Part shown: one piece after another, positions 1 through 64,000 of the stretch
Position numbering within the stretch: the first letter of the stretch is position 1
Layout of the letters: the number at the start of each line of letters is the position of its first letter
Sequence record: PP488543.1
Reading direction: 5' to 3' (one strand)
Length of the DNA: 64,000 nucleotides
DNA from: Escherichia phage BP9
The notes under the pieces: generated by a model
Told to the model about the DNA's origin: nothing
The model's input: the letters and a program-made list of their open reading frames with translations, nothing else
The model's database searches: none
Made by a program: the position numbers and the translations under genes

Positions 1-119
1 AGATGATTAAAGACGAGGAAGGGATTGCCTGGTTTATCTCCCATCTGGCAAACGGTGAGTATCATATCTACGGAACCACCCTGCTTGCCAAGTTTGTAGC
101 TGTTGAAGAGGGCCTATGA
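1..119 (+). CDS. hypothetical protein (3' fragment or 38-aa ORF starting at ATG 3)
   Basis: In-frame ORF reaching window edge; stop TGA (117-119) overlaps next ATG (ATGA). Confidence 0.25.
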   Translation, partial: MIKDEEGIAWFISHLANGEYHIYGTTLLAKFVAVEEGL

Positions 120-310
120 AAGTAAAGTATCTGGCTGAGGGTATGAGTAGGTATTTCACCCTTGGTGAAGAATATTGGCCCTTTACAAGCAACGGCGATG
201 TCTACGTGAAAGATAATTTCGGCACGCCGTGGTTTCTGCACTCTAATGGGCTGGGATACTCCATTTACTGCGGTGCAGTGAACAACACAACCCTTGCAGA
301 GTTCGTTTAG
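116..310 (+). CDS. hypothetical protein (64 aa)
   Basis: ORF with ATGA stop/start coupling to upstream ORF; co-directional gene block. Confidence 0.5.
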   Translation: MKVKYLAEGMSRYFTLGEEYWPFTSNGDVYVKDNFGTPWFLHSNGLGYSIYCGAVNNTTLAEFV

Positions 311-320
311 AGGAGGTAGG

Positions 321-692
321 ATGTTAGTAAAAGGTACCCACACAGTCAAACAACGTATTGAAGTTGAGATTGATGATTGTGAGTTGAAGCATATTCTACG
401 GTCATGTTCTAACGTTTTGCTCCTTAGTATTCTCCAAGAGCGAGCGGAGAACGAGTTCTTAAATGCATTGGCAGGCCGTCCCGGTGACTTCTGTGTGCGT
501 AAGCGTGGTGACAACAAGTCATGGCTGTGGGAAATCGATGCCGACTGGGATTACCACAAAAATGAGGGTATAGATGAGCCTATTCGTGAACTGACGGACA
601 AAGAGATTCAGATGTACAATGAAGTTTGTCATTGGGCAACACGCCAACAAATTTACCTCGACCCTGTGTGGCTGATTGAAAATAGCCATTGA
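321..692 (+). CDS. hypothetical protein (123 aa)
   Basis: ATG at 321 follows AGGAGG (311-316); track start 294 is TTG inside the previous gene. Confidence 0.55.
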   Translation: MLVKGTHTVKQRIEVEIDDCELKHILRSCSNVLLLSILQERAENEFLNALAGRPGDFCVRKRGDNKSWLWEIDADWDYHKNEGIDEPIRELTDKEIQMYNEVCHWATRQQIYLDPVWLIENSH

Positions 693-717
693 CAAGAAGT
701 AAGATTAGATATAAGAT
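689..717 (+). promoter_or_regulatory. sigma70-like promoter (TTGACA-17-TAAGAT)
   Basis: TTGACA 689-694, 17-bp spacer, TAAGAT 712-717, upstream of 769 gene. Confidence 0.4.
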
Positions 718-768
718 GCTTCACACAAACAGATCGGTGATTTTTAAATAACTAAGGAGACTGCCAAG

Positions 769-1023
769 ATGAAAATTACTTTGAAGCCAGAATGCGTTGC
801 AAATGACCGAGCTTTTAAAGATTGCACAGTAGGTGCAATTTATGAAGCAGAGTTTTGTGAGAACCCTCTGGTAAAAGCCCTTCTGGAAGAAGGGGCCCCT
901 TTATCACAAGAAGAGATTGATGAGCTGGAAAACTCAGCACAGTGCCTTACCTTTAAAGATGATGAAGGAGACTCTGTCTGGTGCACTGTTAATGAAGTAG
1001 TTTTTGTAAAACCTGAACATTAA
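769..1023 (+). CDS. hypothetical protein (84 aa), paralog of 1087..1359
   Basis: RBS TAAGGAG upstream; shares KP(E/D)..(R/S)AF(K/R)DCT..(A/K)(I/V)Y with the next gene. Confidence 0.6.
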   Translation: MKITLKPECVANDRAFKDCTVGAIYEAEFCENPLVKALLEEGAPLSQEEIDELENSAQCLTFKDDEGDSVWCTVNEVVFVKPEH

Positions 1024-1026
1024 TAC

Positions 1027-1055
1027 TTGACAACAGTGATGGGGCCTAATATAAT
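1027..1055 (+). promoter_or_regulatory. sigma70-like promoter (TTGACA-17-TATAAT)
   Basis: TTGACA 1027-1032 and TATAAT 1050-1055; the track ORF start at 1027 is the -35 TTG. Confidence 0.45.
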
Positions 1056-1086
1056 GGCCCTATCAAAACGAAAGGGGACAACAGCA

Positions 1087-1359
1087 ATGACCAAACAATA
1101 TCAACGAATTAAAGCCAAGGTTAAGCCAGACTATCTGGAAAAGGACTCTGCTTTTCGGGACTGCACGGCTGACAAAGTTTACACAGGGGCCGTCCTGTTG
1201 AACGATGAATTTGAAGTAGATGTTCTGGGTAAAGAGGCCACTATTAAGGACGACCAAGGCGATTATGTTTGCTGCACCACACGCGAGCTAGAAATCTTAG
1301 AATACTTCGGTGAAATCTTCACCTCTCTTGATGATTACTTAGATGACGAGGCAGAGTGA
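1087..1359 (+). CDS. hypothetical protein (90 aa), paralog of 769..1023
   Basis: ATG 1087 after AAAGGGGA; in frame with track ORF 1027..1359; paralog motif FRDCTADKVY. Confidence 0.6.
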   Translation: MTKQYQRIKAKVKPDYLEKDSAFRDCTADKVYTGAVLLNDEFEVDVLGKEATIKDDQGDYVCCTTRELEILEYFGEIFTSLDDYLDDEAE

Positions 1360-1760
1360 TGAAAAACATTTGGGATATTAATATCTTTGAAGCCTCTGAG
1401 CTTGACGGTGCCGATGGGGTTATTATAGTTTCTGATGGAAAGGCAACATTGACATCTGGACTGACCTATGAGGACACTACCTACGCACTGGGAGATCTTG
1501 CCTTGTTGAAATCGACAGGTGACTCTCTGGAAGAACGTCTGCAAGGATTTGCCTTTAAAGAAGGAACAAACACCACGCTGATGTGCACTACCCGCACTGT
1601 TCAGTTGGGCAACGGTGTCTATATGATCATTGCTGTGTGTCCTAAATTCAGCAACGTCAACAAAGATGATGCTGACGCTGTCAACGATGTGGTTGTTCTC
1701 TTCGTGGGTGACGCTATGGCGGATCTGATGAATGCAGGAGAAGCAGCAAATGAAGACTGA
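1356..1760 (+). CDS. hypothetical protein (134 aa)
   Basis: ORF; ATGA overlap with upstream stop. Confidence 0.55.
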   Translation: MMKNIWDINIFEASELDGADGVIIVSDGKATLTSGLTYEDTTYALGDLALLKSTGDSLEERLQGFAFKEGTNTTLMCTTRTVQLGNGVYMIIAVCPKFSNVNKDDADAVNDVVVLFVGDAMADLMNAGEAANED

Positions 1761-2052
1761 AAACATTACCCCAGAAGGATTCCTGAAAGTATACCGTGAA
1801 CTATTGTATACCACAGAGGATAGTGTTCTAGAGTACCCAGAATATCTTTTGCTGTATAAGTATCTGCAGGAAGCTGGTGAAAATATTCCAATTAGCGCAG
1901 AAGGTGGTCCGAACTGGGTATACAGCGCATGGAGAAAGGTTGACATTCTCCCAGATCCAGGTAAAGATATGGTAGTTTGGCAGCTTATCAACAACATCGG
2001 GATTCCAATCTTTGATGAGGCTGTTAAAATCTATTTTGAACTTGACGATTAA
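1750..2052 (+). CDS. hypothetical protein (100 aa)
   Basis: ATG 1750 preceded by AGGAG at 9 nt; overlaps upstream stop by 11 nt. Confidence 0.5.
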   Translation: MKTENITPEGFLKVYRELLYTTEDSVLEYPEYLLLYKYLQEAGENIPISAEGGPNWVYSAWRKVDILPDPGKDMVVWQLINNIGIPIFDEAVKIYFELDD

Positions 2053-2069
2053 TATCAGGAGACCTTAAG

Positions 2070-2315
2070 ATGACTGAAGTAGTTGCTCGCGCAGGACAGA
2101 AAGTACGTTGTGTTGAAGTAGGTTTTGGTGGCAAAGGGTGTCAAAACTTGACTCAAGGTAAGGAATACGCTGTTATCTCTGGTGGTGGCGACGAAAGTAT
2201 TGTGTTCGAGGGCCACATCCTGGATGCTGAAAACTTTGAAATCTTTGACGACGATGGGGATCCGATCACCTGCCTGCTGGACGGGAATTGGGGAACTTTC
2301 GAAGTGATTGGCTAA
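2070..2315 (+). CDS. hypothetical protein (81 aa)
   Basis: RBS CAGGAG upstream of ATG. Confidence 0.55.
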   Translation: MTEVVARAGQKVRCVEVGFGGKGCQNLTQGKEYAVISGGGDESIVFEGHILDAENFEIFDDDGDPITCLLDGNWGTFEVIG

Positions 2316-2398
2316 CAAATACCTATTGTAATTTACAGAAGGGGATGCTAAAATAGTGTCTCCTTCTATGTTGTTCAAATAAAATCGGAGATTCCATA

Positions 2399-2764
2399 AT
2401 GGAACAAATGAACGATCAAGAGTCGGTTGCGATGAACGAGCAAGAACAACCTCAAGAATTTTTCTTAGGGTTAAGTAAAGATCAAGTGTCTCTTTTGCTA
2501 GTGCTTTCTTCTTTCATGGGAAGACTTCAGGAGCTCACACAACAACCGGAGGCTGAACAATTATTTCAGGCTCTGCGTGAAGAAGAAAAATATCGTCGTT
2601 TGGACTATGCCTTAGGTTGGGTAGCTCAACAACGAGATATGCTGATGGCCCTCTCTGGGACCACAAGTTTTGCAATGGGCCTGTTGGCTCAAGTTCAGGA
2701 CAAATTAATTCAAGCAGGGTTTGCACACACGGCAAACACTAACGAAGAACAAGGAGACAAATAA
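2399..2764 (+). CDS. hypothetical protein (121 aa)
   Basis: ORF with GGAG-like RBS; stop overlaps next start. Confidence 0.5.
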   Translation: MEQMNDQESVAMNEQEQPQEFFLGLSKDQVSLLLVLSSFMGRLQELTQQPEAEQLFQALREEEKYRRLDYALGWVAQQRDMLMALSGTTSFAMGLLAQVQDKLIQAGFAHTANTNEEQGDK

Positions 2765-3990
2765 TGAGCGTTATTCAACAATTCGCTAACCCGATGAATC
2801 CGCGTGAAACTGTTTTACTGGCTCACGGCATGATCAAGCGTGTTAGCATTAAACCTATTAAAGGGGCTGATCCTGCAACAGGTATTAAAACCACCGTGTG
2901 GCAAGGTAAGAAAATTGAATCCAGCCACACTATCTCTTTACTGATTTCTGAACTGGATTCCTCTGATAACCTGCTTCAAGGCGGTGAAGAAGTCTGGATC
3001 AGCATGGGTGATAAGCTGCTTAAACCGGGGCATCAAGACTCTGTCTCTGTTAAGATTGATGACAAGTGGGAAACCGTAACGCCAGGATGGATCGTAAATA
3101 TTCCTTTGAAGGCAAACGAGCATAACGGTAAGACCTATTACAAAGGCTCACTGGCTAAGATGGTTAAGCTGGGTGTAGGAGAGGCTCCAGCAGCGACTCA
3201 GCAGCAAAAACAGCAACAAGGTGCACAATCACAAGGCCAGAAGCAGAAACCTCAGCAGAATGCCAATCAGGACGTTTTACGCATCTATGGTGATGTGACT
3301 CAGATTGTTGGCAACGTGGTTACTGTCAATGACCACAAGATTGGCGAAGGTGCTATGGTTGTCACCGATGAGCAGCTTAAAGATCTGGTGGTAGGTGGTC
3401 GTGTTGCAGCCATTGTTGACAAAGACACCGGAAACATTATCAGTGGTTTCAAAGCCTATCCCCCTAAGGCAGAGAACGGCACTCAAGGCTCCGGTGGCAA
3501 GCGTAAATCCTCTTACGACCCTATCGGTGTGGAAACGGGGCATAGCATCAATGCGTTGCAGATCATCCTGGATCGCGGGTTTAAGGTAGACGACCCACTG
3601 GGCGTGGCTAAAACACTGCACGTAGTCACCATTGAGCTTAAGAAAGAGTATGCTCAGGCCACCAACCGAACTGAAGATGAAGTAGGTGCCAGTGTCGGTA
3701 ATGCGGTGTTGAACGCTTGTCGCCGTATTGACAAGAAAACGAAAGTTGAGGATTTTGCAGCGGCAATTACTGCAGAAGCAAAAGATGTCTTGACTAATCT
3801 GGCTGAGCCGTTGTACGATTGGATCAAGAACGGTGCTGGGTCAACTGACCATCAAGAACCTCAGGCTACCAAACAGGAAGCAGCTCCACAGCAAAACACT
3901 GTAGACGCTCCTCCTGTAAATGATGAGGAAGATGACCCAATGGATCAGAATCCAGCACAGTACTCCTTTGATGATGACATCCCTTTTTAA
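2764..3990 (+). CDS. protein with bacterial SSB-like acidic C-terminal tip (408 aa)
   Basis: C-terminus ...AQYSFDDDIPF matches E. coli SSB tip DFDDDIPF; Q-rich linker QQQKQQQGAQSQGQKQKPQQ; N-terminal domain unassigned. Confidence 0.55.
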   Translation: MSVIQQFANPMNPRETVLLAHGMIKRVSIKPIKGADPATGIKTTVWQGKKIESSHTISLLISELDSSDNLLQGGEEVWISMGDKLLKPGHQDSVSVKIDDKWETVTPGWIVNIPLKANEHNGKTYYKGSLAKMVKLGVGEAPAATQQQKQQQGAQSQGQKQKPQQNANQDVLRIYGDVTQIVGNVVTVNDHKIGEGAMVVTDEQLKDLVVGGRVAAIVDKDTGNIISGFKAYPPKAENGTQGSGGKRKSSYDPIGVETGHSINALQIILDRGFKVDDPLGVAKTLHVVTIELKKEYAQATNRTEDEVGASVGNAVLNACRRIDKKTKVEDFAAAITAEAKDVLTNLAEPLYDWIKNGAGSTDHQEPQATKQEAAPQQNTVDAPPVNDEEDDPMDQNPAQYSFDDDIPF

Positions 3991-4005
3991 CAATTAGTTA
4001 ACATA

Positions 4006-4034
4006 GCCCTGCCCGAAAGGGTGGGGCATTTTTG
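4006..4034 (+). terminator. intrinsic terminator
   Basis: GCCCTGCCC-GAAA-GGGTGGGGC hairpin followed by TTTTT. Confidence 0.55.
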
Positions 4035-4052
4035 TATAAGGAGATCTGAAAA

Positions 4053-4469
4053 ATGACATTAGAAGATATCATTGTTAAACCTGAGAACTATGACCAATAC
4101 AACCTGTCAACTCAATCTGTAGACCTTGGATGCGCCACGGTCAGTGCGTGGCTGGTTAACGGAAAAGAGCTAGATAAATGCTTAGAAGCTCACATGTCTA
4201 TTAACAAGTTTCTGGATGAAAATACTCACTGGCTTGAGGGTGCAGGAGTATATGCTTCATGGTTGGAGAGTATGGGATTTGACTACCAATCTGAAGAAGG
4301 GTGGTGGAGCTATTTAGCTATCTGCCCAGAGACGCTGCAATGCTTCATGAAATATTCTGAAGATTTGGAGTACCGGGCGGTGGTTGATAGTGCTATTGCC
4401 CGTTATAGCCGTAAACCTTTTTCCCACGACATTAAAACTGTGGAAGAATTTGTTGAAGTTTTCTGTTGA
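4053..4469 (+). CDS. hypothetical protein (138 aa)
   Basis: RBS AAGGAG upstream of ATG. Confidence 0.55.
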   Translation: MTLEDIIVKPENYDQYNLSTQSVDLGCATVSAWLVNGKELDKCLEAHMSINKFLDENTHWLEGAGVYASWLESMGFDYQSEEGWWSYLAICPETLQCFMKYSEDLEYRAVVDSAIARYSRKPFSHDIKTVEEFVEVFC

Positions 4470-4565
4470 CACAGGTTGAAAGGTGTGCAATTATAACTTC
4501 ATATAACGGGAGGACGCGATGAACGAAGAAAACTGGGATGTATAACTAACAGGAGGCCACTGCCC

Positions 4566-4763
4566 ATGATTTATCGAATCCGTGTAAGAGAAGATGCACC
4601 AGGCTGTTACTTTGACTGGCGTGGGTGGTGGTTTCTCCACCCAATGGATGGACTCACAGATAGAATGCTGGATGCTGCCCTTTATACAGATACTGACATA
4701 GAGTATAATCTTTACTTGAAGGATGGTATCGATAACGGCCTGTTTGAAGCAATTCCTGTGTAA
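4566..4763 (+). CDS. hypothetical protein (65 aa)
   Basis: RBS AGGAGG upstream; preceded by TTGACA promoter-like site and an 8-codon leader ORF. Confidence 0.5.
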   Translation: MIYRIRVREDAPGCYFDWRGWWFLHPMDGLTDRMLDAALYTDTDIEYNLYLKDGIDNGLFEAIPV

Positions 4764-4831
4764 GAGACTATGATAGCCATGTTTTATGATCTTCCTGTAG
4801 CACCACCACCTGTTGAACCCGGAGAACTAAG

Positions 4832-5257
4832 ATGATCTATGAAATGCCAAAACTGATTCGTGACGATGCCCAAAACGCTCACACCATTATTATGGGCAAA
4901 CGCATGGATATTATTTGTCATAAAGATTTCTGGGAAGGAAGTTACTTCACAGAATATTTTGGTAAACTAGACAATGGTCTGCTGATCCAGTTCTACACCG
5001 ATGCGGAAAACAACATTCACTGGGAGTTCGAAACTGAAGATATTCATAAACTTTTCACCTTCCTCGGTATTAAGGTTGAGGCCAAGTTTGAAGAAGGCGA
5101 GTGCGACGATTGTGGATTCTACGAGGTAACAGATTTCTATCTCCCAAGTGGTGAGAACCTTTACTATGAAAGCCACTTCGGCAACTCAAATATGCCACAA
5201 GGTTGGGATGAGTTTTTTGAAATTGCGGAAGAGGAGCTGGCATACCGTGATTATTGA
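4832..5257 (+). CDS. hypothetical protein (141 aa)
   Basis: RBS GGAG upstream of ATG. Confidence 0.55.
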   Translation: MIYEMPKLIRDDAQNAHTIIMGKRMDIICHKDFWEGSYFTEYFGKLDNGLLIQFYTDAENNIHWEFETEDIHKLFTFLGIKVEAKFEEGECDDCGFYEVTDFYLPSGENLYYESHFGNSNMPQGWDEFFEIAEEELAYRDY

Positions 5258-5705
5258 TACTGTAGAGGGAGATTTAATCTCCCTTTTTAAGAGCGGTGCT
5301 GGTCACCTGATCCACGGTTGTAACTGCTTCCACACAATGGGCAAGGGGATAGCAAAACAGATTGCCCGTGAGTTCCCTCAAGCATTGGCAGCTGACAAAG
5401 AGACCAGACACGGTTGCCTAAGTAAACTGGGTGCGTTCTCCCGATGGGAGCACTTATCTCCGAGAGGTATTGTCTACGGAATCAATCTGTATACTCAGTT
5501 CTACCCAGGACCTAATGCTGAATATTTCTCAATCCTGAAAGGCTTTGAGCTAGTCAATGAGGTATTCAGTGGATCGACTTTACCATTCTACATCCCTAAG
5601 ATCGGGTGCGGCATAGGCGGTTTGAAGTGGGAGCACGTAGAGGACGTTATTAACCTTGCCACTTTTGATATGAATATTATCGTGGTGGAGTACAAAAAGT
5701 GTTGA
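5247..5705 (+). CDS. macro-domain protein (ADP-ribose binding/processing fold)
   Basis: VEGDL..LIHGCNCFHTMGKGIAKQI and YIPKIGCGIGG resemble macro-domain NAAN/GGGV and GxYG loops; GTG start 10 nt after GAGGAG. Confidence 0.5.
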   Translation: MIIDTVEGDLISLFKSGAGHLIHGCNCFHTMGKGIAKQIAREFPQALAADKETRHGCLSKLGAFSRWEHLSPRGIVYGINLYTQFYPGPNAEYFSILKGFELVNEVFSGSTLPFYIPKIGCGIGGLKWEHVEDVINLATFDMNIIVVEYKKC

Positions 5706-5758
5706 CAGCGGGTTTTTGAGATGGTATAGTCACCACAACGATTGAGAGAGGGAGCACT

Positions 5759-5929
5759 ATGGAGACTAAAATCTTAATTCTGGCTGTGATAGATACAACT
5801 GAAGGGGCTGTGTTCGAATCTGCAGGAGGGTATTTCTACCTACCCTACGGAAAAAGAACTGCTGAACCAGGTAAAGATTCAATCATCAAAGTGTTCCCGT
5901 GTGCTTTCTGGCTGGAGATTTTGGTATAA
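5759..5929 (+). CDS. hypothetical small protein (56 aa)
   Basis: ATG after GAGAGAGGGAG; TTGACA-17-TATAGT promoter-like site at 5702-5730; not in track (<60 aa). Confidence 0.3.
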   Translation: METKILILAVIDTTEGAVFESAGGYFYLPYGKRTAEPGKDSIIKVFPCAFWLEILV

Positions 5930-5955
5930 GATTGCAGAGGATTTGGGAGAGAATT

Positions 5956-6150
5956 ATGAGAAACAAGAGAGAGCTTTACTCTGGCGAGTGGATAAACGAT
6001 CAACAGGTTGGAGAGGTAACCTGCTTCCGGTGTTTTACTCGGTACAATCTTAAAACTGCACCAAAAAGTGTTCCAAAGACTGATGGTTATTACATAAAAG
6101 AGCCTCATTGCCCGAAATGTAAATGCCGAGTATACTGGAGTAACCTGTAA
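5956..6150 (+). CDS. zinc-ribbon protein (64 aa)
   Basis: ATG 5956 after GGGAGAG; CxxC...CxKC cysteine pairs. Confidence 0.45.
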   Translation: MRNKRELYSGEWINDQQVGEVTCFRCFTRYNLKTAPKSVPKTDGYYIKEPHCPKCKCRVYWSNL

Positions 6151-6154
6151 AAGA

Positions 6155-6182
6155 TTGACATCTGAAAACTACAGTGTATAAT
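6155..6182 (+). promoter_or_regulatory. sigma70-like promoter (TTGACA-16-TATAAT)
   Basis: TTGACA 6155-6160, TATAAT 6177-6182. Confidence 0.45.
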
Positions 6183-6213
6183 ATACGCACAGACTAACAG
6201 AGAGCGACGTATT

Positions 6214-6405
6214 ATGGTAATTTTTAACCGGGATGGCATCATAGTTAGACAGCACCCCTTCCTTGAATACTATCAAATTGAGCAATGGTGCTACGGAGAT
6301 TGCAGTCACTCCTATGGGCAAAGTTGGGGATATCGCACAGTTTTTGAATCAACAGACCTTGACAAAGTAAGACAGAAAGTTTTAGAAATTATTAACAACA
6401 AGTGA
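6214..6405 (+). CDS. hypothetical protein (63 aa)
   Basis: ORF downstream of promoter 6155. Confidence 0.45.
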   Translation: MVIFNRDGIIVRQHPFLEYYQIEQWCYGDCSHSYGQSWGYRTVFESTDLDKVRQKVLEIINNK

Positions 6406-6415
6406 GTATCGTGCC

Positions 6416-6748
6416 ATGGTAACATTGGAAAGACGTAAAGCTATCGCCGCCACACTGGCAGACATCTTTTGGGATTGCAACTTAAAAGATACCCGAAATT
6501 GTGGCGCATCTGTAGATGTATTATTCCCACGGCCCACCATTGTTGCAATGGGAAACCTGTTAAACGTAGTGTACGGAGCATGGGACAAAGAAGGTGGATT
6601 CTATATCTGGCAACCTGACTACGGAGCCTGGAAAGAGGTAAGGGGTGCGGATGACTTTGGGCCTACAGTTGCTAAGATGGATGGCTGGGAAATTTATGTT
6701 GGAAACGACATGAAGCTGAAAGGCGAGATTGTTTACTGGTTACCTTAA
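6416..6748 (+). CDS. hypothetical protein (110 aa)
   Basis: ORF in co-directional block. Confidence 0.5.
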   Translation: MVTLERRKAIAATLADIFWDCNLKDTRNCGASVDVLFPRPTIVAMGNLLNVVYGAWDKEGGFYIWQPDYGAWKEVRGADDFGPTVAKMDGWEIYVGNDMKLKGEIVYWLP

Positions 6749-6768
6749 GAAAGTGCAGGAGATAAAGT

Positions 6769-7014
6769 ATGAACAAAGGGTGGACATTTGTAGACGGCGT
6801 TAAAAACATGCCTCTAGGAAAGTATATCGTAGCCATGGCTGATGAGGATGGCAATGTAGATTTCGGAGCTTGCGAGGTTGTTCTTGCAGGATCTGGTAAC
6901 TATGTGAGTAAAACCGGGATAATTAACGGTCAGTTCTACTTTGATCACAACCCTGTTGTAGCGTATATGGCTATGCCAGAGTTCAAGTTCCCAAAGGAGG
7001 GTGCAGATGTTTAA
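6769..7014 (+). CDS. hypothetical protein (81 aa)
   Basis: RBS CAGGAG upstream. Confidence 0.5.
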   Translation: MNKGWTFVDGVKNMPLGKYIVAMADEDGNVDFGACEVVLAGSGNYVSKTGIINGQFYFDHNPVVAYMAMPEFKFPKEGADV

Positions 7015-7204
7015 GCTTAAATCTGCATGGAACATCGCTGTGGGTGACGAGATCCGCATCCCAGGTGGTAAAACTATTATGAAGATATCTCGTATCGAGT
7101 ACGAAGGTGACCGTGTATTCCACATCTTCGCAGAAGATGGTCGAGAAATTTATATACAGGCAGGTTCTCACATCTATATCCGTAAGAAAGGGGACGACAA
7201 ATGA
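7001..7204 (+). CDS. hypothetical protein (67 aa)
   Basis: RBS AAGGAGG upstream. Confidence 0.5.
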   Translation: MQMFKLKSAWNIAVGDEIRIPGGKTIMKISRIEYEGDRVFHIFAEDGREIYIQAGSHIYIRKKGDDK

Positions 7205-7530
7205 CAGAGATCATCATTTCAACTGCAGGGTATGTGTTCCTGACAATCATTGCACTGACTATTTTGGTGACAGTGTATGGGTTTGTTATCCTTCCTATCC
7301 TTGAGACATTTAGTTTGTGTCGGTGTTGGAGAAAAGCTTACGGTCCACAACCATGGAAGGACTGGCCCCACCTGGTGCGCTTAGCGTTCTCTTATGCTTA
7401 CGATCACTCCAGTAGTGCATGCATAACCGGATACCACGCCCACAACTGGAGCTGGGAAGGGTTGAGGAAATGGAATGTTACAAAGACCATACCTCTGCGC
7501 ATGTACAAACCTAAAAACAAAGACAACTGA
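7201..7530 (+). CDS. membrane protein (109 aa)
   Basis: ATGA coupling; hydrophobic N-terminal segment YVFLTIIALTILVTVYGFVILPIL. Confidence 0.5.
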   Translation: MTEIIISTAGYVFLTIIALTILVTVYGFVILPILETFSLCRCWRKAYGPQPWKDWPHLVRLAFSYAYDHSSSACITGYHAHNWSWEGLRKWNVTKTIPLRMYKPKNKDN

Positions 7531-7539
7531 TACTTGAAA

Positions 7540-8450
7540 ATTCCTGGCATATCAAGTATAAGGGGGATTTCTAAAATGGATTTCCTCCTTTTGATATTTC
7601 ACCGGACTGGATATTTTAAAATCCTTAGAAAATCAGAAAATAGATCGAAAACTAAAATGGATTTTTCAGAGTAGGCGCGACAAGCTGAATCACTCATCCT
7701 ATCGTTTGCACCATATTCCAGACCACCATTACAGATTTCCCGCACATGCTCACATCCTTCTACTAGAACTTCCCCCACTTAACATTGACCTTTTATGGTA
7801 ATAATATAACCACTATCTTGAAGTTGCGGTGCAGCTTTCCATGTACTCGATCTGTTTTTCGTTTCAAAGATTGAATTTTCTGAAAATTTTTCTCGATAAA
7901 TTTCCCAGTACTCGATCTGTTTTTCGTTTTCTGAATCGGATTTTCTGGAAATCGTTCCAGCTCTCGACCTGAAATTTTTGGGGACGAAATCGATTTTTCG
8001 TTTTCAGAAATGGATTTTTAAAATTTCTATATGGGAATATTTTATGGGATACTGTTTTATAGGAAATTGTTACGGAGGGTAATTAGCATGCTAATTAAAT
8101 TTATTAAATGCGAGGAGTTCTCATTTAGAATTTTGAATGATAATCATTCTCGTTTGCAGAATAACGGGCACCCCCGGTGATTGTCTCCCGGCCCCTACTG
8201 CCCCGGCTTGTTATTATAGTATCACACAGGACAAAGAAAGCAAGAAGTTTTTGCATAAATTTTTAGACGATAATGATAATCGTTCTCATTTCATGCAGCG
8301 CCCATCCCCGGTGGTTGTCTCCCCCGTCACCGGTGCCTGCCGTCCTTTCGATATGTATATTGTGCCACCTGGCGGGGCCGCTGTCAACACTTTTCAAAAA
8401 AAAATTCTAACCTGATGCGCTAACCGCTGCAACCTGGCGGGGCCAGCCTG
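7540..8450. repeat. repeat-rich noncoding boundary region
   Basis: Direct repeats TACTCGATCTGTTTTTCGTTTT (x2), AAAATGGATTT (x3) and GC-rich CCCCGGTG(A/G)TTGTCTCCC (x2); no convincing ORF. Confidence 0.5.
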
Positions 8451-8498
8451 GTGGGCCTATGCTATAGGATAGGTAACAATTGGAGAGGAGGTACAAAA

Positions 8499-8675
8499 AT
8501 GAAAGGTAATAGGATCCCCCTGGAAAATGTAGCTATTAATGACGCTGAGGCTATCACCCTGGTTGAAAAGGCTATGGCGGGAGCGTTGGAACATAAAGAA
8601 GAGTACGAAAAAATGATGGTTAACCTGTCAGGGGCGGCGGCTGGAGAATTCTACCCAAAAAATAATTTTAACTGA
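8499..8675 (+). CDS. hypothetical protein (58 aa)
   Basis: ATG after GGAGAGGAGG. Confidence 0.4.
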   Translation: MKGNRIPLENVAINDAEAITLVEKAMAGALEHKEEYEKMMVNLSGAAAGEFYPKNNFN

Positions 8676-8759
8676 TGGTTGACAGCTCGTACAGTTATTG
8701 TTATTCTTATCCTCGCAAGGTGAACAACACCACACCAATTAACAGAGAGGATAAAAATC

Positions 8760-8957
8760 ATGAACGCCTACGGAATCAAAGTACGTCGCAACACTCGCCA
8801 GGTGGTCACCAATCAAGTGATTTGCCGGGCGGATGTAACCATCAACAACGGGCAAGGCCTTTATAAATTTCGTCGCGGTCATAGTTATACCCTGCAACAG
8901 CTTAATCGTTGCGCCCTGACAAAAGGCCAGATCAACCACTGGTTTAATAAAAAATAA
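8760..8957 (+). CDS. hypothetical protein (65 aa)
   Basis: ATG after GAGAGGATAAAAATC. Confidence 0.45.
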   Translation: MNAYGIKVRRNTRQVVTNQVICRADVTINNGQGLYKFRRGHSYTLQQLNRCALTKGQINHWFNKK

Positions 8958-8960
8958 GTA

Positions 8961-8989
8961 TTGACATATAGCCTGACACAAAATACACT
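8961..8989 (+). promoter_or_regulatory. sigma70-like promoter (TTGACA-17-TACACT)
   Basis: Consensus -35, 17-bp spacer. Confidence 0.4.
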
Positions 8990-9021
8990 AAAAGCACAAA
9001 AGACACTAAGAGGATAAAATC

Positions 9022-9420
9022 ATGAAAACCACTACCTTTAATTTTGACAATGCGGACTTTTCTTTTTCTGATGTCAAGAACTGCCGCCGTGATCGTGGAT
9101 TTTATAAGGCTTATAATCTGGTGGGCCTGGACGATGACAATAATTTGCACGAAGTAGCTGAGATCCGGTATTATGCCGCCGCCAGTGGGAACACTCACTA
9201 CTGCGTTTTTTGGATACACGACAACAAGAACAATAAGTACGGCTATACTGGCGGCAAGGCGAGCGGTCACGGTTATGATAAAGCTAACGCAGCACTTGAG
9301 AGCGCATTAAATGCTATGGGGATCACTGCCGACGGCTGGATCTACGAAGAAGAGTTTTTGTCGGCACTTGCTGACCGCCTGGGATATAAAAAGCACATTG
9401 TAACATGTGCCCACGAATAA
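9022..9420 (+). CDS. hypothetical protein (132 aa)
   Basis: ATG after AAGAGGATAAAATC. Confidence 0.55.
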   Translation: MKTTTFNFDNADFSFSDVKNCRRDRGFYKAYNLVGLDDDNNLHEVAEIRYYAAASGNTHYCVFWIHDNKNNKYGYTGGKASGHGYDKANAALESALNAMGITADGWIYEEEFLSALADRLGYKKHIVTCAHE

Positions 9421-9428
9421 AAAAATTA

Positions 9429-9456
9429 TTGACACGCTGCAAAATTCAAGTAAACT
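9429..9456 (+). promoter_or_regulatory. sigma70-like promoter
   Basis: TTGACA 9429-9434, TAAACT 9451-9456; followed by leader hairpin GGCGGGAA-TGT-TTCCCGCC (9467-9485). Confidence 0.4.
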
Positions 9457-9505
9457 ATACACAAAAGGCGGGAATGTTTCCCGCCAACACAAAGGAAAAA
9501 AGATC

Positions 9506-9901
9506 ATGAATAAGAACGTACGCCGCATCATGAACGAACTGGCAAACGATGAAAAAATTATTGATATGCATTTGGTCAACATTTGCCGCCGTTGTGTAAC
9601 ATACAACAACCGCGCCGCGAAAGCGCGTGAGATGAACGCAAAAGGCACCTTAAAGCCCTTTCAGGTGGTTGTAAAATCTATAACTAGCGCAGCAGGCCAG
9701 GCGCATGACCACAACAACGAGAGCGCTAATATTGATCCGTCTTACGTAATGAAACGGATCCGGACTTGCAAGAATAAAGAGCAGGTGTATAACGTCATAG
9801 ATTGGCTGGACTCCCTGGGCGATGTGGTTTACAATAGGTTTTCTGCAGCTATTGAGATTCAGTTAGACAGGTTGGACGGGAAAGTACTGAAAACTTACTG
9901 A
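9506..9901 (+). CDS. hypothetical protein (131 aa)
   Basis: ATG 9506 after GGAAAAAAGATC; in frame with track ORF 9407. Confidence 0.55.
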   Translation: MNKNVRRIMNELANDEKIIDMHLVNICRRCVTYNNRAAKAREMNAKGTLKPFQVVVKSITSAAGQAHDHNNESANIDPSYVMKRIRTCKNKEQVYNVIDWLDSLGDVVYNRFSAAIEIQLDRLDGKVLKTY

Positions 9902-9912
9902 GTTTATTTTTA

Positions 9913-9936
9913 GATGGCCTTGACTCCAGGGCCATC
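9913..9936. promoter_or_regulatory. palindromic element GATGGCC-N10-GGCCATC (copy 1)
   Basis: 7-bp inverted repeat; loop TTGACTCCAG carries a -35-like TTGACT; TAAACT about 18 bp downstream. Confidence 0.45.
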
Positions 9937-10098
9937 AATAAAGTAAACTAACCACAGTTGAGCGGAAAGGGGCTTAAAGATGAGTACTACACGCCAGCAC
10001 ACAAAGGTAACTATTATCGTTTGCATCATTGGTTACATCCTGGCGCAAATGTTGATGGGTAGCGCCAACGGTGTAGCAAAATTTTTCTTAAACTTTTA

Positions 10099-10126
10099 AT
10101 TGACAAGCTAACTTAAATCAGTATAC
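10099..10126 (+). promoter_or_regulatory. sigma70-like promoter (TTGACA-16-TATACT)
   Basis: Followed by leader hairpin GGGAA-AAC-TTCCC (10140-10152). Confidence 0.45.
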
Positions 10127-10178
10127 TTAAACACGTAAACGGGAAAACTTCCCAAAGCACACAAAAGGAGAAAACACT

Positions 10179-10520
10179 ATGACTACTATGACCGCCACAG
10201 AAAAAGCTATGCAGATCGCCGCGCTGAAAAAACAGATCGCAGACCTTGAGAACAAGATCGATAATTTTGAAATCGACGAGGACAAGTACGACGAAAACTA
10301 TGATGAATGGTTAGACGAGATCTATGGCGAAATTATGATCGGAAACATTTCTTTTCTTCCGTCGCGTATCCTCAAGGAGTTAGATCCTATCGCTTACCGC
10401 TGCGGATTTAGCGACTACATCGACAGCCTGGATATTGAGGACGATGAAGAATACCAGGAATTGCAAACAGAGCTTGAAGAAGTGAAAGAAGAGCTTGCAG
10501 AACTGGAAGAAAACGAGTAA
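10179..10520 (+). CDS. highly acidic coiled-coil protein (113 aa)
   Basis: RBS AAAAGGAG; very D/E-rich sequence (DEDKYDENYDEWLDEIYGE...EDDEEYQELQTELEE). Confidence 0.55.
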   Translation: MTTMTATEKAMQIAALKKQIADLENKIDNFEIDEDKYDENYDEWLDEIYGEIMIGNISFLPSRILKELDPIAYRCGFSDYIDSLDIEDDEEYQELQTELEEVKEELAELEENE

Positions 10521-10531
10521 ATTTATTTTTA

Positions 10532-10555
10532 GATGGCCTTGACTCCAGGGCCATC
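10532..10555. promoter_or_regulatory. palindromic element GATGGCC-N10-GGCCATC (copy 2)
   Basis: Identical to copy 1, directly after stop of 10179..10520. Confidence 0.45.
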
Positions 10556-10609
10556 AATAAAGTAAACTTTACACTGTTAACACTGAACTAATACAGAGGA
10601 GTTAAAACA

Positions 10610-10855
10610 ATGGCCGCACTAATTACCAAGTATTATGCCCCTACCAACACCAAAAGCGCCCGTATCATGGTAAAAGGCTTCGGACGTAAAAAGGTTTACA
10701 CCTGGGATTATGCCTTAGACACGGAAGACAACTACACCAACGCGATGACCGATTTTATTAATGATCTGAACACGCGGATCTTGACAAATTATCAAATTAC
10801 CGATATCGCCTATATAGGGGAAGGCGGAATCTGTTTTGTCGGTATCGTCAAATAA
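10610..10855 (+). CDS. hypothetical protein (81 aa)
   Basis: RBS AGAGGAG upstream. Confidence 0.5.
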   Translation: MAALITKYYAPTNTKSARIMVKGFGRKKVYTWDYALDTEDNYTNAMTDFINDLNTRILTNYQITDIAYIGEGGICFVGIVK

Positions 10856-10866
10856 GCTGGTTTTTC

Positions 10867-10890
10867 GGTGGCCCTGGTAGCAGGGCCATC
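10867..10890. promoter_or_regulatory. palindromic element, variant (GGCCCTG-N4-CAGGGCC)
   Basis: Related inverted repeat after stop of 10610..10855. Confidence 0.35.
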
Positions 10891-10930
10891 TATAAAGATA
10901 GTTTATCAACACAATGAAAGGAGAAAGTAC

Positions 10931-11278
10931 ATGATCAGCGGGGCTAGTTTTATTATTGGCGCTATTGCTACGGCTTTAATTGTAAACAAGATCCAGGATA
11001 AAAAGGAAAGTACCGCCCTTGCAGAATATCCATTTTGGACATTCAACGATAATGAAGATTATATTATAAAGTATAAAAATAAAGAAGGTGACCAAGTAAC
11101 ACCGCGACCGATCCCGGCTTACAAAATGCAGGAAACACTGTACCGCCTGGAAGCTGGGGGCGCAAAAATTGTAGACTTTTGGGGATACGATCACACAGAT
11201 CAGGAAGTTATAAAGCGCCGTATCCGGGCTATTCAGGCCAATATTGAAGTTAGCAAGGGGGGAATATATGAAGATTAA
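10931..11278 (+). CDS. membrane protein (115 aa)
   Basis: ATG 10931 after GAAAGGAGAAAG; N-terminal hydrophobic helix. Confidence 0.5.
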   Translation: MISGASFIIGAIATALIVNKIQDKKESTALAEYPFWTFNDNEDYIIKYKNKEGDQVTPRPIPAYKMQETLYRLEAGGAKIVDFWGYDHTDQEVIKRRIRAIQANIEVSKGGIYED

Positions 11279-11465
11279 TTTTGAAAAGATTTTAAAGCGA
11301 TCTCATGATTCCGAAGAGCTGCCGGAACGCCGCCAGCGGAACAATAAACTGAATAAGCCAAAAAGATTTGGGAAGATCTGGCGGAATCATTATGATCGTA
11401 AATTGCCGGGCCTACTTTTGGAACGTGAACGACAAGCGGAACGATACCGCCACAAAGACAAATAG
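11268..11465 (+). CDS. basic hypothetical protein (65 aa)
   Basis: ATG after AAGGGGGGAATAT; R/K-rich. Confidence 0.4.
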   Translation: MKINFEKILKRSHDSEELPERRQRNNKLNKPKRFGKIWRNHYDRKLPGLLLERERQAERYRHKDK

Positions 11466-11473
11466 CAACCAAC

Positions 11474-11499
11474 GCCCCGCCATTGTGCGGGGCTTTTTA
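11474..11499 (+). terminator. intrinsic terminator
   Basis: GCCCCGC-CATTGT-GCGGGGC followed by TTTTTATTT. Confidence 0.6.
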
Positions 11500-11709
11500 T
11501 TTCTATCCCGCCGATAGCGCCCCTGGTTGGCCCTACAAGCGCCATAAAGGCCCCTACCTATGCAATCCCCTTTATTAACCTGAAAACATCGCCCAGGGCC
11601 GTTTTATGGTGTTAAAATATTATTGACAGTGATTTTATTTAAAGCTTGACACCTTGGAATAGTCCGGATATACTAACCACATCAAAGCAAGAAGGAAGGA
11701 GTAAACACT

Positions 11710-11970
11710 ATGCGTAAATTAAAAAATTTTGATAAAGTTGATATTGTCCTGAATAATTTTTACTACTGCAATAACAAGGCCGTTTGGTGGCGCGATAGTT
11801 CCACCGATAAAGTCAAGGCGCGCTTTCTCCAAGGGCACTGGCAAGGCCGCCCAGTGATTAAAATCACGGGGCAATTGGTAGCGTTTAAAAATTGCCGCCG
11901 TGTTGATGACGTTGAAGAGATTTTAAACATTTTGCGCCACAATAATTTAAAAAATAGTGTTGACAAGTAA
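11710..11970 (+). CDS. hypothetical protein (86 aa)
   Basis: RBS GGAAGGAG; TTGACA-17-TATACT upstream. Confidence 0.5.
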   Translation: MRKLKNFDKVDIVLNNFYYCNNKAVWWRDSSTDKVKARFLQGHWQGRPVIKITGQLVAFKNCRRVDDVEEILNILRHNNLKNSVDK

Positions 11971-11987
11971 ATCTCAATAAGTATAAT
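11960..11987 (+). promoter_or_regulatory. sigma70-like promoter (TTGACA-16-TATAAT)
   Basis: Followed by leader hairpin GGCGGGAA-AAC-TTCCCGCC (11998-12016). Confidence 0.5.
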
Positions 11988-12044
11988 TAAATACACAGGC
12001 GGGAAAACTTCCCGCCACTAACAAAGAAAACAGGAGAAAATATC

Positions 12045-12668
12045 ATGACCACCGTTAACATTACCACAGGTTACAATTTATCTTTCGACGTGCTGACCGA
12101 CGAACAAAAAGAAAAAGCCGTTGAAATGGTCCGCGAAAGAGAAGAACACAGCGGGGATAACTTTTTTCCAGAAAGTGTAATTGAAGACTATAAAGAATAT
12201 GTCTTTCCAGAGTATGGCCTTGAAGATACCGAAGTACATTGGTCCGGCTTTTGGTGCCAGGGTGATGGCGCGTCAATCAGTGCTGAAAACGTGGATTTAG
12301 AAAAATTCTTGCGTAAGGTCAAGTCTTTGACTAAATTCCGCTCAATTCGTCACTTGTTCGGCACAATGCACGATGGCGAGCTATCCGCAAGCGTTGAGCG
12401 TGATCCATATAGCCGCTATAGTCACGAAAACACTGTAAGCGGGTACATCGATACTACATGGCTAGACCTGACAGCCAAGCAAGAAAGTAAGGTTGAAGAG
12501 CTGGAAGAGCTGATCACCGAGACGGTACGGGAGCTATCCCGCAAGGTTTACGTAGACCTGGAGCAAGCTTATCTTGAACAATTTACTACCGAAAACCTGA
12601 TCGGCCTTATCGAGGCCAATGATTGGCGGTTTGATGTGGATGAATATGGCGAGATGACTTTTTCATAA
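12045..12668 (+). CDS. hypothetical acidic protein (207 aa)
   Basis: RBS CAGGAG upstream. Confidence 0.55.
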   Translation: MTTVNITTGYNLSFDVLTDEQKEKAVEMVREREEHSGDNFFPESVIEDYKEYVFPEYGLEDTEVHWSGFWCQGDGASISAENVDLEKFLRKVKSLTKFRSIRHLFGTMHDGELSASVERDPYSRYSHENTVSGYIDTTWLDLTAKQESKVEELEELITETVRELSRKVYVDLEQAYLEQFTTENLIGLIEANDWRFDVDEYGEMTFS

Positions 12669-12757
12669 ATAAAGTGTTGCAATAACCTAAAAACCTGCTA
12701 TATTAAAACTCAAGGGGCAAGACGTTTGCCCCCACACAAAACAAAGAGGAAAACATC

Positions 12758-13138
12758 ATGAAAAACACCACTAAAGCTATTGACACCGTTATGTTTAACC
12801 TGGTTACCTTTCGCGAGGATATGAAAGATCTTCCGCGTGAAACAGTGTGCGACCATATCGAAAACTATCGCAAACTAATCAAAGAGTTGCCTTTAAAACG
12901 TGATCAGTATGCGGCTAACGCCATGCTTAATGCCATGATCAAAAAGATGATCCAGTGTGATTTAACTCTGGCCTATGACTATGCGGGTGGTCGTTTTGCA
13001 GTATACAATCAGCCCGTGCCAGGTATGGGCACCACCGAAGAATTGCACGCGCTCAATCTAAAACAAGACGTGTGGGATAGTATGCCTCGCGTGGTGGTAT
13101 GGGTAGAAAGCGGAAAGATTTACGGCGATAATTTTTAA
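12758..13138 (+). CDS. hypothetical protein (126 aa)
   Basis: TTGCAA-17-TATATT promoter-like, leader hairpin GGGGCAAG-ACG-TTTGCCCC, RBS AAGAGGA. Confidence 0.55.
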   Translation: MKNTTKAIDTVMFNLVTFREDMKDLPRETVCDHIENYRKLIKELPLKRDQYAANAMLNAMIKKMIQCDLTLAYDYAGGRFAVYNQPVPGMGTTEELHALNLKQDVWDSMPRVVVWVESGKIYGDNF

Positions 13139-13148
13139 TCAGGTAACA

Positions 13149-13174
13149 GGCGGCATATTTGCCGCCTTATTGTT
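13149..13174 (+). terminator. intrinsic terminator
   Basis: GGCGGC-ATATTT-GCCGCC followed by TTATTGTT. Confidence 0.5.
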
Positions 13175-13202
13175 AATCAGAACTGTAAAAGAGGTACATA
13201 GA

Positions 13203-13574
13203 ATGGAATTTATTATTTTGGCTGTACTGGTTGCCTTGTTTAACGCCTGGATCGCTGGCAAGATGGGAAGATCCGCCTTTTTATGGTTTATTATATCTAT
13301 TTTCCTGGGGGTGGTTGCAACTATTGTATTGGTTATCCTTGCAATTGTTGACAAGGGGAATAATAGAAAGGGTAAAGTATTTTCAGACCTGTACGACGCT
13401 CAAACGTTTGTCAACGCCTATTATAGTGATCTTCCGGTCTCCTTGCGTTGCAGCCTTGCACAACAAGTTTTCGATGAAGCTAAAACCAGAGATCAAGCCC
13501 ATGAGATATGTTTAACTGAGGCGGATCGCCTATTTGAGAGGAATAGAAAATATGTGGGCCAACCGTTTAAATAA
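13203..13574 (+). CDS. membrane protein (123 aa)
   Basis: ATG 13203 after AAAGAGG; two hydrophobic helices. Confidence 0.5.
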   Translation: MEFIILAVLVALFNAWIAGKMGRSAFLWFIISIFLGVVATIVLVILAIVDKGNNRKGKVFSDLYDAQTFVNAYYSDLPVSLRCSLAQQVFDEAKTRDQAHEICLTEADRLFERNRKYVGQPFK

Positions 13575-13797
13575 TGCCACGTTAATTAATCCCTTTGGTG
13601 AAGATTTGAAGCCAGCCGCCTGGCGTGACGGATTCAATAACGAACGCTTTATTTTCAGGCCTGATCTTGAGGAATTTTATAACAATGGATCGAACAACAG
13701 CGGAGATAATTTTTCTTGTAATGTGCGTGGTGATGGTACTCCTGGGTGCCATTGTAAACCACGTCACTACTACCAGAAGGGAAGGGGGAGACGATGA
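13552..13797 (+). CDS. hypothetical protein (81 aa)
   Basis: ATG after GAGAGGA; overlaps previous gene end; frame choice uncertain (alternative 13625..13810). Confidence 0.3.
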   Translation: MWANRLNNATLINPFGEDLKPAAWRDGFNNERFIFRPDLEEFYNNGSNNSGDNFSCNVRGDGTPGCHCKPRHYYQKGRGRR

Positions 13798-13913
13798 CAC
13801 CCAAGGATAAGCCCCGCACCGATAAGGTGCGCCGCGTTATGGTATGGCTTGAGATTATCGCCCTTGAAATATTGCTAGGCGTAGGGATGTACTTTATCGC
13901 TGTAAGTAACTAA
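13794..13913 (+). CDS. small membrane peptide (39 aa)
   Basis: ATGA coupling, RBS GGGAGGGGGAG, single hydrophobic helix; not in track. Confidence 0.3.
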   Translation: MTPKDKPRTDKVRRVMVWLEIIALEILLGVGMYFIAVSN

Positions 13914-13917
13914 GAAC

Positions 13918-13944
13918 GGCCCCCGATCATGGGGGCCTATCTTT
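13918..13944 (+). terminator. intrinsic terminator
   Basis: GGCCCCC-GATCAT-GGGGGCC followed by TATCTTT. Confidence 0.5.
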
Positions 13945-14053
13945 AAAAAAAAAAATTCTTCCGTGGTGTTGCAATCCGGTCCGGAATGTGGATAATAACA
14001 ATCAACGGGGGAGCTAATCCCCACCACCACAAAAACCAGAAAGGAGAAACAAA

Positions 14054-14254
14054 ATGAGCAACAATATCCGCGTTATTAACTTCAAAAAAGAAGAAAAAAT
14101 TGCCGTGCTGATTGACGGTCAAGAAATCTTCAAGGGCGACTATGAAGATCATCAAACGGCGATTAGTATCACTCGCGTAATTGGTTATCATAATTTCTAC
14201 CCCCAAGGTGCTGAGGCAGCAGTTAAACGAATCAAAGAGATTGTAGGCCTGTAA
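14054..14254 (+). CDS. hypothetical protein (66 aa)
   Basis: Promoter-like TTGCAA..ATAATA, leader hairpin GGGGGAGCTAATCCCC, RBS AAAGGAG. Confidence 0.5.
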   Translation: MSNNIRVINFKKEEKIAVLIDGQEIFKGDYEDHQTAISITRVIGYHNFYPQGAEAAVKRIKEIVGL

Positions 14255-14266
14255 AATTTATTTTTA

Positions 14267-14290
14267 GATGGCCTTGACTTCAGGGCCATC
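14267..14290. promoter_or_regulatory. palindromic element GATGGCC-N10-GGCCATC (copy 3)
   Basis: One loop mismatch (TTGACTTCAG); directly after stop of 14054..14254. Confidence 0.45.
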
Positions 14291-14345
14291 AATAAAGTAA
14301 ATTTAAACCCTGTTAAAATAATCAGTGCAAAAAGGAGTAATGATC

Positions 14346-14645
14346 ATGTTTATACCCGCCAATAATCTTTATTTCTTTGATGGTCAGATCGTAGACGGTG
14401 TGGAAGTGGAGATCACTGGGTGCCCTGGTGGTCAGGCTATGACTTTTCGGAATAATGCCTTTGATGATTCTCATATCGTTATGAGAATGGAAGTTACAAA
14501 GCTGGACGACAAGAAAACGCTCATTGACTATTCCGTGAAAGATCATCCAGACTACCACATGATCTATGGTGATTTGTGCATTGTTGACCGTGACAAGGTG
14601 GGCGGCATTGTGATCGCTATTGTGAACGATGTTTTCTCTGTATAG
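14346..14645 (+). CDS. hypothetical protein (99 aa)
   Basis: ATG 14346 lies 8 nt after AAAGGAG; track start 14325 is GTG. Confidence 0.5.
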   Translation: MFIPANNLYFFDGQIVDGVEVEITGCPGGQAMTFRNNAFDDSHIVMRMEVTKLDDKKTLIDYSVKDHPDYHMIYGDLCIVDRDKVGGIVIAIVNDVFSV

Positions 14646-14868
14646 TTCCGGCAAATGATGCAAAATAAGGCCCCTAGCAGGGCCTGCAGCGATATAATCA
14701 CATAAAGGCTATGCGGTTGCATGGCCTTTATTATTTTGGCGTTACAGCGGTCCCCAAGGCGCTTAAAAAATTTTAAAGAAGTACTTGCATCAAGCCCTAC
14801 AATATGGATAATAGTACGTGTCAGGGGGGCGGCCCCAATCATTAACCGGATAGATAGGAGTTAAAATC

Positions 14869-15153
14869 ATGGCTATTGTTACCGTTGGCGATGTAGTGGA
14901 AATGGAAGCAAAATACTTAAAAGCGGGTATGCATATCCTTCGGAACGATCAAGAAATGTTATTGACTATGGTTGACTATAATCCGGGGCAGGATTATCCT
15001 AGCGTTGACTACTTTTTCCAGTATGTTGATGAAGAATTAAAAGAGGATGAGGCTTATCAGGGTGAATTTTGTAATTTCTTTTGCCCTGACGAGGTTGTAA
15101 AAGTTATCTATCAACCTGGCGTACCTTTCCCGCTACACGCTATCAATAAATAA
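14869..15153 (+). CDS. hypothetical protein (94 aa)
   Basis: RBS TAGGAG upstream. Confidence 0.5.
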   Translation: MAIVTVGDVVEMEAKYLKAGMHILRNDQEMLLTMVDYNPGQDYPSVDYFFQYVDEELKEDEAYQGEFCNFFCPDEVVKVIYQPGVPFPLHAINK

Positions 15154-15212
15154 ATAAACCTGGCGGGGCCGAAAAGGCCCCCAATTATGAAAATAAAGAG
15201 AGGCAAATCATC

Positions 15213-15446
15213 ATGATGGAACAAATTAAACGCGCTGAGGCTATTAATGGCAATGTGATCTATTTTGTCAGCAAAAACGAAAAAGGCGTACCCTATGCGG
15301 CGGTAATAGTACAGCCTGACGGAGATTATTGGTGCACTGTGTACGGCGCTTATTCTTTTGGGCGTCCAGTGCATGATAAAATTTTGAAAGTAGCGAACCC
15401 TACCGGGAAAAATATCACAGCAGAAAAATTTTTTGAAAAGTGTTGA
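15213..15446 (+). CDS. hypothetical protein (77 aa)
   Basis: RBS AGAGAGG upstream. Confidence 0.5.
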   Translation: MMEQIKRAEAINGNVIYFVSKNEKGVPYAAVIVQPDGDYWCTVYGAYSFGRPVHDKILKVANPTGKNITAEKFFEKC

Positions 15447-15521
15447 CATGACCATATAAGACTGTAGTATATAAATCAAAGGGGGCAACAAGCCCCACCA
15501 ACCACAAAGAGGATAAAAATC

Positions 15522-15701
15522 ATGGCTATTATTGCAAAAACTGAGATCGTAGGCTTAGATTCTATTCTCCTCGCATATGAGGAAGCTATAGAAATGTATG
15601 TTGTTTCCTATGGTGAGTATATCCGTGAATATAAATCTATTGATCTGGCTTTTGAATGTTATATTCGCCAGGTAAATAAAGCATATGATGATTATCGTTA
15701 A
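15522..15701 (+). CDS. hypothetical protein (59 aa)
   Basis: Promoter-like TTGACA, leader hairpin GGGGCAACAAGCCCC, RBS AAGAGGA; not in track (<60 aa). Confidence 0.45.
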   Translation: MAIIAKTEIVGLDSILLAYEEAIEMYVVSYGEYIREYKSIDLAFECYIRQVNKAYDDYR

Positions 15702-15775
15702 AATAGTTTGACAACAATTACAAATCGGGTAGAATGTATTTCGTAGGGCGGCAATGATGCCGCCAACATGACAGA

Positions 15776-16039
15776 ATGAAAAACATCATCTACAGATTGA
15801 CAAAACGCAACATTATGATCGCCACCGTGATCGCTTGCCTTTTCGCTTTCGTGAGTAACGCAACGTTTAACGCCGTGGGCGGGGTGGTGTTTAATGCTGG
15901 CAGCGTTTCAACAGCTAACACAATGATCGATTGTTTGCAACTTTTCTTTTATGTTGCCTTTCGTTTAAAAATAGCTTGCAAGTTAGACCGTTTTGATTTA
16001 CCTTTTATTTGTGGCGGCGTGATCGCTATCGTATGCTAA
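15776..16039 (+). CDS. membrane protein (87 aa)
   Basis: TTGACA-17-TAGAAT promoter-like, leader hairpin GGGCGGCAATGATGCCGCC; hydrophobic. Confidence 0.4.
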   Translation: MKNIIYRLTKRNIMIATVIACLFAFVSNATFNAVGGVVFNAGSVSTANTMIDCLQLFFYVAFRLKIACKLDRFDLPFICGGVIAIVC

Positions 16040-16150
16040 CAGAGGATCAGAAGATGGTTAAAAATAATTGTTGACACCAGGCGCGGATCTGGTAAAGTGT
16101 ACGACATAGGGCGGGGCAATAAGGCAACGCCCATTAATGAGGGTGGAATC

Positions 16151-16255
16151 ATGTTAGAAAAAATTTTCACGGTTGTAGTAGTTGGCATGGCATTATCGGT
16201 TGGAGTGGTTGCAACTATGGCTAACATGATCCTATCTTCCCACGGTATCGGATAA
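16151..16255 (+). CDS. small membrane peptide (34 aa)
   Basis: Promoter-like TTGACA at 16072, leader hairpin, RBS GAGGGTGG; antisense track ORF 16036..16227 judged spurious. Confidence 0.25.
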   Translation: MLEKIFTVVVVGMALSVGVVATMANMILSSHGIG

Positions 16256-16265
16256 GGTGAAACAA

Positions 16266-16481
16266 ATGATCACGAACAAAACAGGCAAAACGGAATTTTT
16301 ACGCGGCTTGCAAATAGGTAAGCCTGAGATCTGGTATTGCACTAAAACACCACGTGACGAAATGAAAGATTTTACCGCCACGCTGAAGCGGGTAAAGATA
16401 TCTATCACGCAGAAAAAAGCCTTGATAGTGGTGGAAGGTGAGATCCCTAAAGCCGTTGTTATAGTTGAGCGTACAGCATAG
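16266..16481 (+). CDS. hypothetical protein (71 aa)
   Basis: ATG 16266 after AAGGTGA. Confidence 0.45.
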   Translation: MITNKTGKTEFLRGLQIGKPEIWYCTKTPRDEMKDFTATLKRVKISITQKKALIVVEGEIPKAVVIVERTA

Positions 16482-16570
16482 TTTAATTTATACCGTACGC
16501 CCCATTAACTAACAAAGCATAAACAGGCGGCGGTAACCGCCTTAAACGCAGCAGAAAGAGGATAGACAGC

Positions 16571-16855
16571 ATGAAAAAGATGATCGCAGTGGTTGCCCTG
16601 GTTGTTGGACTTAATGCGCCTGTAATGGCTAAAGAGATGGCAAAAGAGGTAGATCTAACTGATATCCATGCCGTCAATCAAATCGGTGTTACTTATCGCT
16701 TATGCCTTGCCGCTAAAACTTTTAAGGACGGCACGACAGAGTACTACGGATTCGAGGGCATCCGGTGCGGTGAGCTTGCTCGCGACCTTAAAGAAGATCC
16801 AGACCTGGAGGATCTGCCGATAACCGTAAACGGGAAAACTTACGTGAACCGTTAA
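16571..16855 (+). CDS. secreted/periplasmic protein (94 aa)
   Basis: RBS AAGAGGA; N-terminal signal peptide MKKMIAVVALVVGLNAPVMA; two Cys. Confidence 0.55.
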   Translation: MKKMIAVVALVVGLNAPVMAKEMAKEVDLTDIHAVNQIGVTYRLCLAAKTFKDGTTEYYGFEGIRCGELARDLKEDPDLEDLPITVNGKTYVNR

Positions 16856-16857
16856 CC

Positions 16858-16992
16858 ATGAGAAAGATAATTATTACCATGGGGATCGTGGCGGCAATGT
16901 TGGCGATCTTTCCCTTTATGGTTAGGTATGTGCTGATCAGTGTTGTCCTGATAGTCAGTGATCTATTGGAAACGGTTGGCACCTTGTTTTAA
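16858..16992 (+). CDS. small membrane peptide (44 aa)
   Basis: Starts 3 nt after previous stop; two hydrophobic segments; not in track. Confidence 0.25.
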   Translation: MRKIIITMGIVAAMLAIFPFMVRYVLISVVLIVSDLLETVGTLF

Positions 16993-17005
16993 AGAGCGAT
17001 AAAAA

Positions 17006-17197
17006 ATGAATATCGAACAAGTTAGAAAGGTATTAGCGGTACTGCGTTATCATAATCATAGAAAGGTCATAGACGATCCTGATTATGTTGATTCAAGCCT
17101 GGAAGGGGATACACTACAAGCCATAAGTAACATGCAAGAATTGCTTAAACGTATGACAGAGAAGAACAGATCAGATTATATTGGCGATAAGATTTAA
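17006..17197 (+). CDS. hypothetical protein (63 aa)
   Basis: ORF in co-directional block; weak RBS. Confidence 0.4.
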   Translation: MNIEQVRKVLAVLRYHNHRKVIDDPDYVDSSLEGDTLQAISNMQELLKRMTEKNRSDYIGDKI

Positions 17198-17281
17198 AAT
17201 AGCTTGCATGATGTGCCGGATAGTGTAAGATGTGTTTTGTAGGGCGGCAATGGTGCCGCTCACCACTGGAAGGAAAACACC

Positions 17282-17485
17282 ATGACTACAGCTAACCGCC
17301 TGATCGCCGTCCTGAACAAAGCAAAGGCTAACCGCCTGGATGTTCAAATCAAAGAGCAAGCAAATGGCGAGATCCTTGCTACGGTGTCCGATGGCGGTTA
17401 TGTGTCGGAATCATTTTTATCAGGGAGCTTAGATCATCTTGTTTGGAAATTAGAAATTATCGTGGAGGATATGCAGATCATCTAA
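17282..17485 (+). CDS. hypothetical protein (67 aa)
   Basis: TTGCAT..TAAGAT promoter-like, leader hairpin GGGCGGCAATGGTGCCGC, RBS GGAAGGA. Confidence 0.5.
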   Translation: MTTANRLIAVLNKAKANRLDVQIKEQANGEILATVSDGGYVSESFLSGSLDHLVWKLEIIVEDMQII

Positions 17486-17689
17486 TCTTTACAAAACAGG
17501 GCTTGTTTTTGTCCTGTTTTTTGTTATACTTATTCCACGGCAGGCACCTGGCGACGGGGGGAGACAACCACCGGGCCTGCCTGTCATATAAGAACTATAA
17601 AAACCGTTGACATCTGCCAGGGGGTGGGGTAACATTTATCTTGAAGGGGCAAAAGTGCCCACACAACAACCAGAAGAGAGGAAAACATT

Positions 17690-17962
17690 ATGTCAAGCTG
17701 GATTAATCAAGAAGTCGAATCACGTTTCAATGCTATTTGGGATCTCATCGAAAAAGAAGACGGCACATCAAGCCCCTACCTCAACAATTTGGAATTCCAT
17801 TTTGTGGAAGCGATGAACGCAGAACATGATCACGAAGGTGGCGCGGATGATTTCGCTAAAGGTTATGGCTTTAACAATGCCAACGAAATGATCGAGGCGG
17901 TCGTACTCCAGGCTGAGGAAGATTATCAATTAAAAACGCTTGAATTCTGCCGCCATAAGTAA
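17690..17962 (+). CDS. hypothetical acidic protein (90 aa)
   Basis: TTGACA-17-TAACAT, leader hairpin GGGGCAAAAGTGCCC, RBS AGAGAGGA. Confidence 0.5.
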   Translation: MSSWINQEVESRFNAIWDLIEKEDGTSSPYLNNLEFHFVEAMNAEHDHEGGADDFAKGYGFNNANEMIEAVVLQAEEDYQLKTLEFCRHK

Positions 17963-18022
17963 TAAGATAATGACACGGGCCAAAAGGCCCACTAATCAGA
18001 ACCGCATAAAGAGGTAAACATC

Positions 18023-18286
18023 ATGAAACGTCTTGATCAGCTCAAACTAGTTCAGTACATGGCCTACAAAGTTCTTGAAGTCCAAAAAGGTAGCAAAAAA
18101 GAGGTTTGCGAGAAAGCATATAAGATCTTTACCCGTAAAAAAGATGATTGGATGTTACGCCAGACCAAAAAAGCCGATATCCTGGGGTACCTGGAAGAAG
18201 AGATCCGACTTGAAGAGCAAGAAGAGATCCGCCGCAGTGAAGCAGATTATCAGGCAGCTTGGGAAAACTGGATGAGTAACAAATAA
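18023..18286 (+). CDS. hypothetical protein (87 aa)
   Basis: RBS AAAGAGG upstream. Confidence 0.5.
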   Translation: MKRLDQLKLVQYMAYKVLEVQKGSKKEVCEKAYKIFTRKKDDWMLRQTKKADILGYLEEEIRLEEQEEIRRSEADYQAAWENWMSNK

Positions 18287-18431
18287 TACAACAAGTTGCA
18301 CGATCAGGGGGGCAATAAAGCCCCTTGATCACATAAAAATTATGCTATCCTTATTGACAAGGATCGGCAGTTTTGCTATATTCTTTTTTGAAGGGAAGTT
18401 GTAAGAAAATTAACTAAGAGGTAAAAACACC

Positions 18432-18851
18432 ATGAACATTAAATCTAATAATCCGGCATATAGCTTTGATAACGCTTTTTGTCACGGCCCGGCGGCGAAA
18501 GGATTCGAAATCGATGGTAAACTAATTATTGTCAATGTTGACGGGGAAGAGGTTGCAGTATATCCGGTGGCAGACGTAAAAAGCCGTTTACAATGCCGCA
18601 TGGATGTTACCGCCTATCAGCTTGATCCGGTCCGCATAGTTGCCCTGGTCCTGGAAGAAGAAATTAAAGCAATGCACCACAGCAACAAGTTTATTGGTGA
18701 CGCTCAAGATAATATGAAGGTATGCCGCCATAAAGTTAATGAAGTGCTTAAAGAATATGGCTTTAAAGATCTGATGATCAAACGTGAGGAAAAATTCCGC
18801 TACCGTAACGACCTGGCAAATCGGATTTTTGAAATATACGAATCATTATAA
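18432..18851 (+). CDS. hypothetical protein (139 aa)
   Basis: TTGACA-17-TATATT promoter-like; RBS TAAGAGG. Confidence 0.55.
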   Translation: MNIKSNNPAYSFDNAFCHGPAAKGFEIDGKLIIVNVDGEEVAVYPVADVKSRLQCRMDVTAYQLDPVRIVALVLEEEIKAMHHSNKFIGDAQDNMKVCRHKVNEVLKEYGFKDLMIKREEKFRYRNDLANRIFEIYESL

Positions 18852-18870
18852 TTTTTTAACTGAATTATCA

Positions 18871-18895
18871 AGGGGCTTAGGCCCCTTTCTTTTTG
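18871..18895 (+). terminator. intrinsic terminator ending the plus-strand early block
   Basis: AGGGGC-TTAG-GCCCCT followed by TTCTTTTT. Confidence 0.6.
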
Positions 18896-19547
18896 TCTGC
18901 TCTTCCCCCCTACCACAAACGGCCCAGCCTGGCAAGTGGAATAATTGACTAGCCATCAATCCCACACACTGTACAAACATACATATAAAATAACTATTGC
19001 ATAATTTTTCATTGTGTGGTAGCAGGGCCATTTTTACACGTTTTTCCTTCCAAAATTGCACGTAATGCAGCATTTGCACAAAATTTAACCTTATGCATAT
19101 CTTCAATAGCTTGTCAACAACTAAAAATCTTTATAAGTCATACACTTACATAACCACAAAAGCGTGTCCTACGTGAAAAATCGGGTGTAACTATAGCCGC
19201 CAGATCTCAGAATTTACGTACGCTCGCCATTCTATAGCCTGCTAAGCATTTATTCCAACCATAGAATAACGGAATAGTCAATACCTGCATAAAATAATTA
19301 TTCGTGTAAACTGCATAACATAAATCAGCTCAGGTGTCAACATTTTTCGTAAACAGTCTGAAATTGTCACGATAGGTTATCATAAACAGAGAAATCTTTA
19401 GTCGTCTAATGTTTACTGTACGTTACTATACTAACTGGAATCATTAGATGACTAATAGAAAGATAAGAAATAATTAACAATACAATTATTTTATCTGTAA
19501 CAATAAGGCAACTATGCAAACGAATGGCATGGCGCGACGGAGTCGCG

Positions 19548-19697
19548 ACATAATATAAAAGCAGTAACCATCACCCCCGTGATAGTTTGTCTGCAAACTA
19601 TTAATCAGATCATAGTTGCCTTATATTTAGTTAATCATGACATAACAAGCAAGGCAACTATAGATCTTCTAATAGTTGCCCTGCTTTTATATTATGT
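19548..19697. repeat. 16-bp inverted repeat pair flanking a ~120-bp core
   Basis: CATAATATAAAAGCAG (19548-19563) and its reverse complement CTGCTTTTATATTATG (19682-19697); flanked by direct repeats ATGCAAACGAATGG(C/T)ATGGC. Confidence 0.5.
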
Positions 19698-19791
19698 CAT
19701 AGATTATTAACTTGCTAATAGTTATCATGCAAACGAATGGTATGGCTTATCATTTCCATGTAAATAGTTAGCTATGTAAACTATTGGTCAT

Positions 19792-19861
19792 GTAAACAGT
19801 AAAGGGCGTGAACAGTAAGCAGGTGAATGGTAATAGCGTGAATAGTGACAGCGTAAACAGT
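19792..19861. repeat. iteron array: 5 x GT(A/G)AA(C/T)(A/G)GT at 15-16-bp period
   Basis: GTAAACAGT 19792, GTGAACAGT 19808, GTGAATGGT 19823, GTGAATAGT 19838, GTAAACAGT 19853. Confidence 0.55.
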
Positions 19862-19865
19862 CAGG

Positions 19866-19962
19866 CATGTCAATTATGTCAATCGTGTTTAATGTTCCCA
19901 GTATGTCAAAGGTGTCATGTTATGTCACTATTGTGTCATATTGTGTCAGTTATGTCAGACAA
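19866..19962. repeat. iteron array: ~10 x (A/T)TGTCA at ~10-bp period
   Basis: catgtcaattatgtcaatcgtg...gtatgtcaaaggtgtcatgttatgtcactattgtgtcatattgtgtcagttatgtcag. Confidence 0.55.
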
Positions 19963-21372
19963 GTTTTTCTCCTCTTTGTCAAGTGCTGCATAAAAATTTA
20001 CAAGCTTGTATGGTAGCATTTTTGCGGCCCTGTTTACATTCAGGAGTGTATGTATAACCCTTGTTGTGTGGGCGTTTAGACGTCTAGACGGTTGGAAGTC
20101 TACAGGTCAATATCTAATCTATTGGCTGCTAACTATATCCCACACAAATAGTAAGAAATATAATTGTTATATGCGTAAACAGTAACCTATGTTATCAATC
20201 CATGTATGTATCGCCAGTGGTGCGCATAATGGGTATTATGTTAAATTGCCCGTAATGATAACTATTCTCACAATGATAGGTATTCTCATTCACCCCGCAA
20301 GATAGGTTGCAAATGTTGTGTCACTGTGTGAACGGCCTCGCCTATTAATTTGCCTCACTGCCTTGATATTTGAGAATTGTTATAAGAATGAGAAGTATTC
20401 CCATTTCGTCCGCCTGGCAGCACTCCAGTCGCTACGGCTCATAACAGGGCAGAACCAGTCCTATTCAGATATTTCTGGCTGGCTCTTCAGGTCTGTGTGG
20501 GAAAAGCCAACCCCTCCGGCGGCGGGGAGGGGGTCAATTAAAAAATTTACGTGGTGTATGAAGCGCTCTTCAGGTAAGGCATGTATTATGGGATGAAATC
20601 CTCTTCAGACAATGATATTTGTTGGTGTGATATTTGCTGGAAAGCCAGATATGACGGGACTCCCGGCGGGGCAGGGGTAGTACAGACAGGGAAAATATGG
20701 GGGATGTAGTTGGGGAAATTGATCAGGTAGGTAGAGTATGGAATATGTTACAGGTATGTTAAATAGGGAGGCTGAATATCTGTAAGATTTGTGTGTAAAA
20801 TCAAAGACTTAAGTGGTGTTGTGGTATTTTCTATAAATAATTCAGGTTTAATAGGTAATATTTGTTTCAATCCACTTTGTGTGGTAAACAGATTCAGATG
20901 AAATTGGTTTACAAGTGTATACATAATATACAAATTAAAGATACAAGAAACCCCCCTCCCCCTTCGGCTACCATTCACCTTTTCCTCTGACTGGTACTTA
21001 AACACTTATTCAGACTCTTTAGGTTATCACCCATATATCATATGGCAGTGACTGGTGTCCTCCGGCCCCTCTTTCGTCACCCGTCCGCTTCGCCATGCTA
21101 ATGCCATAGCCAAATGTTCGGTTGTTCACCCTGTTCACTCAGGTGTATCTCCATACCCTTCAAACCGAAGAGAACAGAAAACCCGAATTACTCGGTAAAA
21201 GAAAAGAGAAGAACTTAATTTTATCAGGATAGGCAAGAATGTCAAGGCATGACTGCTCACTAAACAAGCAAACAGCCATGTGTGGGAGGTAAGTTATTGT
21301 GGTGGTGGGAAATTTAGTTGAAAGATGTGTTATAGGTGCTTCCAGCACTTTAGCTGGGCAGCTAATTGTGTG

Positions 21373-21588
21373 TCAGTCCAGCGGTTCATCCTCTACTTCA
21401 CTGAAATCAATGTTCATGGTCTCCTCCCAACCATCGATCTCAGCACAAGAGTGGAGTTCTTTAGGGTTTACTCCCAAAGCCTCAGCAACAGAGTCTATAT
21501 TTAACACCTCTGGCAGGTATGATTCATCGAATTCAAGGTAAATCAGGCCACGAGTGTTGTCAGCTCCACCAAATATTTCTATCTTCAT
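21373..21588 (-). CDS. hypothetical acidic protein (71 aa)
   Basis: ATG 21588 after AGAGGAG; last gene of minus-strand block. Confidence 0.4.
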   Translation of the reverse strand: MKIEIFGGADNTRGLIYLEFDESYLPEVLNIDSVAEALGVNPKELHSCAEIDGWEETMNIDFSEVEDEPLD

Positions 21589-21708
21589 AAAATCTCCTCT
21601 GGAAATGAGAATGTGAACTGGGTTTATACGTTCCAATGCACAGGAATTATGCACGTTTGCCTCTTCAGGCCATGCTTTAGCATGAGGAACCTGTGTGGGC
21701 TCGGTGCT

Positions 21709-22122
21709 TCATAGTCTACCACCCCTGAACTCTTCGTGCTCAGGCATAATAGAGAACCAGATATCTACGATGTCTTCCCACGTTAGGTCATCAGCCTCAG
21801 GATCTACCTGGAGCGAAGATGGGGAGTCTTTAGAATCGAAGTTTTCCTCTTTAACTGGCTCAGTCAAGGGACATATAGTCACTCCTTTGGATGTCTCTTC
21901 AGATGCATGTGTGTTTATCATGTTCCACCCGTGAGTATTCCGGCAACAGCCGCTATGGACGTAATGATCATCAGGATCACCACCAAAACCTCTGACAATG
22001 TTTTCATTGTGTATCCCATATTCTCCAAACGATGTGTGGATACTATCACTGGAGCGGCAATGTGTCAACAGAAACGCCGCGAGGGTTTGGTTAAAATCCG
22101 AGCGTATGGTGATTTGGGTCAA
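21709..22122 (-). CDS. hypothetical protein (start uncertain, TTG in track)
   Basis: Longest minus ORF in a region with overlapping ORFs on both strands; weak support. Confidence 0.25.
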   Translation of the reverse strand: MTQITIRSDFNQTLAAFLLTHCRSSDSIHTSFGEYGIHNENIVRGFGGDPDDHYVHSGCCRNTHGWNMINTHASEETSKGVTICPLTEPVKEENFDSKDSPSSLQVDPEADDLTWEDIVDIWFSIMPEHEEFRGGRL

Positions 22123-22281
22123 AACGGACGTGCGTTCTCGCTACGCTCGAAAGATAGATTTGTTTGTAGGAAGCTCTTAAACGCTCTGTAATGAGATTAT
22201 CTGTCCAAGGTATGCAATCGTGCACCAGATAAAGAAAAGGACGCCACAGAGCGTCCTAGGTGTCTTAAATTTGATATTTTG

Positions 22282-22581
22282 CTATACCCATGAGGGCTTA
22301 TCAAGGTTGGAGTAGCTGAAAGGTGTCAAAAGGTGATTGTCAAAATCTCTCAAACTATCCAGATCTTTTTCCTCGTCCTGACACCATCTGTGCCTACATT
22401 TATTGTTGTAGTGCATAGAATGCATAGCGTTCTGCAACTTAACAGGCACAAGTGATTCGGGAGTAGATAGTATTGTTGGGTATGCCAGAACCACTTCAAA
22501 CAGTGGAAACACATCGAAACTAAAGTCTACCTCTGCAGAGGTTGATGGCATATAGGAGTATTTAGCCGCCTTTGTAGACAT
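22282..22581 (-). CDS. hypothetical protein (99 aa)
   Basis: ATG 22581 after GAGGTGG; directly follows upstream stop. Confidence 0.45.
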   Translation of the reverse strand: MSTKAAKYSYMPSTSAEVDFSFDVFPLFEVVLAYPTILSTPESLVPVKLQNAMHSMHYNNKCRHRWCQDEEKDLDSLRDFDNHLLTPFSYSNLDKPSWV

Positions 22582-22589
22582 AATCCACC

Positions 22590-22916
22590 TCACACAGGTT
22601 TGATAATACCTTCACCGAATAGCTCTTCGTATCTAATCTTATCCGGATCCCACTCCTGGATAATTTCGAAGACAATATCCAACCCAGGAATAATCACTTC
22701 TCCAGTGTCAAGTTTGGCAAGAACAAAACCAGAAGGCTGAATGGTTTCCCAGTTGCGACGATTGGAATAGAAGACCTCGAAAATATCACCGACCTTGATC
22801 TGTTGATCAAGATGTTCAAGATTCTCTTTCATATAGACGCAGCGGATTTTTCGTGCAGGCCATAGACCGCCTGCATCACGTTCATTCAATTCTTTTACAG
22901 TAATCGGTACACCCAT
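22590..22916 (-). CDS. hypothetical protein (108 aa)
   Basis: RBS AAGGAG upstream of ATG. Confidence 0.5.
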   Translation of the reverse strand: MGVPITVKELNERDAGGLWPARKIRCVYMKENLEHLDQQIKVGDIFEVFYSNRRNWETIQPSGFVLAKLDTGEVIIPGLDIVFEIIQEWDPDKIRYEELFGEGIIKPV

Positions 22917-22969
22917 CTCAAATCTCCTTCATAGATAGTAAAAAGAGGGGCCCAAGCCCCTCTTTGCCA

Positions 22970-23275
22970 TTATTCTACAGAGCGTTTGAAAAGAATGTCT
23001 GCCTCAGACATGTGCTCAACCTCTTCTTCGATTTTAGCTCGACGTTTTTCAGCCTCATATCGAATATCGAACTCGGTAGCCACCAGAGATTTGATGAATT
23101 TAGGAGAATACAGATGATCCTGCTTCTCAACAAGAATGATATCCTTGATGGCATCTTTCAGATCTTTAATCTGAAGTTGGAGTTCCACCAGTTCTTCGAT
23201 TGTTTTGCGAAGGCGATCACGCTCTGCAGTGTCAGAAGGAAGAGAGGTGAACAGTTCAACTTTAGATTTAGCCAT
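22970..23275 (-). CDS. coiled-coil protein (101 aa)
   Basis: RBS AAGGAG; heptad-rich E/K sequence. Confidence 0.5.
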   Translation of the reverse strand: MAKSKVELFTSLPSDTAERDRLRKTIEELVELQLQIKDLKDAIKDIILVEKQDHLYSPKFIKSLVATEFDIRYEAEKRRAKIEEEVEHMSEADILFKRSVE

Positions 23276-23303
23276 AGTAAGAGTCTCCTTATGTTGTTTT
23301 AAA

Positions 23304-23555
23304 TTAACGTTCTACAAAAATACCGTTCAGTTCGATGACCAGGAATTTCTGGTCTTCACTATCGTCTCGTGCCAGCACCTCACAGACGTATCGGTCATCC
23401 CCATCATCATCGCAGTCAAATACAAGGCTGAGGACTTTATCATGATAAATCTTCGACACTACTGCCTCGTAAGTATTGCCGATTGTGAATCCAAGATAAT
23501 CCCCGATGCATTTGACAACAACATGGTCGCCAGCGCTTAAGTCAATCTTCGTCAT
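23304..23555 (-). CDS. hypothetical protein (83 aa)
   Basis: ATG 23555 after AAGGAG; track start 23621 lies upstream. Confidence 0.5.
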   Translation of the reverse strand: MTKIDLSAGDHVVVKCIGDYLGFTIGNTYEAVVSKIYHDKVLSLVFDCDDDGDDRYVCEVLARDDSEDQKFLVIELNGIFVER

Positions 23556-23710
23556 TACTGTGCTCCTTGGGTGATAATATGGTATGTAAAACTTTAACCA
23601 GAGATGTGAATAACGCCCCAAAACACACAGATAGCGCTAAAACGGATAAGGCCATCATTAAAGCTTCAGTAAAATCAGTCATTCCTCACCTCTTGTTAGT
23701 AACTATACTA

Positions 23711-23974
23711 TCATTTATCTTCGCCGTCAAGAACTTTTTTAAATCTCTCAGGAATATCTCCTGTTCTTAGATAGCTCATGACCTCCCAAGGTTTCCACTT
23801 GAACTTCTTGCACAGTAAGGCAGCCGAGATCGTCTCATTGCGAAAAGAAAGGATATTAATATCCCACTCTGAGAACCCCAATTTCCGAAGAGTGGCTATA
23901 GAAATCCTCACAGCAACCCAACAAGAGAGGCACGCAACAAACGCCACTGCCACAACCCACATCAGGATGTTCAT
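23711..23974 (-). CDS. membrane protein (87 aa)
   Basis: RBS AAGGGGG; N-terminal hydrophobic helix. Confidence 0.5.
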   Translation of the reverse strand: MNILMWVVAVAFVACLSCWVAVRISIATLRKLGFSEWDINILSFRNETISAALLCKKFKWKPWEVMSYLRTGDIPERFKKVLDGEDK

Positions 23975-24063
23975 ACAGCCCCCTTAATGAAATACAAGAC
24001 ATAGTGTTAAGGTCACTATCCAGCAAATAATTAACAGTGCCGTTGCAACCTTGGCAAGATTTA

Positions 24064-24351
24064 TCATAGTGTCTCTAAAATTTCATACCCTTCGGGTCGG
24101 AATACAAGCCACTCCGTGGCCCCGTTTGGTCGATACGCTTTATACAGAACAACCTGATCTCGGCACATGCACATAGCTACATAGTTTTCATCCACACCTG
24201 CAGCCTGCATTGCAGCTTCTTCTCCGGCAACTGCTTTGCTTACAACCTCCTTGGTAGGCAGGTGTGCGATCAGCTCGTCACCATCATTAATTCCAAAATG
24301 GCTGAGTTCTCCATTGGTATCTTTAATCTTAATCTTAACCAGATCTTTCAT
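24064..24351 (-). CDS. small acidic protein (95 aa), MK(I/V)K-family array
   Basis: ORF in tight tandem array; N-terminal MKDLVKIKIKD. Confidence 0.5.
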   Translation of the reverse strand: MKDLVKIKIKDTNGELSHFGINDGDELIAHLPTKEVVSKAVAGEEAAMQAAGVDENYVAMCMCRDQVVLYKAYRPNGATEWLVFRPEGYEILETL

Positions 24352-24680
24352 TAGTCTTCCTCTAGGTTCAAAGGCCCTAAGATTTCATATGCCAGATTAG
24401 AAGTTACCAGAGGGTCTTCTGCATCTTTAGTATTATACCATCCGTGAATAACCAGAGTCCCACTTTGCTTCATGTCTAACTGGAACTGTTCTGCCGTTTC
24501 CTCATCCATCTCCAAGATCTCCATGAGGTATTTGATGTTAGGAAGGTATGCAGCTGTTACAGTCCCCTCTACCAGGCCTTCAGGCCAACCTACATCCGGA
24601 TGACAAGTAGGGACCAGAGAGGTCAGCTTGATAGTGTATGCTTTTTCTGCACGAGCCTTCAGTAACGGATCAATTTTCAT
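24351..24680 (-). CDS. small acidic protein (109 aa), array member
   Basis: Stop/start abutting neighbours. Confidence 0.5.
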   Translation of the reverse strand: MKIDPLLKARAEKAYTIKLTSLVPTCHPDVGWPEGLVEGTVTAAYLPNIKYLMEILEMDEETAEQFQLDMKQSGTLVIHGWYNTKDAEDPLVTSNLAYEILGPLNLEED

Positions 24681-25030
24681 TATTCTTCCTCCTCTTCGGT
24701 GCCTGCTTCCAGTAGTAAGTTAAGAACATCTTCAGCAGAAGGTTCGTAGAACTCTTGGCCTTCATTATCAATGATTCGGTAGTCATCTCCACGAATAATC
24801 AGAGGATCACTCTCAAAATTATCGAGGCCTTTAACAACGACAACACGATCGATTGCCATCATTGTAAGAACTTTATCGACATCTTCCTCTGCTACACCAT
24901 ACTGCAGCAGAATGTCTTTGGTAGGAGGAACAGCATCCACCACAACGCCGTTACCAAAACCTTCTGGAAGTTTAGCTAAAATATCTTCCGGAACCACATT
25001 CACATCAAAACCGGTAATTTCTACTTTCAT
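24680..25030 (-). CDS. small acidic protein (116 aa), array member
   Basis: N-terminal MKVEITG, C-terminal EEEEE. Confidence 0.5.
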   Translation of the reverse strand: MKVEITGFDVNVVPEDILAKLPEGFGNGVVVDAVPPTKDILLQYGVAEEDVDKVLTMMAIDRVVVVKGLDNFESDPLIIRGDDYRIIDNEGQEFYEPSAEDVLNLLLEAGTEEEEE

Positions 25031-25291
25031 TTACAGCACCTCTTCGTCAACTACTTCATAAAAATGGCTTGGGATTGCAATGGCGTTCTCGCCTTCACCT
25101 AAGAACACTGTCCCACTAACGATTAACATTAGAAGAACGTCTGCGATACCTTCCTCGGGGACGTTGCCAAAACCTTTAATCAGCTCGTAGGTTGGAAGAT
25201 TTACCTCTAAGATGTCACCATCTTTAGAACGGAAATCAACACCGTCCTGAATCTCTGCCGTTTCAAGGTTTTTCAATTTAATCTTCATCAA
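25031..25291 (-). CDS. small acidic protein (86 aa), array member
   Basis: N-terminal MMKIKLKNLE, C-terminal FYEVVDEEVL (compare 26456..26725). Confidence 0.5.
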   Translation of the reverse strand: MMKIKLKNLETAEIQDGVDFRSKDGDILEVNLPTYELIKGFGNVPEEGIADVLLMLIVSGTVFLGEGENAIAIPSHFYEVVDEEVL

Positions 25292-25367
25292 TCAGTCTCC
25301 TGTCTTGTTAAGATGAAGGTATTATTGCACACAGGGTTGGTGTTGTCAACACCTGTGTGGTATAAAA

Positions 25368-25763
25368 TTACTGAAACAGTGCAGATAAATTACCTTCTGG
25401 TGGAAACTTATCTGCCAAGAACGGGGTCAGAACAGTAGCCTTCTGAAGATCTGGGGTCCACTCGTTGTTCAGAACATCCCAGTAGTACGCAATGTTGCTG
25501 TGTGGGTGCCGCATTACGAACTTTTTCCCTTCGTAGTCATCTGAAACCTCTACAGAAGAAATAACAACAGAATCTTCAAGGGTTTCTTCATAGAAAGATC
25601 CGCCTTCAAATTTCCAACGAGATGCAAGAGCCCCTGCCTTGAACGCTGCAGATAACGGACTGTCGGCAAGAACATACATTTCTTGCACTCTGTCGCTGCG
25701 ATCTTTGCTTCTTACGTTGTACACAGTATCTGAACTATACTCAACACGGTATAGGCTTACCAT
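25368..25763 (-). CDS. hypothetical protein (131 aa), paralog of 27576..27974
   Basis: Shared motif FV(M/I)(R/V)HP(H/D)S..YW.....(E/T)WTP. Confidence 0.5.
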   Translation of the reverse strand: MVSLYRVEYSSDTVYNVRSKDRSDRVQEMYVLADSPLSAAFKAGALASRWKFEGGSFYEETLEDSVVISSVEVSDDYEGKKFVMRHPHSNIAYYWDVLNNEWTPDLQKATVLTPFLADKFPPEGNLSALFQ

Positions 25764-26095
25764 TACCGCACCTCCTCAATAACTTCCACATCTGAACCAA
25801 CCACAAATGCAAAAGGACAGGTTTCATGAAAGACATCCGGATCGCCGCCAAGCTTGCTAACAATTTCTCCACCGCTGATAAACACAAGCTCACCGATATT
25901 CATCAGATTGCTGAAATAGTATCCATAATGATTAAAGAATGCAGCAGGGTCGGGCAGACTAGTAGCCTCAAGCACTACATCGGTTGAGGTTACTTTCTTA
26001 TCATAACCTCTCGCCTTTTGAGATGCAAGATCTGCAGAATCCTCAGGCGACCGGAGATGCACAGGAATTGTTTCACCAATAAAGCGTACTTTCAT
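25763..26095 (-). CDS. small acidic protein (110 aa), array member
   Basis: ATG 26095 (MKVRFIG...) after upstream stop; track TTG start 26122 overlaps neighbour; C-terminal GSDVEVIEE. Confidence 0.45.
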   Translation of the reverse strand: MKVRFIGETIPVHLRSPEDSADLASQKARGYDKKVTSTDVVLEATSLPDPAAFFNHYGYYFSNLMNIGELVFISGGEIVSKLGGDPDVFHETCPFAFVVGSDVEVIEEVR

Positions 26096-26099
26096 ATTA

Positions 26100-26363
26100 T
26101 CACCCAACAACCATAGCTTCAAAAGGAGTCATGAACGAATAAACGGCATCATCATCTGCTTCAGGGAATGCTCCCAAAGACTTCATGTCTGAGCCCTTAA
26201 CAAATACAAGGTTTTGATCAAAAGCTTCTTGGGGATCAATCCGATACATATCCCGTATGATATCACTTACCTCATCATCGAGAGGCGAGTATGCTGTGCA
26301 CGTTTTTCCAATCAAGCTTTGAGAATCAGGGTATCCACCTGAAGTTTTAAAATAAACAATCAT
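26100..26363 (-). CDS. small acidic protein (87 aa)
   Basis: ORF in array. Confidence 0.5.
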   Translation of the reverse strand: MIVYFKTSGGYPDSQSLIGKTCTAYSPLDDEVSDIIRDMYRIDPQEAFDQNLVFVKGSDMKSLGAFPEADDDAVYSFMTPFEAMVVG

Positions 26364-26455
26364 ATAGTCTCACCTCTGGTAAGAGATGGGGATTCCTTCC
26401 CCACAAATAGTTACAAACCTTTCTTGTCGAGGAAAGTATGCTAACCTAAGCAGGA

Positions 26456-26725
26456 TTACTCTTCTACAACCTCATACACATCAGGAGTTACAATCAACTC
26501 TTCTCCGTTACCCGGTGCAACAAACACCACCAGACCTTCAGGTGTGTGCTTTTTAGCCATCTCGATGACATCTTCTCGCAGAGCTGGCTCCATCAGATCA
26601 AAACCTTCACCCAAGGCATCACGAACCACCTTCATGTAGTCCACTGGTTGTGCTTCAACAATCATGCCTTCAACCAGTCCACAGTTTTTGTCTGCCAGCT
26701 CAGTTTTGAATAATTTAATTTTCAT
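26456..26725 (-). CDS. small acidic protein (89 aa), array member
   Basis: N-terminal MKIKLFKTEL, C-terminal VYEVVEE. Confidence 0.5.
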   Translation of the reverse strand: MKIKLFKTELADKNCGLVEGMIVEAQPVDYMKVVRDALGEGFDLMEPALREDVIEMAKKHTPEGLVVFVAPGNGEELIVTPDVYEVVEE

Positions 26726-26862
26726 TTAGAGGTCTCCTCAATTATTTGATATCAATAGCCGTAACCTAACACATTAACTACAACTGCGATTGCAAACATA
26801 ATTTCAAAGCATGCAATCTCTACATTTGGGACTAATTTCTTAATCACGCCCATTGTAGCACC

Positions 26863-27180
26863 TCATTCTCCAAAGTCAATTTTTACTTTGCCTTTCCCCT
26901 TACCTTTCTTTCCACCACATTTAGCCAGCTGACGTGCTGCAACATCTACCATACGGTCAGTTGCCTCGTAAGCATCACTGCCTTTAGCTTTGGCAATAAC
27001 TTCTTTTCCAGAAGTGTCAAAAATGAACGCCATAACTTCCTGGTGATCATTTTCAACTTTTACACTTACACGTGCATGATTTACAGAAGGATGTAGACGC
27101 TCCAGTTTTGACATTTTGTGGGAAATGAAAGACACCATACCTTCGGTGATTTCTACGTTGCCAGTGATCTCAATTTGCAT
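26863..27180 (-). CDS. hpf: ribosome hibernation promoting factor (HPF/YfiA) homolog
   Basis: MQIEITGNVEITEGM..KLERL..ARVSVKVE....GSDAYEATDRMVDVAARQL resembles E. coli HPF (MQLNITGNNVEITEAL..KLEQY..VYVVLKVE..GQDMYAAIDGLIDKLARQL); RBS GAGGAG. Confidence 0.75.
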   Translation of the reverse strand: MQIEITGNVEITEGMVSFISHKMSKLERLHPSVNHARVSVKVENDHQEVMAFIFDTSGKEVIAKAKGSDAYEATDRMVDVAARQLAKCGGKKGKGKGKVKIDFGE

Positions 27181-27267
27181 AACGTGCTCCTCTCAAGGAA
27201 GGGAGAATAACAACCATCTCTCTTTGAAAACAATAATACTATAGCTGAAGCGTTGTGTCAACAGTTT

Positions 27268-27558
27268 TTACAGCTTGTTGTCGATAGTATCTAAAATATC
27301 TACAGCAAGATCTGCCATTTTTCGAACATACTCTGCAAACTCAACAGGATCCTTGATCAAAGAATTCACAGGGTCGTACCCTAGAGCGTTCAAAATGGCT
27401 GCAGCATCTACAACCTTTTCATCATTTGCAAAGATCTCTCCGTCAAACTTATAGGTCCATTTTGAGTCAATCTTGGCAGGGCATGGTTGGTCCATGCTTG
27501 TTACACCATCGTCTTTAACCTCTCCTGCGTTATCAATATTCAGAACTAAATCCATCAT
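27268..27558 (-). CDS. hypothetical acidic protein (96 aa)
   Basis: ORF in array. Confidence 0.5.
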   Translation of the reverse strand: MMDLVLNIDNAGEVKDDGVTSMDQPCPAKIDSKWTYKFDGEIFANDEKVVDAAAILNALGYDPVNSLIKDPVEFAEYVRKMADLAVDILDTIDNKL

Positions 27559-27575
27559 AGTGGCACCTCACTGTT

Positions 27576-27974
27576 TCAGTTTAGCTTTTCTTCAACAACC
27601 CCATAGCTCGGGGCAGAGTCAAGAGCTTTTTGGTTTAAAAGTGGTGTAGCAGAATCTGCAAACGGTGTCCAAGTTTTTGTTCTGGCATTCCAGTAATGCT
27701 TCACTCTGGAATCAGGATGAACTATAACAAAAACTTTTTCGCTTGTCAACACATTGATTTCTTCTACACCCTTGCTGATAATTTCTCCGTCATAACCCCC
27801 AGTCTGGTATCCTTCGTACCAGGTTCTTGCATAGGCATAGCCAGCCTGCCAGCATGCAGCCTCCTCCGAGGTGGAGACTACGTAGAAGTCTTTCTCAAAT
27901 TCCGGAATACGCCCTTGCTTTACGCTCCAAGCTCCGCGAATTTTCATTGTAACTTTAAACAGTTTATTTTTCAC
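27576..27974 (-). CDS. hypothetical protein (132 aa), paralog of 25368..25763
   Basis: Shared motif FVIVHPDSRVKHYWNARTKTWTP. Confidence 0.5.
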   Translation of the reverse strand: MKNKLFKVTMKIRGAWSVKQGRIPEFEKDFYVVSTSEEAACWQAGYAYARTWYEGYQTGGYDGEIISKGVEEINVLTSEKVFVIVHPDSRVKHYWNARTKTWTPFADSATPLLNQKALDSAPSYGVVEEKLN

Positions 27975-27986
27975 AACGGTTACCCA

Positions 27987-28241
27987 TCACAGCTCTACAA
28001 TATCCACATCTGACCCTACCCCAAAGGCATAATAGGACTCTTCCCCGAAATAATATTCAGGTGCACCAGCGGTGATCAGGTCTGATCCCAAGATAAACAC
28101 CACGTTGTGGCCTACATAACTGTGATGTTGCCGCACAGGATCATCCCACGGCAACCCTTCAAAGTATACCGCAGGAACGACCTTTCCCTTCAGGAAGGAT
28201 TGTCCCAAGTAGACGTTAGAATCAAGAATTTTAACCTTCAT
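27987..28241 (-). CDS. small acidic protein (84 aa), MKVK family
   Basis: MKVKILDSNVYLGQ...DLITAGA...GSDVDIVEL. Confidence 0.5.
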   Translation of the reverse strand: MKVKILDSNVYLGQSFLKGKVVPAVYFEGLPWDDPVRQHHSYVGHNVVFILGSDLITAGAPEYYFGEESYYAFGVGSDVDIVEL

Positions 28242-28458
28242 GATCGTCCTCCACTATCTCTACATCCTCACCTAGGGCAAAGTTGTAGGTCCACTGACTG
28301 TCAAAGCATTCCTGAGATGAACCAGCTGCAATAAGATCTGCCCCTTTTATTTTTAAAAGGTCAGGGTAATCTTCGTTAGGGACAGCAGTAAACACTTTCC
28401 CTACTAAAGGCTCCTGACCAATATAGAAGCTTGAATCTAAAACTTTAACTTTCATCAA
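28231..28458 (-). CDS. small acidic protein (75 aa), MKVK family
   Basis: MMKVKVLDSSFYIGQ...DLIAAGS...GEDVEIVED. Confidence 0.5.
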   Translation of the reverse strand: MMKVKVLDSSFYIGQEPLVGKVFTAVPNEDYPDLLKIKGADLIAAGSSQECFDSQWTYNFALGEDVEIVEDDHEG

Positions 28459-28739
28459 CGGTCTCCATCAGGTGGTTGTGGGACGTAAACACTGTTACGA
28501 ATCTCGTCAGCAGTGTAGTAACAAGTTTTCCCCTCTCTGTCTCTGGCAGCAATGTATTCAGCTATACCAATAAGTGCCATAGCCTTGGTTGCGTATCTCT
28601 TAAGCTCGTTAGCTCCCCAGCAAAATCTCTGCCAAAACGGTATGAAACCGAATAGGTACACTTTCTGTTTCACTATCCAATAAGTTCCTTTACAGATCAC
28701 TTTAAACTCTGCAGCACTATTGCTAACACTATTGCTCAT
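28455..28739 (-). CDS. hypothetical protein (94 aa)
   Basis: ORF with overlapping stop/start. Confidence 0.45.
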   Translation of the reverse strand: MSNSVSNSAAEFKVICKGTYWIVKQKVYLFGFIPFWQRFCWGANELKRYATKAMALIGIAEYIAARDREGKTCYYTADEIRNSVYVPQPPDGDR

Positions 28740-28751
28740 TATCTTCTCCTT

Positions 28752-29036
28752 TTATTTTTCTGGGTTTGGCAGATATTGCACATTAGCAGGAGGAACACCG
28801 GATAGCTCCCAAACAACCATAGTGCTGTACCCTGGCACACTTCTAACATTTAAAAGAGTAGGAGCACCAACACATTTAAACTTCCTTTTCCCAAATCCGT
28901 TCTCCATCATAACCCAGTATCCGGTATCCTGATCACCGGGAATTTGTGTTCCATCATCGTCCACCCAGCGGACGGTCCATTTCGATACAGCAACAGCCTG
29001 GTATTTAAACTTTTTAAACCACTCGAACAGTTTCAT
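28752..29036 (-). CDS. hypothetical protein (94 aa)
   Basis: ORF in array. Confidence 0.5.
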   Translation of the reverse strand: MKLFEWFKKFKYQAVAVSKWTVRWVDDDGTQIPGDQDTGYWVMMENGFGKRKFKCVGAPTLLNVRSVPGYSTMVVWELSGVPPANVQYLPNPEK

Positions 29037-29131
29037 AATTCAGCCTCGCATAGCCATAATAACTATAAACAGACAAATAATGAATCCGAATGCCACGCCA
29101 CCCATAAACGTTAATATTGATGCGATCATAA

Positions 29132-29317
29132 TCAATCAGCCTCGTTTGGCAGCTCTTCCATTTTGACATACCGGAAAGTGTTGCCGTAATAGTTGATCCA
29201 TGACATCAGCTCACTTTCTTGCTCTTCCTCTGGGATGGACTCTCGAACGCTGACAAGTTTTAAGAAAACCCAATCACAATCCACCCCCATCCTACCAGAC
29301 AGACAATAGTGCTTCAT
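29132..29317 (-). CDS. hypothetical protein (61 aa)
   Basis: ORF in array. Confidence 0.4.
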   Translation of the reverse strand: MKHYCLSGRMGVDCDWVFLKLVSVRESIPEEEQESELMSWINYYGNTFRYVKMEELPNEAD

Positions 29318-29335
29318 AAAACCCTCCCGCCTGGT

Positions 29336-29530
29336 TTAGAATATTGCTTCTTCCATTGCACCTGAGAGCAACAAGGAGGTAATCTGGCTAACATTCATCT
29401 CAGACTCCACTTCCTCTCCTTTGAAAGGTTCGCGGCAGAATAGGACTGTTTCAGGATTTTTACTTCGAACAATATAATACAAATCATTCAAAGTGTTGTA
29501 GTAATAAGTGTTAAAACGTAAGTTTTTCAT
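29336..29530 (-). CDS. hypothetical protein (64 aa)
   Basis: ORF in array. Confidence 0.4.
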   Translation of the reverse strand: MKNLRFNTYYYNTLNDLYYIVRSKNPETVLFCREPFKGEEVESEMNVSQITSLLLSGAMEEAIF

Positions 29531-29814
29531 TTTCTAGTCCCCTTTTTAGATTTTTGTGCAGAAACGCTTTCTGCAATACGAGACAGGCGTTCTTCTGAAG
29601 CTTTACCTACCCCAGGTTTCTTGAGCGGGTTATCTTTATGACCGCAATCCAATTGGATGCTAGATACATCCCCAACCTTGTAAGTCAATTCTAGCAAAAG
29701 GTTGTCGTCCTTGTCAAATGTTTTTACGATAAATTTTTTATCGTCCTCCTTAACTTCATATCTAGTACCTGCAGTATACAGCATGGTGCCATCAGCGTAG
29801 GATATCCAGATCAT
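29527..29814 (-). CDS. hypothetical protein (95 aa)
   Basis: Overlapping stop/start with neighbours. Confidence 0.5.
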   Translation of the reverse strand: MIWISYADGTMLYTAGTRYEVKEDDKKFIVKTFDKDDNLLLELTYKVGDVSSIQLDCGHKDNPLKKPGVGKASEERLSRIAESVSAQKSKKGTRK

Positions 29815-30158
29815 TGCACCTCCTTCTGCTGCAACAGCATCAACTCTTTGTTGGAAATCTTTACTGCTGTCTTTATTGTCCCATCTTCACGGAACCACGA
29901 CCAGAATTCTACAGTGTCACCACTATCAAGCAAGGCATGACCATGGTAAAAATCTTTGTCCTTAGACAGTTTCTCATCTATATCTGCATCAACACATTCG
30001 TGATCCATAGCATTTTGCCTGAACGCATCGGTTATGCCAATGCACGCCTTGCTCTCAAGGCTGGTATACCCAATATCTTTTAATTCAGTTTCCCAAGTCC
30101 AGTACCCTATAAAAGCCACAACAGCTACCCACATCAATATCGATTTAATCTTTGACAT
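29811..30158 (-). CDS. membrane-anchored protein (115 aa)
   Basis: N-terminal hydrophobic helix ILMWVAVVAFIGYW. Confidence 0.5.
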   Translation of the reverse strand: MSKIKSILMWVAVVAFIGYWTWETELKDIGYTSLESKACIGITDAFRQNAMDHECVDADIDEKLSKDKDFYHGHALLDSGDTVEFWSWFREDGTIKTAVKISNKELMLLQQKEVQ

Positions 30159-30218
30159 TCTCTCTACCTCTTTCTTAATTTGTTTAATTATGGCACATCC
30201 TTTGTGCCTTGTTACACA

Positions 30219-30680
30219 CTACTTAAACAACAGTTCAAAATAGTGCAAAATTAACAGAAGTTGAATTACGCCCAGCACAACGGCAAGTATGTTAATCTTA
30301 GAATCAAAAAACTTCTTAACTTTTACCCTAAAAGGTTCCTTAATGTCCTTTACGATCCTATCTATAGATGATCTCATATCTCTGATTACCATCCTGAACA
30401 TTAAAGACGGATGATCCCTCTCTGTAACGGAATCGAAAACATACTCTCTTTGATCATAAGGGCCGCCAGCTCTGCGTATTAACCTCTCCACAGAGACCTC
30501 GAACGTCACACCTGTAACGTAATCATCTATGACAAGTAGTGACGGGTCTTTACCATCAAGAGGCATCAAAGTTATCTTTCCAGATTTTGTTAAAATCTCT
30601 CCTTTTTCAAGTAAGGTGTACCAATGCTCTCTGCCAAGACTGTTGAGGCACGTTTTTACATATTTAACAAACATCGTCAC
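30219..30680 (-). CDS. hypothetical protein with C-terminal TM helix (153 aa)
   Basis: C-terminal ILAVVLGVIQLLLILHYF. Confidence 0.5.
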   Translation of the reverse strand: MTMFVKYVKTCLNSLGREHWYTLLEKGEILTKSGKITLMPLDGKDPSLLVIDDYVTGVTFEVSVERLIRRAGGPYDQREYVFDSVTERDHPSLMFRMVIRDMRSSIDRIVKDIKEPFRVKVKKFFDSKINILAVVLGVIQLLLILHYFELLFK

Positions 30681-30862
30681 CCCTCATCACACGTCTGATA
30701 TAACCACTCTATAAAATCTTGATACCATTCGCCCTCTGAGCGCTCCGTAGGCCAATAATCTTCACCCTCTCGTGCATTAAAATCTGAGTATTCAACTTTC
30801 CACTCCTTTACCAGCTCGTGGAGAAGGTTTTCAGCCTGCTCTAAAGATTTATTTTTTGCCAT
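30677..30862 (-). CDS. hypothetical protein (61 aa)
   Basis: ATG 30862 after AAGGAGAC; track start 30880 is TTG. Confidence 0.45.
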   Translation of the reverse strand: MAKNKSLEQAENLLHELVKEWKVEYSDFNAREGEDYWPTERSEGEWYQDFIEWLYQTCDEG

Positions 30863-31081
30863 TGCTGTCTCCTTTTTCAAGATATTTATACATCAGAACT
30901 GCACCACCTAAGATGGCTACCAGTAACAATACCCCAGATAGCATCTCAATAAACATGGCTTGAAACACTGGAAGGTCTCCCTAAATTAACGCACCACTTT
31001 AAATACATGCTCTTTTCCCATAAAGGTGCCTGGCTAAGATCTGCGTAGAACGCAATCTCTTTAAGAACAGTATAAACAGTT

Positions 31082-31318
31082 TTAGGTGCGGTCTCCATCC
31101 CTACTCCCCTTTTTCTCCTTACGGATATTCTTGTAGTAATCAACTAGGCACATTATTACGATGAAGATAACAATAGGCCAAAAAGGTGCAGCAGTGATGA
31201 TGGTGATAAAATCATCAAACTTCACCCTTCGTCTAGACACGATGCATACACCTGTCAAGAATACCGCTGTTATAACGGCTATTACCAGGTAACCTATTAG
31301 CACAACATTTATACTCAT
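31082..31318 (-). CDS. membrane protein (78 aa)
   Basis: RBS AAAGGGAGGG; two hydrophobic helices. Confidence 0.5.
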   Translation of the reverse strand: MSINVVLIGYLVIAVITAVFLTGVCIVSRRRVKFDDFITIITAAPFWPIVIFIVIMCLVDYYKNIRKEKKGSRDGDRT

Positions 31319-31348
31319 TAGCCCTCCCTTTGTAGGTTAAATTATATA

Positions 31349-31882
31349 CTACAGATGGTTGCTGATGGTGTCAAGAAAATTATCTCGTTCTTTCTCGGAG
31401 TTTTCACGGGTGTAGTTGAAAAACATATCTAGAATAACCTTATTGATATATTCCAGCTCCTCTGTGTTCAGGTACTTAGCAGGATCTACAATGACATCCC
31501 AAGTCTCATACAGACCGCACTCATGATACCCCCAACGCTGCTCAATTGTCAAGCTGAGTGGCAAATCTTTACCGTCACAAACAACCTTCCATCTACAAAT
31601 GCTGGTATCTGGTCGTATCTGTGCACGGTATACCTGTACAAAATCCAATTTGAATTTGAGGTACTCGTCATACAATTTAAGCACAAAGCTCTCGATTTGT
31701 GGAGACACTTTTGCAGCAAACTGTGCGTATTTATACTTGCACTGGATGATCTTTCTGCGTTTTGCAGTTAAATTTTTTGCAGCCAGTTGTTCTTCAGTGT
31801 ATCTCCATCTACGATCAACAAACGCAACAGGATCTTTGTCCCCATAGAGGTATTCCCAGTTAATCAGAAGCATACCTGTCAC
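31349..31882 (-). CDS. hypothetical protein (177 aa)
   Basis: ORF; no motif recognised. Confidence 0.5.
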   Translation of the reverse strand: MTGMLLINWEYLYGDKDPVAFVDRRWRYTEEQLAAKNLTAKRRKIIQCKYKYAQFAAKVSPQIESFVLKLYDEYLKFKLDFVQVYRAQIRPDTSICRWKVVCDGKDLPLSLTIEQRWGYHECGLYETWDVIVDPAKYLNTEELEYINKVILDMFFNYTRENSEKERDNFLDTISNHL

Positions 31883-32112
31883 TCCTCCACAACTTCAAGG
31901 CCTTTGCCGCCTCGTTCTGGTAGATTACTTAAAGACAGGTAATACGTATAGTCAGGAGAGATCCTGCCAGACTCTGCACCTGCAGCTAATAAATCTTTTC
32001 CCTTAACCATGACAACATTATCGTTTGCAGATAGCCGTTTTGCTTCCACAATTTTACCGATGCAGTCAACCAAGGAAGGGTATCCTAAATCTGTAAGAAA
32101 TTTAACTTTCAT
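31879..32112 (-). CDS. small acidic protein (77 aa), MKVK family
   Basis: MKVKFLTDLGYP...DLLAAGA...GLEVVEE. Confidence 0.5.
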   Translation of the reverse strand: MKVKFLTDLGYPSLVDCIGKIVEAKRLSANDNVVMVKGKDLLAAGAESGRISPDYTYYLSLSNLPERGGKGLEVVEE

Positions 32113-32151
32113 GCTACCTCCTACTTCTACCGTCCCTGGTAAGATAAATTA

Positions 32152-32550
32152 TTACTGAACAGAGCGCGGAGCTGGGAAGGATAACTCTTCTAAAGAGAAG
32201 ATTTCATTTCCCACAATCCATGTTGCCGGATCATCTTGGTTGACTGGATAGATAATCATCACCTCGTCCGTGTTACATACCCGCTTTTTACCTGTGGAGT
32301 TATCAGCAACCAGCATACGCGGTTCTTCAGAAATGCACAGGTAGCCTCCTCGGCCCACTGTTCCTTCCACAGGGTCTTGTCCTTTGATCACGATGATTAT
32401 CTTTTCACCTGCGGCAATATTACCTTGCACACTTACCGTTTGACCAACCTTAGAAGTACCAGTCTGGGTTACTTCAAACATTACATCCCGAATTACTGTT
32501 GCATAATCGCCAGAAACTTTCTTACCTTCTTTAGTGATCTCAATCTTCAT
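32152..32550 (-). CDS. hypothetical protein (132 aa)
   Basis: N-terminal MKIEITKEG. Confidence 0.5.
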   Translation of the reverse strand: MKIEITKEGKKVSGDYATVIRDVMFEVTQTGTSKVGQTVSVQGNIAAGEKIIIVIKGQDPVEGTVGRGGYLCISEEPRMLVADNSTGKKRVCNTDEVMIIYPVNQDDPATWIVGNEIFSLEELSFPAPRSVQ

Positions 32551-32786
32551 ACACTAGGCTCCTTAAATGAATCTATGTAATCAATTAAATCCCAAGCATC
32601 CCTATGACCTGTCAGAGGGTATACTTCTCCAAGAGGGATCATAGCAATAAGCCTATCAAAAACCCAGTCTGGACGCAACATTTTATGATGATATTCCCAC
32701 TCACCTTCTACAGATTTTTTCTGAGTGATCAGAATCTCTGTGTAGTGTTTCGCCTGTCTTGAGTAAATTGAAAATGACTTGTACAT
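32547..32786 (-). CDS. hypothetical protein (79 aa)
   Basis: ATG 32786 after AAGGGGGTC. Confidence 0.45.
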   Translation of the reverse strand: MYKSFSIYSRQAKHYTEILITQKKSVEGEWEYHHKMLRPDWVFDRLIAMIPLGEVYPLTGHRDAWDLIDYIDSFKEPSV

Positions 32787-32820
32787 AAATGACCCCCTTG
32801 TTGATAACAACAATACACAA

Positions 32821-33105
32821 CTACCAAGTTACTGTCAAGTAGGCAACCGTGTTATTTTTCTCTGGAGAGATGCCAACAACATCTACCTGCAGACCTCCTG
32901 CCCTCAAATCCCCAACAATATGCGGGAAGTAATCTGAGAGATGCGAGGGTAGATTTATCGAAAATCCGCATCCCAGAAAGCCTGCTAACGCTTTATTTTG
33001 TATCTCCCCTACAATCGCATCATAAATGGAGTTAAGCTCGTCAGGGAGCGTTACAGGACGTTTTAGCGCCAACTGGTGCAACTTGTCCTTAGCACTCATT
33101 TTCAT
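32821..33105 (-). CDS. hypothetical protein (94 aa)
   Basis: ATG directly after methyltransferase stop; start uncertain (33099/33105). Confidence 0.4.
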   Translation of the reverse strand: MKMSAKDKLHQLALKRPVTLPDELNSIYDAIVGEIQNKALAGFLGCGFSINLPSHLSDYFPHIVGDLRAGGLQVDVVGISPEKNNTVAYLTVTW

Positions 33106-33635
33106 TTCAAGTCTACCTCTGGTGGTGCCAACCACATAAATGGCGGCAAGTCTAGACGGTTTTTCTTGTCCCATACAAAATAGGCATATGCCTGCCCATC
33201 CGTTCTACCGTTGGATTGGAATGACGGACGCTTAGATATTGTGATCACAGTGGTAGGTGCATTATCAAGCCACCATTCAAATCTGGCCTTGCTTTCCAGA
33301 AAATTAAGACGCAAAAGCATAATAACTACGTCAGCATCTTTCAACGCCTTGTCTACGAACTCACGGGCCAGACTGTATGGTGGGTTGGTGATAATACAGT
33401 CAACATGGTTGTATTCTGTATTCAGATAGTCAACACCTTCTTGGATTTCTCCCCATGCAGATCCTAACGGCATACGGGAGTAGAACACACCTGAGGCACT
33501 ATTCCTGCAAGGCTCTAAGTAGGTCCAGTCCTCTGGGAACGGAATAAGGTCATACAGCCCTTCTGCACACCACTCCGGTGTCACATACTCATCGTATGCG
33601 TTACGTTGTTCATCAGGTTTTCTAGCACAAGTCAT
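33102..33635 (-). CDS. DNA methyltransferase (N6-adenine/N4-cytosine type, NPPY motif)
   Basis: CIITNPPYSLA catalytic motif; RBS GGAGA. Confidence 0.5.
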   Translation of the reverse strand: MTCARKPDEQRNAYDEYVTPEWCAEGLYDLIPFPEDWTYLEPCRNSASGVFYSRMPLGSAWGEIQEGVDYLNTEYNHVDCIITNPPYSLAREFVDKALKDADVVIMLLRLNFLESKARFEWWLDNAPTTVITISKRPSFQSNGRTDGQAYAYFVWDKKNRLDLPPFMWLAPPEVDLK

Positions 33636-33686
33636 GCAAATCTCCAGATCATAAAAGCCCTCCGAAGAGGGCTTTAGAATTAATGT

Positions 33687-34736
33687 TTAAGCTTCTTCGA
33701 CAATTCCTGCACCCAGGATTTTTTCATTGAGCTCTTTTGCTGTTTTAATAATATTGTCCACCAGACGCTTGCGAGTCTTATCTTTTACCTTAACCTCTTC
33801 ACCGCCGTTCAGAGTAGTCTTCAATTGAGACAGAATATCCTGAAGTTCGACGACAGAGAATCGCTGCAGATCTTCTGAAGTAATTTCACCCAGGGCGATC
33901 CGGACGGTCTCGCCACTTTCCATCTGCAGATTCAGGAACACAGTGTGAACATCATCTTTCATACCATTTGCTTTTGCAGACTCAACAGCATGAACCAGCT
34001 CGTCCAGAGATGTGCATTGGTGAATCTCTGGCAGGCCTGCTTCGCCTAGCACACCTTCTTCATCACTTTTTGCCAAAAGCTTTTTCGGTTTCTGTCCATT
34101 CTGAATGCGCTGAATGTTTTCATCGTCCAGAATGATAGCACCAGTTCTAGATGCCAGCTCTTCTCCATCTAACCACACTTCACCGCCAGCTGTGATGGAT
34201 GCGATCTCATCTTCTGTCAGCACCCCACCGTAGTATTTTTCGATCAGGCGTTCAAAACGTTTTTTCCAGTAGCTGACCTGAGTATTCATGTTCACACCGT
34301 TACCATAAGTGCCACCTTGATAGTAGTGGAACATAAATTCTGTGTCCGGAGCCACAGTTCGTTCTTTGCAGCCCAGCCATAAGATTGTTCCTGCCGAGCA
34401 GCACATCCCTTCAGCGTGTACAACAACGCTTGCCTGAGACTCGCGGAATGCCTGCAAATACGCCATAGCAATGTGAACGCAACCACCAGGACTGTTAATG
34501 ATCACCCGAATGCTTTCTTCCGGCTGAGCCATACGGATCGTCTGCAGACGAGACATATGATCTTGTAAGTCTTCCAAATCGTCGATATAAAGAACGTGGT
34601 CAACAACTGGTGTTGGGTAGCTGTATGTTTCCATAATACCACCCGGCATACCGAACATTTTATTACTCATAGGTTCGAAACCGTTCTGTTTTTCTTTCAT
34701 GCCGTGTACCATGGTGCTGCGAGGTGTTAAATTCAT
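33687..34736 (-). CDS. ClpP-like serine peptidase with C-terminal extension
   Basis: INSPGGCVHIAMAYLQAFRES...HAEGMCCSAGTILWL resembles ClpP (S14) fold; RBS AAGGA. Confidence 0.55.
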   Translation of the reverse strand: MNLTPRSTMVHGMKEKQNGFEPMSNKMFGMPGGIMETYSYPTPVVDHVLYIDDLEDLQDHMSRLQTIRMAQPEESIRVIINSPGGCVHIAMAYLQAFRESQASVVVHAEGMCCSAGTILWLGCKERTVAPDTEFMFHYYQGGTYGNGVNMNTQVSYWKKRFERLIEKYYGGVLTEDEIASITAGGEVWLDGEELASRTGAIILDDENIQRIQNGQKPKKLLAKSDEEGVLGEAGLPEIHQCTSLDELVHAVESAKANGMKDDVHTVFLNLQMESGETVRIALGEITSEDLQRFSVVELQDILSQLKTTLNGGEEVKVKDKTRKRLVDNIIKTAKELNEKILGAGIVEEA

Positions 34737-34796
34737 GAGAAATCCTTAATATTGGAAGTTGAAAGCTATTTATTTAAACCTGATTCACATTTACCT

Positions 34797-35108
34797 TTAT
34801 TTAGCAATCACTATAGAGTACTTACGATTGTCAGAAGCATCACAGCTCAGTGATTGCCAGTCTACCACATACCACGTATCATTGTCAACAATTACTTTAT
34901 CGCCTGTTCTGTAGCAGGTGCTGCTTTCAATAATCCGAGACTCGATAAAGAATCTGTGTCGGCGCTCACGTAGCAACGCTAAGTTGATTATATTACCACC
35001 ACTGTCCTTGATCCATACATTCTTGGATCCTTTATATGCCAGAATTGTCTCGCCGTTATAGACAAACAGGCAGTATATTTTATTCAGTTTCTCTTGTACT
35101 GTAGCCAT
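34797..35108 (-). CDS. hypothetical protein (103 aa)
   Basis: RBS AGGAGAAGGAG; TTGACA promoter-like upstream. Confidence 0.45.
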   Translation of the reverse strand: MATVQEKLNKIYCLFVYNGETILAYKGSKNVWIKDSGGNIINLALLRERRHRFFIESRIIESSTCYRTGDKVIVDNDTWYVVDWQSLSCDASDNRKYSIVIAK

Positions 35109-35206
35109 ACTATCTCCTTCTCCTTGTCCTATAATAATATCTAAAGCTTACCTGTTTGTCAAAAACTGTTTTAGATATCTAAGGGTGGAATAACCACCCT
35201 TCTGTG

Positions 35207-35995
35207 TTACTCGGAAACAGGGGTCCAAATATGATTTGCACGATCCTCAATAAGATTGAGTGCAATCTGACGACCCAATCCGGAACGAACGACATCGTCT
35301 GGACTATCAAAGCTGATCATTCCAACCTCAGGATCTGGATGACGAGTAAAGAAATCCGTCACCCATGCAAGGCCAGATTTACCAGGGATGTCACGTTGGC
35401 TATTATCGCCCATGATTACAAGGGTGGCCTGATCAGAGATCCTTGTGATAATTGACAACATTTCTTCCGGATTAGTTTGCTGTGCCTCGTCAATCAGGAC
35501 AAAGCATCGCTCATCGAAACTACGACCACGAATGCTTTCAACTTCACAAATCTCGATACGGCTGTTCTGACCATCTCCCAGCATTGCGGCAAAAGCACCT
35601 TTGCCAACACGACGACAAATCGTGTCCATCATGCTTCTAAGATAGGGCCATAGTTTCTGCATTGCATTTCCAGGTTTAAATCCTGAAGTCTTTCCTGTCT
35701 GAACGTAAGGACGTGCAACAATGATCTTATCAATCTCGTTCTTACGCAGAAGATCACCTGCATATGCAGATGCCATGAATGTCTTACCGGATCCAAACAC
35801 ACCGTTTACAATAATAATCTTACGTGACCCTAGATAATCAAGATACTTTTGCTGCTTCTTATTCATTGGTCGGAGAGCTGGAGCTGTGTGCTCTCGTTCG
35901 TCAGCAAATTTCTCAGCAGCCTTACGCAGGCGATCAGATTTGCGAGCCTCTCTAGCTTCATCACGCATGCGTTTTGTTTCTTTAGCTCGACCCAT
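35207..35995 (-). CDS. phoH: PhoH-like ATPase
   Basis: Walker A GVFGSGKT, Walker B VLIDEAQ; RBS AAGGAG. Confidence 0.8.
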   Translation of the reverse strand: MGRAKETKRMRDEAREARKSDRLRKAAEKFADEREHTAPALRPMNKKQQKYLDYLGSRKIIIVNGVFGSGKTFMASAYAGDLLRKNEIDKIIVARPYVQTGKTSGFKPGNAMQKLWPYLRSMMDTICRRVGKGAFAAMLGDGQNSRIEICEVESIRGRSFDERCFVLIDEAQQTNPEEMLSIITRISDQATLVIMGDNSQRDIPGKSGLAWVTDFFTRHPDPEVGMISFDSPDDVVRSGLGRQIALNLIEDRANHIWTPVSE

Positions 35996-36033
35996 GTTGG
36001 GACTCCTTTCAGATTGAGATGTGCCAAGTACGT

Positions 36034-36384
36034 TTACTGCAACAGTTTTTCAATAGCCGCTTCCATGCTGCTTGCAACAGCCTGAACTCGGATATTCATC
36101 TCTTCTTGGTGGATCAGCTCCTTAAGCTCTTTAATGGTAAATTCTTTAGAGAAACCTTCCACCATAATCTTGTGTAAGGCTTCTTGCGTGCCTACTTGCA
36201 AGAACTTTTCCAGTTTGTTGGCAGAGGCTTCTAAATCAGCCCGAATACGAGGGTCATCTGTGCGATTCAGCATTAGACGTAAGCCACCAAGATTAGTAGA
36301 AATAGCGTCTGCATGTTGAGTAACTAACCGTGGCAAAATGAGATCTACAAACTTATTAGCCAAATCGATACGTTCTTGTGTCAC
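36034..36384 (-). CDS. hypothetical protein (116 aa)
   Basis: GTG start overlapping upstream stop. Confidence 0.45.
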   Translation of the reverse strand: MTQERIDLANKFVDLILPRLVTQHADAISTNLGGLRLMLNRTDDPRIRADLEASANKLEKFLQVGTQEALHKIMVEGFSKEFTIKELKELIHQEEMNIRVQAVASSMEAAIEKLLQ

Positions 36385-36494
36385 TGTTGCACCCCCTCTT
36401 CATCCTCATGATGTTTCTTTTCACGCTTGTGTTTTTTCTTAAGCTCAAGCGCAATTTCTTTTTTGTACGCCTTCTTCAAGGCTTTTTTAGCCAT
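36381..36494 (-). CDS. small Lys-rich protein (37 aa)
   Basis: ATG 6 nt after GAGGAGG; MAKKALKKAYKKEIALELKKKHKREKKHHEDEEGVQQ; GTGA coupling to next gene; not in track. Confidence 0.4.
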   Translation of the reverse strand: MAKKALKKAYKKEIALELKKKHKREKKHHEDEEGVQQ

Positions 36495-36558
36495 TTGGCA
36501 CCTCCTCTGCTTTCATTTTACGATAATTATACCTATCTAAACAAAACTTTGTCAACAA

Positions 36559-37032
36559 CTAGTCTACCTGAACCCAACCGCCTGATACTTTTTTAAACAT
36601 TCTTTGGTTATCACTGCCTCGGAACGGTTTCTTGGTTGGTAAATCTTTTACATACTTACCGTCAATGATGATATCAGCCAGTTTAAGAACATCACTAGAG
36701 ATATGGTCAAATGTGAACCCAGTATATACAAGAATAGTTTTCTTGTCACCAAATTTTTCCTTAATTTTCTCCATCAGGCTAATAATATCTGGCTCATTAT
36801 AGTATGCTAATGGTTCTCCCCCCAGCAGAGAGATACCGCACACAGATGGGTTATCTAAATCTGACAAGATTTTTTGTAAATCTTCTTCAGTGAACTCTCT
36901 CCCCTTATCTTTTGACCAAAATGCCTGATTAAAGCAACCAGGGCAAGCGTGTGGGCACCCAGATACCCACAAGGCAGTTCTAATACCTGGCCCTTCGGTG
37001 TAAGATATTTCTGTGTATCCGGCAATGTTCAT
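36559..37032 (-). CDS. nrdG: anaerobic ribonucleotide reductase activating protein (radical SAM)
   Basis: CPHACPGCFN radical-SAM cysteine cluster; adjacent to nrdD. Confidence 0.8.
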   Translation of the reverse strand: MNIAGYTEISYTEGPGIRTALWVSGCPHACPGCFNQAFWSKDKGREFTEEDLQKILSDLDNPSVCGISLLGGEPLAYYNEPDIISLMEKIKEKFGDKKTILVYTGFTFDHISSDVLKLADIIIDGKYVKDLPTKKPFRGSDNQRMFKKVSGGWVQVD

Positions 37033-37050
37033 AGATACTCCGCATCACAT

Positions 37051-37146
37051 TTAGGGCAATGCCAAATAAAATCGTCCAGTGCCTTGCACCAACGAAGGTT
37101 GCAACGACAACCACACTTGCAAATTTTATAAATACCTGTAGACATA
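37051..37146 (-). CDS. small Cys-rich peptide (31 aa)
   Basis: ATG after AGGAGGTA; MSTGIYKICKCGCRCNLRWCK...; between nrdD and nrdG; not in track. Confidence 0.25.
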
Positions 37147-37208
37147 CTGTACCTCCTAGCTCACTGTGTGTCAATAATATGCCACATCCTTGTGGCTTTT
37201 GTCAAGTA

Positions 37209-39332
37209 TCAGCAACTACAACTTCCATAGTGCTTAACTCGCTCGATAACTTCCGCTTGCTTACCTTTATTGTAAGGACGGGAGTTAGGGCTGGAAAGGT
37301 ATCCGGACACACGTCGAATTACACTGATCGTTCCCTCTTCATGGTTTCCACACTCTGGGCATACAAAGCCTTTAGCTGTTGCACTGAACTCCCCAGAGAA
37401 ACCACACTTAAGACATTTATCCACAGGTTGGTTAATACCAAAATACATAATGTGTTTATACCCGAAGTCAACAAGAGCTTCTAAAGCATCTAAGTTGTTT
37501 TTCAGATTTGGTGTCTCTACATATCCGATGTTTCCACCAGAGGAGATCATAGCAAAACCTTCCTCATACTTCCACTTATCAAAAGGAGAGCTATTGATCC
37601 ATACTGGCTGATGGAAACTGTTGGTGAGATATTCATGCTCGTGCTTCAACACTTCAGGATATTCACGATCCAGACAGGTTGCAGCTTTATAGCATAGACT
37701 CTCAGAAGGGGTGCCGTACAAGCTAAACGCTAGTCTACTTTCCTTCTTGTATCGCTCACAAGCATCTCTCATGTGCTGAAGTATTCCAAGAGCTAAAGCC
37801 TTGTCACCCTCCCTGCCCAAAATCTGACAGGTTTCATACACACCAATATACCCAATACTGATGGAAGCGTACCCTTCATAGAAGAGTTTATCAATACTCT
37901 CTTCAGGATCCAGGCGAGCAAGAGCGCCTTCACACCACATGATAGGGTTCTGCCCTGCCTTTGTTCCTTTTAGACGGTTAACCCTTACAAGGTGAGCCTC
38001 GTATGCAAGACCCAGGTATTCGTCAAGAACTGCAAAGAAATCAACACCTTCCGTTTTAGCTTTTGCCGCAATCATTGGCAGGTTAAGGCTAACAACGCCT
38101 AAGTTAAATCTGCCAAGGTATTTCTCCTCGCCTGTTTCCAAATCATTGTATTTGCTAAGAAAACTCCGGCAACCCATGCTTGTTACTTTACCCTCTGTCG
38201 AGCCTGTCACTTTACGATTTAGTGGAACAGAAACAAAGTCAGGATAAATCCGCTCTGCAGAGCATTCCAGGGCCAATCTTTTCAAATCATAGTTAGGATC
38301 TCCAGGGTTCATGTTGACACCCTCTTCTAGGAAGAACAGCACTTTAGGGAACACAGGTGTGATACGTTCTTCACCAAGACCCATTTTGTGGACTTTCAAG
38401 TAATTTTTGGTAATCATTCTACCAAAGACCGAGGTATCCAGTCCTAAACTTAATGTGATGAATGGAGTTTGCCCGTTGACAGAAGTTAACGTATTGATTT
38501 GATAGAGTAAAGTCTGCATGCTGTCAAATACGTCTTTATCTGTCATTTGCATTGCAACAGTCTCAGCATCTGGCAACCAATGTTCCTGGCAAAATTTAAG
38601 GTTCTTCTCATAGGTCGCTTCAGCATACTGTGCCAGATAATGATCAATATGGCTCATAGTCTGACCTCCATATTGAGCACTAGCTACTGCACTAGAGATT
38701 TGGCTAAGGATTGTTGTTGCAACCCCTATTGACTTCGGCTTACTGACATGGGCGTTACCAATGTTGAATCCGTTTTCCAACATATCTGGATAATTTACCA
38801 AACAACAGTTTGTTAACGGACTGATCAAATAGTCAAGATCATGCACATGGATGAAGCCTTTATTGTGCTCTTCTGAGACACGGTCTGGCAGGATCTGTGT
38901 TGATGCAAGGTGTTTGCTAAGGATGCCTGCAAGCAGGTCACGATGAGTGTGTACATGATTGGTAGGCTTATTTGCGTTTTCTTTTGTAAATTCATCACAA
39001 GTGCGATCCAAGAAGCCACTAATATCTGCAAGCAGTTTTCCACCTGCCTCTCTGTTATTATCTCTTGTCTGCCTATACTGGATGTATTCTCTGGCTGCAC
39101 ATTTTAAACCCATATCCATAAGAGCGTCTTCAACAAGGATATGGATATTTTTTACAGAGATCGTGCACTGGTCGATTGGTAGATTGTTAGCAACAACTTC
39201 ATTAACCGCGCAGGCGATCCGGTAAGCTTCTTCTTCAGTATGTCCAGACTCAAGTAAGGCGGACTCTGCCGCCTTGATCACCTTAATTCCGTTATAGACC
39301 TCTTCTCTACCGTCCCGTTTTACAACTTTCAC
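37209..39332 (-). CDS. nrdD: anaerobic ribonucleoside-triphosphate reductase
   Basis: N-terminal ATP-cone (VVKRDGREEVY), C-terminal glycyl-radical RVSGY and Cys cluster; GTG start after GGAGAG. Confidence 0.85.
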   Translation of the reverse strand: MKVVKRDGREEVYNGIKVIKAAESALLESGHTEEEAYRIACAVNEVVANNLPIDQCTISVKNIHILVEDALMDMGLKCAAREYIQYRQTRDNNREAGGKLLADISGFLDRTCDEFTKENANKPTNHVHTHRDLLAGILSKHLASTQILPDRVSEEHNKGFIHVHDLDYLISPLTNCCLVNYPDMLENGFNIGNAHVSKPKSIGVATTILSQISSAVASAQYGGQTMSHIDHYLAQYAEATYEKNLKFCQEHWLPDAETVAMQMTDKDVFDSMQTLLYQINTLTSVNGQTPFITLSLGLDTSVFGRMITKNYLKVHKMGLGEERITPVFPKVLFFLEEGVNMNPGDPNYDLKRLALECSAERIYPDFVSVPLNRKVTGSTEGKVTSMGCRSFLSKYNDLETGEEKYLGRFNLGVVSLNLPMIAAKAKTEGVDFFAVLDEYLGLAYEAHLVRVNRLKGTKAGQNPIMWCEGALARLDPEESIDKLFYEGYASISIGYIGVYETCQILGREGDKALALGILQHMRDACERYKKESRLAFSLYGTPSESLCYKAATCLDREYPEVLKHEHEYLTNSFHQPVWINSSPFDKWKYEEGFAMISSGGNIGYVETPNLKNNLDALEALVDFGYKHIMYFGINQPVDKCLKCGFSGEFSATAKGFVCPECGNHEEGTISVIRRVSGYLSSPNSRPYNKGKQAEVIERVKHYGSCSC

Positions 39333-39607
39333 TTTTTCTCTCCAAAACCATTCTTAACAAAAGAGATGAAATCATCGGCACCGCCTATATGGGCACTTTC
39401 AAGATTACTTTCTAAGAAGATCTGCGGCAACGTTCTGGGTACGATTGGACTGCACTTCTCAATAAGCTCTTCTTTTGTGTAACCCTCGCCAAGTGTCTTA
39501 TATACAAAAGGCAGACCTTTACTGACTGCAAATTCTTTTGCTCTTACACAATGTGGGCAGTTATCTTTACCGTAAATAATAAAGAAAAAAGATTTTTCAC
39601 AGCTCAT
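39329..39607 (-). CDS. glutaredoxin-like protein
   Basis: CPHC active-site motif; 92 aa; between nrdB and nrdD. Confidence 0.7.
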   Translation of the reverse strand: MSCEKSFFFIIYGKDNCPHCVRAKEFAVSKGLPFVYKTLGEGYTKEELIEKCSPIVPRTLPQIFLESNLESAHIGGADDFISFVKNGFGEKK

Positions 39608-39610
39608 GTA

Positions 39611-40699
39611 TTAAAACTCCCAAATTTCTTCTTCAGCGTCGTTAACAGTTGTGTTGACTCGGTAGTCAGTGTTCGACATTTCTTGGTTCGCCGTCTGTTG
39701 CAATGAAGGTTTCATCCACACCTGCATAAACGGTAGCGGGTCCTTTGTTGGCGGCACAAAGTCTTTGTCGATATCGTAGTAATCATAAATCGGTGAGCAG
39801 TTATAGTCAACCCATTCTTTAAGCAACGGTGAGTTAAGGCCTATAATCGCTCTTCCTTCGCTGAAAATATAGTCGCTCCAACCGTACTCCTTGGTTCGTA
39901 CTTCATCAAGAATCTCTTTTAACTCCCCTTTTATCTCCAGGAAGCTTTTCTCCCATGCTGGATCGTTAAGCAGGATATCAATGATGGCAAAATCACCTTT
40001 CGAATGTAGCATTTCGTCAAGCATGATTTTTTGAACAAGCTGTGCCACCTGAACAAAAATACCCTGTTCAGCTACTGCGAAAGTGCATGCAAAACTTGCA
40101 ATAAACTCAATACTTTCCAGAGCTAAAAGTGCAAAAAGCGCTCTAAGAATGCATTTCCGCACAATATCTTCTTCAACACTAGAAGGATCCAGTCGGTATT
40201 TTGCACCAATAACCTCAAGCTCTTGCATGTATTTGACAATAACGCCAGATCTGCTCAGAACGTTTTGGTTTTCCTGAATCTCTTCTATAATCTCACGGGC
40301 ATTGGGGAGGCATTGTCTAACAATCTCTGAGTAAGTTAGTGCGTGAAGAACTTCAATCTCTGACTGTTTCATCAATAGAGTGAAAAGCTCACTATTAGTG
40401 ATGAATGGTGAAAAGAGGCAGATGATCGATCTTGCCGCAACGCTATCAGCCTCCCATTGCCACATCAAGGTCTGCACCATTACATCATAAGTTGACTTGG
40501 AGCATGTTACAAAATCTGAAATAGATTGTGACAAATCCACTTCATCCTCTGCCCAGTCTTGTTCTTTTTGTTTTTTGTACAGTTCGAACAGTTGCGGATA
40601 TTTTTTGTTGATAGAGTCGTACATACCCATTTGCTGTCCCAGAAACAGCGGATAGTCACCAGTTTTATGAGCGGTGTTCTCAGCATTAAATACAGCCAT
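39611..40699 (-). CDS. nrdB: ribonucleotide reductase class Ia beta subunit
   Basis: R2-like iron-binding helices; ATG 40699 after AGAGGTAG; track ORF extends into nrdA. Confidence 0.8.
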   Translation of the reverse strand: MAVFNAENTAHKTGDYPLFLGQQMGMYDSINKKYPQLFELYKKQKEQDWAEDEVDLSQSISDFVTCSKSTYDVMVQTLMWQWEADSVAARSIICLFSPFITNSELFTLLMKQSEIEVLHALTYSEIVRQCLPNAREIIEEIQENQNVLSRSGVIVKYMQELEVIGAKYRLDPSSVEEDIVRKCILRALFALLALESIEFIASFACTFAVAEQGIFVQVAQLVQKIMLDEMLHSKGDFAIIDILLNDPAWEKSFLEIKGELKEILDEVRTKEYGWSDYIFSEGRAIIGLNSPLLKEWVDYNCSPIYDYYDIDKDFVPPTKDPLPFMQVWMKPSLQQTANQEMSNTDYRVNTTVNDAEEEIWEF

Positions 40700-40716
40700 T
40701 ATTCTACCTCTAAAAT

Positions 40717-40730
40717 GGGGCCGAAGCCCC
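40717..40730 (-). promoter_or_regulatory. intercistronic hairpin between nrdA and nrdB
   Basis: GGGGC-TTCG-GCCCC between nrdA stop and nrdB RBS. Confidence 0.35.
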
Positions 40731-40737
40731 TTTAAAA

Positions 40738-43053
40738 TTATAGTGCACAGCTTTCGCAATACGGATCTTCAACTGAACTATCTGCAATCAAAGGATAGTT
40801 CTTTCTGGTTTCATCTTCAGCCTGTTTCTTGGCATGAAGTTCCTCTGCCAAGGAGTCACCAGCACCAACCCTAGAGTTTAAATAATACCATGTCTTCATT
40901 CCGAATTTAGTGGCACGGATAAGGTACCCTAGCTGCTCCTTCATTGAAATTTTACCATCTTTCAACTTGGTGTAGTCTATGTATAAATCCGCGCTGATTG
41001 CCTGACCTGTGAATTTTTGAATCACAGCATACATATCGATCATGTCGTTAGTATCAACGTCCCAAGCCGAAGTGTAATACTCTTTCAACTCATCATAGTC
41101 AGGAACGATAAACAGCACCTGCCCTTGTGGCGACTTTTTAAAGATAATGTGCTCACGGACAGGATAAACCCCGTTAGTGGTGTTTGTTGCCAGCGAAGAG
41201 CTTTCATTAGGCATATATGCTTCAAGAACGCTATTACGTAGCCCACCATTTTCAACGATTTCTTTACGTAACCCTTCCCAATCCTGTTTAAGAGAAGGAT
41301 CTTTCACCACGCTATCGACCTCTTTGTTATAGGTGTCGATTGGTAACCAACCTTCTGGATATTTTGTTTTATGCATCCACTCGCAGACACCACGCTCTTT
41401 TGCCAACCGTAAACTTGCCTTATGCAAGCTGTAGCTGTGAAGTTCTGCAAGATCGTGAACGAGCTGTTTACTTTCAGGAGATCCGTAAGTAACCTTGTGG
41501 CTGGCAATAAAATGTGCAACATTGGTAAGGCCAACCCCGATGGATCTGCGTTTTTTAACTGTGCTTTCCATATTTTCATACGGATATGTCATGATTTCCA
41601 TAACATTGTCAATCATAAGCACCGTATAGTATGCAACATCCTCATACTCCTCTGGAGTAACCCTCCCAGCTACAAGAGATGACAGAAAGCACAATGCAAC
41701 CTCTCCATCATCAGCATCGTACTTGAAGATATTACGCATATCTGAATAGCCTTTTGTCGGGAGGGCTATTTCTGCACACAGGTTACTTGAATAGATCACA
41801 TCTTTAAAAGGTGTATGTCTATTCATCTCATCTGTCCAGTATACATACAGCCTTCCCACCTCAGTACGCTGCGTGATCAGTTCAACAGCAAGATCTCTGG
41901 CCCGGATCCATGTTTTAGGAATACTGTCATCTTTAGCAATACGATCAACCTCTGCATCAAACTCCTCCATAGACATGGTGAAGATACCCTCATGCAGTTG
42001 AGGCGCGTGCTTATAAGAAACAAGCATCCAATCCAAATTCTTAGCCACACGGTTGATAAACGACCTATTAATACCGATGGAGTAGTCCATGGTGTTGATT
42101 CTTTTTGAAGCAACAGTCATAGGGTTTCTCAAACGGATTAGCTCATCAATCTGCGGGTCCAGTGCAAGGAATGATACTGTTGCAGAACCGCCACGTGATT
42201 GTTGTCTGTTCTCCTTAACACCAGCATCAATACCTCGATAATATGGAATCTTACCCATATGTTTAATAGTGTTACCACGAACACCATCGCCTGCAGATCT
42301 TGAGGATAAGTAGTAGCCGATACCTGCCTGGTTAACCGTCATTGTGTACGCAACTTCACGTGCCACACCAATAGATTTTGCTGTATCGTCAGCTTTTATT
42401 ACACAACAAGATGCATACCCTGTCTTACCTGTGCGCAGCCCGTTTAAGTACGGTGTCGGGGCATTGATCTTTAAGTCGGACAGATAAGTGTATAATTTTA
42501 CAACATCGTTGATACGACGTTCTTTCGGCATATTCTTCATTACAGCCATTGCTATCCCCATAAACATCATCTGGGGAGATTCAAACAAGGTGTCTTTAAG
42601 AGTATCCTTGATCCCGTATTTGTCGCGAAACTGTTTAAGGACTGCATAGCCATAACCGAGATCTTTACTGTGATCAATAACAGTGCCTAAAGTGTTTAAC
42701 TCGGTAAAGCTATAACCCATATCCTCCCAATACCCTTTCTCAACCATGTCGTTGTAAAATGATGGTAAGGAAGGGATCTTTGTAAACCCTCCAAAAGCCT
42801 CTTTATAAATCTGACCAATAAGAACACGACCAGCCATACGGGAATGTGCTTCGTCTTTACGGCTAACACAGGAGTCTATAATAGCTTGGTTAACTTCTTT
42901 GGTTGTACATCCATCATACAGTCGTTTGTATGCATCCAGTGCAATATGTGACCAATTGCCGTTACCGTCGTCACCGAAAATAGCTGCCTTATTTAAACGT
43001 TCTGGATCGAATGCCACTTCACATCCGTTACTTTTAATTACCTTGGTGATCAA
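40738..43053 (-). CDS. nrdA: ribonucleotide reductase class Ia alpha subunit
   Basis: N-terminal ATP-cone (VIKSNGCEVAFDPERL), 771 aa; TTG start preceded by GGAGG, overlapping upstream stop. Confidence 0.85.
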   Translation of the reverse strand: MITKVIKSNGCEVAFDPERLNKAAIFGDDGNGNWSHIALDAYKRLYDGCTTKEVNQAIIDSCVSRKDEAHSRMAGRVLIGQIYKEAFGGFTKIPSLPSFYNDMVEKGYWEDMGYSFTELNTLGTVIDHSKDLGYGYAVLKQFRDKYGIKDTLKDTLFESPQMMFMGIAMAVMKNMPKERRINDVVKLYTYLSDLKINAPTPYLNGLRTGKTGYASCCVIKADDTAKSIGVAREVAYTMTVNQAGIGYYLSSRSAGDGVRGNTIKHMGKIPYYRGIDAGVKENRQQSRGGSATVSFLALDPQIDELIRLRNPMTVASKRINTMDYSIGINRSFINRVAKNLDWMLVSYKHAPQLHEGIFTMSMEEFDAEVDRIAKDDSIPKTWIRARDLAVELITQRTEVGRLYVYWTDEMNRHTPFKDVIYSSNLCAEIALPTKGYSDMRNIFKYDADDGEVALCFLSSLVAGRVTPEEYEDVAYYTVLMIDNVMEIMTYPYENMESTVKKRRSIGVGLTNVAHFIASHKVTYGSPESKQLVHDLAELHSYSLHKASLRLAKERGVCEWMHKTKYPEGWLPIDTYNKEVDSVVKDPSLKQDWEGLRKEIVENGGLRNSVLEAYMPNESSSLATNTTNGVYPVREHIIFKKSPQGQVLFIVPDYDELKEYYTSAWDVDTNDMIDMYAVIQKFTGQAISADLYIDYTKLKDGKISMKEQLGYLIRATKFGMKTWYYLNSRVGAGDSLAEELHAKKQAEDETRKNYPLIADSSVEDPYCESCAL

Positions 43054-43280
43054 TTTGCTTCCTCCACTTCATTAACGTATTTATCAAGGCAGGTATCAGT
43101 ATCTTGCTGGATAAAGGTATCCTCTTCTACAGAGATATTTATAATTTTACCTGTATACTCGTCATAATAAACATCATCATACATTTTAATATCGTTTGTC
43201 AGACCGTTGAACCAAAGCCAACCAACATATTCTGCCCGACTTGCAAAACCAAGATCCTTCCACTTGGAGTTATGACTCAT
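43050..43280 (-). CDS. hypothetical protein (76 aa)
   Basis: ATG 43280 after AAGGTGG. Confidence 0.45.
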   Translation of the reverse strand: MSHNSKWKDLGFASRAEYVGWLWFNGLTNDIKMYDDVYYDEYTGKIINISVEEDTFIQQDTDTCLDKYVNEVEEAN

Positions 43281-43290
43281 CTTCACCACC

Positions 43291-43791
43291 TTAGCTTTCA
43301 ATACCGAATAATTTTTCCAGGCGATGCAGATCTTCAAAATTGAAAGGTTCATCAACAATATGAATATCTTCAGCCTTTTCAGATTGTTTTGTATACTTTC
43401 TTACATTAACACGATCCTCTACAGGGATATCATACGGAAGATCTTGAACAAGCATTGCCTCACCGGGTGCTTTATCTACATCTAAAATATCTACACCGTT
43501 ATACATTTGTGGGTATCTAAAGTCTGCACGCATGACACCAGCAAATACATCTGCCTTTCGATAATGTGTTGGCTTATTTTTGCATCGAACGTTTTTTCCA
43601 CGAAGAACATCGATATTTTTTAAATCAAACCCCACGGCAAAGAGTGCAGCTCGGAGACCGTTTCGTGTGCGAACGTTAAACCCAGGGACGGTAGATAGGA
43701 AATCCAAAGTAACTGAAATAAATGTCTTTTTAGGAATCATAACATTACTCATATCTGTCTCCATTTCTGGCTCACCAACAAAGTGAGCCAT
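43291..43791 (-). CDS. hypothetical protein (166 aa)
   Basis: ORF between thyX-like and nrdA; no DHFR/dUTPase motifs. Confidence 0.45.
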   Translation of the reverse strand: MAHFVGEPEMETDMSNVMIPKKTFISVTLDFLSTVPGFNVRTRNGLRAALFAVGFDLKNIDVLRGKNVRCKNKPTHYRKADVFAGVMRADFRYPQMYNGVDILDVDKAPGEAMLVQDLPYDIPVEDRVNVRKYTKQSEKAEDIHIVDEPFNFEDLHRLEKLFGIES

Positions 43792-43850
43792 TATTATAGA
43801 TTATCTGATACTATTAGTCAACACAAAAGTTACCTATCGCTGTGATAGGA

Positions 43851-44834
43851 TTAACCTTTCACGAAGTGGTTATTAAGCAGTTGTCTGTGCTGAACCCACC
43901 CACAAAAGTTGGCAGACCAGAATTTACCATCACGGTCTTGATGGGTTACACCTTCCTGCCAAACACAGCTGTCTTGTGTGATTTCACATGAAGATAGATA
44001 GTAGTTTAAACGTTCCATTGCGTTATCGTGATCCATAGGTGTTGCCTGGTGCTCGTAAGGGCTTGCATGAATACGATCCCCACCAATCAATTTCTTAGCC
44101 ACACTGTCTGCCTTTTCAAACGTGCTGTCAATATTTCGATAAGATACTTGTGCACAGCAACTGGCACTGATAGACAGAGCTTCTTTAGTATCGAGGATGC
44201 AGAGCTTTCCTTCTGTGTCACGTACAGCGTAGTTAAACTCTCCGTCCAAATAAACGTGCTCTACATATGGGGTGTGCCATTGACCCGGTTTAAGGATCTC
44301 AGGGGTGCTATTCACAAGAGCTTCCCACATGCAATTAGCCAACATCTGAATCGTAGGATCCGCATCGTGCCAGCAACGGAGGTGGAAAAAATTATTCCAC
44401 TCGGTGCTTGTTACAACTGTTTTCATGCGTTGAAAAGGCTCCACTAAGCGGTTACATACTTGCTTATGGTAACCAGCAAGGGCGAACTTCTCTGCATGCC
44501 AAGCGGCGTTTTTTGCAGCTTCTTTCCAAAATTCTTCAGGAGTTAACTCCATGTCAGTGTACTCTACACGGATCTTTTGATCGTGTTCCCCACCATCTTC
44601 CATCCCTCGCTTATTTGCACCGAAGCGAACTGGCATTGCAGGATTCTCCACAATCTGTTGCAGCATCTTGCCGACAGGAACTGCACGGGAAGACATGGCG
44701 TTTCGGCTGAATACTCGATGCGTCATAAGCTCTGAGTGAATAATTCGAGGATACTCTAGCTCAAAAGTGGTGATTCGCTTACCTTTCTCGGAAATGCTGT
44801 CAGCAATGATCTTTGCAGTGCACAGTTTTAGCAT
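43851..44834 (-). CDS. thyX: flavin-dependent thymidylate synthase ThyX-like
   Basis: THRVFSRNAMSSRA resembles ThyX signature RHRxxSxNExSxR (first Arg replaced by Thr); RBS AAGGAGAG. Confidence 0.55.
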   Translation of the reverse strand: MLKLCTAKIIADSISEKGKRITTFELEYPRIIHSELMTHRVFSRNAMSSRAVPVGKMLQQIVENPAMPVRFGANKRGMEDGGEHDQKIRVEYTDMELTPEEFWKEAAKNAAWHAEKFALAGYHKQVCNRLVEPFQRMKTVVTSTEWNNFFHLRCWHDADPTIQMLANCMWEALVNSTPEILKPGQWHTPYVEHVYLDGEFNYAVRDTEGKLCILDTKEALSISASCCAQVSYRNIDSTFEKADSVAKKLIGGDRIHASPYEHQATPMDHDNAMERLNYYLSSCEITQDSCVWQEGVTHQDRDGKFWSANFCGWVQHRQLLNNHFVKG

Positions 44835-45034
44835 TATTTAGCTCTCCTTGTTTTAATTTTGGAAATTTCGTCTGGGTTTATGTTGGCCTTAAATGCAAGG
44901 TATCTGTTGAACATATCGGAGCACATGTCTTGGGTGATCCTGGAGGCATACACCAGCTTACCTCCCAGATCATACACCTCTAGCCAGTCACCGTATCTGA
45001 CTACAGGATCGCCACCTTTAGAACATCTGCCCAT
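44834..45034 (-). CDS. hypothetical protein (66 aa)
   Basis: TAATG stop/start coupling with thyX. Confidence 0.45.
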   Translation of the reverse strand: MGRCSKGGDPVVRYGDWLEVYDLGGKLVYASRITQDMCSDMFNRYLAFKANINPDEISKIKTRRAK

Positions 45035-45035
45035 T

Positions 45036-45629
45036 TCAAATACCTTCTAAAAACTTTCCTATTTTATACCAGCTATTAGCGGTATAGTCAACACTGACCT
45101 TTAACTCCTCGAATTGCTCATAAGGCGTATCTTTTAGGATTTTAATAACTTCAGGTCGTGAAGCGAATTGGTTCAGGTATTCATGCCTGTCGTCAATTAT
45201 AACATCTACAGCCACATTTCCTTTGAAATGTGTGGCGTAGAAGCCGTGACCCTGGGTGTGATCGTCCAGATCCATAAAATCACTGGTCCAACGCTTTAAG
45301 AACCTTGATTTAGATGCAAGGTGACCTTTCTTGCATACCGAGATAAATGCAAGCTTGTGACCACGAGCCACCAAATCTTTCATAACCTCTATAGCCCCCT
45401 CTTCAGGCTTAAGAAAGTCGTAGAGGAACGGATCACTCCAGAAATCAAAAGGTCCTATGATGTTTTCTTTGGGGCGATCAGGCCAATACTTTGACAGATC
45501 GTAATACATCAGACCATTAGAAGGTTTAGCGACTGTCTTACTGGCTGGACCATACAAACGCTCCAACCACTCCCACCATGCTGTTCCTGAATCTACCAGT
45601 GTCAAATCTACATCAATTCCGATTAACAT
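45036..45629 (-). CDS. HAD-family phosphatase (5'(3')-deoxyribonucleotidase-like)
   Basis: N-terminal GIDVDLTLVD (DxDxT HAD motif I). Confidence 0.55.
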   Translation of the reverse strand: MLIGIDVDLTLVDSGTAWWEWLERLYGPASKTVAKPSNGLMYYDLSKYWPDRPKENIIGPFDFWSDPFLYDFLKPEEGAIEVMKDLVARGHKLAFISVCKKGHLASKSRFLKRWTSDFMDLDDHTQGHGFYATHFKGNVAVDVIIDDRHEYLNQFASRPEVIKILKDTPYEQFEELKVSVDYTANSWYKIGKFLEGI

Positions 45630-46240
45630 TCTTCTTTGGCCTCTTTAGCATCAATATACTTGCACACAATCTCCGATGCACATTCCCAAGGTGCACCTTC
45701 AGGGTTTACAACATCAAACTCAATCCCTTTTATTCCGTTCTTTTCCAGACTTAGGTAGGTTCTGGAATCATTTCCCCAGTCATATCCGACACGGTGAATA
45801 CGGAACAACAACAGATCTCCACCTGTGCTGTAGGCGTACTCGCTAAGGCATGCCAGCTCCTCTTTGAAGCCGCCATCGGAGTAAACAACAACCCCTTTAC
45901 CTTTAGGGAAATCTTTCTTCAAAGATTTGACTGTGGCTTTACCGAAAGCATCCTCACCAAAAATAGGTTTAATCAGATTTTCACTACAATGGATCATCCA
46001 TTCTCGCGGAGAGACATGCTTGCCGTCTATCATTAAGAAAGGGCAAGGATCTTCTTTGTAGTGGCGGTCATAAAGTGCATTCCAAAGTTGAGGAGTTACA
46101 CCAGCTGCCTTAATTGCCACACTAAAGAGCATCTCCTTAACCTCACGGTGGTGTGAGTTAGGAATAGCTTCCAACAAGAGATCTGCAATGTGATCCTTGC
46201 CGCTGCTAGGTGGGGCGTTAAGAACAATAATATCCATCAA
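45623..46240 (-). CDS. deoxynucleoside monophosphate kinase-like P-loop protein
   Basis: IVLNAPPSSGKD resembles T4 gp1 P-loop (SGVKRSGKDT). Confidence 0.55.
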   Translation of the reverse strand: MMDIIVLNAPPSSGKDHIADLLLEAIPNSHHREVKEMLFSVAIKAAGVTPQLWNALYDRHYKEDPCPFLMIDGKHVSPREWMIHCSENLIKPIFGEDAFGKATVKSLKKDFPKGKGVVVYSDGGFKEELACLSEYAYSTGGDLLLFRIHRVGYDWGNDSRTYLSLEKNGIKGIEFDVVNPEGAPWECASEIVCKYIDAKEAKEEC

Positions 46241-46440
46241 AAACCTCCGTGGTATTCTTCAACTGCATCAATAATACTTTTACACTTATCTACCAGCTCG
46301 TTAGCCACTACAGCATCATCTTCCCAAACAGCTTCCTCAATCTGATCAAGCAATGATCGCATCTTACCCATCATTTCTGGGATAAAGTTTTCTGAAAAGC
46401 TGTCTGGAATTGTTAACTTTAGTGTCATTGCGGTCTCCAA
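46237..46440 (-). CDS. hypothetical protein (67 aa)
   Basis: ORF overlapping neighbours by 4 nt. Confidence 0.45.
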   Translation of the reverse strand: METAMTLKLTIPDSFSENFIPEMMGKMRSLLDQIEEAVWEDDAVVANELVDKCKSIIDAVEEYHGGF

Positions 46441-46455
46441 TCATACTATGCGTTA

Positions 46456-46914
46456 TTAGAAGTTTGTTTTTACACGTCCCTTTTCATCAACTTCGTTGTT
46501 AGCTAAAAGCGTTACAAAGTCTGTGAAACGGACATGAAGAACTCTTTTATTATCAAGGTATCCTAAAGCCACCCCTGAGAAATTTAGCATCAAAGGGGCT
46601 AAAGAAGCTTTAGCACTGAAATGCTGTTGTTCTACCCTTCCAACACCCTTAGTATAGGATGGGTTGAGATTGTAAGTTCTGAATCCAAGTTTTGTTGGGG
46701 CTTTAGAATTAAAAACAACTTTGTAGCGTTTCTTACTCAACTTATGCTCCAGGATAAGCATTCCCTTATCGCCCTTGATAAGTTGAAAATCTGTAAAGTG
46801 CTCTTTTAAGACGAAAGGTAGTGCCAGTCCCATCGCCTGCCCCCTTTGTACCGCTGTCTCACCAAAAGCTTTCGCATCAGTGAGTTCTTTGGTCAAGTCT
46901 ATGCTTTTGATCAT
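46456..46914 (-). CDS. hypothetical protein (152 aa)
   Basis: ORF; no motif recognised. Confidence 0.45.
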   Translation of the reverse strand: MIKSIDLTKELTDAKAFGETAVQRGQAMGLALPFVLKEHFTDFQLIKGDKGMLILEHKLSKKRYKVVFNSKAPTKLGFRTYNLNPSYTKGVGRVEQQHFSAKASLAPLMLNFSGVALGYLDNKRVLHVRFTDFVTLLANNEVDEKGRVKTNF

Positions 46915-47695
46915 ACCTGGTCTCCAAAATGTATTGTAGTTCTTTCTTACCTATACTCTTCATTCCAGCAGTCTTACCTGCTTCTTCTTGAAAAGAAGAA
47001 TAGCATTCAGCAAACACTCTGTCAACACCGTCAACTAAAGATTTTATGAAATATGTCGATTCTTCAGATTTTGGGTCATCATCCCCCAATACTTTTCCAG
47101 CATTATACCCAACACGTCTTACACAGAAGTCGTAGTCATCTGGAGTGCTAAAAGAAAATAACTTATTCTCTCCAATCTCTACAGGATCCCTATTACACGC
47201 CTTTTTCTCCCAAATTTGGAAAACACATGGCACGTCGTAAGGTTTGCCATTAAGTAAAAACGAATTCTTAGGGCACCTTTCGCTGTAGACAAGGTGCATC
47301 GACATGTCCAGTTTGTTTGCAAAAAATATTTTTTCAAATGTCCGTGGCAAGATGAAGGCTATAGCCCCTCCAAGCTCTAGCAATGATGCACAATGGTTGA
47401 AGAATTTGCAAGCTAAAGATGAATTCTTGCCAAATGGTGGGTTACCTATGAAGACATCTGCCTTGGGATGAACCTCCAAGAAGTTTGCCTGAATGCACGG
47501 TGTTGGTCCTTCAAATTCAGGATCTGGTACTAAATCGTACGACAGTATCTCTGAAAATAGTTTTGAAAAAGAACCCCTTCCAGCAGAAGGCTCAACGTAT
47601 GCACAATTCCCATACTTATCTTTTACTTTACCAACAAGATATTCTGCATACTCAGGGTTTGTGTAATATTTGTCGTTGGACTCTTTCTTACTCAA
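46877..47695 (-). CDS. DNA N6-adenine methyltransferase-like (NPPF motif)
   Basis: AdoMet motif VEPSAGRGSF and catalytic FIGNPPFG. Confidence 0.6.
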   Translation of the reverse strand: MSKKESNDKYYTNPEYAEYLVGKVKDKYGNCAYVEPSAGRGSFSKLFSEILSYDLVPDPEFEGPTPCIQANFLEVHPKADVFIGNPPFGKNSSLACKFFNHCASLLELGGAIAFILPRTFEKIFFANKLDMSMHLVYSERCPKNSFLLNGKPYDVPCVFQIWEKKACNRDPVEIGENKLFSFSTPDDYDFCVRRVGYNAGKVLGDDDPKSEESTYFIKSLVDGVDRVFAECYSSFQEEAGKTAGMKSIGKKELQYILETRYDQKHRLDQRTH

Positions 47696-47739
47696 AGTGC
47701 CTCCAAAAGGAAAGGGAGGCTTGCGCCTCCCTATACTTG

Positions 47740-48723
47740 TTAGATTATCTGAATCAGAGTGTTTTTCATCTCTTCTCGGGTACGGATGTTGTTACGATCA
47801 CGAACAACAGATCCACAACCTTCGCAGCGGTATGTTTTAAATGCACTCAGCTGAGTATATGCCAAAGCTTCTTCCTCGTGAAGGTGTTCTCCACCACAGC
47901 GTGGGCAACGAACCTTTGGCTCCTCGTCCTGGTAGTACAATGACATGTTTGGGTGCTGCTTAGCAAACGGGCGAGCCAGTAAATACAGTCCTTCCAGAGA
48001 TAGGATATCACCAACATTGTACTCCCGCATCTGTTTAAACGCCTCAAGATCGCCGTGAACACACTTGATCCACATTTCAAATGTGTGGTCAATCAGTTTC
48101 TGTCTGGCAAGTTGGAAGTATTTGCATGCATACTCCAAAGTGTTTGCATTCAAACGGAATGCCTTCTTGATCATTTTGAGGGTGTCAACCTCTTTGTATG
48201 GGCTTGTTGGCGGCAACCCGTGAAATGCAAATCGTTGGTTGGCCCACCCACAGTCAAAACCTGAATTGTGGGCTACTGCGACATCACATTTATCCAGATA
48301 ATACCACAAATCCTGAATCAATTCGAGATCATTGTGAATATCTTCGCCCCACATTTTATAATCAGGAAGAGCACAGTCAACCACACTAGGACTGTCTAAC
48401 CACTTACCTGCGAAAGTTAGCATATAGGGCATAACTTCAATACCACAGGTTTGAATGTTGGTCTTATAGTGCCCAAAGAACCAGCCGTTTGTTGGGGATG
48501 TCTCTGTATCATACACCCAAACTTTAGCACCTTTGTGCTCTTCAAGGAAGCGCTCCGTTGCTTCTCCTACAATCTCTGACATATTCTCTTGTGCACGTTT
48601 AAGCTGTAGTCGGATCCAGCTCTCACGTGACTCACGGCCTAAAAATTCACGAGCAATTTGTCTATTAGTGTATCCCTGTTGCTTTAGTGTTAAAATTTGC
48701 TCAAGAGTTAACTTTGTCATCAT
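47740..48723 (-). CDS. DEDD-family 3'-5' exonuclease with HTH and C-terminal zinc ribbon
   Basis: Exo I VYDTETS, Exo II AHNSGFDCGW, Exo III YNVGDILSLE; CPRCGG...CEGCG. Confidence 0.6.
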   Translation of the reverse strand: MMTKLTLEQILTLKQQGYTNRQIAREFLGRESRESWIRLQLKRAQENMSEIVGEATERFLEEHKGAKVWVYDTETSPTNGWFFGHYKTNIQTCGIEVMPYMLTFAGKWLDSPSVVDCALPDYKMWGEDIHNDLELIQDLWYYLDKCDVAVAHNSGFDCGWANQRFAFHGLPPTSPYKEVDTLKMIKKAFRLNANTLEYACKYFQLARQKLIDHTFEMWIKCVHGDLEAFKQMREYNVGDILSLEGLYLLARPFAKQHPNMSLYYQDEEPKVRCPRCGGEHLHEEEALAYTQLSAFKTYRCEGCGSVVRDRNNIRTREEMKNTLIQII

Positions 48724-48735
48724 CGTTAAGATTCC

Positions 48736-48957
48736 TTAGTAAAACTGAAGAATGTCTTTTAAAGCGAAGTCACGATATTCGCCCTTGTCTACATCGAAGG
48801 CACGCATCAACCACTGCTCTTCTTTATGATACTCTGTAGAGCCAAACCATAAATTAGGCTCAGTAACGCAGCGATCTGCAACAACACCTTTCCAGTTACG
48901 GTATTTCATCCTGATCAGGACTGAGTCGCAAGGATTGAATACCTTTTTCATCCCCAT
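48736..48957 (-). CDS. hypothetical protein (73 aa)
   Basis: ORF; overlaps 3' end of EndoVII gene in another frame. Confidence 0.4.
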   Translation of the reverse strand: MGMKKVFNPCDSVLIRMKYRNWKGVVADRCVTEPNLWFGSTEYHKEEQWLMRAFDVDKGEYRDFALKDILQFY

Positions 48958-49501
48958 AGAAATCTCTCTCCTCAGTTTTCTTTATAAACTCCTGCATGTA
49001 GAACTCAATAGCCTCATGCTTGGTGCACTCCGGATTAATGACAAGATTGAGATCTGATTCTGCTCGTGCAATAATCGTAGCTTTAGAGCATCTCCTCAAG
49101 AACTTTGTCATATCATCTCTGTAGTTTTTGTGGAGCGGGAAGTCGCTGTAGTCTTTCTCCAAATAGTCAGCCATCCGGCGCAACGCCTCTGATAAACTGC
49201 AATCTGTATACTCGTTACAGTATTTCATCCAGTATTTAAGCACATACCCCTCAAAGGTATTAGTGCATTGAGACAAAACACCCCTGCAACGACCAGTCAG
49301 ATGATCATGATCTAAACAAGGCTTACGAAGTGGCTCGCACAAGATCGGATCAAGACCATCCTGCTCCTCTGACAATTCTTTTCGAAAGTTGGCTATGTCC
49401 TTAGAATCTTTTAACCACCCGTTATGAACTGGGGCTTTGACAGCTTTCTTTCTTATTTTACGCTTTGCGATAATCCCTCCAGATGAGCCCTGCCTATCCA
49501 A
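48896..49501 (-). CDS. recombination endonuclease VII-like (Holliday junction resolvase)
   Basis: CEPLRKPCLDHDHLTGRCRGVLSQCTN resembles T4 gp49 CQRE..HLDHDHE..GKVRGLLCNLCN. Confidence 0.6.
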   Translation of the reverse strand: MDRQGSSGGIIAKRKIRKKAVKAPVHNGWLKDSKDIANFRKELSEEQDGLDPILCEPLRKPCLDHDHLTGRCRGVLSQCTNTFEGYVLKYWMKYCNEYTDCSLSEALRRMADYLEKDYSDFPLHKNYRDDMTKFLRRCSKATIIARAESDLNLVINPECTKHEAIEFYMQEFIKKTEERDFYGDEKGIQSLRLSPDQDEIP

Positions 49502-50082
49502 TAAGCATCTGCGAGATCGGCCTTACCTTGTACCAAATTGATTCCGTCTAGGAACCCAGGTTCAGATACTTCGCAGGCCTTAACCATCAACTTTTTATCC
49601 ATTGTAACAGGTTTCTTCACAGTATGCTCTTTACCTGTCTTTTTGTCAAGCTTTTTCTTCTCCTCAAAAGCAAGTTCTTCAGGAAGATGACTGCGAGCAA
49701 ACTTTTTGGCGGTTGTTGGTGTCACTGTGTGGACCTTAAACAGGCCGTCATTTGCACAATCAGCTAAGGCATCCCAAAGCATAATTTCAAGACCGTAAAA
49801 CAACCCGGCCAGTTCACGTGTGGCATCCCCGCGTGATCCAAAGGAAAGCCCTTCCATAACCACGGTGTCCACTCCGTGCGTGTGGATATAATATCTGACC
49901 TGTTTGCAGATCCAGTCAATACGCTCAGCAGCTGTTGCAAAAGAAACCGTCCCTGGTTTCTTCTCTTTTGCAGATGAGCTTTGAGTTCGTAACACAACCT
50001 TATGAACAGGCTTTCCATCGTCCCATACAACGCAAGCTGTGTGTGTCAACGACTGGTCTATGGATAATAGACGCTCTCTCAT
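49453..50082 (-). CDS. RuvC-like resolvase / RNase H-fold nuclease
   Basis: LSIDQSLTHTACVVW (Asp), VVMEGLSFG (Glu), ADAYWIGRAHL (Asp) in RuvC-like order. Confidence 0.45.
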   Translation of the reverse strand: MRERLLSIDQSLTHTACVVWDDGKPVHKVVLRTQSSSAKEKKPGTVSFATAAERIDWICKQVRYYIHTHGVDTVVMEGLSFGSRGDATRELAGLFYGLEIMLWDALADCANDGLFKVHTVTPTTAKKFARSHLPEELAFEEKKKLDKKTGKEHTVKKPVTMDKKLMVKACEVSEPGFLDGINLVQGKADLADAYWIGRAHLEGLSQSVK

Positions 50083-50414
50083 ACCCCCTCATCCTCCTCT
50101 CCTTCATCAGGAGCATAAGCCTTATCTTTGAACAAGACGAGAGAGCAAAGCTTAACATCTGTTTCCACACTGGTGAACATGCATAACCGCTCGCCCTCAA
50201 TCAGTTCACAATCCTCTTTTAAAACAGCAGACCATACACGGTCATCTGCGTAATCATCAGTGTACAGGATGTATGAAATGGTGTCATCTTCATACAACCG
50301 CCACATACCTGTGGCAACAACGAATGTATTTTTTGTTTTAAGTGTCCCTGTTGTATGATCATCCTCAAAAACAGCTTCCATAATTGCACTATCTACAGAA
50401 TTTTTAGTCATCAA
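50079..50414 (-). CDS. hypothetical acidic protein (111 aa)
   Basis: ORF with 4-nt overlaps. Confidence 0.45.
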   Translation of the reverse strand: MMTKNSVDSAIMEAVFEDDHTTGTLKTKNTFVVATGMWRLYEDDTISYILYTDDYADDRVWSAVLKEDCELIEGERLCMFTSVETDVKLCSLVLFKDKAYAPDEGEEDEGV

Positions 50415-51550
50415 ATTGCTCCAACATTTCTAAGAACGTTAACAAGTTTTGTTTGATCATTGAATGTCCGCTTCATATACAAACAGTCAAAAATTATACT
50501 CATCCATTGACCTACGGAAATTCTACGATCAATACCATTGAAGTCAGTATACTTAACAACACCTTTCGGGAACCACTTCTTGTACTGATCAATAATAGCC
50601 ACCCACATCTCCTTTGGAGTGCTGCACTGAGACAGTAGGTAGAATGCTGAGGCATCTCCGAACTTACCCTTACCGATAAGTCCTTGATACGGCTTAATGT
50701 TGTCAGCAGAGTCACCACACAGCATTTGGTATCCGAAGAACAGCATTCCGTAACCACCAACCTCTCCATTAGGCTTCATGAAGATGTTCCCCATACCGTT
50801 ATCGATCAGCATAGGGGTTTCCCTTACAAAATCACCCTTATCGTTTCGCATGGGATCGAACACAAGCCCAGGTAGTGTTCTTTGGTCCTTATCAATAGAG
50901 ATAATAAACTTGTTGAACTTACCTGTTTTTTGGTAGTGGTTCCAACCTTCAAATTGCTGAATAGCTAACCAGTCGTCAGCCTCGATACCGTTGATCACTT
51001 GAGCATTATACTGCTTTTGGAGATACTGTCTTGCATCTCCAAGCAGCAGTGGTCGAAGAGTATTGTTACGGTTGGCTTTATATCTTTCCGGCATGGGAAG
51101 ATCTAGTCTGAAATTACCTGTGCCTCCAAGTACCCCCACGCACCGATCTTCCGGAATACCGAGATAATTAAGGACTGCATTAGCTTTACACTTAATTGTG
51201 TGCAAGCAGTTCTCTACAGGATCAGGGGTTTGGATATCCAAGACATCGAAATCTTCTCGTGTCCACGGAATAAACTCCTTGCCAGCCTTTTTACATGCAG
51301 CTTCACGGTTGGTATTCTCAGCTTTTAACCAACCACCAACGGTGTTCTTCTGCCGCCCCCAGAACTCTGTTCGTGTTTTAAACATCTTCTTACGTCCGGA
51401 GGCTTTGTGTGTTACCTCAATTGTCCTTTTTTCACAACTTGCTGCAGCTTGATATGCAACCTGATCGAAGTCATAATAAACTATAGCGTCAGGTTCAAGA
51501 AGATCAGCCAGACAATCTATGGACTCAATAAGTGGATATTCTCTACTCAA
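50411..51550 (-). CDS. FEN-family 5'-3' exonuclease (T7 gp6-like)
   Basis: YKANR, GIEADDWLA and ISIDKDQRTLP resemble 5'-3' exonuclease motifs. Confidence 0.5.
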   Translation of the reverse strand: MSREYPLIESIDCLADLLEPDAIVYYDFDQVAYQAAASCEKRTIEVTHKASGRKKMFKTRTEFWGRQKNTVGGWLKAENTNREAACKKAGKEFIPWTREDFDVLDIQTPDPVENCLHTIKCKANAVLNYLGIPEDRCVGVLGGTGNFRLDLPMPERYKANRNNTLRPLLLGDARQYLQKQYNAQVINGIEADDWLAIQQFEGWNHYQKTGKFNKFIISIDKDQRTLPGLVFDPMRNDKGDFVRETPMLIDNGMGNIFMKPNGEVGGYGMLFFGYQMLCGDSADNIKPYQGLIGKGKFGDASAFYLLSQCSTPKEMWVAIIDQYKKWFPKGVVKYTDFNGIDRRISVGQWMSIIFDCLYMKRTFNDQTKLVNVLRNVGAI

Positions 51551-51851
51551 AGACCCTCCTGTTAGTTATTCTGCAAGATGGTTGGATGCTGTAATGGAAT
51601 GCATCATCACTCTCTGCAATAAGTGACTCAACATCCCAATACTTTTCAAAAAGGAACGGATTAGACCCCCAGTGGTGGGTTATTTTCATCAAGGAGTCTG
51701 GTATCATATAACCACAGATCTTAATTACATCGCCAGGTTGAATTGTGTTTTCATGAAGGTTGCTTGCCTTCTTCAGAATCATACCCTTGTGATTCTCGTT
51801 TGCATACAACTGGACGATATCTTTATCTTCAACAATAAAAATTTTAAGCAT
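51543..51851 (-). CDS. hypothetical protein (102 aa)
   Basis: ORF in block. Confidence 0.45.
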   Translation of the reverse strand: MLKIFIVEDKDIVQLYANENHKGMILKKASNLHENTIQPGDVIKICGYMIPDSLMKITHHWGSNPFLFEKYWDVESLIAESDDAFHYSIQPSCRITNRRVFE

Positions 51852-51903
51852 ACCTAGTTCTCCTAGTTAATAAATAGTTAACTGATAATATCAGATCAGA
51901 GAC

Positions 51904-52203
51904 TCATTTGTCAAGACTTTTAGTCTTTCTTGGAGAGCTTTTTGTTGATCTTTTTCTTTTGTGGTAAATTCCAAGTGCAGCATTTTCTTGGGCACACGTT
52001 TTAACGGTTTTTAGATCAGAGCTTTCAGCTTTAGGTAGGTTAAGCTCCCACCAACCCAACCAGTAAAGCTCTGATTCCGACAGCTGCTCAGATTCAGACT
52101 TCCGATACAAGGCTTGCATACCTCTGATGATATCGTCCAAAGGTGTATCGAATACAAAAGCTGTCTTATCAAATTTCTCTTTTACAGGTTTCTTAGCCAT
52201 CAA
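51904..52203 (-). CDS. hypothetical basic protein (99 aa)
   Basis: ORF in block. Confidence 0.45.
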   Translation of the reverse strand: MMAKKPVKEKFDKTAFVFDTPLDDIIRGMQALYRKSESEQLSESELYWLGWWELNLPKAESSDLKTVKTCAQENAALGIYHKRKRSTKSSPRKTKSLDK

Positions 52204-52657
52204 GGTAACCCTCTATCCACGAAAAGTCAGTTTTCCATTCTGGAACTTTACTAAGCTCACGCCACTCTGCAAAGCAGTCTCGGTAATACGCCTCTGCCAT
52301 ACCCTTGGTGATCTTATTCACCTTAGCCAACTGATTAACTGCCTGAGCATACTTTCCACGGATATTTGCTAACCCAGGATGCACCGATGTGTGACAATCT
52401 GGGCACAACGCTATCAGTCCGACAAGCCGGATCACTCCTTCTTCGAAAGTGTAAAGTTCATGACACTCCACTGGATGTTTGCTGCCTTTACCTCCGCACA
52501 CCTCGCAAGTGTAGTTGGCTTCTCTGTAGCACTTCTTACGGATCTTATCCCACTCACTCTTCTTCACAGCGTTTCGGAGGTTATTATACCAAGCTGTTTC
52601 TGGGATCAGTTGCACAATAAGCCTGCGTTCAGACTTCATTAAACGTCCGTCTTCCAC
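52193..52657 (-). CDS. HNH-like zinc-finger endonuclease
   Basis: YTCEVCGG...H...CPDCH pattern; GTG start 5 nt after GAGGAG. Confidence 0.4.
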   Translation of the reverse strand: MEDGRLMKSERRLIVQLIPETAWYNNLRNAVKKSEWDKIRKKCYREANYTCEVCGGKGSKHPVECHELYTFEEGVIRLVGLIALCPDCHTSVHPGLANIRGKYAQAVNQLAKVNKITKGMAEAYYRDCFAEWRELSKVPEWKTDFSWIEGYLDG

Positions 52658-52666
52658 GTATTCTCC

Positions 52667-52873
52667 TCATTCAAAGAAATGGGTGCGAGGACAAGATCCA
52701 GCCTCGCCTTGTTTCACAAGCTCGTAGAGCTCACCTTGACTTGTCTCATAAAGGCAAATACGTTTACCATTGTCCCGATATACATCGACAAGATACGCTG
52801 TTTCACCTGCAAACACGACACCACAGGCCAGACATGCTGCCATGAACAAAATTGCCAACAGAAAATCTTTCAT
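52667..52873 (-). CDS. small signal-peptide/lipoprotein-like protein (68 aa)
   Basis: N-terminal MKDFLLAILFMAACLACG; RBS AGGAGGT; adjacent to lysozyme. Confidence 0.45.
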   Translation of the reverse strand: MKDFLLAILFMAACLACGVVFAGETAYLVDVYRDNGKRICLYETSQGELYELVKQGEAGSCPRTHFFE

Positions 52874-52936
52874 GGTTAAGACCTCCTAAACATTTTATGA
52901 GGTAACAATACCACGTCCGTGTGGTTATGTCAATGA

Positions 52937-53407
52937 TCAATCAAGGACAACACCGCCTGCTTTTTTAAACACCTCGATCAACTTCTCGATCTTCTGTTCA
53001 TGCTGACCATATCCAGCACCAGGTAACGAAGCCCAGCGGGAACGGCATTTATGGATAGCCTGGTGAATACGACCTTCATCAATATCATCGAGCGCCTTAC
53101 ACTCACGGATCAGTTGCAACGCAATCTTGTCCTGGCTGGCAGGTCCAAAATCTGGTAATCCTAGCTGTTTCATATAGTGTTTAGCAAACTTCTCCAAAAT
53201 CTGGTAACGCCCAGCAGCAGAAGAGGTAAGTTTAGCATTTAGCTTAACGTAAACACCTGGATGCTTGCTGTAATCGCTGAACAGATTGCCACCGACTATG
53301 ACATCGTATCCACGATCCTTGGTAGGTTGTCTACCATTATCTGTGCCTTCTGAATATGCGATCATATCCAAGAAAGCTTTTCGTTGAACATTTTTATCAA
53401 GTTTCAT
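52937..53407 (-). CDS. lysozyme (lambda R-like lytic transglycosylase)
   Basis: NVQRKAFLDMIAYSEGTDNGRQPTKDRGYDVIVGG closely matches lambda R N-terminus (NQRKAFLDMLAWSEGTDNGRQ). Confidence 0.8.
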   Translation of the reverse strand: MKLDKNVQRKAFLDMIAYSEGTDNGRQPTKDRGYDVIVGGNLFSDYSKHPGVYVKLNAKLTSSAAGRYQILEKFAKHYMKQLGLPDFGPASQDKIALQLIRECKALDDIDEGRIHQAIHKCRSRWASLPGAGYGQHEQKIEKLIEVFKKAGGVVLD

Positions 53408-53530
53408 TTTTCATACTCTCCAGTTTACTCATAACTAACCCGATCAACAACACTACACAGTGTGGTTATGTAGGTGCCGATTGAAAACCATCATTCAATT
53501 GGCTACCGTTACCTACTGAACCTTCCTACA

Positions 53531-54814
53531 TCATTCAAGCACCTCCCAAGTATCTGGGTTAACATTTCGGACGCAGATACCGACAGGGAATTGGTAGTTG
53601 TTGTCTTCTGTCCTTGCTTGGTATTTGAAGGTGACAAACTTGCCGATCATTTCCTGCATCCTGTCATAGCTACGCTCCTCGTGCGTGCCTTTCATCTTCA
53701 TTTTAACAACAATACCTTCCTTGTCAACGCAGATAAGAACACCTTCATCATTCTTATCTTTCTCAACGTCAATAACTTTCACCTCTGCGTCGTTGAACTT
53801 TTTCCATTTCAATGCTTCAGATGTTCGCTGACCGTACTCGTATTTACCGCAGAAATTACGCATGATAGTACCTTCATATCCTTCGGACATGAATATACCA
53901 ACAGATTCTTCGCAATGATCAACTGTGTACGCAAGCTCTGCGTCAACAACCTTGATATGGTCAAGCATCAGAGTGGTAACGGTATCCTCTGCATCCATAA
54001 GATCCTTGCAGCGTCCAGACTCTGTTTCTGGATCCCACCACACCTTGTCGCTAGGAATATCAAAAATGTGATACTCCAGATCGTAGCTACAGTACCCACC
54101 GTAACGCAAATCATCACGAACAGGCTCAACATCGACAGGAATATCTATCTTGTTGAAGTTTTTGTATGTTGATAAGCCTGCCTTAATTGCTGCATGACGG
54201 CGTTTTTTATCTGCCTCATAGTCTTTATCGATCTCGGCCTGAATCTCTTCCTGTGTGCGCCACCGTTTTGCAAGAGACACTATTTTCTGCAAAGGAAGAC
54301 CATGAATGTATAGTTCCCCATCAAGTTGTTTAATCCCAGTGGTGGAATGGAAAGAACGAAGTTGCTCTAAAAGCTTTCCTTGAATAGGGTAGGACTTATT
54401 ACCACGGGAAATAAATTTAGGCTCACCATTTTGGAAAACAACAAGCAGACGAAGGCCATCTAACTTACGCAAGATCCAGCAAGGTAATTTAAGTGCCTTG
54501 CCACGCTTCAGGTAGTCATGCACCAGCATTGGTAAAAGGTCAACACCCTGCTCGCAATCTTCCATGTTTTCAACATACCCCAGACGGACTTGTTTTTCCC
54601 ACTTACTGATCGCTTCCAGCTCGGCCTGTTGCTCAGCTGTAGTTTCATTGGCACGACCCACGTTCTTAGGTGTGCAGATCGTCTCTTTGTATTGCAGTTT
54701 ACCATCAAGCTTACCAAACTCTACGATAACCTTATCACCATCCGTGAATACTTTCCACTGTTGGTAGCTGCCATCTTTATTCAGTGCGTACAGTGTTGTT
54801 TTGATCTGATGCAT
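53531..54814 (-). CDS. DNA ligase (covalent nucleotidyltransferase; ATP vs NAD type unresolved)
   Basis: Motif I KLDGLR, motif III DGELYI, motif IV EGTIMR, motif V KWKK. Confidence 0.65.
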   Translation of the reverse strand: MHQIKTTLYALNKDGSYQQWKVFTDGDKVIVEFGKLDGKLQYKETICTPKNVGRANETTAEQQAELEAISKWEKQVRLGYVENMEDCEQGVDLLPMLVHDYLKRGKALKLPCWILRKLDGLRLLVVFQNGEPKFISRGNKSYPIQGKLLEQLRSFHSTTGIKQLDGELYIHGLPLQKIVSLAKRWRTQEEIQAEIDKDYEADKKRRHAAIKAGLSTYKNFNKIDIPVDVEPVRDDLRYGGYCSYDLEYHIFDIPSDKVWWDPETESGRCKDLMDAEDTVTTLMLDHIKVVDAELAYTVDHCEESVGIFMSEGYEGTIMRNFCGKYEYGQRTSEALKWKKFNDAEVKVIDVEKDKNDEGVLICVDKEGIVVKMKMKGTHEERSYDRMQEMIGKFVTFKYQARTEDNNYQFPVGICVRNVNPDTWEVLE

Positions 54815-55083
54815 TACTCGGCCTCTTCCTTAAAAATTTTAAACATCTCTTCTTTACTCATTACCAACCAGTCTCCCATAAAGTCAACTAGCCAATCTCC
54901 CTGGTACAAGACAAGGTTACCAAACGGCTCTACAAGCTCACACATGCGACGAAGATCTCTGGTCCGAACAGGTGACGATGTAAACACACCTGTATCAATC
55001 CACCGTTGCAGATCAGATACTGATGAAGAGCTTCCGTCAAACTGGTGGGCTTCTACAGGTTTAGCAAGATTAAATAACGGCAT
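54814..55083 (-). CDS. hypothetical protein (89 aa)
   Basis: ORF abutting ligase gene. Confidence 0.45.
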   Translation of the reverse strand: MPLFNLAKPVEAHQFDGSSSSVSDLQRWIDTGVFTSSPVRTRDLRRMCELVEPFGNLVLYQGDWLVDFMGDWLVMSKEEMFKIFKEEAE

Positions 55084-55378
55084 TGCAGTCCTCCTTCTGT
55101 AGTAGGTCTTTTATAGGATAAACAAGTAAGTGTGGATCGGAATAACGTATAGTCCTATTCTGCCACACTATGAACTTTATTACAACCAAATTTACAATAT
55201 CTTTATCACCATGCAGCCCAACACACACATTTGTCCATATTTTGTGGTTGAAGATCTTGCTATCGATGTAGATTTTAGTGTCAAACTTATCTTCCATTCT
55301 ACCTATAAGTTTGATCAGCTCCTTCATCTGGTCGCCAAACACAGCATCTTTTTCAAGATCTCTGGAATGCTTGTACAT
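55070..55378 (-). CDS. hypothetical protein (102 aa)
   Basis: ORF in block. Confidence 0.45.
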   Translation of the reverse strand: MYKHSRDLEKDAVFGDQMKELIKLIGRMEDKFDTKIYIDSKIFNHKIWTNVCVGLHGDKDIVNLVVIKFIVWQNRTIRYSDPHLLVYPIKDLLQKEDCNAVI

Positions 55379-55440
55379 AACTAACTACCTCACTGCATAC
55401 TTTCCATAATAAGTAAAGCCGGGTAATCCCGGCTATGTTG

Positions 55441-56154
55441 TTAAATATACTCTGTTACATCCTTGAAGCTCGAAGGCTTCATGATCTTACCTTTGCTGTC
55501 AAGGAATATAATAACTTTATTGCCGTTGTAGAACTCCTCTTTAGCAACGAAACCTTCGTAGCGACCACCAAAACGACGCTCAAGATCTTTAATCTCCAAC
55601 TCGATGAGTTGTTCAGCAGGCATATCTGCACTGGCACCGTGTGAATACCGTAGATGGTTGATCCGTGCAAACTTACTGTCATTAGATTTGAGAACCTTCC
55701 GCATCATCCCACACACATCGCCGCGAAGCTGGAACAGCAAAGCTGTTGACAACTCCGCTAAGCGGTAAGCTGACGCTCTTTGCTTGGATGTGTTTTTCGC
55801 AGCGATCAGTGTATCATAGAACTCACCGATCTTGAACTTAAGACCTCGTGGATTATCAAACAGGTTTGACCACTTTTCGTGATTGTCATTAACAAGATAA
55901 GCTGCATAACTTGTGACAACGTGAAGATCGCAGGCCTCTTTTAGCAGGTGATCTCCACCATCACCTTTCTCCAGCTCTTCCAAAACCTCATTGAACTCTT
56001 CCTCAATGAAGCTAAGCTGTAATTCGAATGGTGTGTATGATTTTTTCACTTTAGCTGCCACACGGTTCCAGTTTTCCACCCAGTTGGCAGACCAAAGGTA
56101 GTTTTCAGGCTGGGACAGTTTTTCAAGGTTGTCGATTAATTTGGTGTTCAGCAT
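55441..56154 (-). CDS. all-alpha NTP pyrophosphohydrolase-like (MazG / dimeric dUTPase-like)
   Basis: Acidic helix FIEEEFNEVLEELEKGD followed by KEACDLHVV; weak assignment. Confidence 0.35.
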   Translation of the reverse strand: MLNTKLIDNLEKLSQPENYLWSANWVENWNRVAAKVKKSYTPFELQLSFIEEEFNEVLEELEKGDGGDHLLKEACDLHVVTSYAAYLVNDNHEKWSNLFDNPRGLKFKIGEFYDTLIAAKNTSKQRASAYRLAELSTALLFQLRGDVCGMMRKVLKSNDSKFARINHLRYSHGASADMPAEQLIELEIKDLERRFGGRYEGFVAKEEFYNGNKVIIFLDSKGKIMKPSSFKDVTEYI

Positions 56155-56167
56155 TAAAGGTCTCCTT

Positions 56168-56929
56168 TTAAAGTTCCATAAAGTTTTCTACAGTTTCAAT
56201 AAATGCTTTATCAGAGAAAGCGTCAACAGCACCGTTAAACCATACAGGGATCCCGCGATCCTCATATTGATAAAGGTCGCTACGTGAAATGCCACTTCCA
56301 TCTGCACTCTGCGAATCATACTTGTTTACAATCAGCAGCTTTGTGCCTTTACAAGTAGCAGGAAACAATTCCCAGTTAAAATTAATAACTGTGTTAGAAC
56401 AACCTACCAGGATCACCATATCATTGCTTGTGAGAGATGTCAACAGGTCATACATGTCTGTATACTTAGGAGCAACCTCACCGAAGAACACTACATTGGG
56501 CTTAACCCAGGTATACTTGCCTGTATCTACCTCCGTGTATCCGATATTTTTAATTACATCATTACCTTCATCATCTTCGTAGGTGATTTCAGGCAAATAC
56601 CCGTGGACATGTAAAATATCTTCATGTTTTACACCAGCACGCTCCAGCAAATCATCTACATTGGTGGTAAGGTTGATCACACGACCAGACCAGCGGGAAT
56701 ACCACTCAGCGATCCGAAGATGTGCAAGGTTAGGATCAACACTGCCCAGAGCTACACGACGTGCATTGTAAAAATCATGCACCTTATAGTAGTTCTTGGC
56801 AAAGGTGTGGATGTTGCACACCTCATCGATGCTGAAATTCTCCCACATTGCAGTGCTACCAGATCGGAAAGTGGGAATACCAGATTCAGCGCTCAAACCC
56901 GCACCGGATATAATAATCAGTCGTCGCAT
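56168..56929 (-). CDS. Sir2-family (sirtuin) protein lacking Zn-ribbon cysteines
   Basis: GAGLSAESGIPTFRSGS, TNVDDL, HG and NVVFFGE sirtuin motifs; no CxxC pairs between HG and VFFGE. Confidence 0.7.
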   Translation of the reverse strand: MRRLIIISGAGLSAESGIPTFRSGSTAMWENFSIDEVCNIHTFAKNYYKVHDFYNARRVALGSVDPNLAHLRIAEWYSRWSGRVINLTTNVDDLLERAGVKHEDILHVHGYLPEITYEDDEGNDVIKNIGYTEVDTGKYTWVKPNVVFFGEVAPKYTDMYDLLTSLTSNDMVILVGCSNTVINFNWELFPATCKGTKLLIVNKYDSQSADGSGISRSDLYQYEDRGIPVWFNGAVDAFSDKAFIETVENFMEL

Positions 56930-56937
56930 AAGTGCCC

Positions 56938-57288
56938 TCAGTAGATGTTTTGTTTAATCTCTATTCCAAACTTTTTAAACGAGTCAGCTGCAAGCATGAA
57001 TTTACGAGCCGCTGATGGATTAGAAGTATGCACGAAAATCTTCACGTTGTCAACTACAGGAGGCTTACCAAATACAAATTTTTCCTCCAACATAGATAGG
57101 CAATCGTACCCTTCGAATACCTCTCCAAGGTCGTTGTCCATATGCCACTCAGAAACGCGTCTGTAGAGCTTTTTATTATCGTTAATAAAATCCATAAACT
57201 CGGAGGAATTCTTTAGCCAAATAGCGTCTGGGAGCCCATAATTTGAAGGATCTCTCAGATCATCCAGCCACACAATCAACTTCTTCAT
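56938..57288 (-). CDS. hypothetical protein (116 aa)
   Basis: ATGA coupling to the RNA ligase-like gene; MKKLIVWLDDLRDP...VHTSNP. Confidence 0.45.
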   Translation of the reverse strand: MKKLIVWLDDLRDPSNYGLPDAIWLKNSSEFMDFINDNKKLYRRVSEWHMDNDLGEVFEGYDCLSMLEEKFVFGKPPVVDNVKIFVHTSNPSAARKFMLAADSFKKFGIEIKQNIY

Positions 57289-58220
57289 TGCATATAGTCC
57301 TCGTTGTGGAAATAGTGGTCAAGTATCTCACGGCGTTCCTGCTCCAGGAGGCAGTTCCACACATCTTCTGTGTAATTGCTACGAATGAAGTTTACCATGC
57401 CGTAAAACTCTTCATCAACACGTTTAAAGATATCATCATCCCAAATCTTCCAAGCTTTACCCCTCATTACGGCCTTCCGTGCCAGATAGTATGGAGACTT
57501 GATCTTCAGCTGCAGGTCGTAAGGGTAGTAAGGCTTACGGATCATATACCCTTCACCTCTTGTTTCTGCAGCTAATTCTTTTGCATAGCTGAACGGAATT
57601 TCACGCACAGTGTGAGGACGTTTTGCACCAAGGTATTTGGCAATCCCATCTAAAGCTGCTTCTGGTAGCATTATTCCAGAATCATTATATCTGCAACCTA
57701 TCAAATATGCGCCATGATCTTCTTGAACAATATGCGGATCTGAAGGGTGACAAATTTCAAACATGAATGTCATGTTTTCATTGCCCATAACCTTCTTGAT
57801 AAGATCTAAATTACCACATTGCTCCTGGATGGTTTCCTTTGCGAGGTTACAATATGGAGAATCAAGAGATCCGGTTGTTGAGAACAATAGTTCACCTTTA
57901 TGAGATGATACCACACCGAGGAATCCGTTCTTTTTCTCTACCGCAGTCACAAGTTTACTGTCCGGTAGGTTGGTGGAGTTTTCTCCCAAGTTAAACACTT
58001 TTGTGAAGGGCCATGCCACAACATTTCCTTCATTCCCGACAACAATGCCTCGGCACTCCAGTAAACGAGGGGACAAATGCCATAAATTGTTGTAAAATAC
58101 TTTTCTAGCATATTTATAGATCTTTAACCCGAGATCTGGGTAATATCTGCTGGTTACAAGACCTTTGTCAACTAGGTCGTCTGCATTAAAATACTTCATC
58201 ATACGTTCCTCATTTGTCAT
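57285..58220 (-). CDS. RNA ligase-like nucleotidyltransferase
   Basis: K-x-N-G (VEKKNGFLG), F-E (MTFMFEICH), EG motif (GEGYMIRKP), K-x-K (LKIKSP); distinct from the DNA ligase at 53531. Confidence 0.5.
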   Translation of the reverse strand: MTNEERMMKYFNADDLVDKGLVTSRYYPDLGLKIYKYARKVFYNNLWHLSPRLLECRGIVVGNEGNVVAWPFTKVFNLGENSTNLPDSKLVTAVEKKNGFLGVVSSHKGELLFSTTGSLDSPYCNLAKETIQEQCGNLDLIKKVMGNENMTFMFEICHPSDPHIVQEDHGAYLIGCRYNDSGIMLPEAALDGIAKYLGAKRPHTVREIPFSYAKELAAETRGEGYMIRKPYYPYDLQLKIKSPYYLARKAVMRGKAWKIWDDDIFKRVDEEFYGMVNFIRSNYTEDVWNCLLEQERREILDHYFHNEDYMQ

Positions 58221-58263
58221 TTTGTCAGTCTATCCTGCCACACAAATAACCTAGTGTCAACAC

Positions 58264-58292
58264 TTGAAATTAACAAAACAGTTAGGTATACT
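58264..58292 (+). promoter_or_regulatory. sigma70-like promoter (TTGAAA-17-TATACT) in divergent region
   Basis: Track ORF start at 58264 is the -35 TTG; real start at 58321. Confidence 0.45.
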
Positions 58293-58320
58293 ATCGTTGA
58301 AATTAAAACGGAGGGTCACT

Positions 58321-58728
58321 ATGTCTAAAATGCTATATATCGTGCGTGGTCTACCAGGGTCTGGCAAATCAACACTGGCAAATGCGCTATCTTTAGAGGG
58401 TCTGTATCCACATTTTGAGAACGACATGTTCTGGTACGACGATGATGGAAATTACAACTGGGATGCAAGTAAAGTCACACTTGCAGCAAAATGGTGCAAA
58501 GATAACGTAGAAGATATGATGCGTATGGGATACGACCGTATCGTGGTAAGTAATACGTTTACAAAAGAAAAATATGTGCAAAAATATATTGACATGGCAA
58601 TCAGTTATGGGTATAGTTATACCGTAATCGTGGTTGAAAACCGCCACGGTAATAAAAGCATTCATGCTTCAGACGAGGTTGTGGATCGTATGGAACGCCA
58701 ACTTAAAAACTGCATTAAACTTAAATGA
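58321..58728 (+). CDS. P-loop polynucleotide kinase-like protein
   Basis: ATG after GGAGGG; Walker A GLPGSGKST; 135 aa. Confidence 0.55.
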   Translation: MSKMLYIVRGLPGSGKSTLANALSLEGLYPHFENDMFWYDDDGNYNWDASKVTLAAKWCKDNVEDMMRMGYDRIVVSNTFTKEKYVQKYIDMAISYGYSYTVIVVENRHGNKSIHASDEVVDRMERQLKNCIKLK

Positions 58729-58735
58729 GGAATGT

Positions 58736-59290
58736 ATGAAATACTTTGTAACAAGCGACACACACTTTCTCCACCAGCGGGTCATGGAGTTTGATTCATG
58801 TCAAAAACACAGATCTCAGTATGATCACAATCTTGACAGTATGAATGCGGGAATCATCGCCGAGTGGAACTCTGTTGTGTCACCTGCAGACACTGTGTTC
58901 CACTTGGGGGATATTGCGTGCACTAATGATAAGAATATCAACAACTTACTTCCAGATATTCTAAATATGTTGAACGGACATATTATTCTTGTTCGTGGCA
59001 ACCATGACACAAGGACGACTGTCAGAATTATGAAAGAGTTCTATCATGAGGTTGTAGATTATTACGAGCTTCGCCACAACAAGAATTTGATCTGTATGAG
59101 CCATTACCAATTTGCAAAGTGGAACAGAAAGCATCACGGATCAGTCCAACTGTTCGGTCATGCTCACGGAACCACACAACAGTTGTTTGGCAGGCAGCTT
59201 GATGTCGGTTGGGATGTGTGGGGGAGACTCTTACCATTAGAAGAGGCATACCGTATTGCAATGAGTTTTGCTATTGACAGCGGGGAGTAA
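58736..59290 (+). CDS. calcineurin-type metallophosphoesterase
   Basis: SDTHF, HLGDIA, VRGNHD, GHAHG metallophosphatase motifs. Confidence 0.65.
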   Translation: MKYFVTSDTHFLHQRVMEFDSCQKHRSQYDHNLDSMNAGIIAEWNSVVSPADTVFHLGDIACTNDKNINNLLPDILNMLNGHIILVRGNHDTRTTVRIMKEFYHEVVDYYELRHNKNLICMSHYQFAKWNRKHHGSVQLFGHAHGTTQQLFGRQLDVGWDVWGRLLPLEEAYRIAMSFAIDSGE

Positions 59291-59337
59291 TCCCTGCTAT
59301 TTTAAAGAAAATTGCCACACAAGGAGAATCAGGAGAT

Positions 59338-59688
59338 ATGAAAGATGGGGATAAGCTGCTATATCTTAAAGTCCCCCTTGAAATACTGTCTATGTCAAAA
59401 GTTTTGAATGACACAACTGGAGAGGTTGTTGTTCTTGACTTGTATGACAAGATTGTATACTGCTACCTGCACAACTGGTATAAGCTTGGAGGAAATTCAC
59501 GCTTCACACCCAGCACAAGGAAAATTGCAGCAGATGTTGGGATAAAGAAAACAAAAGCAGCAGCGTGCGTTAAAACTTTAGAGTGTGCAGGGGTGGTTGA
59601 AACATCCACACAAGGGAGAGGTAAAAGATGCACATTTTCCAAAGTTTTGCCGCCAGAAGAAGTTATTCGAATGTCAACAACTGGTTAG
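59338..59688 (+). CDS. putative HTH DNA-binding protein (116 aa)
   Basis: RBS AAGGAG; helix-turn-helix-like TRKIAADVGIKKTKAAACVKTLE. Confidence 0.45.
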   Translation: MKDGDKLLYLKVPLEILSMSKVLNDTTGEVVVLDLYDKIVYCYLHNWYKLGGNSRFTPSTRKIAADVGIKKTKAAACVKTLECAGVVETSTQGRGKRCTFSKVLPPEEVIRMSTTG

Positions 59689-59763
59689 ACCAGTAAAAAC
59701 TTAAATATCTGTACTATAAGGATTTGTATGTTTTATGTTCACCATGGAACAGAAACTATTAAC

Positions 59764-59823
59764 TGTCCGTCACGCGGACACATCTGTCCGTAATACGGAC
59801 ACTAACTGTCCGTGATACGGACA
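59764..59823. promoter_or_regulatory. three tandem palindromic operator-like sites TGTCCGT-N3/5-ACGGACA
   Basis: 59764-59780, 59785-59801, 59807-59823; centres 21-22 bp apart. Confidence 0.5.
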
Positions 59824-59960
59824 CATAAAGAATATAACTAAAATAACTAAATAATAAAAAATAAAAGATCTAGTACTTATGGTACTAAGTACATATACTT
59901 AACTTATGTAGAATATACTAGATCCTAAGTACCATGTTTTAAATTTATTACTTTCTATAG

Positions 59961-60180
59961 GTAGTGTCGGCCCTTCATTGGCACTCGCCTACGAGGGGCG
60001 AGATGCCGGGCCTCTATAGTGCACACAATAACAGAAGTGCATACATGCAGGACTGTTAACATGTGTGGGAGCGAAGCGATAGCGCAGGCCAAAGGCCGAG
60101 CACTAATGTGGACCACCGACGAAAGCTTGCCAGCGCCGGAAGGAGTCGGTTGAGAGCCTCCCGCGCGAGTTCGGATAAAG
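59961..60180 (+). ncRNA. GC-rich stem-rich segment: candidate structured RNA (class unknown)
   Basis: About 60% GC island in AT-rich DNA; multiple nested complementary segments; no ORF; strand not determined. Confidence 0.3.
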
Positions 60181-60327
60181 TTTATGTGTGGAAACTGACA
60201 AGAAGGTCCCTAAATCGCTCCACAGCTATATAAACTATACCAAGTAAGGCAATCGCACCAGTTTGATAGAAAAGCTCGTTACAAAGCGATACAGTGAGTT
60301 TTTCTATAACTTGAAGAGGAGGCTGCT

Positions 60328-60906
60328 ATGAGTTCACGCAAAGATGCCCGTGAAAAGATTGCAAAACGTTATCAGGATGAAGAACAGATGGAGAAAACTT
60401 TCAAGTGGAAGCCAGGTTTCCAGCGTAATCATTCTAACGCTCGTGATCGTAAGCATCCGGATAAGTGGTTAACACCGCCAAATGATGGCATGCAAGTCGG
60501 TGATGAGAAAGAGCTATCGCCTGGAAAAGATGGCAACTACATTCGCACTAAGGAAGCAGGTCCAAAGGATGACAGCTATCTTGTAGATAAGGTTCTTGAT
60601 GGTATTGATGTAGATGTTGACACTGCACGAAACCTTTTTCTTGGTTGGTATCGTACAGGGTTTTTCGACATCAAGGCTATTCGTCGTGTTTGTGATATTA
60701 AAAAGTCTGCCTATGATGATGACTCTCTACATCGCACTCTGAGACAATACTCAGAGAGATATGGTCATCCAGTTATCACTCTTGACGATATTAACGAAGT
60801 GCTGTATCATGCAGAGGTTGTTGCAGGTAGATTCGGTGATGCATATCTCGGTATTCTTTCTGCAAAAGATGAGGTAATGTTAAATAAAATTTACTATGAA
60901 CGCTGA
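60328..60906 (+). CDS. hypothetical protein (192 aa)
   Basis: RBS GAGGAGG upstream of ATG. Confidence 0.55.
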   Translation: MSSRKDAREKIAKRYQDEEQMEKTFKWKPGFQRNHSNARDRKHPDKWLTPPNDGMQVGDEKELSPGKDGNYIRTKEAGPKDDSYLVDKVLDGIDVDVDTARNLFLGWYRTGFFDIKAIRRVCDIKKSAYDDDSLHRTLRQYSERYGHPVITLDDINEVLYHAEVVAGRFGDAYLGILSAKDEVMLNKIYYER

Positions 60907-61105
60907 GGAGCGCTTAATGAACAACCCGGTAGCAAAGAACTGTAATAAGTTCAACAAGTCTGCAATTCACACTGACAGGAAAAAGGGATGGTCCCCTGAT
61001 ATTGACGAGGAGCTTGAGGATTACTTTGAAGGTCTTGCCATCAACGCGGAGGAGATTGCGATTAAAGAATACGCAGACAGGAAGGATAAGGCCGGAATCT
61101 GTTGA
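60896..61105 (+). CDS. hypothetical protein (69 aa)
   Basis: Overlaps previous gene end; RBS GAGGAG. Confidence 0.4.
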   Translation: MNAEERLMNNPVAKNCNKFNKSAIHTDRKKGWSPDIDEELEDYFEGLAINAEEIAIKEYADRKDKAGIC

Positions 61106-61181
61106 CAAAAACAGTGTTACCTGATAAGATCTGCAATATGATGTGATGCAATTTTAACTTACGAGGTCTACAGGTAATGCT

Positions 61182-61424
61182 ATGTTTAAGGTTAAGCTCG
61201 TTTTTCGTTCCATGAATGAGGATTATTTAGAAGATGAAGGTGAATTTCGTGCACTGGATGATGCAATAGATTTTGCCAACGACTTAGCTTGTATGAATAC
61301 TGGTTATGGGTTATGCTGTTGGGATGGTGGTGTTCAGATCGGTGATAGCAAGATCTTCTACTTCTACCCTGAGCCTGATAACAAACAAATTAAGTATGTT
61401 TTATTTATTTGTGCTTTACAATGA
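61182..61424 (+). CDS. hypothetical acidic protein (80 aa)
   Basis: TTGACA-17-TAAGAT promoter-like upstream. Confidence 0.5.
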   Translation: MFKVKLVFRSMNEDYLEDEGEFRALDDAIDFANDLACMNTGYGLCCWDGGVQIGDSKIFYFYPEPDNKQIKYVLFICALQ

Positions 61425-61479
61425 GGTTGTTTTCGTGTATCATGATGAATATCCAATTTAAAGATGAATTTGATGGCTT

Positions 61480-61712
61480 TATCTCCGGATGCTTTGAAAC
61501 AGGGTTCGGAGAAGACTGAGTTCCCCTTAGAGGGCTTGATAGTGCACCACACTTAAAATGGTAGGGGGCAGCCAGCACATGACGATGTGACCCCAGCCAA
61601 CCTGTAACAAGGTCGAGCCGAAGCGCGGGTAATAGGCCTCTGGTAACCCACTTGTTGGGTCTTGCTGGTCCAGGACGCTGGACAAGTCGCAGGGAATATC
61701 TCCCTGCGGCGA
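61480..61712 (+). ncRNA. GC-rich stem-rich segment: candidate structured RNA or complex terminator
   Basis: Hairpins CGCAGGGA-ATAT-CTCCCTGCG, CCAG-GACG-CTGG, ACCCA-CTTGT-TGGGT; no ORF; lies upstream of the promoter at 61705. Confidence 0.3.
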
Positions 61713-61733
61713 ACTTGACAATCAGTACTTGCT
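61705..61733 (+). promoter_or_regulatory. sigma70-like promoter (TTGACA-17-TAAAAT)
   Basis: Upstream of 61772 gene. Confidence 0.45.
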
Positions 61734-61771
61734 ATGATAAAATCCACCTATCACGTGATAATGGAGGAAAC

Positions 61772-62110
61772 ATGGCGGATACAACTAAAAAGCGTCGCCG
61801 TAGAGGCAGACCTCTGAAAGAGGAGTCCAACGCCATTCAGCTAGAGAAGAACATCCTTGATATGAAGGAATCTTTTATAGCGATGGTTCCAGAAGCTCAC
61901 AAAGTTTTAAGAGAGCTGATGTTGGACCCGAAAACCAAACAAAATATTCGTCAAAGCATTGCAGAGTATGTTCTTGATAAGGCAGACCGAATGCAGGAAG
62001 AATATGATGAGATGTTTGGTGAAGAGGAAGAGGTGGTAGTGGAAGAGGCTGAAAAACCAGCACCTTTTATGCCATTTACTACAGAAATACAGCCTGTTAG
62101 CAATAGCTAA
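61772..62110 (+). CDS. basic DNA-binding-like protein (112 aa)
   Basis: ATG after GGAGGA; N-terminal KKRRRRGRP (AT-hook-like), acidic C-terminus. Confidence 0.5.
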   Translation: MADTTKKRRRRGRPLKEESNAIQLEKNILDMKESFIAMVPEAHKVLRELMLDPKTKQNIRQSIAEYVLDKADRMQEEYDEMFGEEEEVVVEEAEKPAPFMPFTTEIQPVSNS

Positions 62111-62119
62111 AATATTTTC

Positions 62120-62148
62120 TTGACAAACTTTGCTTAACAGTGTAATAT
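62120..62148 (+). promoter_or_regulatory. sigma70-like promoter (TTGACA-17-TAATAT) ahead of tRNA cluster
   Basis: TTGACA 62120-62125, TAATAT 62143-62148. Confidence 0.5.
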
Positions 62149-62206
62149 TGTAAACATGGTCTCCCACCTTTTCTGGCGGCTCAGGTGTAAAAGAAAGCCA
62201 CCCAGT

Positions 62207-62281
62207 GCCCTGTTAGCTTAGTGGATAAAGCAGCGGCCTTCTAAGCCGTTGACACTGGTTCGAGTCCAGTACGGGGTGCCA
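62207..62281 (+). tRNA. tRNA-Arg (anticodon TCT)
   Basis: Hand-folded cloverleaf: acceptor GCCCTGT/ACGGGGT, D-stem GCTT/AAGC, anticodon loop CTTCTAA, T-loop TTCGAGT, encoded CCA. Confidence 0.7.
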
Positions 62282-62411
62282 AGTTCTTTTTAATGTAGCT
62301 TACTTTAGCAGAGTAAATCTTCGGCAAGTGGCGGTAACCACTTTACCGATACCTCATAGTTAGTGGTTAGAACACTAGCTATTTTAAAAAGAATTTAAAT
62401 ATTAGTATTTA

Positions 62412-62499
62412 GGTGAGTTAATTCCGTAGGGGTAGCGGGGCAGACTGTAAATCTGTTATCATTGCGATTCGGGTGGTTCGACTCCATCACTCACCACCA
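62412..62499 (+). tRNA. tRNA-Tyr (anticodon GTA), long variable arm
   Basis: Acceptor GGTGAGT/ACTCACC, anticodon loop CTGTAAA, T-loop TTCGACT, CCA encoded; D-arm irregular in hand fold. Confidence 0.55.
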
Positions 62500-62613
62500 A
62501 ATTTATATTTTTAGATGCATAAATCATACAGATAATGGCATTGATATTTATCGTCGTTTATACTAGTCACTAACTGCTCGAAAATCAGTGTCATTATCAG
62601 TATAATTTATAAA

Positions 62614-62704
62614 GGAGGGTAGGGAGCAATGGTGCTCAAGCGGTCTTGAAAACCGTCCCATTGAGGATGACTCGATGATGGTTCGATTCCATTACTCTCC
62701 GCCA
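62614..62704 (+). tRNA. tRNA-Ser (anticodon TGA), long variable arm
   Basis: Acceptor GGAGGGT/ACTCTCC, anticodon loop CTTGAAA, ~20-nt variable arm, T-loop TTCGATT, CCA encoded. Confidence 0.6.
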
Positions 62705-62802
62705 CATTGTTGACCTTGTAATTAAGCGAAAGCCGGAAGCAGAACCGGATTATCAAATGTTACAGTCGTCATCGCCGACTAGCAACATGGTCAACATACT
62801 GA

Positions 62803-62901
62803 GCTAGGTAAGCCCTTTGGCAAGGGCGAGGATTTTTAATCCTGAAAATAGACGAGGTAGTCGTTGAATACATAGGTGGTTCGATTCCACCGCCTAGCAC
62901 C
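62803..62901 (+). tRNA. aberrant tRNA-like element (99 nt; anticodon-loop TTT, oversized variable region)
   Basis: Acceptor GCTAGGT/GCCTAGC, D-arm GCCC/GGGC, loop TTTTTAA, T-arm GGTGG-TTCGATT-CCACC, but ~30 nt between anticodon stem and T-arm. Confidence 0.3.
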
Positions 62902-62906
62902 TTTTT

Positions 62907-62982
62907 GCTGATGTAGCACAATTGGTAGTGCAATTGATTTGTAATCAATAGGTTGCAGGTTCAAGTCCTGCCATCAGCACCA
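62907..62982 (+). tRNA. tRNA-Thr (anticodon TGT)
   Basis: Acceptor GCTGATG/CATCAGC, D-stem GCAC/GTGC, anticodon loop TTTGTAA, T-loop TTCAAGT, CCA encoded. Confidence 0.75.
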
Positions 62983-62983
62983 A

Positions 62984-63058
62984 GGCCCTGTAGCTGGAAG
63001 GTTCAAGCAAGCGACTCATAATCGCCAGACGGTGGTTCAATTCCACCCAGGGCCACCA
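62984..63058 (+). tRNA. tRNA-Met (anticodon CAT; Ile2 not excluded)
   Basis: Acceptor GGCCCTG/CAGGGCC, anticodon loop CTCATAA, T-loop TTCAATT, CCA encoded. Confidence 0.7.
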
Positions 63059-63069
63059 AATAGTAAATA

Positions 63070-63146
63070 CTCCGCGTAGCTCAGCTTGGTAGAGCGCCTG
63101 ATTTGGGATCAGGAGGTCGAGTGTTCGAATCACTCCGTGGAGACCA
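63070..63146 (+). tRNA. tRNA-Pro (anticodon TGG)
   Basis: Acceptor CTCCGCG/CGTGGAG, D-stem GCTC/GAGC, anticodon loop TTTGGGA, T-loop TTCGAAT, CCA encoded. Confidence 0.75.
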
Positions 63147-63192
63147 CTTTCAGTTATACTTTAAACATATACAAACAAAAGGAACCTTTAAA

Positions 63193-63462
63193 ATGTATAC
63201 ACTTAAAATTGTAGAGCGTGTGAATCCAACCCATACCGTAGATTTTCGTGACGATTTCAATCCTCTGGCTGTAAATCTTCGAGAGTCATATCATGAACTC
63301 AGCTGCGATGCAGTGGTGGTCTTTTTTGAAGACAACTCTGAAGGGGCGGTAGCTTGTGTTGTTGATAGTGAGCAGAAGTTTTATATTTACAGAGATGTAG
63401 ATGCATACTTGATGAATGAAAATGCAGTTACTGTTAGAATCATCCACCGAGTGCCTCGATAA
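63193..63462 (+). CDS. hypothetical protein (89 aa)
   Basis: ATG 63193; upstream part of track ORF overlaps tRNA-Pro. Confidence 0.45.
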   Translation: MYTLKIVERVNPTHTVDFRDDFNPLAVNLRESYHELSCDAVVVFFEDNSEGAVACVVDSEQKFYIYRDVDAYLMNENAVTVRIIHRVPR

Positions 63463-63514
63463 GTATTAGTCTCCTTTTAGTTAGTTTCGATCTATTTAGG
63501 TTACTCAATTTTAA

Positions 63515-63549
63515 CCCGCCCCGTTAGCTGTATAGCTGCGGGGTTTTTT
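63515..63549 (+). terminator. intrinsic terminator
   Basis: CCCGCCCCG...CTGCGGGG stem followed by TTTTTT. Confidence 0.55.
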
Positions 63550-63567
63550 CGTTTCTGGAGCCTTAAA

Positions 63568-63966
63568 ATGATTTCAGGTTTAACATGGCTGAGTAGGTAT
63601 AGAGGGATCATAAAAGGTTTAGTTTTTGCAGCGGCTATAGGTACAGCTTATCTTGGGGCCGTGTATTGGTTTAACTCTAAGCTTAATGAAGCCTACCAAG
63701 AAGGTGTGTTAGCAACAGAGTTGAAGTGGGAACGGATCCTTGATCAGCAACAAAAGCAGGCCGACAAAATTAAAATGGGCCACGCAGAGGAGGTTAAAAA
63801 CCTTGAAAAATCCCTTTCTGATCTGCAGGATAAATTAAATATAGCTGAGAGGGCAGGTAGAGAAAAGCAGATTATCTACCTCCAATCACCTGAAGGTAAG
63901 AAGTCAACACTTCCTGATCAGCTTATAGATATTTATAATGAGAGTATCAATCAGGAGGATCGATGA
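63568..63966 (+). CDS. membrane-anchored coiled-coil protein (i-spanin-like)
   Basis: N-terminal TM helix GLVFAAAIGTAYLGAVYWF then coiled-coil; ATGA coupling to next ORF. Confidence 0.4.
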   Translation: MISGLTWLSRYRGIIKGLVFAAAIGTAYLGAVYWFNSKLNEAYQEGVLATELKWERILDQQQKQADKIKMGHAEEVKNLEKSLSDLQDKLNIAERAGREKQIIYLQSPEGKKSTLPDQLIDIYNESINQEDR

Positions 63967-64000
63967 GAGTTGCCACACTGTTTATTGCGTGCTTGTTATT
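63963..64000 (+). CDS. lipoprotein-like ORF, 5' fragment (o-spanin-like)
   Basis: MRVATLFIACLL... signal with Cys; runs off window. Confidence 0.3.
   Translation, partial: MRVATLFIACLL

What the first reader, a model, noticed from the sequence alone, without database searches (positions are those of the whole stretch)
5247..5705. Macro-domain protein in the first early block
The 5148-5705 ORF, most plausibly starting at GTG 5247 after GAGGAG, has macro-domain-like loops (LIHGCNCFHTMGKGIAKQI; YIPKIGCGIGG). Macro domains bind or hydrolyse ADP-ribose adducts; a phage copy expressed early could reverse ADP-ribosylation of DNA or proteins imposed by host toxins or defence systems (for example DarT-type).
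Basis: partly seen in the sequence, partly recalled or inferred. Interest (0 to 1): 0.5.

Follow-up and report, generated by a model that had tools for sequence, protein, structure and literature searches.

The report
Phage anti-DarT macrodomain (AdfM-like)
This gene of an rV5-like E. coli phage encodes a small enzyme of the macro-domain type that removes ADP-ribose; it is clearly related to the phage T4 protein recently shown to defeat the bacterial DarTG2 defence, so it is a real gene of an already recognised counter-defence kind.

Summary
Bases 5247-5705 (+) encode a 152-aa stand-alone macro domain: Pfam Macro above threshold, PHROG 335 at E=5e-59, AlphaFold pLDDT 96, and best folds TARG1, DarG and Poa1p.

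GTG 5247 is the true start. Homologue N-termini coincide there, and the Krischvirus orthologue has ATG at the aligned base.

The window is a Vequintavirus of the JES2013 species. GenBank already calls this CDS "macro domain protein".

The protein is 39% identical over its full length (E=4e-40) to T4 Tk.4. That protein was named AdfM in 2025, after its knockout made T4 sensitive to DarTG2. It is also 69% identical to the gene in the tk.4 position of Krischvirus GEC-3S.

The family lacks the catalytic Lys of DarG and TARG1. It has an invariant Gln84, plus His23 and Asn26, as in Streptomyces SCO6735, a lysine-free enzyme that cleaves thymidine-linked ADP-ribose on DNA.

Most likely function (about 0.6): an orphan-antitoxin hydrolase, probably expressed early, that strips DarT2 ADP-ribose from phage ssDNA. 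The main rival is processing of soluble ADP-ribose derivatives, possibly from the phage's own sirtuin/cREC/RNA-ligase module.

Extra finding: between near-identical phage backbones the macro ORF alone drops to 71-80% DNA identity, which indicates allele swapping.

Verdict: new member of a known kind, modest interest.

The parts
5247..5705 (+). CDS of the 152-aa stand-alone macro-domain protein (GTG start, TGA stop at 5703-5705)
   Evidence: The start is fixed.
5231..5236 (+). Shine-Dalgarno GAGGAG, 10 nt before GTG 5247, inside the 3' end of the upstream ORF
   Evidence: Sequence. Conserved in Vequintavirus relatives.
5307..5363 (+). Loop 1 region LIHGCNCFHTMGKGIAKQI. It holds His23, invariant Asn26 (distal-ribose contact, positions Gln84 by analogy with SCO6735 Asn27) and the phosphate-binding G32-x-G34.
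   Evidence: SCO6735 residue roles from PMC9411070
5484..5498 (+). NLYTQ motif. The invariant Gln84 occupies the position of the catalytic Lys of DarG (K80) and TARG1 (K84), and of the essential Gln85 of SCO6735.
   Evidence: PMC9411070
5589..5630 (+). Loop 2 YIPKIGCGIGGLKW, the diphosphate-binding glycine-rich loop. Pro117, Gly120 and Gly122 are conserved (Pro117 and Gly120 in 66 of 66 family members, Gly122 in 65 of 66). Gly124 sits where TARG1 has the catalytic Asp125.
4466..4494 (+). Nearest strong sigma-70-like promoter upstream (TTGACA, 17 nt, AATTAT with a TG extension). Likely start of the transcription unit 4566-4763 / 4832-5257 / 5247-5705.
   Evidence: A consensus match only.
4832..5257 (+). 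Upstream 141-aa ORF (phrog_8157, unknown function). Its stop overlaps the macro start by 11 nt, so it is co-transcribed and probably translationally coupled.
   Evidence: Its linkage to the macro gene is not conserved in Krischvirus.
4566..4763 (+). First ORF of the putative unit (65 aa, phrog_9903, unknown function)
5702..5730 (+). Next promoter-like site (TTGACA, 17 nt, TATAGT with a TG extension). Its -35 hexamer contains the macro stop codon, and it marks the end of the unit.

Best explanation
The gene encodes an AdfM-type 'orphan antitoxin': a 152-aa stand-alone macro-domain ADP-ribosyl glycohydrolase. It is made from a host-RNA-polymerase (sigma-70-type) promoter, probably early in infection.

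Proposed mechanism:
- When a host DarTG2 system is triggered, DarT2 ADP-ribosylates thymidines in single-stranded phage DNA and blocks replication.
- The phage enzyme binds the ADP-ribose in the cleft formed by loop 1 (H23-G-C-N26 ... G32-K-G34) and loop 2 (P117-K-I-G120-C-G122-I-G-G).
- It hydrolyses the ribose-thymine bond and restores unmodified DNA.
- Catalysis is lysine-independent. Invariant Gln84, held in place by Asn26, positions the distal ribose for attack by water, as proposed for SCO6735. This replaces the Lys80 of DarG and the Lys84/Asp125 dyad of TARG1.
- It has no DarT-binding domain, so neutralisation is mainly enzymatic.

Shown here: fold, family, conserved active-site residues, homology to T4 AdfM, purifying selection.
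Inferred: substrate, timing of expression, biological role in this phage.
For: - Macro domain: Pfam above threshold; the family profile hits DarG, BT1257, SCO6735, TARG1 and Poa1p at E=2e-17 to 3e-14; AF2 pLDDT 96.4; Foldseek top hits are TARG1, Poa1p and DarG with TM 0.72-0.85.
- Its only defence-system (PADLOC) hit and its only significant NCBIfam hit are to DarG models, over the macro part only (PADLOC DarG E=1e-13; NF048014 E=1.6e-12).
- Full-length homology to T4 Tk.4: 39% identity, 63% positives, E=4e-40. Both fall in phrog_335 over the same profile range.
- T4 tk.4 (renamed adfM) was the single significant hit in a transposon screen on a DarTG2 host, and a clean knockout became DarTG2-sensitive (bioRxiv 10.1101/2025.11.20.689424).
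- Krischvirus GEC-3S carries a 69%-identical gene in the syntenic position between vs and tk.3..tk.
- In 66 family members G24, N26, G34, A36, N80, Q84, P117 and G120 are invariant, and H23 is present in 65 of 66.
- Gln84 aligns with SCO6735 Gln85. The Q85A mutant is dead, and SCO6735 cleaves T-linked ADP-ribose on DNA and protects against DarT (PMC9411070).
- dN/dS against the Bas53 allele is 0.115.
- A chimallivirus macrodomain, PhiKZ AdfM, removes DarT2 marks from DNA (PMC13309987). This shows that phages use the strategy.
- The promoter context fits early expression.
Against: - There is no experiment on any Vequintavirus, and whether these phages meet or resist DarTG2 is not reported.
- The T4 evidence is genetic, comes from a preprint, and includes no biochemistry for the Gln-type phage enzyme.
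- At 39% identity, substrate specificity could differ. Macro domains are promiscuous across proteins, nucleic acids, OAADPr and ADPr-1''P.
- The DNA-positioning lysines of SCO6735 are only partly matched. K33 is present here but is Ala in most of the family and Ser in T4. The loop carrying SCO6735 Lys89 is absent.
- The same genome encodes a sirtuin/cREC/RNA-ligase/MazG module predicted to generate ADP-ribose derivatives.
- A comparative survey argued that phage Macro domains mostly target soluble ADPr derivatives (PMC9503650).
Confidence: 0.6

Rival explanations
1. It is a housekeeping enzyme for soluble ADP-ribose derivatives: a Poa1p-like ADP-ribose-1''-phosphate phosphatase and/or an O-acetyl-ADP-ribose deacetylase. 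It would act in trans on products of the phage's own sirtuin-centred RNA-repair module (RNA ligase, cREC, SIR2 and a MazG-like protein at 55.4-58.2 kb), or it would detoxify ADPr-1''P.
For: - Poa1p is among the best sequence and fold matches, and it shares the LIHxCNC...GxG motif including His23.
- The legacy annotations 'phosphatase' and 'A1pp motif' point the same way.
- The window carries Rnl1-type ligase, cREC, SIR2 and a MazG-like gene. This is exactly the 'phage V5' neighbourhood that Iyer et al. predicted to produce ADPr>P (PMC9503650).
- That paper argues phage Macro domains mainly process soluble ADPr derivatives.
Against: - The macro gene lies about 50 kb from the sirtuin module, in a different transcription block. 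Iyer et al. themselves note that no Macro gene is adjacent to it.
- T4 has the macro gene; that it has no sirtuin is from my own knowledge of the T4 genome, not checked here. Consistent with it, the taxa listed for the 2782 macro and the 1018 Sir2 phage records largely differ.
- The T4 homologue has a DarTG2-specific phenotype.
- Appr1p phosphatase activity is a weak, generic side activity of many macro domains (my own knowledge).
Confidence: 0.15
2. It reverses ADP-ribosylation of targets other than DNA thymidine. Candidates are mRNA or tRNA modified by RNA-targeting ADP-ribosyltransferase defences (CmdTAC-like), or phage or host proteins modified by host ARTs. Alternatively it is a broad-spectrum eraser of which DarT2 marks are only one substrate.
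For: - The closest solved relatives include TARG1, which acts on protein Glu/Asp-ADPr and on DNA, and SCO6735, which acts on both PARP1-ADPr and T-ADPr DNA.
- The family is very widespread, in 2782 phage records across many phage families and hosts. This suggests a commonly met threat.
- Alleles are swapped between otherwise near-identical phages.
Against: - No direct evidence for an RNA or protein substrate.
- The only genetic phenotype known for the family is on DarTG2.
- TARG1's protein-directed Lys/Asp dyad is absent.
Confidence: 0.15
3. It destroys or sequesters ADP-ribose-derived immune signals (Thoeris gcADPR or His-ADPR), or it acts non-catalytically by binding DarT. The latter would resemble the interaction-inhibition seen with inactive SCO6735.
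For: - Macro domains bind ADPr derivatives and occur as sensors in TIR systems (PMC9503650).
- SCO6735 Q85A still inhibits DarT in vitro.
Against: - The strict invariance of the catalytic-site residues N26 and Q84 and the glycine loops across 66 diverse members argues for an enzyme rather than a sponge.
- There is no DarT-binding C-terminal domain, and only positions 3-139 of the 338 in the DarG model are matched.
- There is no evidence for cleavage of cyclic ADPR isomers by this macro class.
Confidence: 0.06

Closest known systems
T4 Tk.4 = AdfM (anti-DarT factor Macrodomain; HIDEN-SEQ preprint, bioRxiv 10.1101/2025.11.20.689424)
   Same: - Stand-alone macro domain of about 150 aa.
- 39% identity over the full length, E=4e-40, and the same PHROG 335.
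- The same motifs: HGCNCFHTMGxGxA, NLYTQFxPGPN and PxIGxGIG.
- The same Gln at the catalytic position.
- Non-essential accessory gene in an early-type region.
   Different: - Different phage family (Vequintavirinae against Straboviridae) and different neighbours.
- Only 39% identical.
- The function of this copy is untested.
Streptomyces coelicolor SCO6735 (PDB 5E3B) and Bacteroides BT1257 (2AFC/2FG1)
   Same: - Orphan ALC1-like-class macro domains that lack the Lys/Asp catalytic residues.
- Gln at the catalytic position, with His and Asn in loop 1 and a GCGxxGG loop 2.
- SCO6735 hydrolyses T-linked ADPr-DNA and counteracts DarT, and its Q85A mutant is inactive (PMC9411070).
   Different: - Only 22-24% identity.
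- The phage family lacks the 6-7-residue insertion after the Gln that carries SCO6735 Lys89.
- Cellular proteins, not viral.
DarG (DarG2) antitoxin macrodomain (Mtb 5M3I, T. aquaticus 5M31/5M3E)
   Same: - Best single-sequence PDB hit (E=4e-7) and best profile hit (E=2e-17).
- The same fold, with conserved Asn26/Asn22, GxG and loop 2.
- The presumed substrate is the same.
   Different: - Gln84 replaces the catalytic Lys80, and His23 replaces Asn.
- No C-terminal DarT-binding domain and no adjacent darT gene.
- Scores 47 bits against the equivalog cut-off of 250.
Chimallivirus AdfM (PhiKZ gp104; PMC13309987)
   Same: A phage-encoded stand-alone macrodomain that removes DarT2 ADP-ribose from DNA. 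Same strategy and same name.
   Different: - A separate macro lineage of the DarG-like Lys type (N23/K78).
- A search with T. aquaticus DarG finds 291 phage records, which by the taxa listed are jumbo, chimalli- and G7C-like phages. The taxa listed for the 2782 Tk.4-type records are different: no T4-like or Vequintavirus record appears in the rows shown for the DarG search.
- PhiKZ AdfM is imported into the phage nucleus.
Human TARG1/OARD1 and yeast Poa1p
   Same: Top structural neighbours, with TM 0.72-0.85. Poa1p shares the LIHxCNC motif.
   Different: - TARG1's Lys84 and Asp125 are replaced by Gln84 and Gly124.
- The central region of Poa1p does not align at sequence level.

Membership tests
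Macro domain (Pfam PF01661) | Whole-protein score above Pfam's gathering threshold | tested here: met
   28.3 bits against a cut-off of 22, E=1.9e-6
Macro domain (Pfam PF01661) | Three-layer alpha/beta/alpha macro fold | tested here: met
   The AF2 model has pLDDT 96.4 and pTM 0.91. All top Foldseek hits in the PDB and BFVD are macro domains.
Macro domain (Pfam PF01661) | ADP-ribose-binding loops: Asn plus GxG after strand 2, and a glycine-rich diphosphate loop | tested here: met
   N26, G32-x-G34, P117, G120 and G122 are invariant in the 7-sequence alignment with DarG, SCO6735 and BT1257. In the 66-member family alignment N26, G34, P117 and G120 are invariant, G122 is present in 65 of 66 and G32 in 59 of 66. 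Actual ADP-ribose binding was not testable.
AdfM, T4 Tk.4 type (anti-DarTG2 phage macrodomain) | Full-length homology to T4 Tk.4 and the same phage orthologous group | tested here: met
   39% identity, E=4e-40. Both are in phrog_335 at profile positions 54-205. A 69%-identical gene sits at the tk.4 locus of Krischvirus GEC-3S.
AdfM, T4 Tk.4 type (anti-DarTG2 phage macrodomain) | The gene is required for plating on DarTG2 hosts and dispensable otherwise | not testable with these tools
   Shown only for T4. No Vequintavirus data were found.
AdfM, T4 Tk.4 type (anti-DarTG2 phage macrodomain) | Removes ADP-ribose from thymidine in ssDNA | not testable with these tools
   The biochemistry exists for SCO6735 and PhiKZ AdfM only.
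DarG antitoxin (NCBIfam NF048014 equivalog; PADLOC DarG) | Two-domain architecture (macro plus C-terminal DarT-binding domain) scoring above the equivalog cut-off | tested here: not met
   47.4 bits against a cut-off of 250. Only model positions 3-139 of 338 are matched, and the protein is 152 aa.
DarG antitoxin (NCBIfam NF048014 equivalog; PADLOC DarG) | Adjacent darT toxin gene | tested here: not met
   The neighbours have no Pfam or PADLOC hit and belong to phage-only PHROGs of unknown function.
DarG antitoxin (NCBIfam NF048014 equivalog; PADLOC DarG) | Catalytic Lys (T. aquaticus K80) | tested here: not met
   Gln84 is aligned to the Lys of NFPTK and is invariant in 66 of 66 family members.
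TARG1/OARD1 | Lys84/Asp125 catalytic dyad | tested here: not met
   Gln84 and Gly124 opposite Asp125.
SCO6735-type lysine-independent ALC1-like macrodomain | Gln at the catalytic position, supported by the loop-1 Asn and His and by the PB-loop glycines | tested here: met
   Q84, N26 and H23 align with SCO6735 Q85, N27 and H24, and the GCGxxGG loop aligns as well. Residue roles are from PMC9411070.
SCO6735-type lysine-independent ALC1-like macrodomain | DNA-positioning lysines Lys34 and Lys89 | tested here: inconclusive
   K33 is present in this protein but is Ala in 43 of 66 members and Ser in T4. The insertion carrying Lys89 is absent.
Poa1p-type ADP-ribose-1''-phosphate phosphatase | Catalytic residues identified by Poa1p mutants (H23, S30, F152), and phosphatase activity | tested here: inconclusive
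   H23 and T30 align with Poa1p H23 and S30 in the N-terminal stretch. The central and C-terminal catalytic context is not aligned by sequence, and activity is not testable.

The most novel reading that the evidence does not exclude
The Tk.4/Vequintavirus macrodomains are a lysine-independent (Gln84) lineage. They would derive from orphan SCO6735/BT1257-like bacterial macrodomains rather than from DarG2, and they behave as a hypervariable, recombination-swapped counter-defence cassette.

Between phage backbones that are 96-100% identical, only the macro ORF is replaced by an old allele (71-80% DNA identity, dS about 1.1). Related alleles move between Vequintavirinae and Krischvirus.

Different alleles might be tuned to different DarT2 variants or to additional ADP-ribosylating defences acting on DNA, RNA or protein. 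Alternatively they might escape a host factor that senses or inhibits the enzyme.
Probability: 0.25. Interest if true: 0.5.

Novelty: new member of a known kind. Interest (0 to 1): 0.3.

Why it matters
If confirmed, it would extend the AdfM anti-DarTG2 strategy from T4-like and nucleus-forming phages to the rV5-like Vequintavirinae. These are broad-host-range E. coli phages often considered for therapy and biocontrol, so the gene would help predict which hosts carrying DarTG can restrict them.

The Gln-for-Lys active site, shared with T4 AdfM, implies that most phage anti-DarT macrodomains use the poorly understood lysine-independent mechanism known only from SCO6735. About 2800 of the 50,697 phage records hold this type, against about 290 with the DarG-like type.

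The allele swapping confined to this ORF is a modest hint of ongoing selection on the gene.

None of this overturns current understanding.

Tried and rejected
1. **Alternative start ATG 5208**, used in PQ014731. Rejected: the N-termini of homologues and the ATG of GEC-3S align with GTG 5247.

2. **A two-gene module with the translationally coupled upstream ORF 4832-5257**, as a surrogate for DarG's C-terminal DarT-binding domain. Rejected:
   - It has no PADLOC or Pfam hit.
   - In Krischvirus its homologue lies about 9 kb from the macro gene.
   - I did not model its structure.

3. **A NADAR (AdfN-like, anti-DarTG1) partner**, as reported for Bas60-62. Pfam scans of 39 window ORFs found none. 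The scan was not exhaustive.

4. **Membership in DarG proper.** Rejected on architecture, score and catalytic residue.

5. **A functional link to the phage sirtuin module.** Kept only as a rival, because the genes are unlinked and, by the taxa listed, occur largely in different phage groups.

6. **Rfam and tRNA scans.** Nothing relevant near the gene.

7. **Literature on Vequintavirus transcription timing or DarTG sensitivity.** Nothing usable was found.

8. **Placing Poa1p's central catalytic region against this protein.** Failed at sequence level.

I did not use the large representative-protein search or the genome and metagenome locus scans, since the answer did not depend on them.
Full report
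**Observation**

The window is an rV5-like E. coli phage. Bases 4000-7000 are 99.4% identical to E. coli O157 typing phage 4 and 98.8% to phage JES2013 (Vequintavirus JES2013).

The ORF 5148-5705 exists. The real gene starts at GTG 5247:
- GAGGAG (5231-5236) lies 10 nt upstream.
- The GTG overlaps the last codons of ORF 4832-5257 (TGA at 5255-5257).
- In a 66-member family alignment, most N-termini fall within about two residues of this Met.
- The orthologue in Krischvirus GEC-3S has ATG at the aligned base.
- Three GenBank records annotate the same 459-nt CDS, and one of them already calls it 'macro domain protein'.
- One record uses ATG 5208, which homology does not support.

**What it is**

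- The 152-aa product passes Pfam's Macro threshold (28.3 bits against 22).
- It matches PHROG 335 ('phosphatase') at E=5e-59.
- As a family profile it hits the solved macrodomains of M. tuberculosis DarG (E=2e-17), Bacteroides BT1257, Streptomyces SCO6735, T. aquaticus DarG, human TARG1 and yeast Poa1p.
- AlphaFold2 with the family alignment gives pLDDT 96.4 and pTM 0.91.
- Foldseek ranks TARG1, Poa1p and DarG first in the PDB (TM 0.72-0.85). In BFVD the top matches include tk.4 of Acinetobacter phage 133 and other phage macro proteins.
- Among defence-system and NCBIfam models, only DarG models are hit with significance. They match over their macro part only: PADLOC positions 4-141 of 329, and NF048014 at 47 bits against a cut-off of 250.

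So this is a stand-alone macro domain of the ALC1-like (TARG1/DarG/SCO6735) class. It is not a DarG.

**Relation to characterised phage proteins**

The protein aligns end to end with T4 Tk.4 (39% identity, 63% positives, E=4e-40), and both fall in the same PHROG over the same profile range.

A 2025 preprint found tk.4 as the single T4 gene depleted in a transposon library on a DarTG2 host. It showed that a clean knockout becomes DarTG2-sensitive, and it renamed the gene adfM. The gene is dispensable on K-12 (45 of 46 TA sites hit).

In Krischvirus GEC-3S, the gene in the tk.4 position (vs | macro | three small ORFs | tk) is 69% identical to the window protein and 44% to T4 Tk.4. This links the Vequintavirus gene to the tk.4 locus family.

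tblastn finds this family in 2782 of 50,697 phage records. By the organism tallies and the rows listed these include T4-like, Vequintavirus, Felixounavirus-like and Pakpunavirus-like phages (the family-level names are my reading of the records shown).

A second, independent 'AdfM' is PhiKZ gp104, which removes DarT2 marks from DNA (PMC13309987). It belongs to a different, DarG-like lineage. Searching with T. aquaticus DarG finds 291 phage records, which by the taxa listed are jumbo or chimalliviruses and G7C-like phages. No T4-like or Vequintavirus record appears in the rows shown.

**Active site**

Across the 66 members, G24, N26, G34, A36, N80, Q84, P117 and G120 are invariant, and H23, Y82, T83, G122 and G125 are nearly so.

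In alignments with solved relatives, the phage motif NLYTQ lines up with NMIGQ of SCO6735 and BT1257 and with NFPTK of DarG. Gly124 lies opposite TARG1 Asp125. The family, T4 AdfM included, therefore lacks the catalytic Lys of DarG and TARG1 and carries the Gln of SCO6735.

For SCO6735, published work gives the following (PMC9411070):
- Q85A abolishes activity.
- Asn27 locks Gln85 in position.
- The enzyme cleaves thymidine-linked ADP-ribose on DNA.
- It protects against DarT.
- A water-mediated, lysine-independent mechanism was proposed.

The equivalents H23, N26 and Q84 and the glycine loop are present here. SCO6735's DNA-positioning Lys34 is matched in this protein (K33) but not in most of the family, and the insertion carrying Lys89 is missing.

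**Context and expression**

Sigma-70-like promoters with at least 10 of 12 consensus matches are strictly strand-consistent. There are 21 on the + strand between 689 and 18382, and 29 on the - strand between 58171 and 21218. The two blocks converge near 19-21 kb and diverge near 58.2 kb.

The macro gene is the last of three ORFs downstream of the promoter-like site at 4466-4494, which itself follows a terminator-like hairpin at 4006-4027. The macro stop codon lies inside the -35 hexamer of the next promoter-like site at 5702-5730.

The neighbours are phage-only families of unknown function, without Pfam or PADLOC hits. The upstream ORF is unlinked to the macro gene in Krischvirus. Early expression is thus plausible but only inferred.

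**Evolution**

dN/dS against the Bas53 allele is 0.115, with dS about 1.1, which indicates purifying selection on an old divergence.

Window and Bas53 DNA are 96-100% identical in the flanks. Identity falls to 71-80% across 5277-5726, essentially the macro ORF.

Across phage records, the upstream ORF is at least 90% identical in about 115 Vequintavirus genomes. The macro protein splits into about 72 records at 90% or more and about 41 at 80-90%. Metagenomic alleles form a graded series down to about 55%.

Substitutions between the two Vequintavirus alleles cluster at residues 54-75, 97-111 and 140-145, away from the active-site loops.

This points to allele replacement by recombination, including exchange with Krischvirus.

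**Mechanism and rivals**

*Best explanation (about 0.6).* The protein is an orphan-antitoxin hydrolase, probably made early, that removes DarT2-type ADP-ribose from thymidines of phage ssDNA by a Gln84/Asn26-dependent, lysine-independent mechanism.

*Main rival (about 0.15).* It processes soluble ADP-ribose derivatives. The genome carries the RNA ligase / cREC / SIR2 / MazG-like neighbourhood (55.4-58.2 kb). Iyer et al. (PMC9503650) described this neighbourhood for 'phage V5' and predicted that it generates ADPr>P. However, they note that no Macro gene is linked to it. T4 has the macro gene and, as far as I know, no sirtuin; that absence was not checked here. The Sir2 gene and the macro gene are also tallied in largely different phage groups.

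*Other rivals.* A broader or different macromolecular substrate such as RNA or protein (about 0.15), and signal degradation or non-catalytic binding (about 0.06). The second is disfavoured by the invariant catalytic residues.

**Novelty**

- The macro annotation is already public.
- Phage macrodomain anti-DarT factors are published for T4 (preprint) and for chimalliviruses.
- No Vequintavirus copy has been tested.
- What this analysis adds:
  - the assignment to the Tk.4/AdfM family;
  - the Gln-type (SCO6735-like) active site shared with T4 AdfM;
  - the separation from the Lys-type PhiKZ AdfM lineage;
  - the ORF-confined allele swapping.

Verdict: a real feature, correctly interpreted, and a new member of a known kind. 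Interest is about 0.3.

Noticed in passing
window 55441-58220 (- strand), plus 58634-59290 (+): Four adjacent genes form a sirtuin-centred predicted RNA-repair module: Rnl1-type RNA ligase (57285-58220), cREC 'cyclic-phosphate processing receiver' (56938-57288), a SIR2-family protein (56168-56929) and a MazG-like pyrophosphohydrolase (55441-56154). A calcineurin-like phosphoesterase lies across the divergent promoter region. This is the 'phage V5' neighbourhood described by Iyer et al. 2022 (PMC9503650), and it is experimentally uncharacterised. Sir2 homologues occur in 1018 phage records.
   Followed up: partly
window 5277-5726, compared with L005 (phage Bas53/JohannBauhin): DNA identity between two Vequintavirus species is 96-100% in the flanks but drops to 71-80% exactly over the macro ORF. 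A second, smaller dip lies at 6626-6715. This is a mosaic pattern indicating allele replacement.
   Followed up: partly
window 2764-3990 (+): This 408-aa protein of unknown function (phrog_4477, no Pfam or PDB sequence hit) has a Gln-rich linker and a C-terminal tip ...YSFDDDIPF. The tip resembles the acidic C-terminal tail of E. coli SSB (from memory). It may be a phage SSB or a mimic that recruits SSB partners.
   Followed up: partly
window ~3990, compared with L002 13367-13990 and NC_022323 ORF198: The close relatives JES2013 and VB-EcoM-WM carry a gene of about 640 nt annotated 'endonuclease VII' (207 aa). It is inserted at the 3' end of the gene above, extending that gene's reading frame by 15 codons. 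The window lacks this insertion, so it is an endonuclease-free allele.
   Followed up: partly
window ~7530-8960: About 1.4 kb has no annotated CDS in relatives. It contains imperfect direct repeats: 47-57-nt units spaced 65-74 nt apart at 7833-8018 (core TTTTTCGTTTYC..GGATTTT), and further repeat pairs at 8136/8272, 8169/8303 and 8363/8428. It looks iteron-like. There is no Rfam hit.
   Followed up: no
window ~18900-21200: The + and - strand gene blocks converge on a stretch of about 2 kb without convincing ORFs. It probably corresponds to the transposon-free intergenic region of about 2 kb reported for Bas54 in the HIDEN-SEQ preprint. There is no Rfam family hit.
   Followed up: no
window 62207-63146: A tRNA cluster (Arg-TCT, Ser-TGA, Thr-TGT, Met-CAT, Pro-TGG). 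ARAGORN makes an odd call at 62803-62901 with a 4-base anticodon. Rfam finds an extra tRNA at 62412-62496 that ARAGORN misses.
   Followed up: no
public records MG0656xx ('Campylobacter phage' A142, C7 and others): Sixteen records labelled as Campylobacter jejuni phages are 97-98.5% identical to this E. coli Vequintavirus region. They are probably mislabelled or contaminant genomes.
   Followed up: no
window 5956-6150 (+): A 64-aa ORF with a clear Phage_zn_bind_2 domain (PF23903, E=8e-23), two genes downstream of the macro gene.
   Followed up: no
window 4520-4546 (+): An 8-codon mini-ORF (MNEENWDV) with a strong GGGAGGA Shine-Dalgarno sequence, immediately downstream of the promoter-like site at 4466-4494 and ahead of ORF 4566-4763. 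It could be a leader peptide or chance.
   Followed up: no

Follow-up and report, generated by a model that had tools for sequence, protein, structure and literature searches.

What does a repeat-rich stretch of about 900 bp do in the genome of Escherichia phage BP9? An earlier note on 64,000 nucleotides of this genome (PP488543.1; the whole of this stretch is hereafter the window, numbered from its first letter, the presented strand being plus) described 7540-8450 as a noncoding boundary between two early gene blocks. It proposed a cis-acting site analogous to the injection-stop region of T5-like phages or, alternatively, a regulatory or replication element. We consider 7830-8445 to be a noncoding cis-acting hub, for which our leading but tentative interpretation is a replication origin of the transcription-primed T7 type equipped with sites for the host protein Fur. 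The origin of rV5-like phages has never been located; the rV5 authors sought it by skew analysis and did not find it. In BP9, the GC skew of the region tracks transcription direction only. Beyond the features that the note described, the region contains two canonical Fur boxes, minus-strand promoter sequences, an AT-rich trough and a core that is conserved across genera.

Conservation, coding tests and transposon tolerance

The window is 95-96% identical to the Vequintavirus genomes RudolfGeigy and JES2013, which identifies BP9 as an rV5-like myovirus. The direct terminal repeat is 458 bp long (458-459 bp), with an exact copy at both ends of the EdH4 record, and the left physical genome end corresponds to position 20414. 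The terminus therefore lies within the 64-kb window, and the proximity to a genome end assumed in the earlier note is real. The control region is 12.0-12.9 kb from this end, or 8.3-9.0% of genome length, and shares no extended similarity with the terminal noncoding region beyond the Fur-like boxes described below.

In an alignment of eight Vequintaviruses, approximately 75-100% of the columns in 7843-8445 are invariant, compared with approximately 55% in the flanking genes; the values are 72-90% for 7860-8139 and 88-100% for 8140-8419. A 60-nt core is retained in Certrevirus, Seunavirus, Mydovirus and Erwinia/Serratia phages, and the order of the parts (iterons, A6T6, Fur boxes, hairpin, minus-strand promoter) is constant across genera. 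Capture of the region from the host was rejected because zero matches were found among 5,426 E. coli genomes. The record of phiWec189 starts next to the second Fur box, and a physical end at this site was also rejected because the two ends of the record overlap by approximately 155 nt, an artefact of circular assembly. The pseudo-ToxI locus of phiTE is a different place, at 106.7 kb.

Small ORFs are annotated here in many GenBank records, and none of them is gene-like, which agrees with the noncoding status first suggested from the letters alone. The 92-aa ORF has variable sites in a ratio of 8:6:8 by codon position, that is, without third-position bias, and no Shine-Dalgarno sequence precedes its start. 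Its frame is closed in seven of 13 lineages and open in six, one IMG/VR relative (137 kb) carries TAA at codon 8, and length changes of a poly-A tract shift the end of the ORF to yield four different C-termini. The 34-aa ORF, which starts with TTG, contains an in-frame TAG in three of eight relatives and has variable sites of 7:5:9. In Salmonella and Klebsiella relatives the DNA core is kept and the reading frame is lost, and the translations of the window and of phiTE are, by eye, unrelated past the first 17 codons. Two further frames behave similarly: a small plus-strand ORF from 7576 meets a stop at codon 8 in Mangalyan while the downstream DNA is still conserved (alignment, by eye), and a minus-strand ORF at 7778-7599 is interrupted by stops in six of eight relatives.

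Could the annotated ORFs nevertheless encode micro-proteins? The records of rV5, FV3 and the BASEL phages annotate them, the 92-aa ORF is represented by PHROG 14993, and its frame is open in nearly half of the lineages. However, the variable sites lack coding periodicity, relatives carry premature stops and frameshifts, the TTG or ATG starts lack a Shine-Dalgarno sequence, and the frame differs between genera. In addition, the region is left without annotation in approximately 40% of the 60 records listed. We therefore regard functional micro-proteins as very improbable and both ORFs as probably noncoding, either as DNA or as RNA.

Evidence of functional importance comes from the HIDEN-SEQ transposon data (preprint, gene-level counts) for Bas54, or MaxBurger, which is 96.9% identical to BP9 in the region; we assigned the rows of the supplement to segments by TA-site counts in the MaxBurger sequence. 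Insertions are strongly depleted across the region in Bas54. In bas54_0101 (7978-8082), which corresponds to the AT-rich core and was called 'Essential', 0 of 11 TA sites were hit. In bas54_0100 (7829-7972), which covers iterons, one of three sites was hit at a mean count of 5, against approximately 170-230 in neighbours, and in the promoter and Fur-box part (8137-8415) five of 15 sites were hit with approximately 16-fold lower counts. The flanking genes were hit at 18/21, 12/14 and 13/13 TA sites. The segment 7671-7828 is intergenic in Bas54 and hence outside these counts. Gene-level counts do not separate cis from trans function, and the anti-CRISPR marker of the transposon may be poorly expressed where transcription converges. 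Together with the noncoding constraint, this depletion supports the suggestion in the earlier note of a cis-acting, regulatory or replication element.

Anatomy of the region

The left part begins with a conserved block (7566-7670) that holds short repeats of the AAAATGGATTT type and one GATC, and within which 95% of the columns in 7620-7659 are invariant in the eight Vequintaviruses. A variable spacer follows (7671-7828; only 28-53% of columns invariant). The AAAATGGATTT sequence is exact at 7573 and 7654 and matches at 10 of 11 positions at 8007, and the looser motif RAAATSGATTTT, expected 3.0 times, has 12 strand-matches in the window; seven of these fall in the control region, at four sites (7573, 7654, 7986 and 8007). 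Three plus-strand iterons of 47 nt lie at 7833-7879, 7898-7944 and 7972-8018, with spacings of 65 and 74 nt, and every iteron holds CTCGA(T/C)C and a GAAATSGATTTT-like motif. The direct repeat TACTCGATCTGTTTTTCGTTT(T) at 7844-7864 and 7909-7930 is part of this unit. The repeats reported earlier are all present and non-random, at slightly shifted coordinates. The 22-mer core of the iteron is found only at this locus in the 136-kb EdH4 genome, and related CTCGATC repeats occupy the equivalent position in phiTE and a Klebsiella phage. An AT-rich trough at 7970-8149 (GC 0.23-0.32) is a candidate DNA-unwinding element, and its insertion-free core according to the Bas54 data is approximately 8019-8080. 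The perfect palindrome TAATTAGCATGCTAATTA at 8080-8097, read directly from the sequence, is nearly invariant in the alignment.

Two further palindromes resemble bacterial Fur operators. Fur box 1, TTGAATGATAATCATTCTCGTT (8133-8154), has one mismatch to AATGAKAATCATTMTCATT, matches the classical Fur consensus GATAATGATAATCATTATC at 15 of 19 positions, and is the best-conserved part of the region across genera. Fur box 2, GATAATGATAATCGTTCTCATT (8269-8290), has one mismatch to the palindromic variant, and its segment 8269-8287 matches the classical consensus at 17 of 19 positions, where 0.03 matches are expected in the window. By consensus match, the boxes at 8133 and 8269 are canonical Fur boxes, identical in sequence to bacterial Fur operators, and host Fur may bind them. 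A degenerate box 0, AATGCGAGGAGTTCTCATT (8107-8125), has five mismatches to the box consensus; its position is taken by a good box, AATGAGAAGCATTCTTATT, in Klebsiella phages and by two additional boxes in phiTE. Three Fur-like boxes also occur inside the terminal repeat (20254, 20272 and 20387, spanning 20254-20405), the last of them approximately 9-10 nt away from position 20414, where the genome physically ends, and in EdH4 the boxes lie at positions 10-28 and 126-144 of the 458-bp repeat.

The exact variant AATGAGAATCATTCTCATT is present in more than 120 bacterial contigs, where roughly 2-4 would be expected by a rough estimate. At least 19 of 74 adjoining genes encode TonB-dependent receptors, FTR1 permeases or Fe3+ binding proteins, and one FeoB gene likewise lies next to this sequence; thus, across bacterial phyla, genes for iron uptake are preceded by the exact phage-type palindrome. 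The same boxes also occur in unrelated viral contigs, amid DnaA boxes and iterons near primase-helicase genes, and arrays of the 19-bp palindrome with a period of approximately 26-30 bp are found in relatives and unrelated contigs. A phage-encoded protein that binds the boxes is not supported, because the box-carrying contigs of unrelated origin have no protein in common with a complete Vequintavirus.

To the right of the boxes, three minus-strand sequences are putative sigma-70 promoters in tandem, which would fire backward relative to the surrounding genes. P_C1 (8213-8243), read from the sequence, combines TTGCTT and TATAAT; its 19-nt spacer is above the usual length. Its equivalents in other genera are TTGCAA-17-TATATT, TTGATC-16-TATTAT and TTGACC-17-GATAAT. 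P_C2 (8359-8394) combines AAAAGTG-TTGACA, a 17-nt spacer and (TG)CACAAT, scores 10/12 plus TG in a promoter scan, which places it at 8387-8359, and matches the early-promoter motif of the phage perfectly (13/13), a motif that agrees with the Certrevirus consensus (PMC7344957). This motif has 16 copies against 3.2 expected, of which only two face backward within the plus-strand block. A third promoter-like sequence, P3 (8404-8432; TTGCAG, 17-nt spacer, TAGAAT), was recognized by eye and is absent from the strict scan. A poly-A tract of variable length among relatives (8396-8404) and two plus-strand copies of the direct repeat TGCnACCTGGCGGGGCC (8363-8379 and 8428-8444) complete this part. Copies of the early-promoter motif occur on both flanks of the region (5695; 8954, 9422 and others), so that no two distinct early blocks are marked off here.

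Predicted transcripts from these promoters would begin with G-rich hairpins. Unit C1 (8152-8207, minus strand) contains an invariant GGAGACAAnCACCG motif, and in every genus examined the order is -10 element, 6 nt, hairpin, approximately 8 nt, Fur box. The outer stem of C1 is 93% paired, compared with 31-57% when the partners are slid, and includes two compensatory pairs and eight G-U cells, which only the minus strand allows; its fold is no more stable than those of shuffled sequences (z = +0.75). The paralogous unit C2 (8292-8352, minus strand), which includes the approximately 35-bp element (8306-8341), has a fold energy of -20.1 kcal/mol (z = -1.5), and columns 8300-8339 are 100% invariant in the eight phages. 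The sequence CCCCGGTGRTTGTCTCCC is exact at 8172 and 8306 and has an inverted one-mismatch copy at 17559-17576 (expected number 0.04). The inverted recurrence of the 35-bp element near 17546-17581, claimed earlier, is real: 8307-8343 matches 17575-17537 at 92% over 39 nt (E 5e-8) with two one-base gaps, and an ungapped search allowing up to three mismatches fails to detect it. The corresponding unit C3 (17537-17587, plus strand), a third copy in opposite orientation, lies between a terminator and an early promoter, is without a Fur box, and folds at -25.9 kcal/mol (z = -2.9; none of 200 shuffles reached this stability). The sequence TTGTTT-16-TATACT lies upstream of it and ends 6 nt before the stem. 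In all three units, the G-rich strand is the RNA-like strand.

RNAalifold gave -5.2 kcal/mol, and 40-56 of 500 shuffles reached the observed values. No minus-strand terminator was detected in the region, and Rfam 15 returned two chance-level hits only, far below gathering scores. The core is labelled tRNA-Met in one Klebsiella phage record, an assignment that we reject because ARAGORN finds no tRNA in any copy. A Fur-repressed small RNA on the plus strand is also unlikely: in several genera its candidate -10 element does not have the conserved A at position 2, no terminator lies downstream, and the G-U pairs fit the minus strand only.

Candidate functions of the hub

According to the model that we tentatively prefer, replication would start at this region as follows. 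Host RNA polymerase would initiate at the tandem early-type promoters and transcribe backward relative to the surrounding genes, away from the nearby left end and toward the bulk of the chromosome. The transcript would carry a G-rich hairpin first and would then pass one or two Fur boxes approximately 55 nt downstream. Transcription would next enter the 180-bp AT-rich stretch and afterwards the three iterons, where the RNA, or the opening that it causes, may allow a T7-like primase-helicase and a Pol I-type polymerase to begin DNA synthesis. By pausing or halting the polymerase, Fur bound to the boxes could set where or whether synthesis begins.

We favour this origin model because the constraint on the region exceeds that on the flanking genes while the coding tests fail, because insertions are depleted in Bas54, and because the anatomy is origin-like, with locus-unique iterons, an AT trough, palindromes and tandem promoters aimed into the trough. 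The preserved order of parts across genera, the primase-helicase and DNA polymerase I genes of the relatives, and the pairing of Fur boxes with DnaA boxes, iterons and primase-helicase genes in unrelated viral contigs also argue for it. However, no initiator protein was identified, the P_C1 spacer is long, P3 was found only by eye, and the RNA structure is weakly supported by RNAalifold and by C1 stability. Moreover, the T7 and T4 origins are individually dispensable, which counts against an origin at an insertion-intolerant locus, and Fur is not known to act at any replication origin, which also counts against it.

The hairpins may instead be the functional product, as an essential noncoding RNA in antisense orientation, or a pair of paralogous small RNAs, that acts in trans, with the DNA repeats being secondary; the conserved loop GGAGACAAnCACCG would then bind a protein or another RNA. 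The fixed spacing from -10 element to hairpin in every genus, the strand-specific G-U pairs and two compensatory changes, and the well-folding C3 copy elsewhere with its own -10 element are consistent with this view, and the partial insertion tolerance of the duplicated C1/C2 part would fit redundancy. However, a terminator and an Rfam family are lacking, covariation is weak, the segment with zero insertions is the AT-rich stretch downstream of the hairpins rather than the hairpins themselves, and the conserved iterons and Fur boxes are DNA-level features. We therefore consider a trans-acting RNA unlikely, although it is the strongest competitor of the origin model. Somewhat less likely still is a transcriptional switch that is not an origin, in which host Fur-Fe2+ at the boxes would regulate the backward transcription, and this transcription would collide with the rightward early transcription or insulate it. 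Such a switch would tie the phage programme to host iron status. The close matches of the boxes to the Fur consensus, the iron-related neighbours of AATGAGAATCATTCTCATT and the lack of a shared phage protein among box-carrying contigs favour it, but a purely iron-sensing site is not expected to be indispensable in rich medium, the iterons and the essential AT-rich core would be left unexplained, and the similar boxes 10 nt from the genome end suggest a DNA-level role.

The T5-like injection-stop signal, which would end a first-entering segment of 12 kb in a two-step transfer, appears highly implausible. The first-step segment of T5 is 8% of its genome, and its injection-stop region is likewise a repeat- and palindrome-rich noncoding stretch approximately 8-9% from one genome end, so that the position and the repetitive, functionally important character of the BP9 region resemble it. 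However, BP9 is a Vequintavirus myovirus and not a member of the T5-like Demerecviridae. T5 carries its pre-early genes in terminal repeats of approximately 10 kb, whereas the repeat here is 458 bp, and the BP9 site lies approximately 12 kb inside the left end rather than at a repeat boundary. In addition, copies of the same early-promoter motif stand on both sides, and the DnaA-box and IHF consensus sequences, TTATNCACA and WATCAANNNNTTR, are both absent from 7500-8520.

These considerations return us to the origin model, under which a candidate of approximately 600 bp can now be proposed for phages that are among the coliphages of broadest host range and that serve as components of therapy cocktails. 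A transposon screen listed two loci here as 'essential or important genes of unknown function', which we reclassify as probably noncoding, whether DNA or RNA. We advise against regarding the annotated ORFs as proteins, and the locus should stay intact in phage engineering. The canonical host Fur boxes are conserved across the whole phage subfamily, in the hub and beside the genome end, and a lytic phage may thus couple its replication or its early transcription either to the iron status of the host or to Fur itself. A broader proposal, that Fur, besides being an iron-responsive repressor, serves as a structural or roadblock factor of phage origins, perhaps also in genome-end processing, in a design recurring in unrelated phage lineages whose boxes alternate with DnaA boxes, iterons and AT-rich DNA beside primase-helicase genes, is speculative and we hold it with considerable doubt.

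Comparison with known systems

In T7, the primary origin lies close to the left end, consists of two promoters with an AT-rich region downstream, and is transcribed away from that end. The predicted arrangement in BP9 is similar to this origin (phi1.1A/1.1B and its AT-rich region): tandem promoters would direct transcription into an AT-rich stretch, both genomes are linear with short direct terminal repeats and hold the locus within their left 10-15%, transcription would proceed away from the left end, and a gp4-type primase-helicase and a Pol I-type polymerase are encoded. Unlike in T7, the BP9 promoters are of the host sigma-70 type, since the phage does not encode an RNA polymerase, and iterons, G-rich 5' hairpins and Fur boxes are added. 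Furthermore, the primary origin of T7 can be deleted, whereas the region here is intolerant of insertions.

The R-loop origins, such as T4 oriF/oriG, ColE1 RNA II and the mitochondrial LSP-CSB, likewise combine a promoter with a transcribed G-rich stretch and with DNA that melts readily; in comparison, the G-richness of the BP9 hairpins is moderate, and no RNase H or MotA-type features were identified. Iteron-type origins (lambda ori and the plasmids pSC101 and P1) likewise have direct repeats adjoining an AT-rich region. However, no initiator gene overlaps or adjoins the repeats in BP9, and its palindromes match host Fur sites rather than the sites of a phage O-type protein. Compared with bacterial Fur operators, whose consensus they fit so closely, the phage boxes lie approximately 55 nt downstream of the predicted start instead of over the -35 and -10 elements, and they stand in a noncoding hub and beside a genome end of a lytic phage, with no iron gene downstream.

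Conservation, coding tests and transposon insertions

The repeats that the earlier note listed at approximately 7540-8450 are all present and non-random, and its description of this DNA as noncoding holds: no ORF of at least 100 aa occurs between 7531 and 8498, and coding tests on the annotated ORFs were negative. The 92-aa ORF (8137-8415) has 22 variable sites split 8:6:8 by codon position, acquires four different C-termini through poly-A length changes, carries TAA at codon 8 in a 137-kb IMG/VR Vequintavirus contig and is closed in seven of the 13 lineages that retain the DNA core; no Shine-Dalgarno sequence was found before its ATG. The 34-aa ORF (7978-8082) starts with TTG, has variable sites split 7:5:9 and, in three of the eight relatives, is interrupted at codon 29 by TAG; the minus-strand ORF 7778-7599 is broken in six of eight. 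Annotators disagree on the locus, approximately 40% of the 60 records listed annotate nothing there, and we consider it very improbable that the ORFs that are annotated encode real micro-proteins.

The locus, together with its flanks, shares 95-96% identity with Vequintavirus genomes (e.g., RudolfGeigy, JES2013 and APECc02). In an alignment of eight Vequintaviruses, which are 4-14% divergent over this stretch, invariant columns amount to approximately 55% in the flanking genes, 95% at 7620-7659, 28-53% at 7660-7819, 72-90% at 7860-8139 and 88-100% at 8140-8419. Furthermore, a blastn search of all phage records showed that approximately 60-80 nt (8100-8191) are kept at 80-90% identity in other genera, with diverged surroundings, namely in Mydovirus (Klebsiella, Proteus), Seunavirus (PVP-SE1, GAP31) and Certrevirus (phiTE, CR8), and also in Erwinia, Serratia and Enterobacter phages. 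At the loci read in these genera, the parts come in the same order as in the window: iterons of the CTCGATC type, an A6T6 tract, between one and three palindromic boxes, a GC-rich element and an opposite-strand sigma-70 promoter. In a complete genome, the iterons occur at the locus only, the GC element has three copies, and the box is confined to the locus and the terminal repeat. The CC at 8174-8175, in hairpin unit C1, is GG in RudolfGeigy, naswa, ECML-10, EdH4 and L037; this two-base swap recurs in several lineages and matches the third unit copy, C3 (GCCCGGTG), which suggests gene conversion between unit copies.

Saturating mariner mutagenesis of the relative Bas54, which we identified as phage MaxBurger (MZ501093.1; 96.9% identical to the window at the locus), has been reported in a preprint (10.1101/2025.11.20.689424). 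Its counts are per gene, its design merges cis and trans function, and a mutant survives selection only with expression of the transposon's anti-CRISPR marker; we verified which part of the window corresponds to each gene from the TA-site numbers in the sequence. According to that study, bas54_0101 (7978-8082, AT-rich) was hit at 0 of 11 TA sites and classed as Essential, bas54_0102 (8137-8415, with the Fur boxes, hairpins and promoters) at 5 of 15 with a mean count of 12.7 (Strong fitness defect), and bas54_0100 (7829-7972, iterons) at 1 of 3 with a mean count of 5 versus about 200 (Not classified). The neighboring genes were hit at 18 of 21 sites (bas54_0099, 7201-7530, Non-essential), 12 of 14 (bas54_0103, 8499-8675, Intermediate) and 13 of 13 (bas54_0104, the next gene, Non-essential). 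The conserved noncoding block coincides with the insertion-poor interval of Bas54. Nucleotide-level constraint without coding and an insertion-free AT-rich core uphold and sharpen the earlier proposal of a cis-acting, regulatory or replication element.

Promoters, hairpins and Fur boxes

Read from right to left, which is the predicted direction of transcription, the locus begins with two predicted minus-strand promoters, P3 (8432-8404, TTGCAG-17-TAGAAT, seen by eye) and P_C2 (8394-8359, 10/12 plus TG in a promoter scan). These are followed by hairpin C2 (8352-8292), Fur box 2 (8290-8269), the predicted promoter P_C1 (8243-8213, 19-nt spacer), hairpin C1 (8207-8152) and Fur box 1 (8154-8133), both hairpins being on the minus strand. 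Beyond these lie a degenerate box (8125-8107), the palindrome TAATTAGCATGCTAATTA, an AT trough (7970-8149, GC 0.23-0.32) and, furthest to the left, three 47-nt iterons (8018-7833). P_C2 is a perfect copy of the early promoter motif AAAAGTGTTGACA, of which the window holds 16 copies with at most two mismatches (3.2 expected); plus-strand copies lie at 5695, 8954, 9422, 11953, 15436, 16064, 17600 and elsewhere, and within the plus-strand block only P_C2 and one copy in the terminal region face backward. The motif agrees with the published consensus of Certrevirus early promoters (PMC7344957) and is therefore common to the subfamily. In the plus-strand genes at 9000-13000, GC skew is 0.04-0.07, compared with 0.09-0.17 in those on either side, and AT skew is about 0.16, above the neighbors; this shift, which starts just past the locus, may stem from genes of different origin or from an effect tied to replication.

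Across all genera examined, a stem (AUAGCGGG...CCCGCUAU in phiTE) lies 6 nt beyond the -10 hexamer and encloses approximately 45 nt with an invariant GGAGACAAnCACCG. In a 13-sequence alignment, the stem is 93% paired, versus 31-57% when the partners are slid, and has two compensatory pairs plus eight G-U cells valid on the minus strand only; 40-56 of 500 shuffles reach these values, and the RNAalifold consensus is weak. C1 folds with unremarkable thermodynamic stability (z = +0.75), whereas C2 is modestly stable (z = -1.5) and C3 (17537-17587) has good stability (z = -2.9); no Rfam family matched. An RNA-level role is suggested. In phiTE (L003 2600-2780), Salmonella R7 (L004 160-330) and a Klebsiella phage (L005 2640-2800), the hairpin/Fur-box unit is followed by a second conserved minus-strand unit, absent from the window, that has its own sigma-70 promoter, contains CGCCACCCCACGGCGAAAAGGCGGGGCTAACGTACCGGG...GGTCGGAAGGTG and looks like another small structured RNA. 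In the record of Klebsiella phage vB_Kpn_K45PH128C2, the Fur-box/hairpin core (L005 2511-2583) is labeled tRNA-Met and the stretch next to it tRNA-Ile; no tRNA was detected at 2511-2583 by ARAGORN, and the labels are probably mis-annotations. Elsewhere in the window, within a tRNA cluster (Arg, Ser, Thr, Met, Pro), ARAGORN predicts a tRNA-like gene of 99 nt at 62803-62901 whose anticodon has four bases (atcc). This gene is annotated as tRNA-OTHER in the EdH4 record and may represent either a tRNA of the frameshift-suppressor kind or a false call.

Judged by their sequence, the boxes at the locus are Fur boxes. Positions 8269-8287 match GATAATGATAATCATTATC at 17 of 19 positions (0.03 expected) and 8133-8151 at 15 of 19. 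The commonest variant in related and unrelated viral copies, AATGAGAATCATTCTCATT, is one mismatch from each window box; among the matches listed, exact copies of it are present in more than 120 bacterial contigs of many phyla, compared with 2-4 or so by chance according to our own estimate. Among 74 of these loci at which an ORF of 150 aa or more begins no farther than 200 nt away, at least 19 code for a TonB-dependent receptor, an FTR1 iron permease or an Fe3+ binding protein; Pfam verified six representatives plus a FeoB. No protein is common to the unrelated box-carrying viral contigs and a complete Vequintavirus, which makes a factor supplied by the host the simpler candidate for binding them. 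Fur-box arrays in repeat-rich noncoding DNA also occur in IMG/VR contigs unrelated to Vequintavirinae (L016, L017/L029/L031/L046, L020, L024, L027, L036), save the distant relative L039, and in several of these contigs DnaA boxes and short iterons are interspersed among the Fur boxes, close to genes for primase-helicases. L016 carries two Fur boxes placed between three DnaA boxes and next to seven 10-bp iterons, with a primase-helicase (Toprim plus DnaB_C) approximately 2 kb away; in the L017 family, the box adjoins two DnaA boxes beside a Toprim/AAA_25 protein.

The physical genome end

Vequintaviruses are rV5-like E. coli myoviruses of approximately 137 kb. Their direct terminal repeats are 458-459 bp (PMC7471380, PMC6563267), and an exact 458-bp repeat is present at both ends of the EdH4 record. 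Because EdH4 position 1 corresponds to window position 20414, in reversed orientation, the physical left end lies inside the window, 12.0-12.9 kb from the locus. All genes from position 1 to approximately 18.8 kb, downstream of the DNA polymerase gene, are on the plus strand, so transcription runs towards this end. The end sits within a 2.3-kb gene-free, repeat-rich stretch (18880-21200), where two gene blocks converge. Besides the terminal repeat (about 19957-20414), this stretch has runs of ATGTCA repeats (19860-19960), an early-type promoter facing backward (19347-19335) and three Fur-like boxes, of which the last is approximately 9 nt from the physical end. In Bas54, no insertions were recovered in the ~2-kb intergenic region containing the terminal repeat (10.1101/2025.11.20.689424). 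The two ends of the phiWec189 record (LC739538.1; L052/L053), presented as a linear complete genome, overlap by approximately 155 nt, from Fur box 2 to Fur box 1; we rejected them as true ends, since this overlap identifies a circular assembly opened within the locus. The analogy drawn earlier with the repeat-rich injection-stop region of T5 is rejected, since the phage is a Vequintavirus with a 458-459-bp terminal repeat and not a T5 relative, and a T5-style injection stop at the locus is scarcely credible.

A candidate replication origin

The locus is real, conserved across the subfamily, functionally important and new to the literature searched, in which we found no published description of it; the rV5 paper sought an origin by skew analysis and did not find one. 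The unique iteron set, the insertion-free AT-rich core, the tandem promoters aimed at that core, the nucleotide-level constraint without coding and the T7-type replisome argue for a cis-acting hub into which backward transcription feeds. We rank a transcription-primed replication origin first among the explanations, as a tentative reading with somewhat less than an even chance. We regard an essential antisense RNA acting in trans as unlikely. A Fur-gated regulatory switch without origin function, to which the two boxes and their iron-gene counterparts in bacteria would be suited, and to which the iterons and the AT-rich core would not, appears slightly less likely still. If the locus is a transcription-primed origin, the duplication of C1 and C2 may account for the partial insertion tolerance of 8137-8415, and Fur at approximately +55 might, purely as we infer it, act as a roadblock that sets the RNA 3′ end or as an iron gate.

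The primary origin of T7 consists of two promoters followed by AT-rich DNA, sits within the leftmost 15% of a genome whose terminal repeats are short, and is transcribed away from the left end. The predicted promoters of the locus likewise point away from the nearby genome end, and the parallel is close.

Follow-up and report, generated by a model that had tools for sequence, protein, structure and literature searches.

In the early region of Escherichia phage BP9 (record PP488543.1), a repeated palindrome behind four small genes marks an intergenic element that probably combines an RNA hairpin between cistrons, an early promoter of the sigma-70 type and a substrate for recombination. The element is real, but of a known kind, since it resembles the promoter-early stem-loop (PeSL) cassettes of T4-like phages. 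The window analyzed was a stretch of 64,000 nt, read as one strand 5' to 3', and was assigned to an rV5-like Vequintavirus.

A two-tier RNA hairpin behind four small early genes

The window holds three near-identical copies of the repeat (e1, e2, and e4) and one diverged copy (e3), all within 4.4 kb of small ORFs (Table 1). The 24-bp sequence GATGGCCTTGACTCCAGGGCCATC is exact in e1 and e2, e4 departs from it by one loop mismatch, and e3 reads GGTGGCCCTGGTAGCAGGGCCATC. This agrees with a first-pass annotation of this DNA, which listed two identical copies, a near-identical one and a variant, and which was also right about the flanks of the three main copies (TTTATTTTTAG on the 5' side and AATAAAGTAAAC/T on the 3' side). 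The flanks of e3 are CTGGTTTTTCG and TATAAAGATAG, respectively. Shuffled versions of the window gave no match to GATGGCCTTGACTCCAGGGCCATC, meaning that no copy is expected by chance, and counting with a covariance model of the copies revealed no further one in the 64-kb window. The repeats begin at the stop codons of four small early genes, and the palindromes indeed sit just past these stops, at a distance of 11-12 nt. The conserved block (repeat family D1) is 47-57 nt long and lies in gaps between genes of 70-90 nt, with the next start codon 26-41 nt past the hairpin.

Table 1. Positions in the window of the four copies, their parts and the neighboring features
Feature	Position	Strand	Details
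e1, two-tier hairpin	9901-9949	+	starts inside TGA stop (9899-9901) of rV5 ORF194 homolog
e1, lower stem	9901-9910 / 9940-9949		
e1, internal loop	9911-9912 / 9937-9939		
e1, palindrome	9913-9936		upper stem 9913-9922 / 9927-9936; loop 9923-9926
e1, T-rich UP-like tract	9903-9912		at the right distance
e1, putative sigma-70 promoter	9920-9949	+	TTGACT 9920-9925; 18-bp spacer; TAAACT 9944-9949; predicted start near 9956
Gene downstream of e1	starts at 9980		
e2, same hairpin	10520-10568	+	palindrome 10532-10555; after TAA stop (10518-10520) of ORF192 homolog
e2, hexamers	10539-10544; 10563-10568		TTGACT; TAAACT
Gene downstream of e2	starts at 10610		
e3, variant hairpin	10852-10906	+	palindrome 10867-10890; overlaps TAA stop (10853-10855) of ORF191 homolog
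Gene downstream of e3	starts at 10932		
e4, same hairpin	14254-14304	+	palindrome 14267-14290, loop ACTT; starts at last base of TAA stop (14252-14254) of ORF179 homolog
e4, hexamers	14274-14279; 14298-14303		TTGACT; TAAATT
Gene downstream of e4	starts at about 14331-14337		
Strong promoters	9429; 10100; around 13969		
Canonical intrinsic terminator	11474-11493	+	GC stem, then TTTTTATTTC; ends the unit holding e1-e3
Cassette: ORF193, promoter at 10100, ORF192 and e2	9950-10568	+	missing in some relatives
ORF191 cassette	10566-10860	+	missing in phage 241Ecol014PP

The 24-nt palindrome proved to be only the upper half of a larger, two-tier hairpin of 20 bp with the stop codon at its base. In this hairpin, a 2x3 internal loop separates a lower from an upper stem, each of 10 bp (10 + 10 bp, with 11 in e4 and 10 + 13 in e3), and a 4-nt loop closes the top. 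The 7 + 10 + 7 layout of the first-pass annotation has to be replaced by a 10-bp stem with one T.G pair and a 4-nt loop. Only on the + (sense) strand does the hairpin fold well: predicted energies were -25.1 kcal/mol for e1 (z -7.6), -26.4 for e3 and -23.6 for e4, against -16.8, -15.3 and -15.4, respectively, on the - strand. The e3 fold, two-tier with a different lower stem and loop, is the fifth most stable 56-nt fold in the window.

Covariation was examined in 40 distinct copies from 27 loci. On the + strand 97.9% of the pair cells are able to pair, versus 85.9% on the minus strand, and no register slid along the sequence exceeds 57%. The + strand has 104 G.U cells as compared to 8 A.C cells, and all common polymorphisms in the arms are wobble-compatible on this strand only. 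In addition, four pairs of the lower stem have changed on both sides, and none of 500 shuffles came up to the observed values for percentage paired, doubly changed cells, and covariation score. These changes come from few independent lineages (the main copies, two e3 alleles, and e1 versus e4). Wobble pairs on one strand together with compensatory changes constitute sequence-level evidence that a stem-loop acts in RNA, and the symmetry therefore points to a structure in RNA and not to an operator in double-stranded DNA.

The first-pass annotation had instead suggested a promoter embedded in a palindromic operator, to which a dimeric phage or host regulator would bind as double-stranded DNA. 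It is true that three putative promoters carry identical 7-bp arms centered near their -35, and that perfect DNA palindromes are centered on the -35 in the phages SSBI34 (GGTGTTGACACC) and FKP3 (AAGGTTGACAACCTT). However, the arms differ only by changes that keep G.U pairing in the sense strand (A/G opposite U; C/U opposite G), and on double-stranded DNA these changes leave the two half-sites unequal. Pairing also runs on through the second, A-U-rich stem with its compensatory changes, which is beyond any plausible operator; the e3 palindrome has been kept without a promoter; and just 3-4 of the more than 20 early promoters carry the element. We consequently regard the operator as very improbable.

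Putative promoter hexamers within the hairpin

The promoter part of that proposal is plausible in view of the hexamer conservation and of the parallels in the phages FKP3 and Gotham given below. As had been noted from the sequence, a promoter scan found TTGACT-N18-TAAACT/TAAATT, with 9/12 matches, in e1, e2, and e4. These three copies share a T-rich tract, TTGACN at the apex of the hairpin, an 18-bp spacer, and TAAAYT. The putative promoter would be weaker than the canonical TTGACA-N16/17 promoters of the phage, considering its TTGACT, its 18-bp spacer and the G+C-richness of this spacer. Among the copies collected, TTGAC was altered in one main-type copy alone (TTTACT in L117), one copy had TAAACG as its -10, and in e1 of phage Gotham a 5-nt deletion wrecks both hairpin and spacer; single copies are thus dispensable.

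Could the hexamers be incidental, with the element acting purely as RNA? In that case the hairpin would process or stabilize the transcript, either as an RNase III site like those of T7 or as a barrier to exonucleases, and expression of the downstream genes would depend solely on read-through from the three strong promoters listed in Table 1. We consider this possible, though rather unlikely. The hairpin is the sole feature common to all four copies and is whole in e3 despite the loss of both hexamers. Moreover, the -10 doubles as the 3' arm of the lower stem, so that conservation at this position is explained twice, and the T of TTGAC takes part in a wobble pair, which pairing could likewise explain. 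Matches of 9/12 quality occur by chance about once per 435 nt of the region with both strands counted, and the geometry equals that of a T7 processing site, as described below.

Several observations nevertheless speak for the composite element and against incidental hexamers. The loop A and C of TTGAC are invariant, whereas the two adjoining loop bases vary with up to four states, and the T-rich UP-like tract is at the right distance. Behind a perfect TTGACA-N16, the phi92-like phage FKP3 has the same -10 region (AATAAAGTAAACT..GTTAA). In SSBI34, TTGACA lies at the apex of a two-tier hairpin and precedes N17-CATAAT, and hairpins of two other genera enclose -35 or -10 hexamers. A chimeric element in phage 241Ecol014PP gives TTGACA-N17-GATAAT. 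Finally, the annotation of phage Gotham, made with PhagePromoter, marks exactly this 30-nt TTGACT..TAAACT stretch as a promoter.

Termination, processing and cassette loss

The view that neither strand offers a canonical terminator was confirmed, as a terminator scan flagged none of the four copies on either strand. The stems are followed by AAUAAAG on the + strand and UAAAAAU on the - strand, neither of which is the U-tract of an intrinsic terminator. The terminator at 11474 shows the form that a genuine terminator takes in this phage. One might still suppose that the element is an efficient terminator, intrinsic or factor-assisted, which makes each gene its own transcription unit: the stem is very stable, the annotation of phage Murica lists e3 and e4 as 45-nt terminators, and PeSL stem-loops lowered read-through in a lacZ reporter assay (PMC2839356; PMC4122927). 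Against this stand the negative scan and the missing U-tract, where the terminator at 11474 has UUUUUAUUU. A promoter scan between e3 and the next gene found no promoter-like site, and read-through is thus needed for the two genes that follow e3. The element can therefore not be an efficient terminator, and we consider the terminator reading in general improbable.

As regards processing, the predicted geometry of the hairpin matches that of the RNase III sites of phage T7, which makes cleavage a candidate function. Like the T7 signals R0.3, R0.5, R1, R1.1, and R1.3, the element is intercistronic and would lie in an early polycistronic RNA driven by sigma-70. In the T7 signals, too, the hairpin has two tiers: a lower stem, an internal loop, and an upper stem of 9-13 bp that ends in a 3-5-nt loop. 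For R1, the predicted fold has 9 bp in the upper stem, 4 nt in its loop, and a 2x3 internal loop above the lower stem. The T7 signals adjoin or overlap promoters (E. coli promoters B and C, phi1.1A, and phi1.3), as the element would. The sequence used for R1.1 fits the base-pair numbering of PMC1540722. The element offers about two helical turns of double-stranded RNA, and its 2x3 internal loop is of the kind that restricts cutting to a single strand and so preserves a 3' hairpin. In e1, e2, and e4 a U-A and a U.G pair lie beside the pair that closes the loop, an arrangement also seen in the uR1.1 distal box, while most e3 copies have C-G there.

The correspondence has its limits, however. There is no sequence homology between the T7 signals and the element, and its 10-bp upper stem is 1 bp below the 11-bp minimum measured for uR1.1. 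Positions of the T7-type proximal box (G-C, A-U/U-A, A-U, A-U/U-A) fit only in part: a G-C pair would occupy position 3, and position 4 lies within the internal loop. The element has a G-C pair where RNase III prefers A-U, and the analogous hairpin of SSBI34 comprises only ~15 bp. A resemblance of the GGCC/GGUC arms to T7 R1.1 was dropped, as it holds with swapped arms only and is too short.

The repeats are also places of cassette loss, and relatives of the phage provide natural before-and-after examples. The first cassette (9950 to 10568) is absent from phiWec189, ECP26, ECP32, and one IMG/VR contig, each of which has a single chimeric element with the left part of e1 and the right part of e2. 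In 241Ecol014PP the ORF191 cassette is missing and the junction is an e2-left/e3-right chimera. Deletions with chimeric junctions were thus present in at least 5 genomes or contigs. Furthermore, paralogous copies share the same rare variants. As near-identical direct repeats of 47-57 bp, the copies are substrates for homologous recombination, and crossovers are scattered over the 40-60 nt that the copies share, a pattern to be expected from homologous exchange.

This spread of crossovers argues against a site-specific recombination site or a small mobile element (attC-like or MITE-like) that would move the cassettes. Such an element would fit an imperfect, strand-specific palindrome directly after ORFs and the precise loss of cassettes between copies. 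The core of integron sites has the consensus GTTRRRY, which GTTGAGC/GTTAAGC downstream of e1 fits, but this match is found in e1 only and has no inverse core upstream. The copies number just four and occupy fixed, orthologous positions across ~120 genomes, and the collections searched contained no others. We dropped the integron-like version on account of the e1-only match, the missing inverse core and the scattered crossovers, and give this class of explanations hardly any credence.

The four copies as probable PeSL-type cassettes

Records of ~120 relatives contain the element, each in ~3 places detectable by BLAST and only at orthologous sites; viral, metagenomic, and E. coli collections held no copies beyond these. 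No match turned up in E. coli genomes, which rules out a REP-like sequence of the host, and a search of Rfam returned nothing relevant. We also scanned IMG/VR and metagenome contigs anchored on the AT-rich flanks alone, seeking copies with other stems. Of the ~150 loci found, all except about a dozen were AT-rich chance matches, and since every palindromic match had the same rV5-type core, no independent covariation was gained. The covariance model detected no extra copies at the SSBI34 and FKP3 loci. Phage isim has an annotated 'repeat_region', but this is an unrelated stretch within ORF192. In the literature searched we found neither an earlier description of this element nor transcript data for any rV5-like phage or Vequintavirus.

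PeSLs were reported for the T4-like phages RB49/phi1, PST/T4, and nt-1/KVP40 (Arbiol et al. 2010, PMC2839356; Comeau et al. 2014, PMC4122927). Like these, the element is intergenic and extends from an upstream stop in an AT-rich tract, through sigma-70-like -35 and -10 matches at workable spacing (in e1, e2, and e4; not in e3), to a Shine-Dalgarno sequence and ATG close behind. In both, a stable stem-loop with G-T pairs lies within or overlaps the putative promoter and may overlap the -35, and both are repeated in hyperplastic regions of small ORFs of unknown function, at indel breakpoints between close relatives. Degraded PeSLs with only a stem-loop exist, and e3 would count as one. The differences are the lineage (Vequintavirinae here, T4-likes only in the reports), the copy number of four for this sequence family, and the hairpin itself, which is two-tier, has 20 bp, and swallows the stop codon, -35, and -10, in contrast to the short Gn-loop-Cn stem of PeSLs. 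For RB49 PeSLs promoter, attenuator, and mini-circle activities were measured, whereas the putative promoter of the present element is a sequence match. The window also holds other PeSL arrangements: a hairpin in the spacer, a -10 in the loop, and a hairpin just after the start site.

Sigma-70-like early promoters have been reported for the Vequintavirinae rV5 (PMC3606486) and Certrevirus CB7/CR3 (PMC7344957). Like the putative promoters of the element, they are host-type, have UP-like A/T tracts, and cluster among short hypothetical ORFs. These papers list promoters and terminators apart and mention neither the repeat, nor promoter-overlapping hairpins, nor links to indels.

From these data we infer how the composite element might operate. 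In sense read-through transcripts the whole ~50-nt block would fold into the two-tier hairpin, based on the stop codon, and would define and protect the 3' end of the upstream cistron, most likely by a single-strand RNase III cut in the 2x3 internal loop or by blocking a 3' exonuclease. Attenuation at the hairpin would be partial at most. Three of the four copies would in addition provide a host sigma-70 promoter on this DNA, which would restart transcription ~25-35 nt upstream of the following start codon. Spacer and flanks, which a promoter leaves free, are taken up by the stem arms, so that the two signals could share the short gap between genes. Between direct-repeat copies, homologous recombination would delete or convert gene cassettes.

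A bolder version, which we consider unlikely, holds that the hexamer at the apex of a sense hairpin is a deliberate regulatory device common to rV5-like and phi92-like phages, that RNase III cuts read-through RNA exactly at the next promoter, and that the cassettes can in addition be excised as circles and carry genes from one phage to another. If true, each small early gene would have its own stabilized message, and its promoter would be insulated from upstream transcription.

The element reveals no new mechanism. Its recognition resolves a conflict in annotation, in which it is listed as a promoter in Gotham and as a terminator in Murica and is unmarked at all four positions in rV5, and the model predicts exact transcript ends. 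Altogether, our analysis is consistent with the view that PeSL-type cassettes, so far described for T4-like phages only, extend to the Vequintavirinae, and that analogous designs may occur in a phi92-like phage.

Copies, position and distribution of the element

The first-pass annotation had described two identical palindromic repeats, a near-identical one and a variant, each placed a few nt past a stop codon, and this description was accurate, as were its statements on terminators and promoter hexamers considered below. The 24-nt sequence GATGGCCTTGACTCCAGGGCCATC occurred exactly at 9913 and 10532 and with one mismatch at 14267, the variant palindrome GGTGGCCCTGGTAGCAGGGCCATC was present at 10867, and all four copies (e1 to e4) had their start no more than a few bases from a stop codon. 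Shuffled versions of the window gave no matches to GATGGCCTTGACTCCAGGGCCATC. A repeat finder grouped e1-e4 into a single 57-nt family, and counting occurrences with a covariance model over the 64-kb window yielded these four copies and no others.

Around the element, 94% identity over 6 kb was shared with the Escherichia phages Gotham and rV5 and more than 100 further Vequintavirus records, the rV5 counterpart being ORF175-197, a part of the leftward unit made up of many short ORFs. A 55-nt query matched 120 records, all Vequintavirus, at about three places per record; the element was not found in complete E. coli genomes or in Rfam. Annotation differs between records: in Gotham, e2 and e4 are annotated as promoters, with a PhagePromoter feature that is exactly TTGACT..TAAACT, in Murica e3 and e4 are annotated as 45-nt terminators, and in rV5 all these sites are unmarked. 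The repeat is not mentioned in the rV5 paper (PMC3606486).

Element copies, parts of the hairpin and cassettes of a second type
Feature	Position	Strand	Basis
Copy e1	palindrome 9913-9936; stop codon 9899-9901		
Copy e2	palindrome 10532-10555; stop codon 10518-10520		
Copy e3 (variant)	palindrome 10867-10890; stop codon 10853-10855		
Copy e4	palindrome 14267-14290; stop codon 14252-14254		
Lower stem, A-U, 10-13 bp	5' arm begins in or beside stop codon	+	RNA fold
Internal loop, 2x3	between lower and upper stems	+	RNA fold
Upper stem, 10 bp (the 'palindrome'), one U.G pair included		+	RNA fold
Apical loop, 4 nt		+	RNA fold
Second cassette type	10100-10153, 11960-12013; 15724-15763, 17220-17259; also 9429, 15443, 16071, 17607		

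A two-tier hairpin on the sense strand

When the 55-nt block was folded as RNA, the plus strand formed a two-tier hairpin with energies of -25.1 (e1), -26.4 (e3) and -23.6 kcal/mol (e4) and z-scores of -5 to -8; minus-strand folds reached only -15 to -17 kcal/mol. When both strands of the window were folded in sliding 56-nt segments, e3 ranked 5th, e1 10th and e4 12th in stability.

The comparative set comprised 85 copies and drew on 27 Vequintavirus loci, namely those of the window, of 17 GenBank phages, and of contigs from IMG/VR and metagenomes; the copies collapsed to 40 distinct 78-nt rows in a gap-free alignment. Across these 40 rows, standard pairs filled 97.9% of the pair cells of the two-tier structure, pairing dropped to at most 57% when partners were slid by 1-3 columns, and none of 500 shuffles matched the observed percentage paired, the cells changed on both sides or the covariation score. 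Four lower-stem pairs were changed on both sides (G-C/A-U/G.U; U-A/C-G; U-A/A-U/G.U/G-C; A-U/U-A), a covariation that stems from few independent events: those of the main copies, of the two alleles of e3, and between e1 and e4. In the upper stem, all recurrent polymorphisms stayed paired via wobble (A-U/G.U, C-G/U.G, U.G/C-G/U-A, G-C/G.U), a pair being broken in just two single sequences of the 40.

The palindrome had been proposed to form an operator for a dimeric regulator, with a promoter embedded in it. The operator is not supported, because the wobble asymmetry points to sense-strand RNA: the plus strand held 104 G.U cells versus 8 A.C cells, and when the same pairs were taken on the minus strand, 85.9% of cells paired; the few independent events agree in direction. 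Judging by the aligned sequences, the conserved object is a sense-strand RNA structure and not a symmetric double-stranded DNA site.

Putative promoter signals, read-through and possible processing

The embedded promoter, by comparison, remains a plausible part of that proposal. The promoter scan returned TTGACT-N18-TAAACT/TAAATT with 9/12 matches. Among the main copies, TTGAC was altered in one sequence only (TTTACT), the sixth hexamer base showed all four states and the next base two, and positions 1, 2 and 6 of the -10 were retained, TAAACG being the single exception. Loci outside the genus, reached through ORF192 homologs, offered parallels. In Salmonella phage SSBI34 (Vequintavirinae; record without genus), a stop codon is followed by TTATTTTCGTTTTAGGTG-TTGA-CACCGAAACCGAATAAAAG-CATAAT, which forms a two-tier hairpin containing two G.U pairs; TTGACA lies at its apex and the -10 at N17. 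In Klebsiella phage FKP3 (Justusliebigvirus), AAGGTTGACAACCTT precedes AAAATAAAGTAAACTGTTAA; the -10 region there is that of the element, with a perfect TTGACA upstream of it at N16 and the usual 5' hairpin downstream. Elsewhere in these two phages, gaps have TATAAT within the loop of a hairpin, or a spacer that contains a hairpin. Given the conservation of TTGAC and the -10 together with the SSBI34 and FKP3 loci, the hexamers of the element are probably functional, and a promoter within a hairpin is probably a recurring design in this phage group. We infer that the element has promoter activity. The canonical early promoters of BP9 are stronger (TTGACA-N16/17-TAnnnT with an A/T-rich tract upstream) and usually have a G+C hairpin a few bases past the -10.

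In Gotham, the e1 ortholog of 9913-9936 (1413-1436) lacks GGGCC from its right arm; unless this deletion is a sequencing error, that copy is dispensable, since the hairpin is destroyed and the -35/-10 spacer cut to 13 bp. A second cassette type in the window combines near-consensus TTGACA-N16/17-TAnnnT with a G+C hairpin ~8-12 nt past the -10 (e.g. CGGGAAAACTTCCCG), which would occupy the transcript 5' end; two pairs of these cassettes are repeats, 78-83% identical. In non-coding sequence ahead of the early genes, the Fur-box-like GATAATGATAATCGTTCTC (8269-8287) differs from the E. coli Fur consensus at 2 positions, with 0.03 chance matches expected. A weaker copy, TGAATGATAATCATTCTCG, lies ~135 nt upstream (~8134-8153), and a similar GC-rich segment (CCCCGGTGATTGTCTCCC) comes next after both. 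Such sites could serve iron-responsive control of the phage or titration of Fur by it. Three ORF-free direct repeats of 47-57 nt at 7833-8018 (spacing 65 and 74 nt; core CGATCTGTTTTTCGTTTT ... GATTTTCTGGAAATC) look iteron-like and may be the 'non-coding' box of the rV5 paper.

A terminator scan agreed with the earlier statement that the copies have no hairpin-plus-U-tract terminator on either strand. Between e3 and the next start codon the promoter scan found no promoter-like site, yet the first canonical terminator (11474-11493; GC stem plus UUUUUAUUU) comes only after two more genes, so transcription must traverse e3. This read-through and the lack of a U-tract on either side speak against an efficient terminator, and in the absence of a U-tract the hairpin makes more sense as a signal for processing or stability, or as a weak attenuator.

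Substrates of E. coli RNase III typically comprise two helical turns, and internal loops confine cutting to one strand so that a protective 3' hairpin remains (PMC1540722). The minimal substrate uR1.1 has an 11-bp helix and a tetraloop, its distal box being the U-A and U.G pairs that adjoin the loop-closing pair. We folded the five early RNase III sites of T7, at what we take to be their coordinates, and all five formed two-tier hairpins. In R1, a 4-nt loop capped an upper stem of 9 bp, and a 2x3 internal loop separated this stem from the lower one; several sites adjoin promoters, and the R1.1 sequence agrees with the base-pair numbering in PMC1540722. The element has equal geometry plus the U-A/U.G doublet, but its upper stem is 1 bp short of uR1.1, the proximal box matches only in part, and the SSBI34 analogue is shorter still. 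For these reasons RNase III is favoured yet unproven as the agent acting on the element, a tentative prediction that may well fail.

The rV5 ORF189 homolog (11275-11472) is called 'T7 gp1.1-like' in the records of Murica, I29 and 241Ecol014PP; in T7, the R1.1 RNase III site immediately precedes gene 1.1. The small-ORF region has, at its far end, a near-perfect ~21-bp hairpin on the minus strand (~19641-19690; AAAGCAGGGCAACTATAG...), ranked 4 in stability among 56-nt folds in the window. The rV5 paper expected a bidirectional terminator between genes 163 and 164, and this hairpin may be it. Densely clustered GTCCGT/ACGGAC repeats, inverted and direct, make up the fold ranked 3 (59767-59822), which could represent either a structured RNA or a region where protein binds at several sites.

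Recombination at the copies and relation to PeSL cassettes

In phiWec189, a single element with the left flank of e1 and the right flank of e2 stands in place of both, and the 619 bp between them (ORF193, promoter, ORF192) are missing; this type of junction is also found in ECP26, ECP32 and one IMG/VR contig. Phage 241Ecol014PP is without ORF191 and carries an e2-left/e3-right chimera which, by happenstance, reads TTGACA-N17-GATAAT. Rare variants (loops ACAC, ACTT, ACCC and ACGC; GATTATT in the 5' arm) recur at paralogous sites that differ from genome to genome, a pattern suggestive of conversion between element copies. Further indels of the region stop at other hairpin/promoter junctions, e.g. 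14638/14658. Many relatives (EdH4, JEP1, inoa, WalterGehring and others) have an extra 351-nt ORF at 14638-14658, inserted just ahead of hairpin AGGCCCCTAGCAGGGCCT and its TATAAT; to judge from this layout, it is a further cassette boundary at a hairpin/promoter junction.

Promoter-early stem-loop (PeSL) cassettes have a stop codon that lies within an AT-rich tract, together with a sigma-70 promoter, SD/ATG and a stem-loop; the stem-loop has G-T pairs and takes any of five positions, over the -35 included, and PeSLs cluster among small ORFs and at indel breakpoints, with degraded copies existing (Arbiol et al. 2010, PMC2839356; Comeau et al. 2014, PMC4122927). At the level of sequence the element has every one of these properties, and the window also holds the remaining PeSL arrangements. 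Counterparts of other PeSL subclasses are promoter-like sites at 1027-1060, where the -10 TATAAT lies inside the loop of GGGGCC...GGCCCC, and at 16071-16098 and 59274-59303, with a hairpin within the spacer.

PeSL reports have so far been confined to T4-like phages, and in papers on Vequintavirinae, promoters and terminators appear in separate lists and the element is not described (PMC3606486, PMC7344957). Since it shares the sequence properties of PeSLs, the element would be a PeSL-type cassette, a known kind, in a lineage without earlier PeSL reports. We consider it reasonably likely that this composite cassette combines three roles: an RNA hairpin between cistrons on the sense strand, an early promoter of the sigma-70 type and a substrate for recombination. 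The case does not reveal a new mechanism; it is clean and well documented, yields testable predictions, and clears up the contradictory annotation between the records of relatives.
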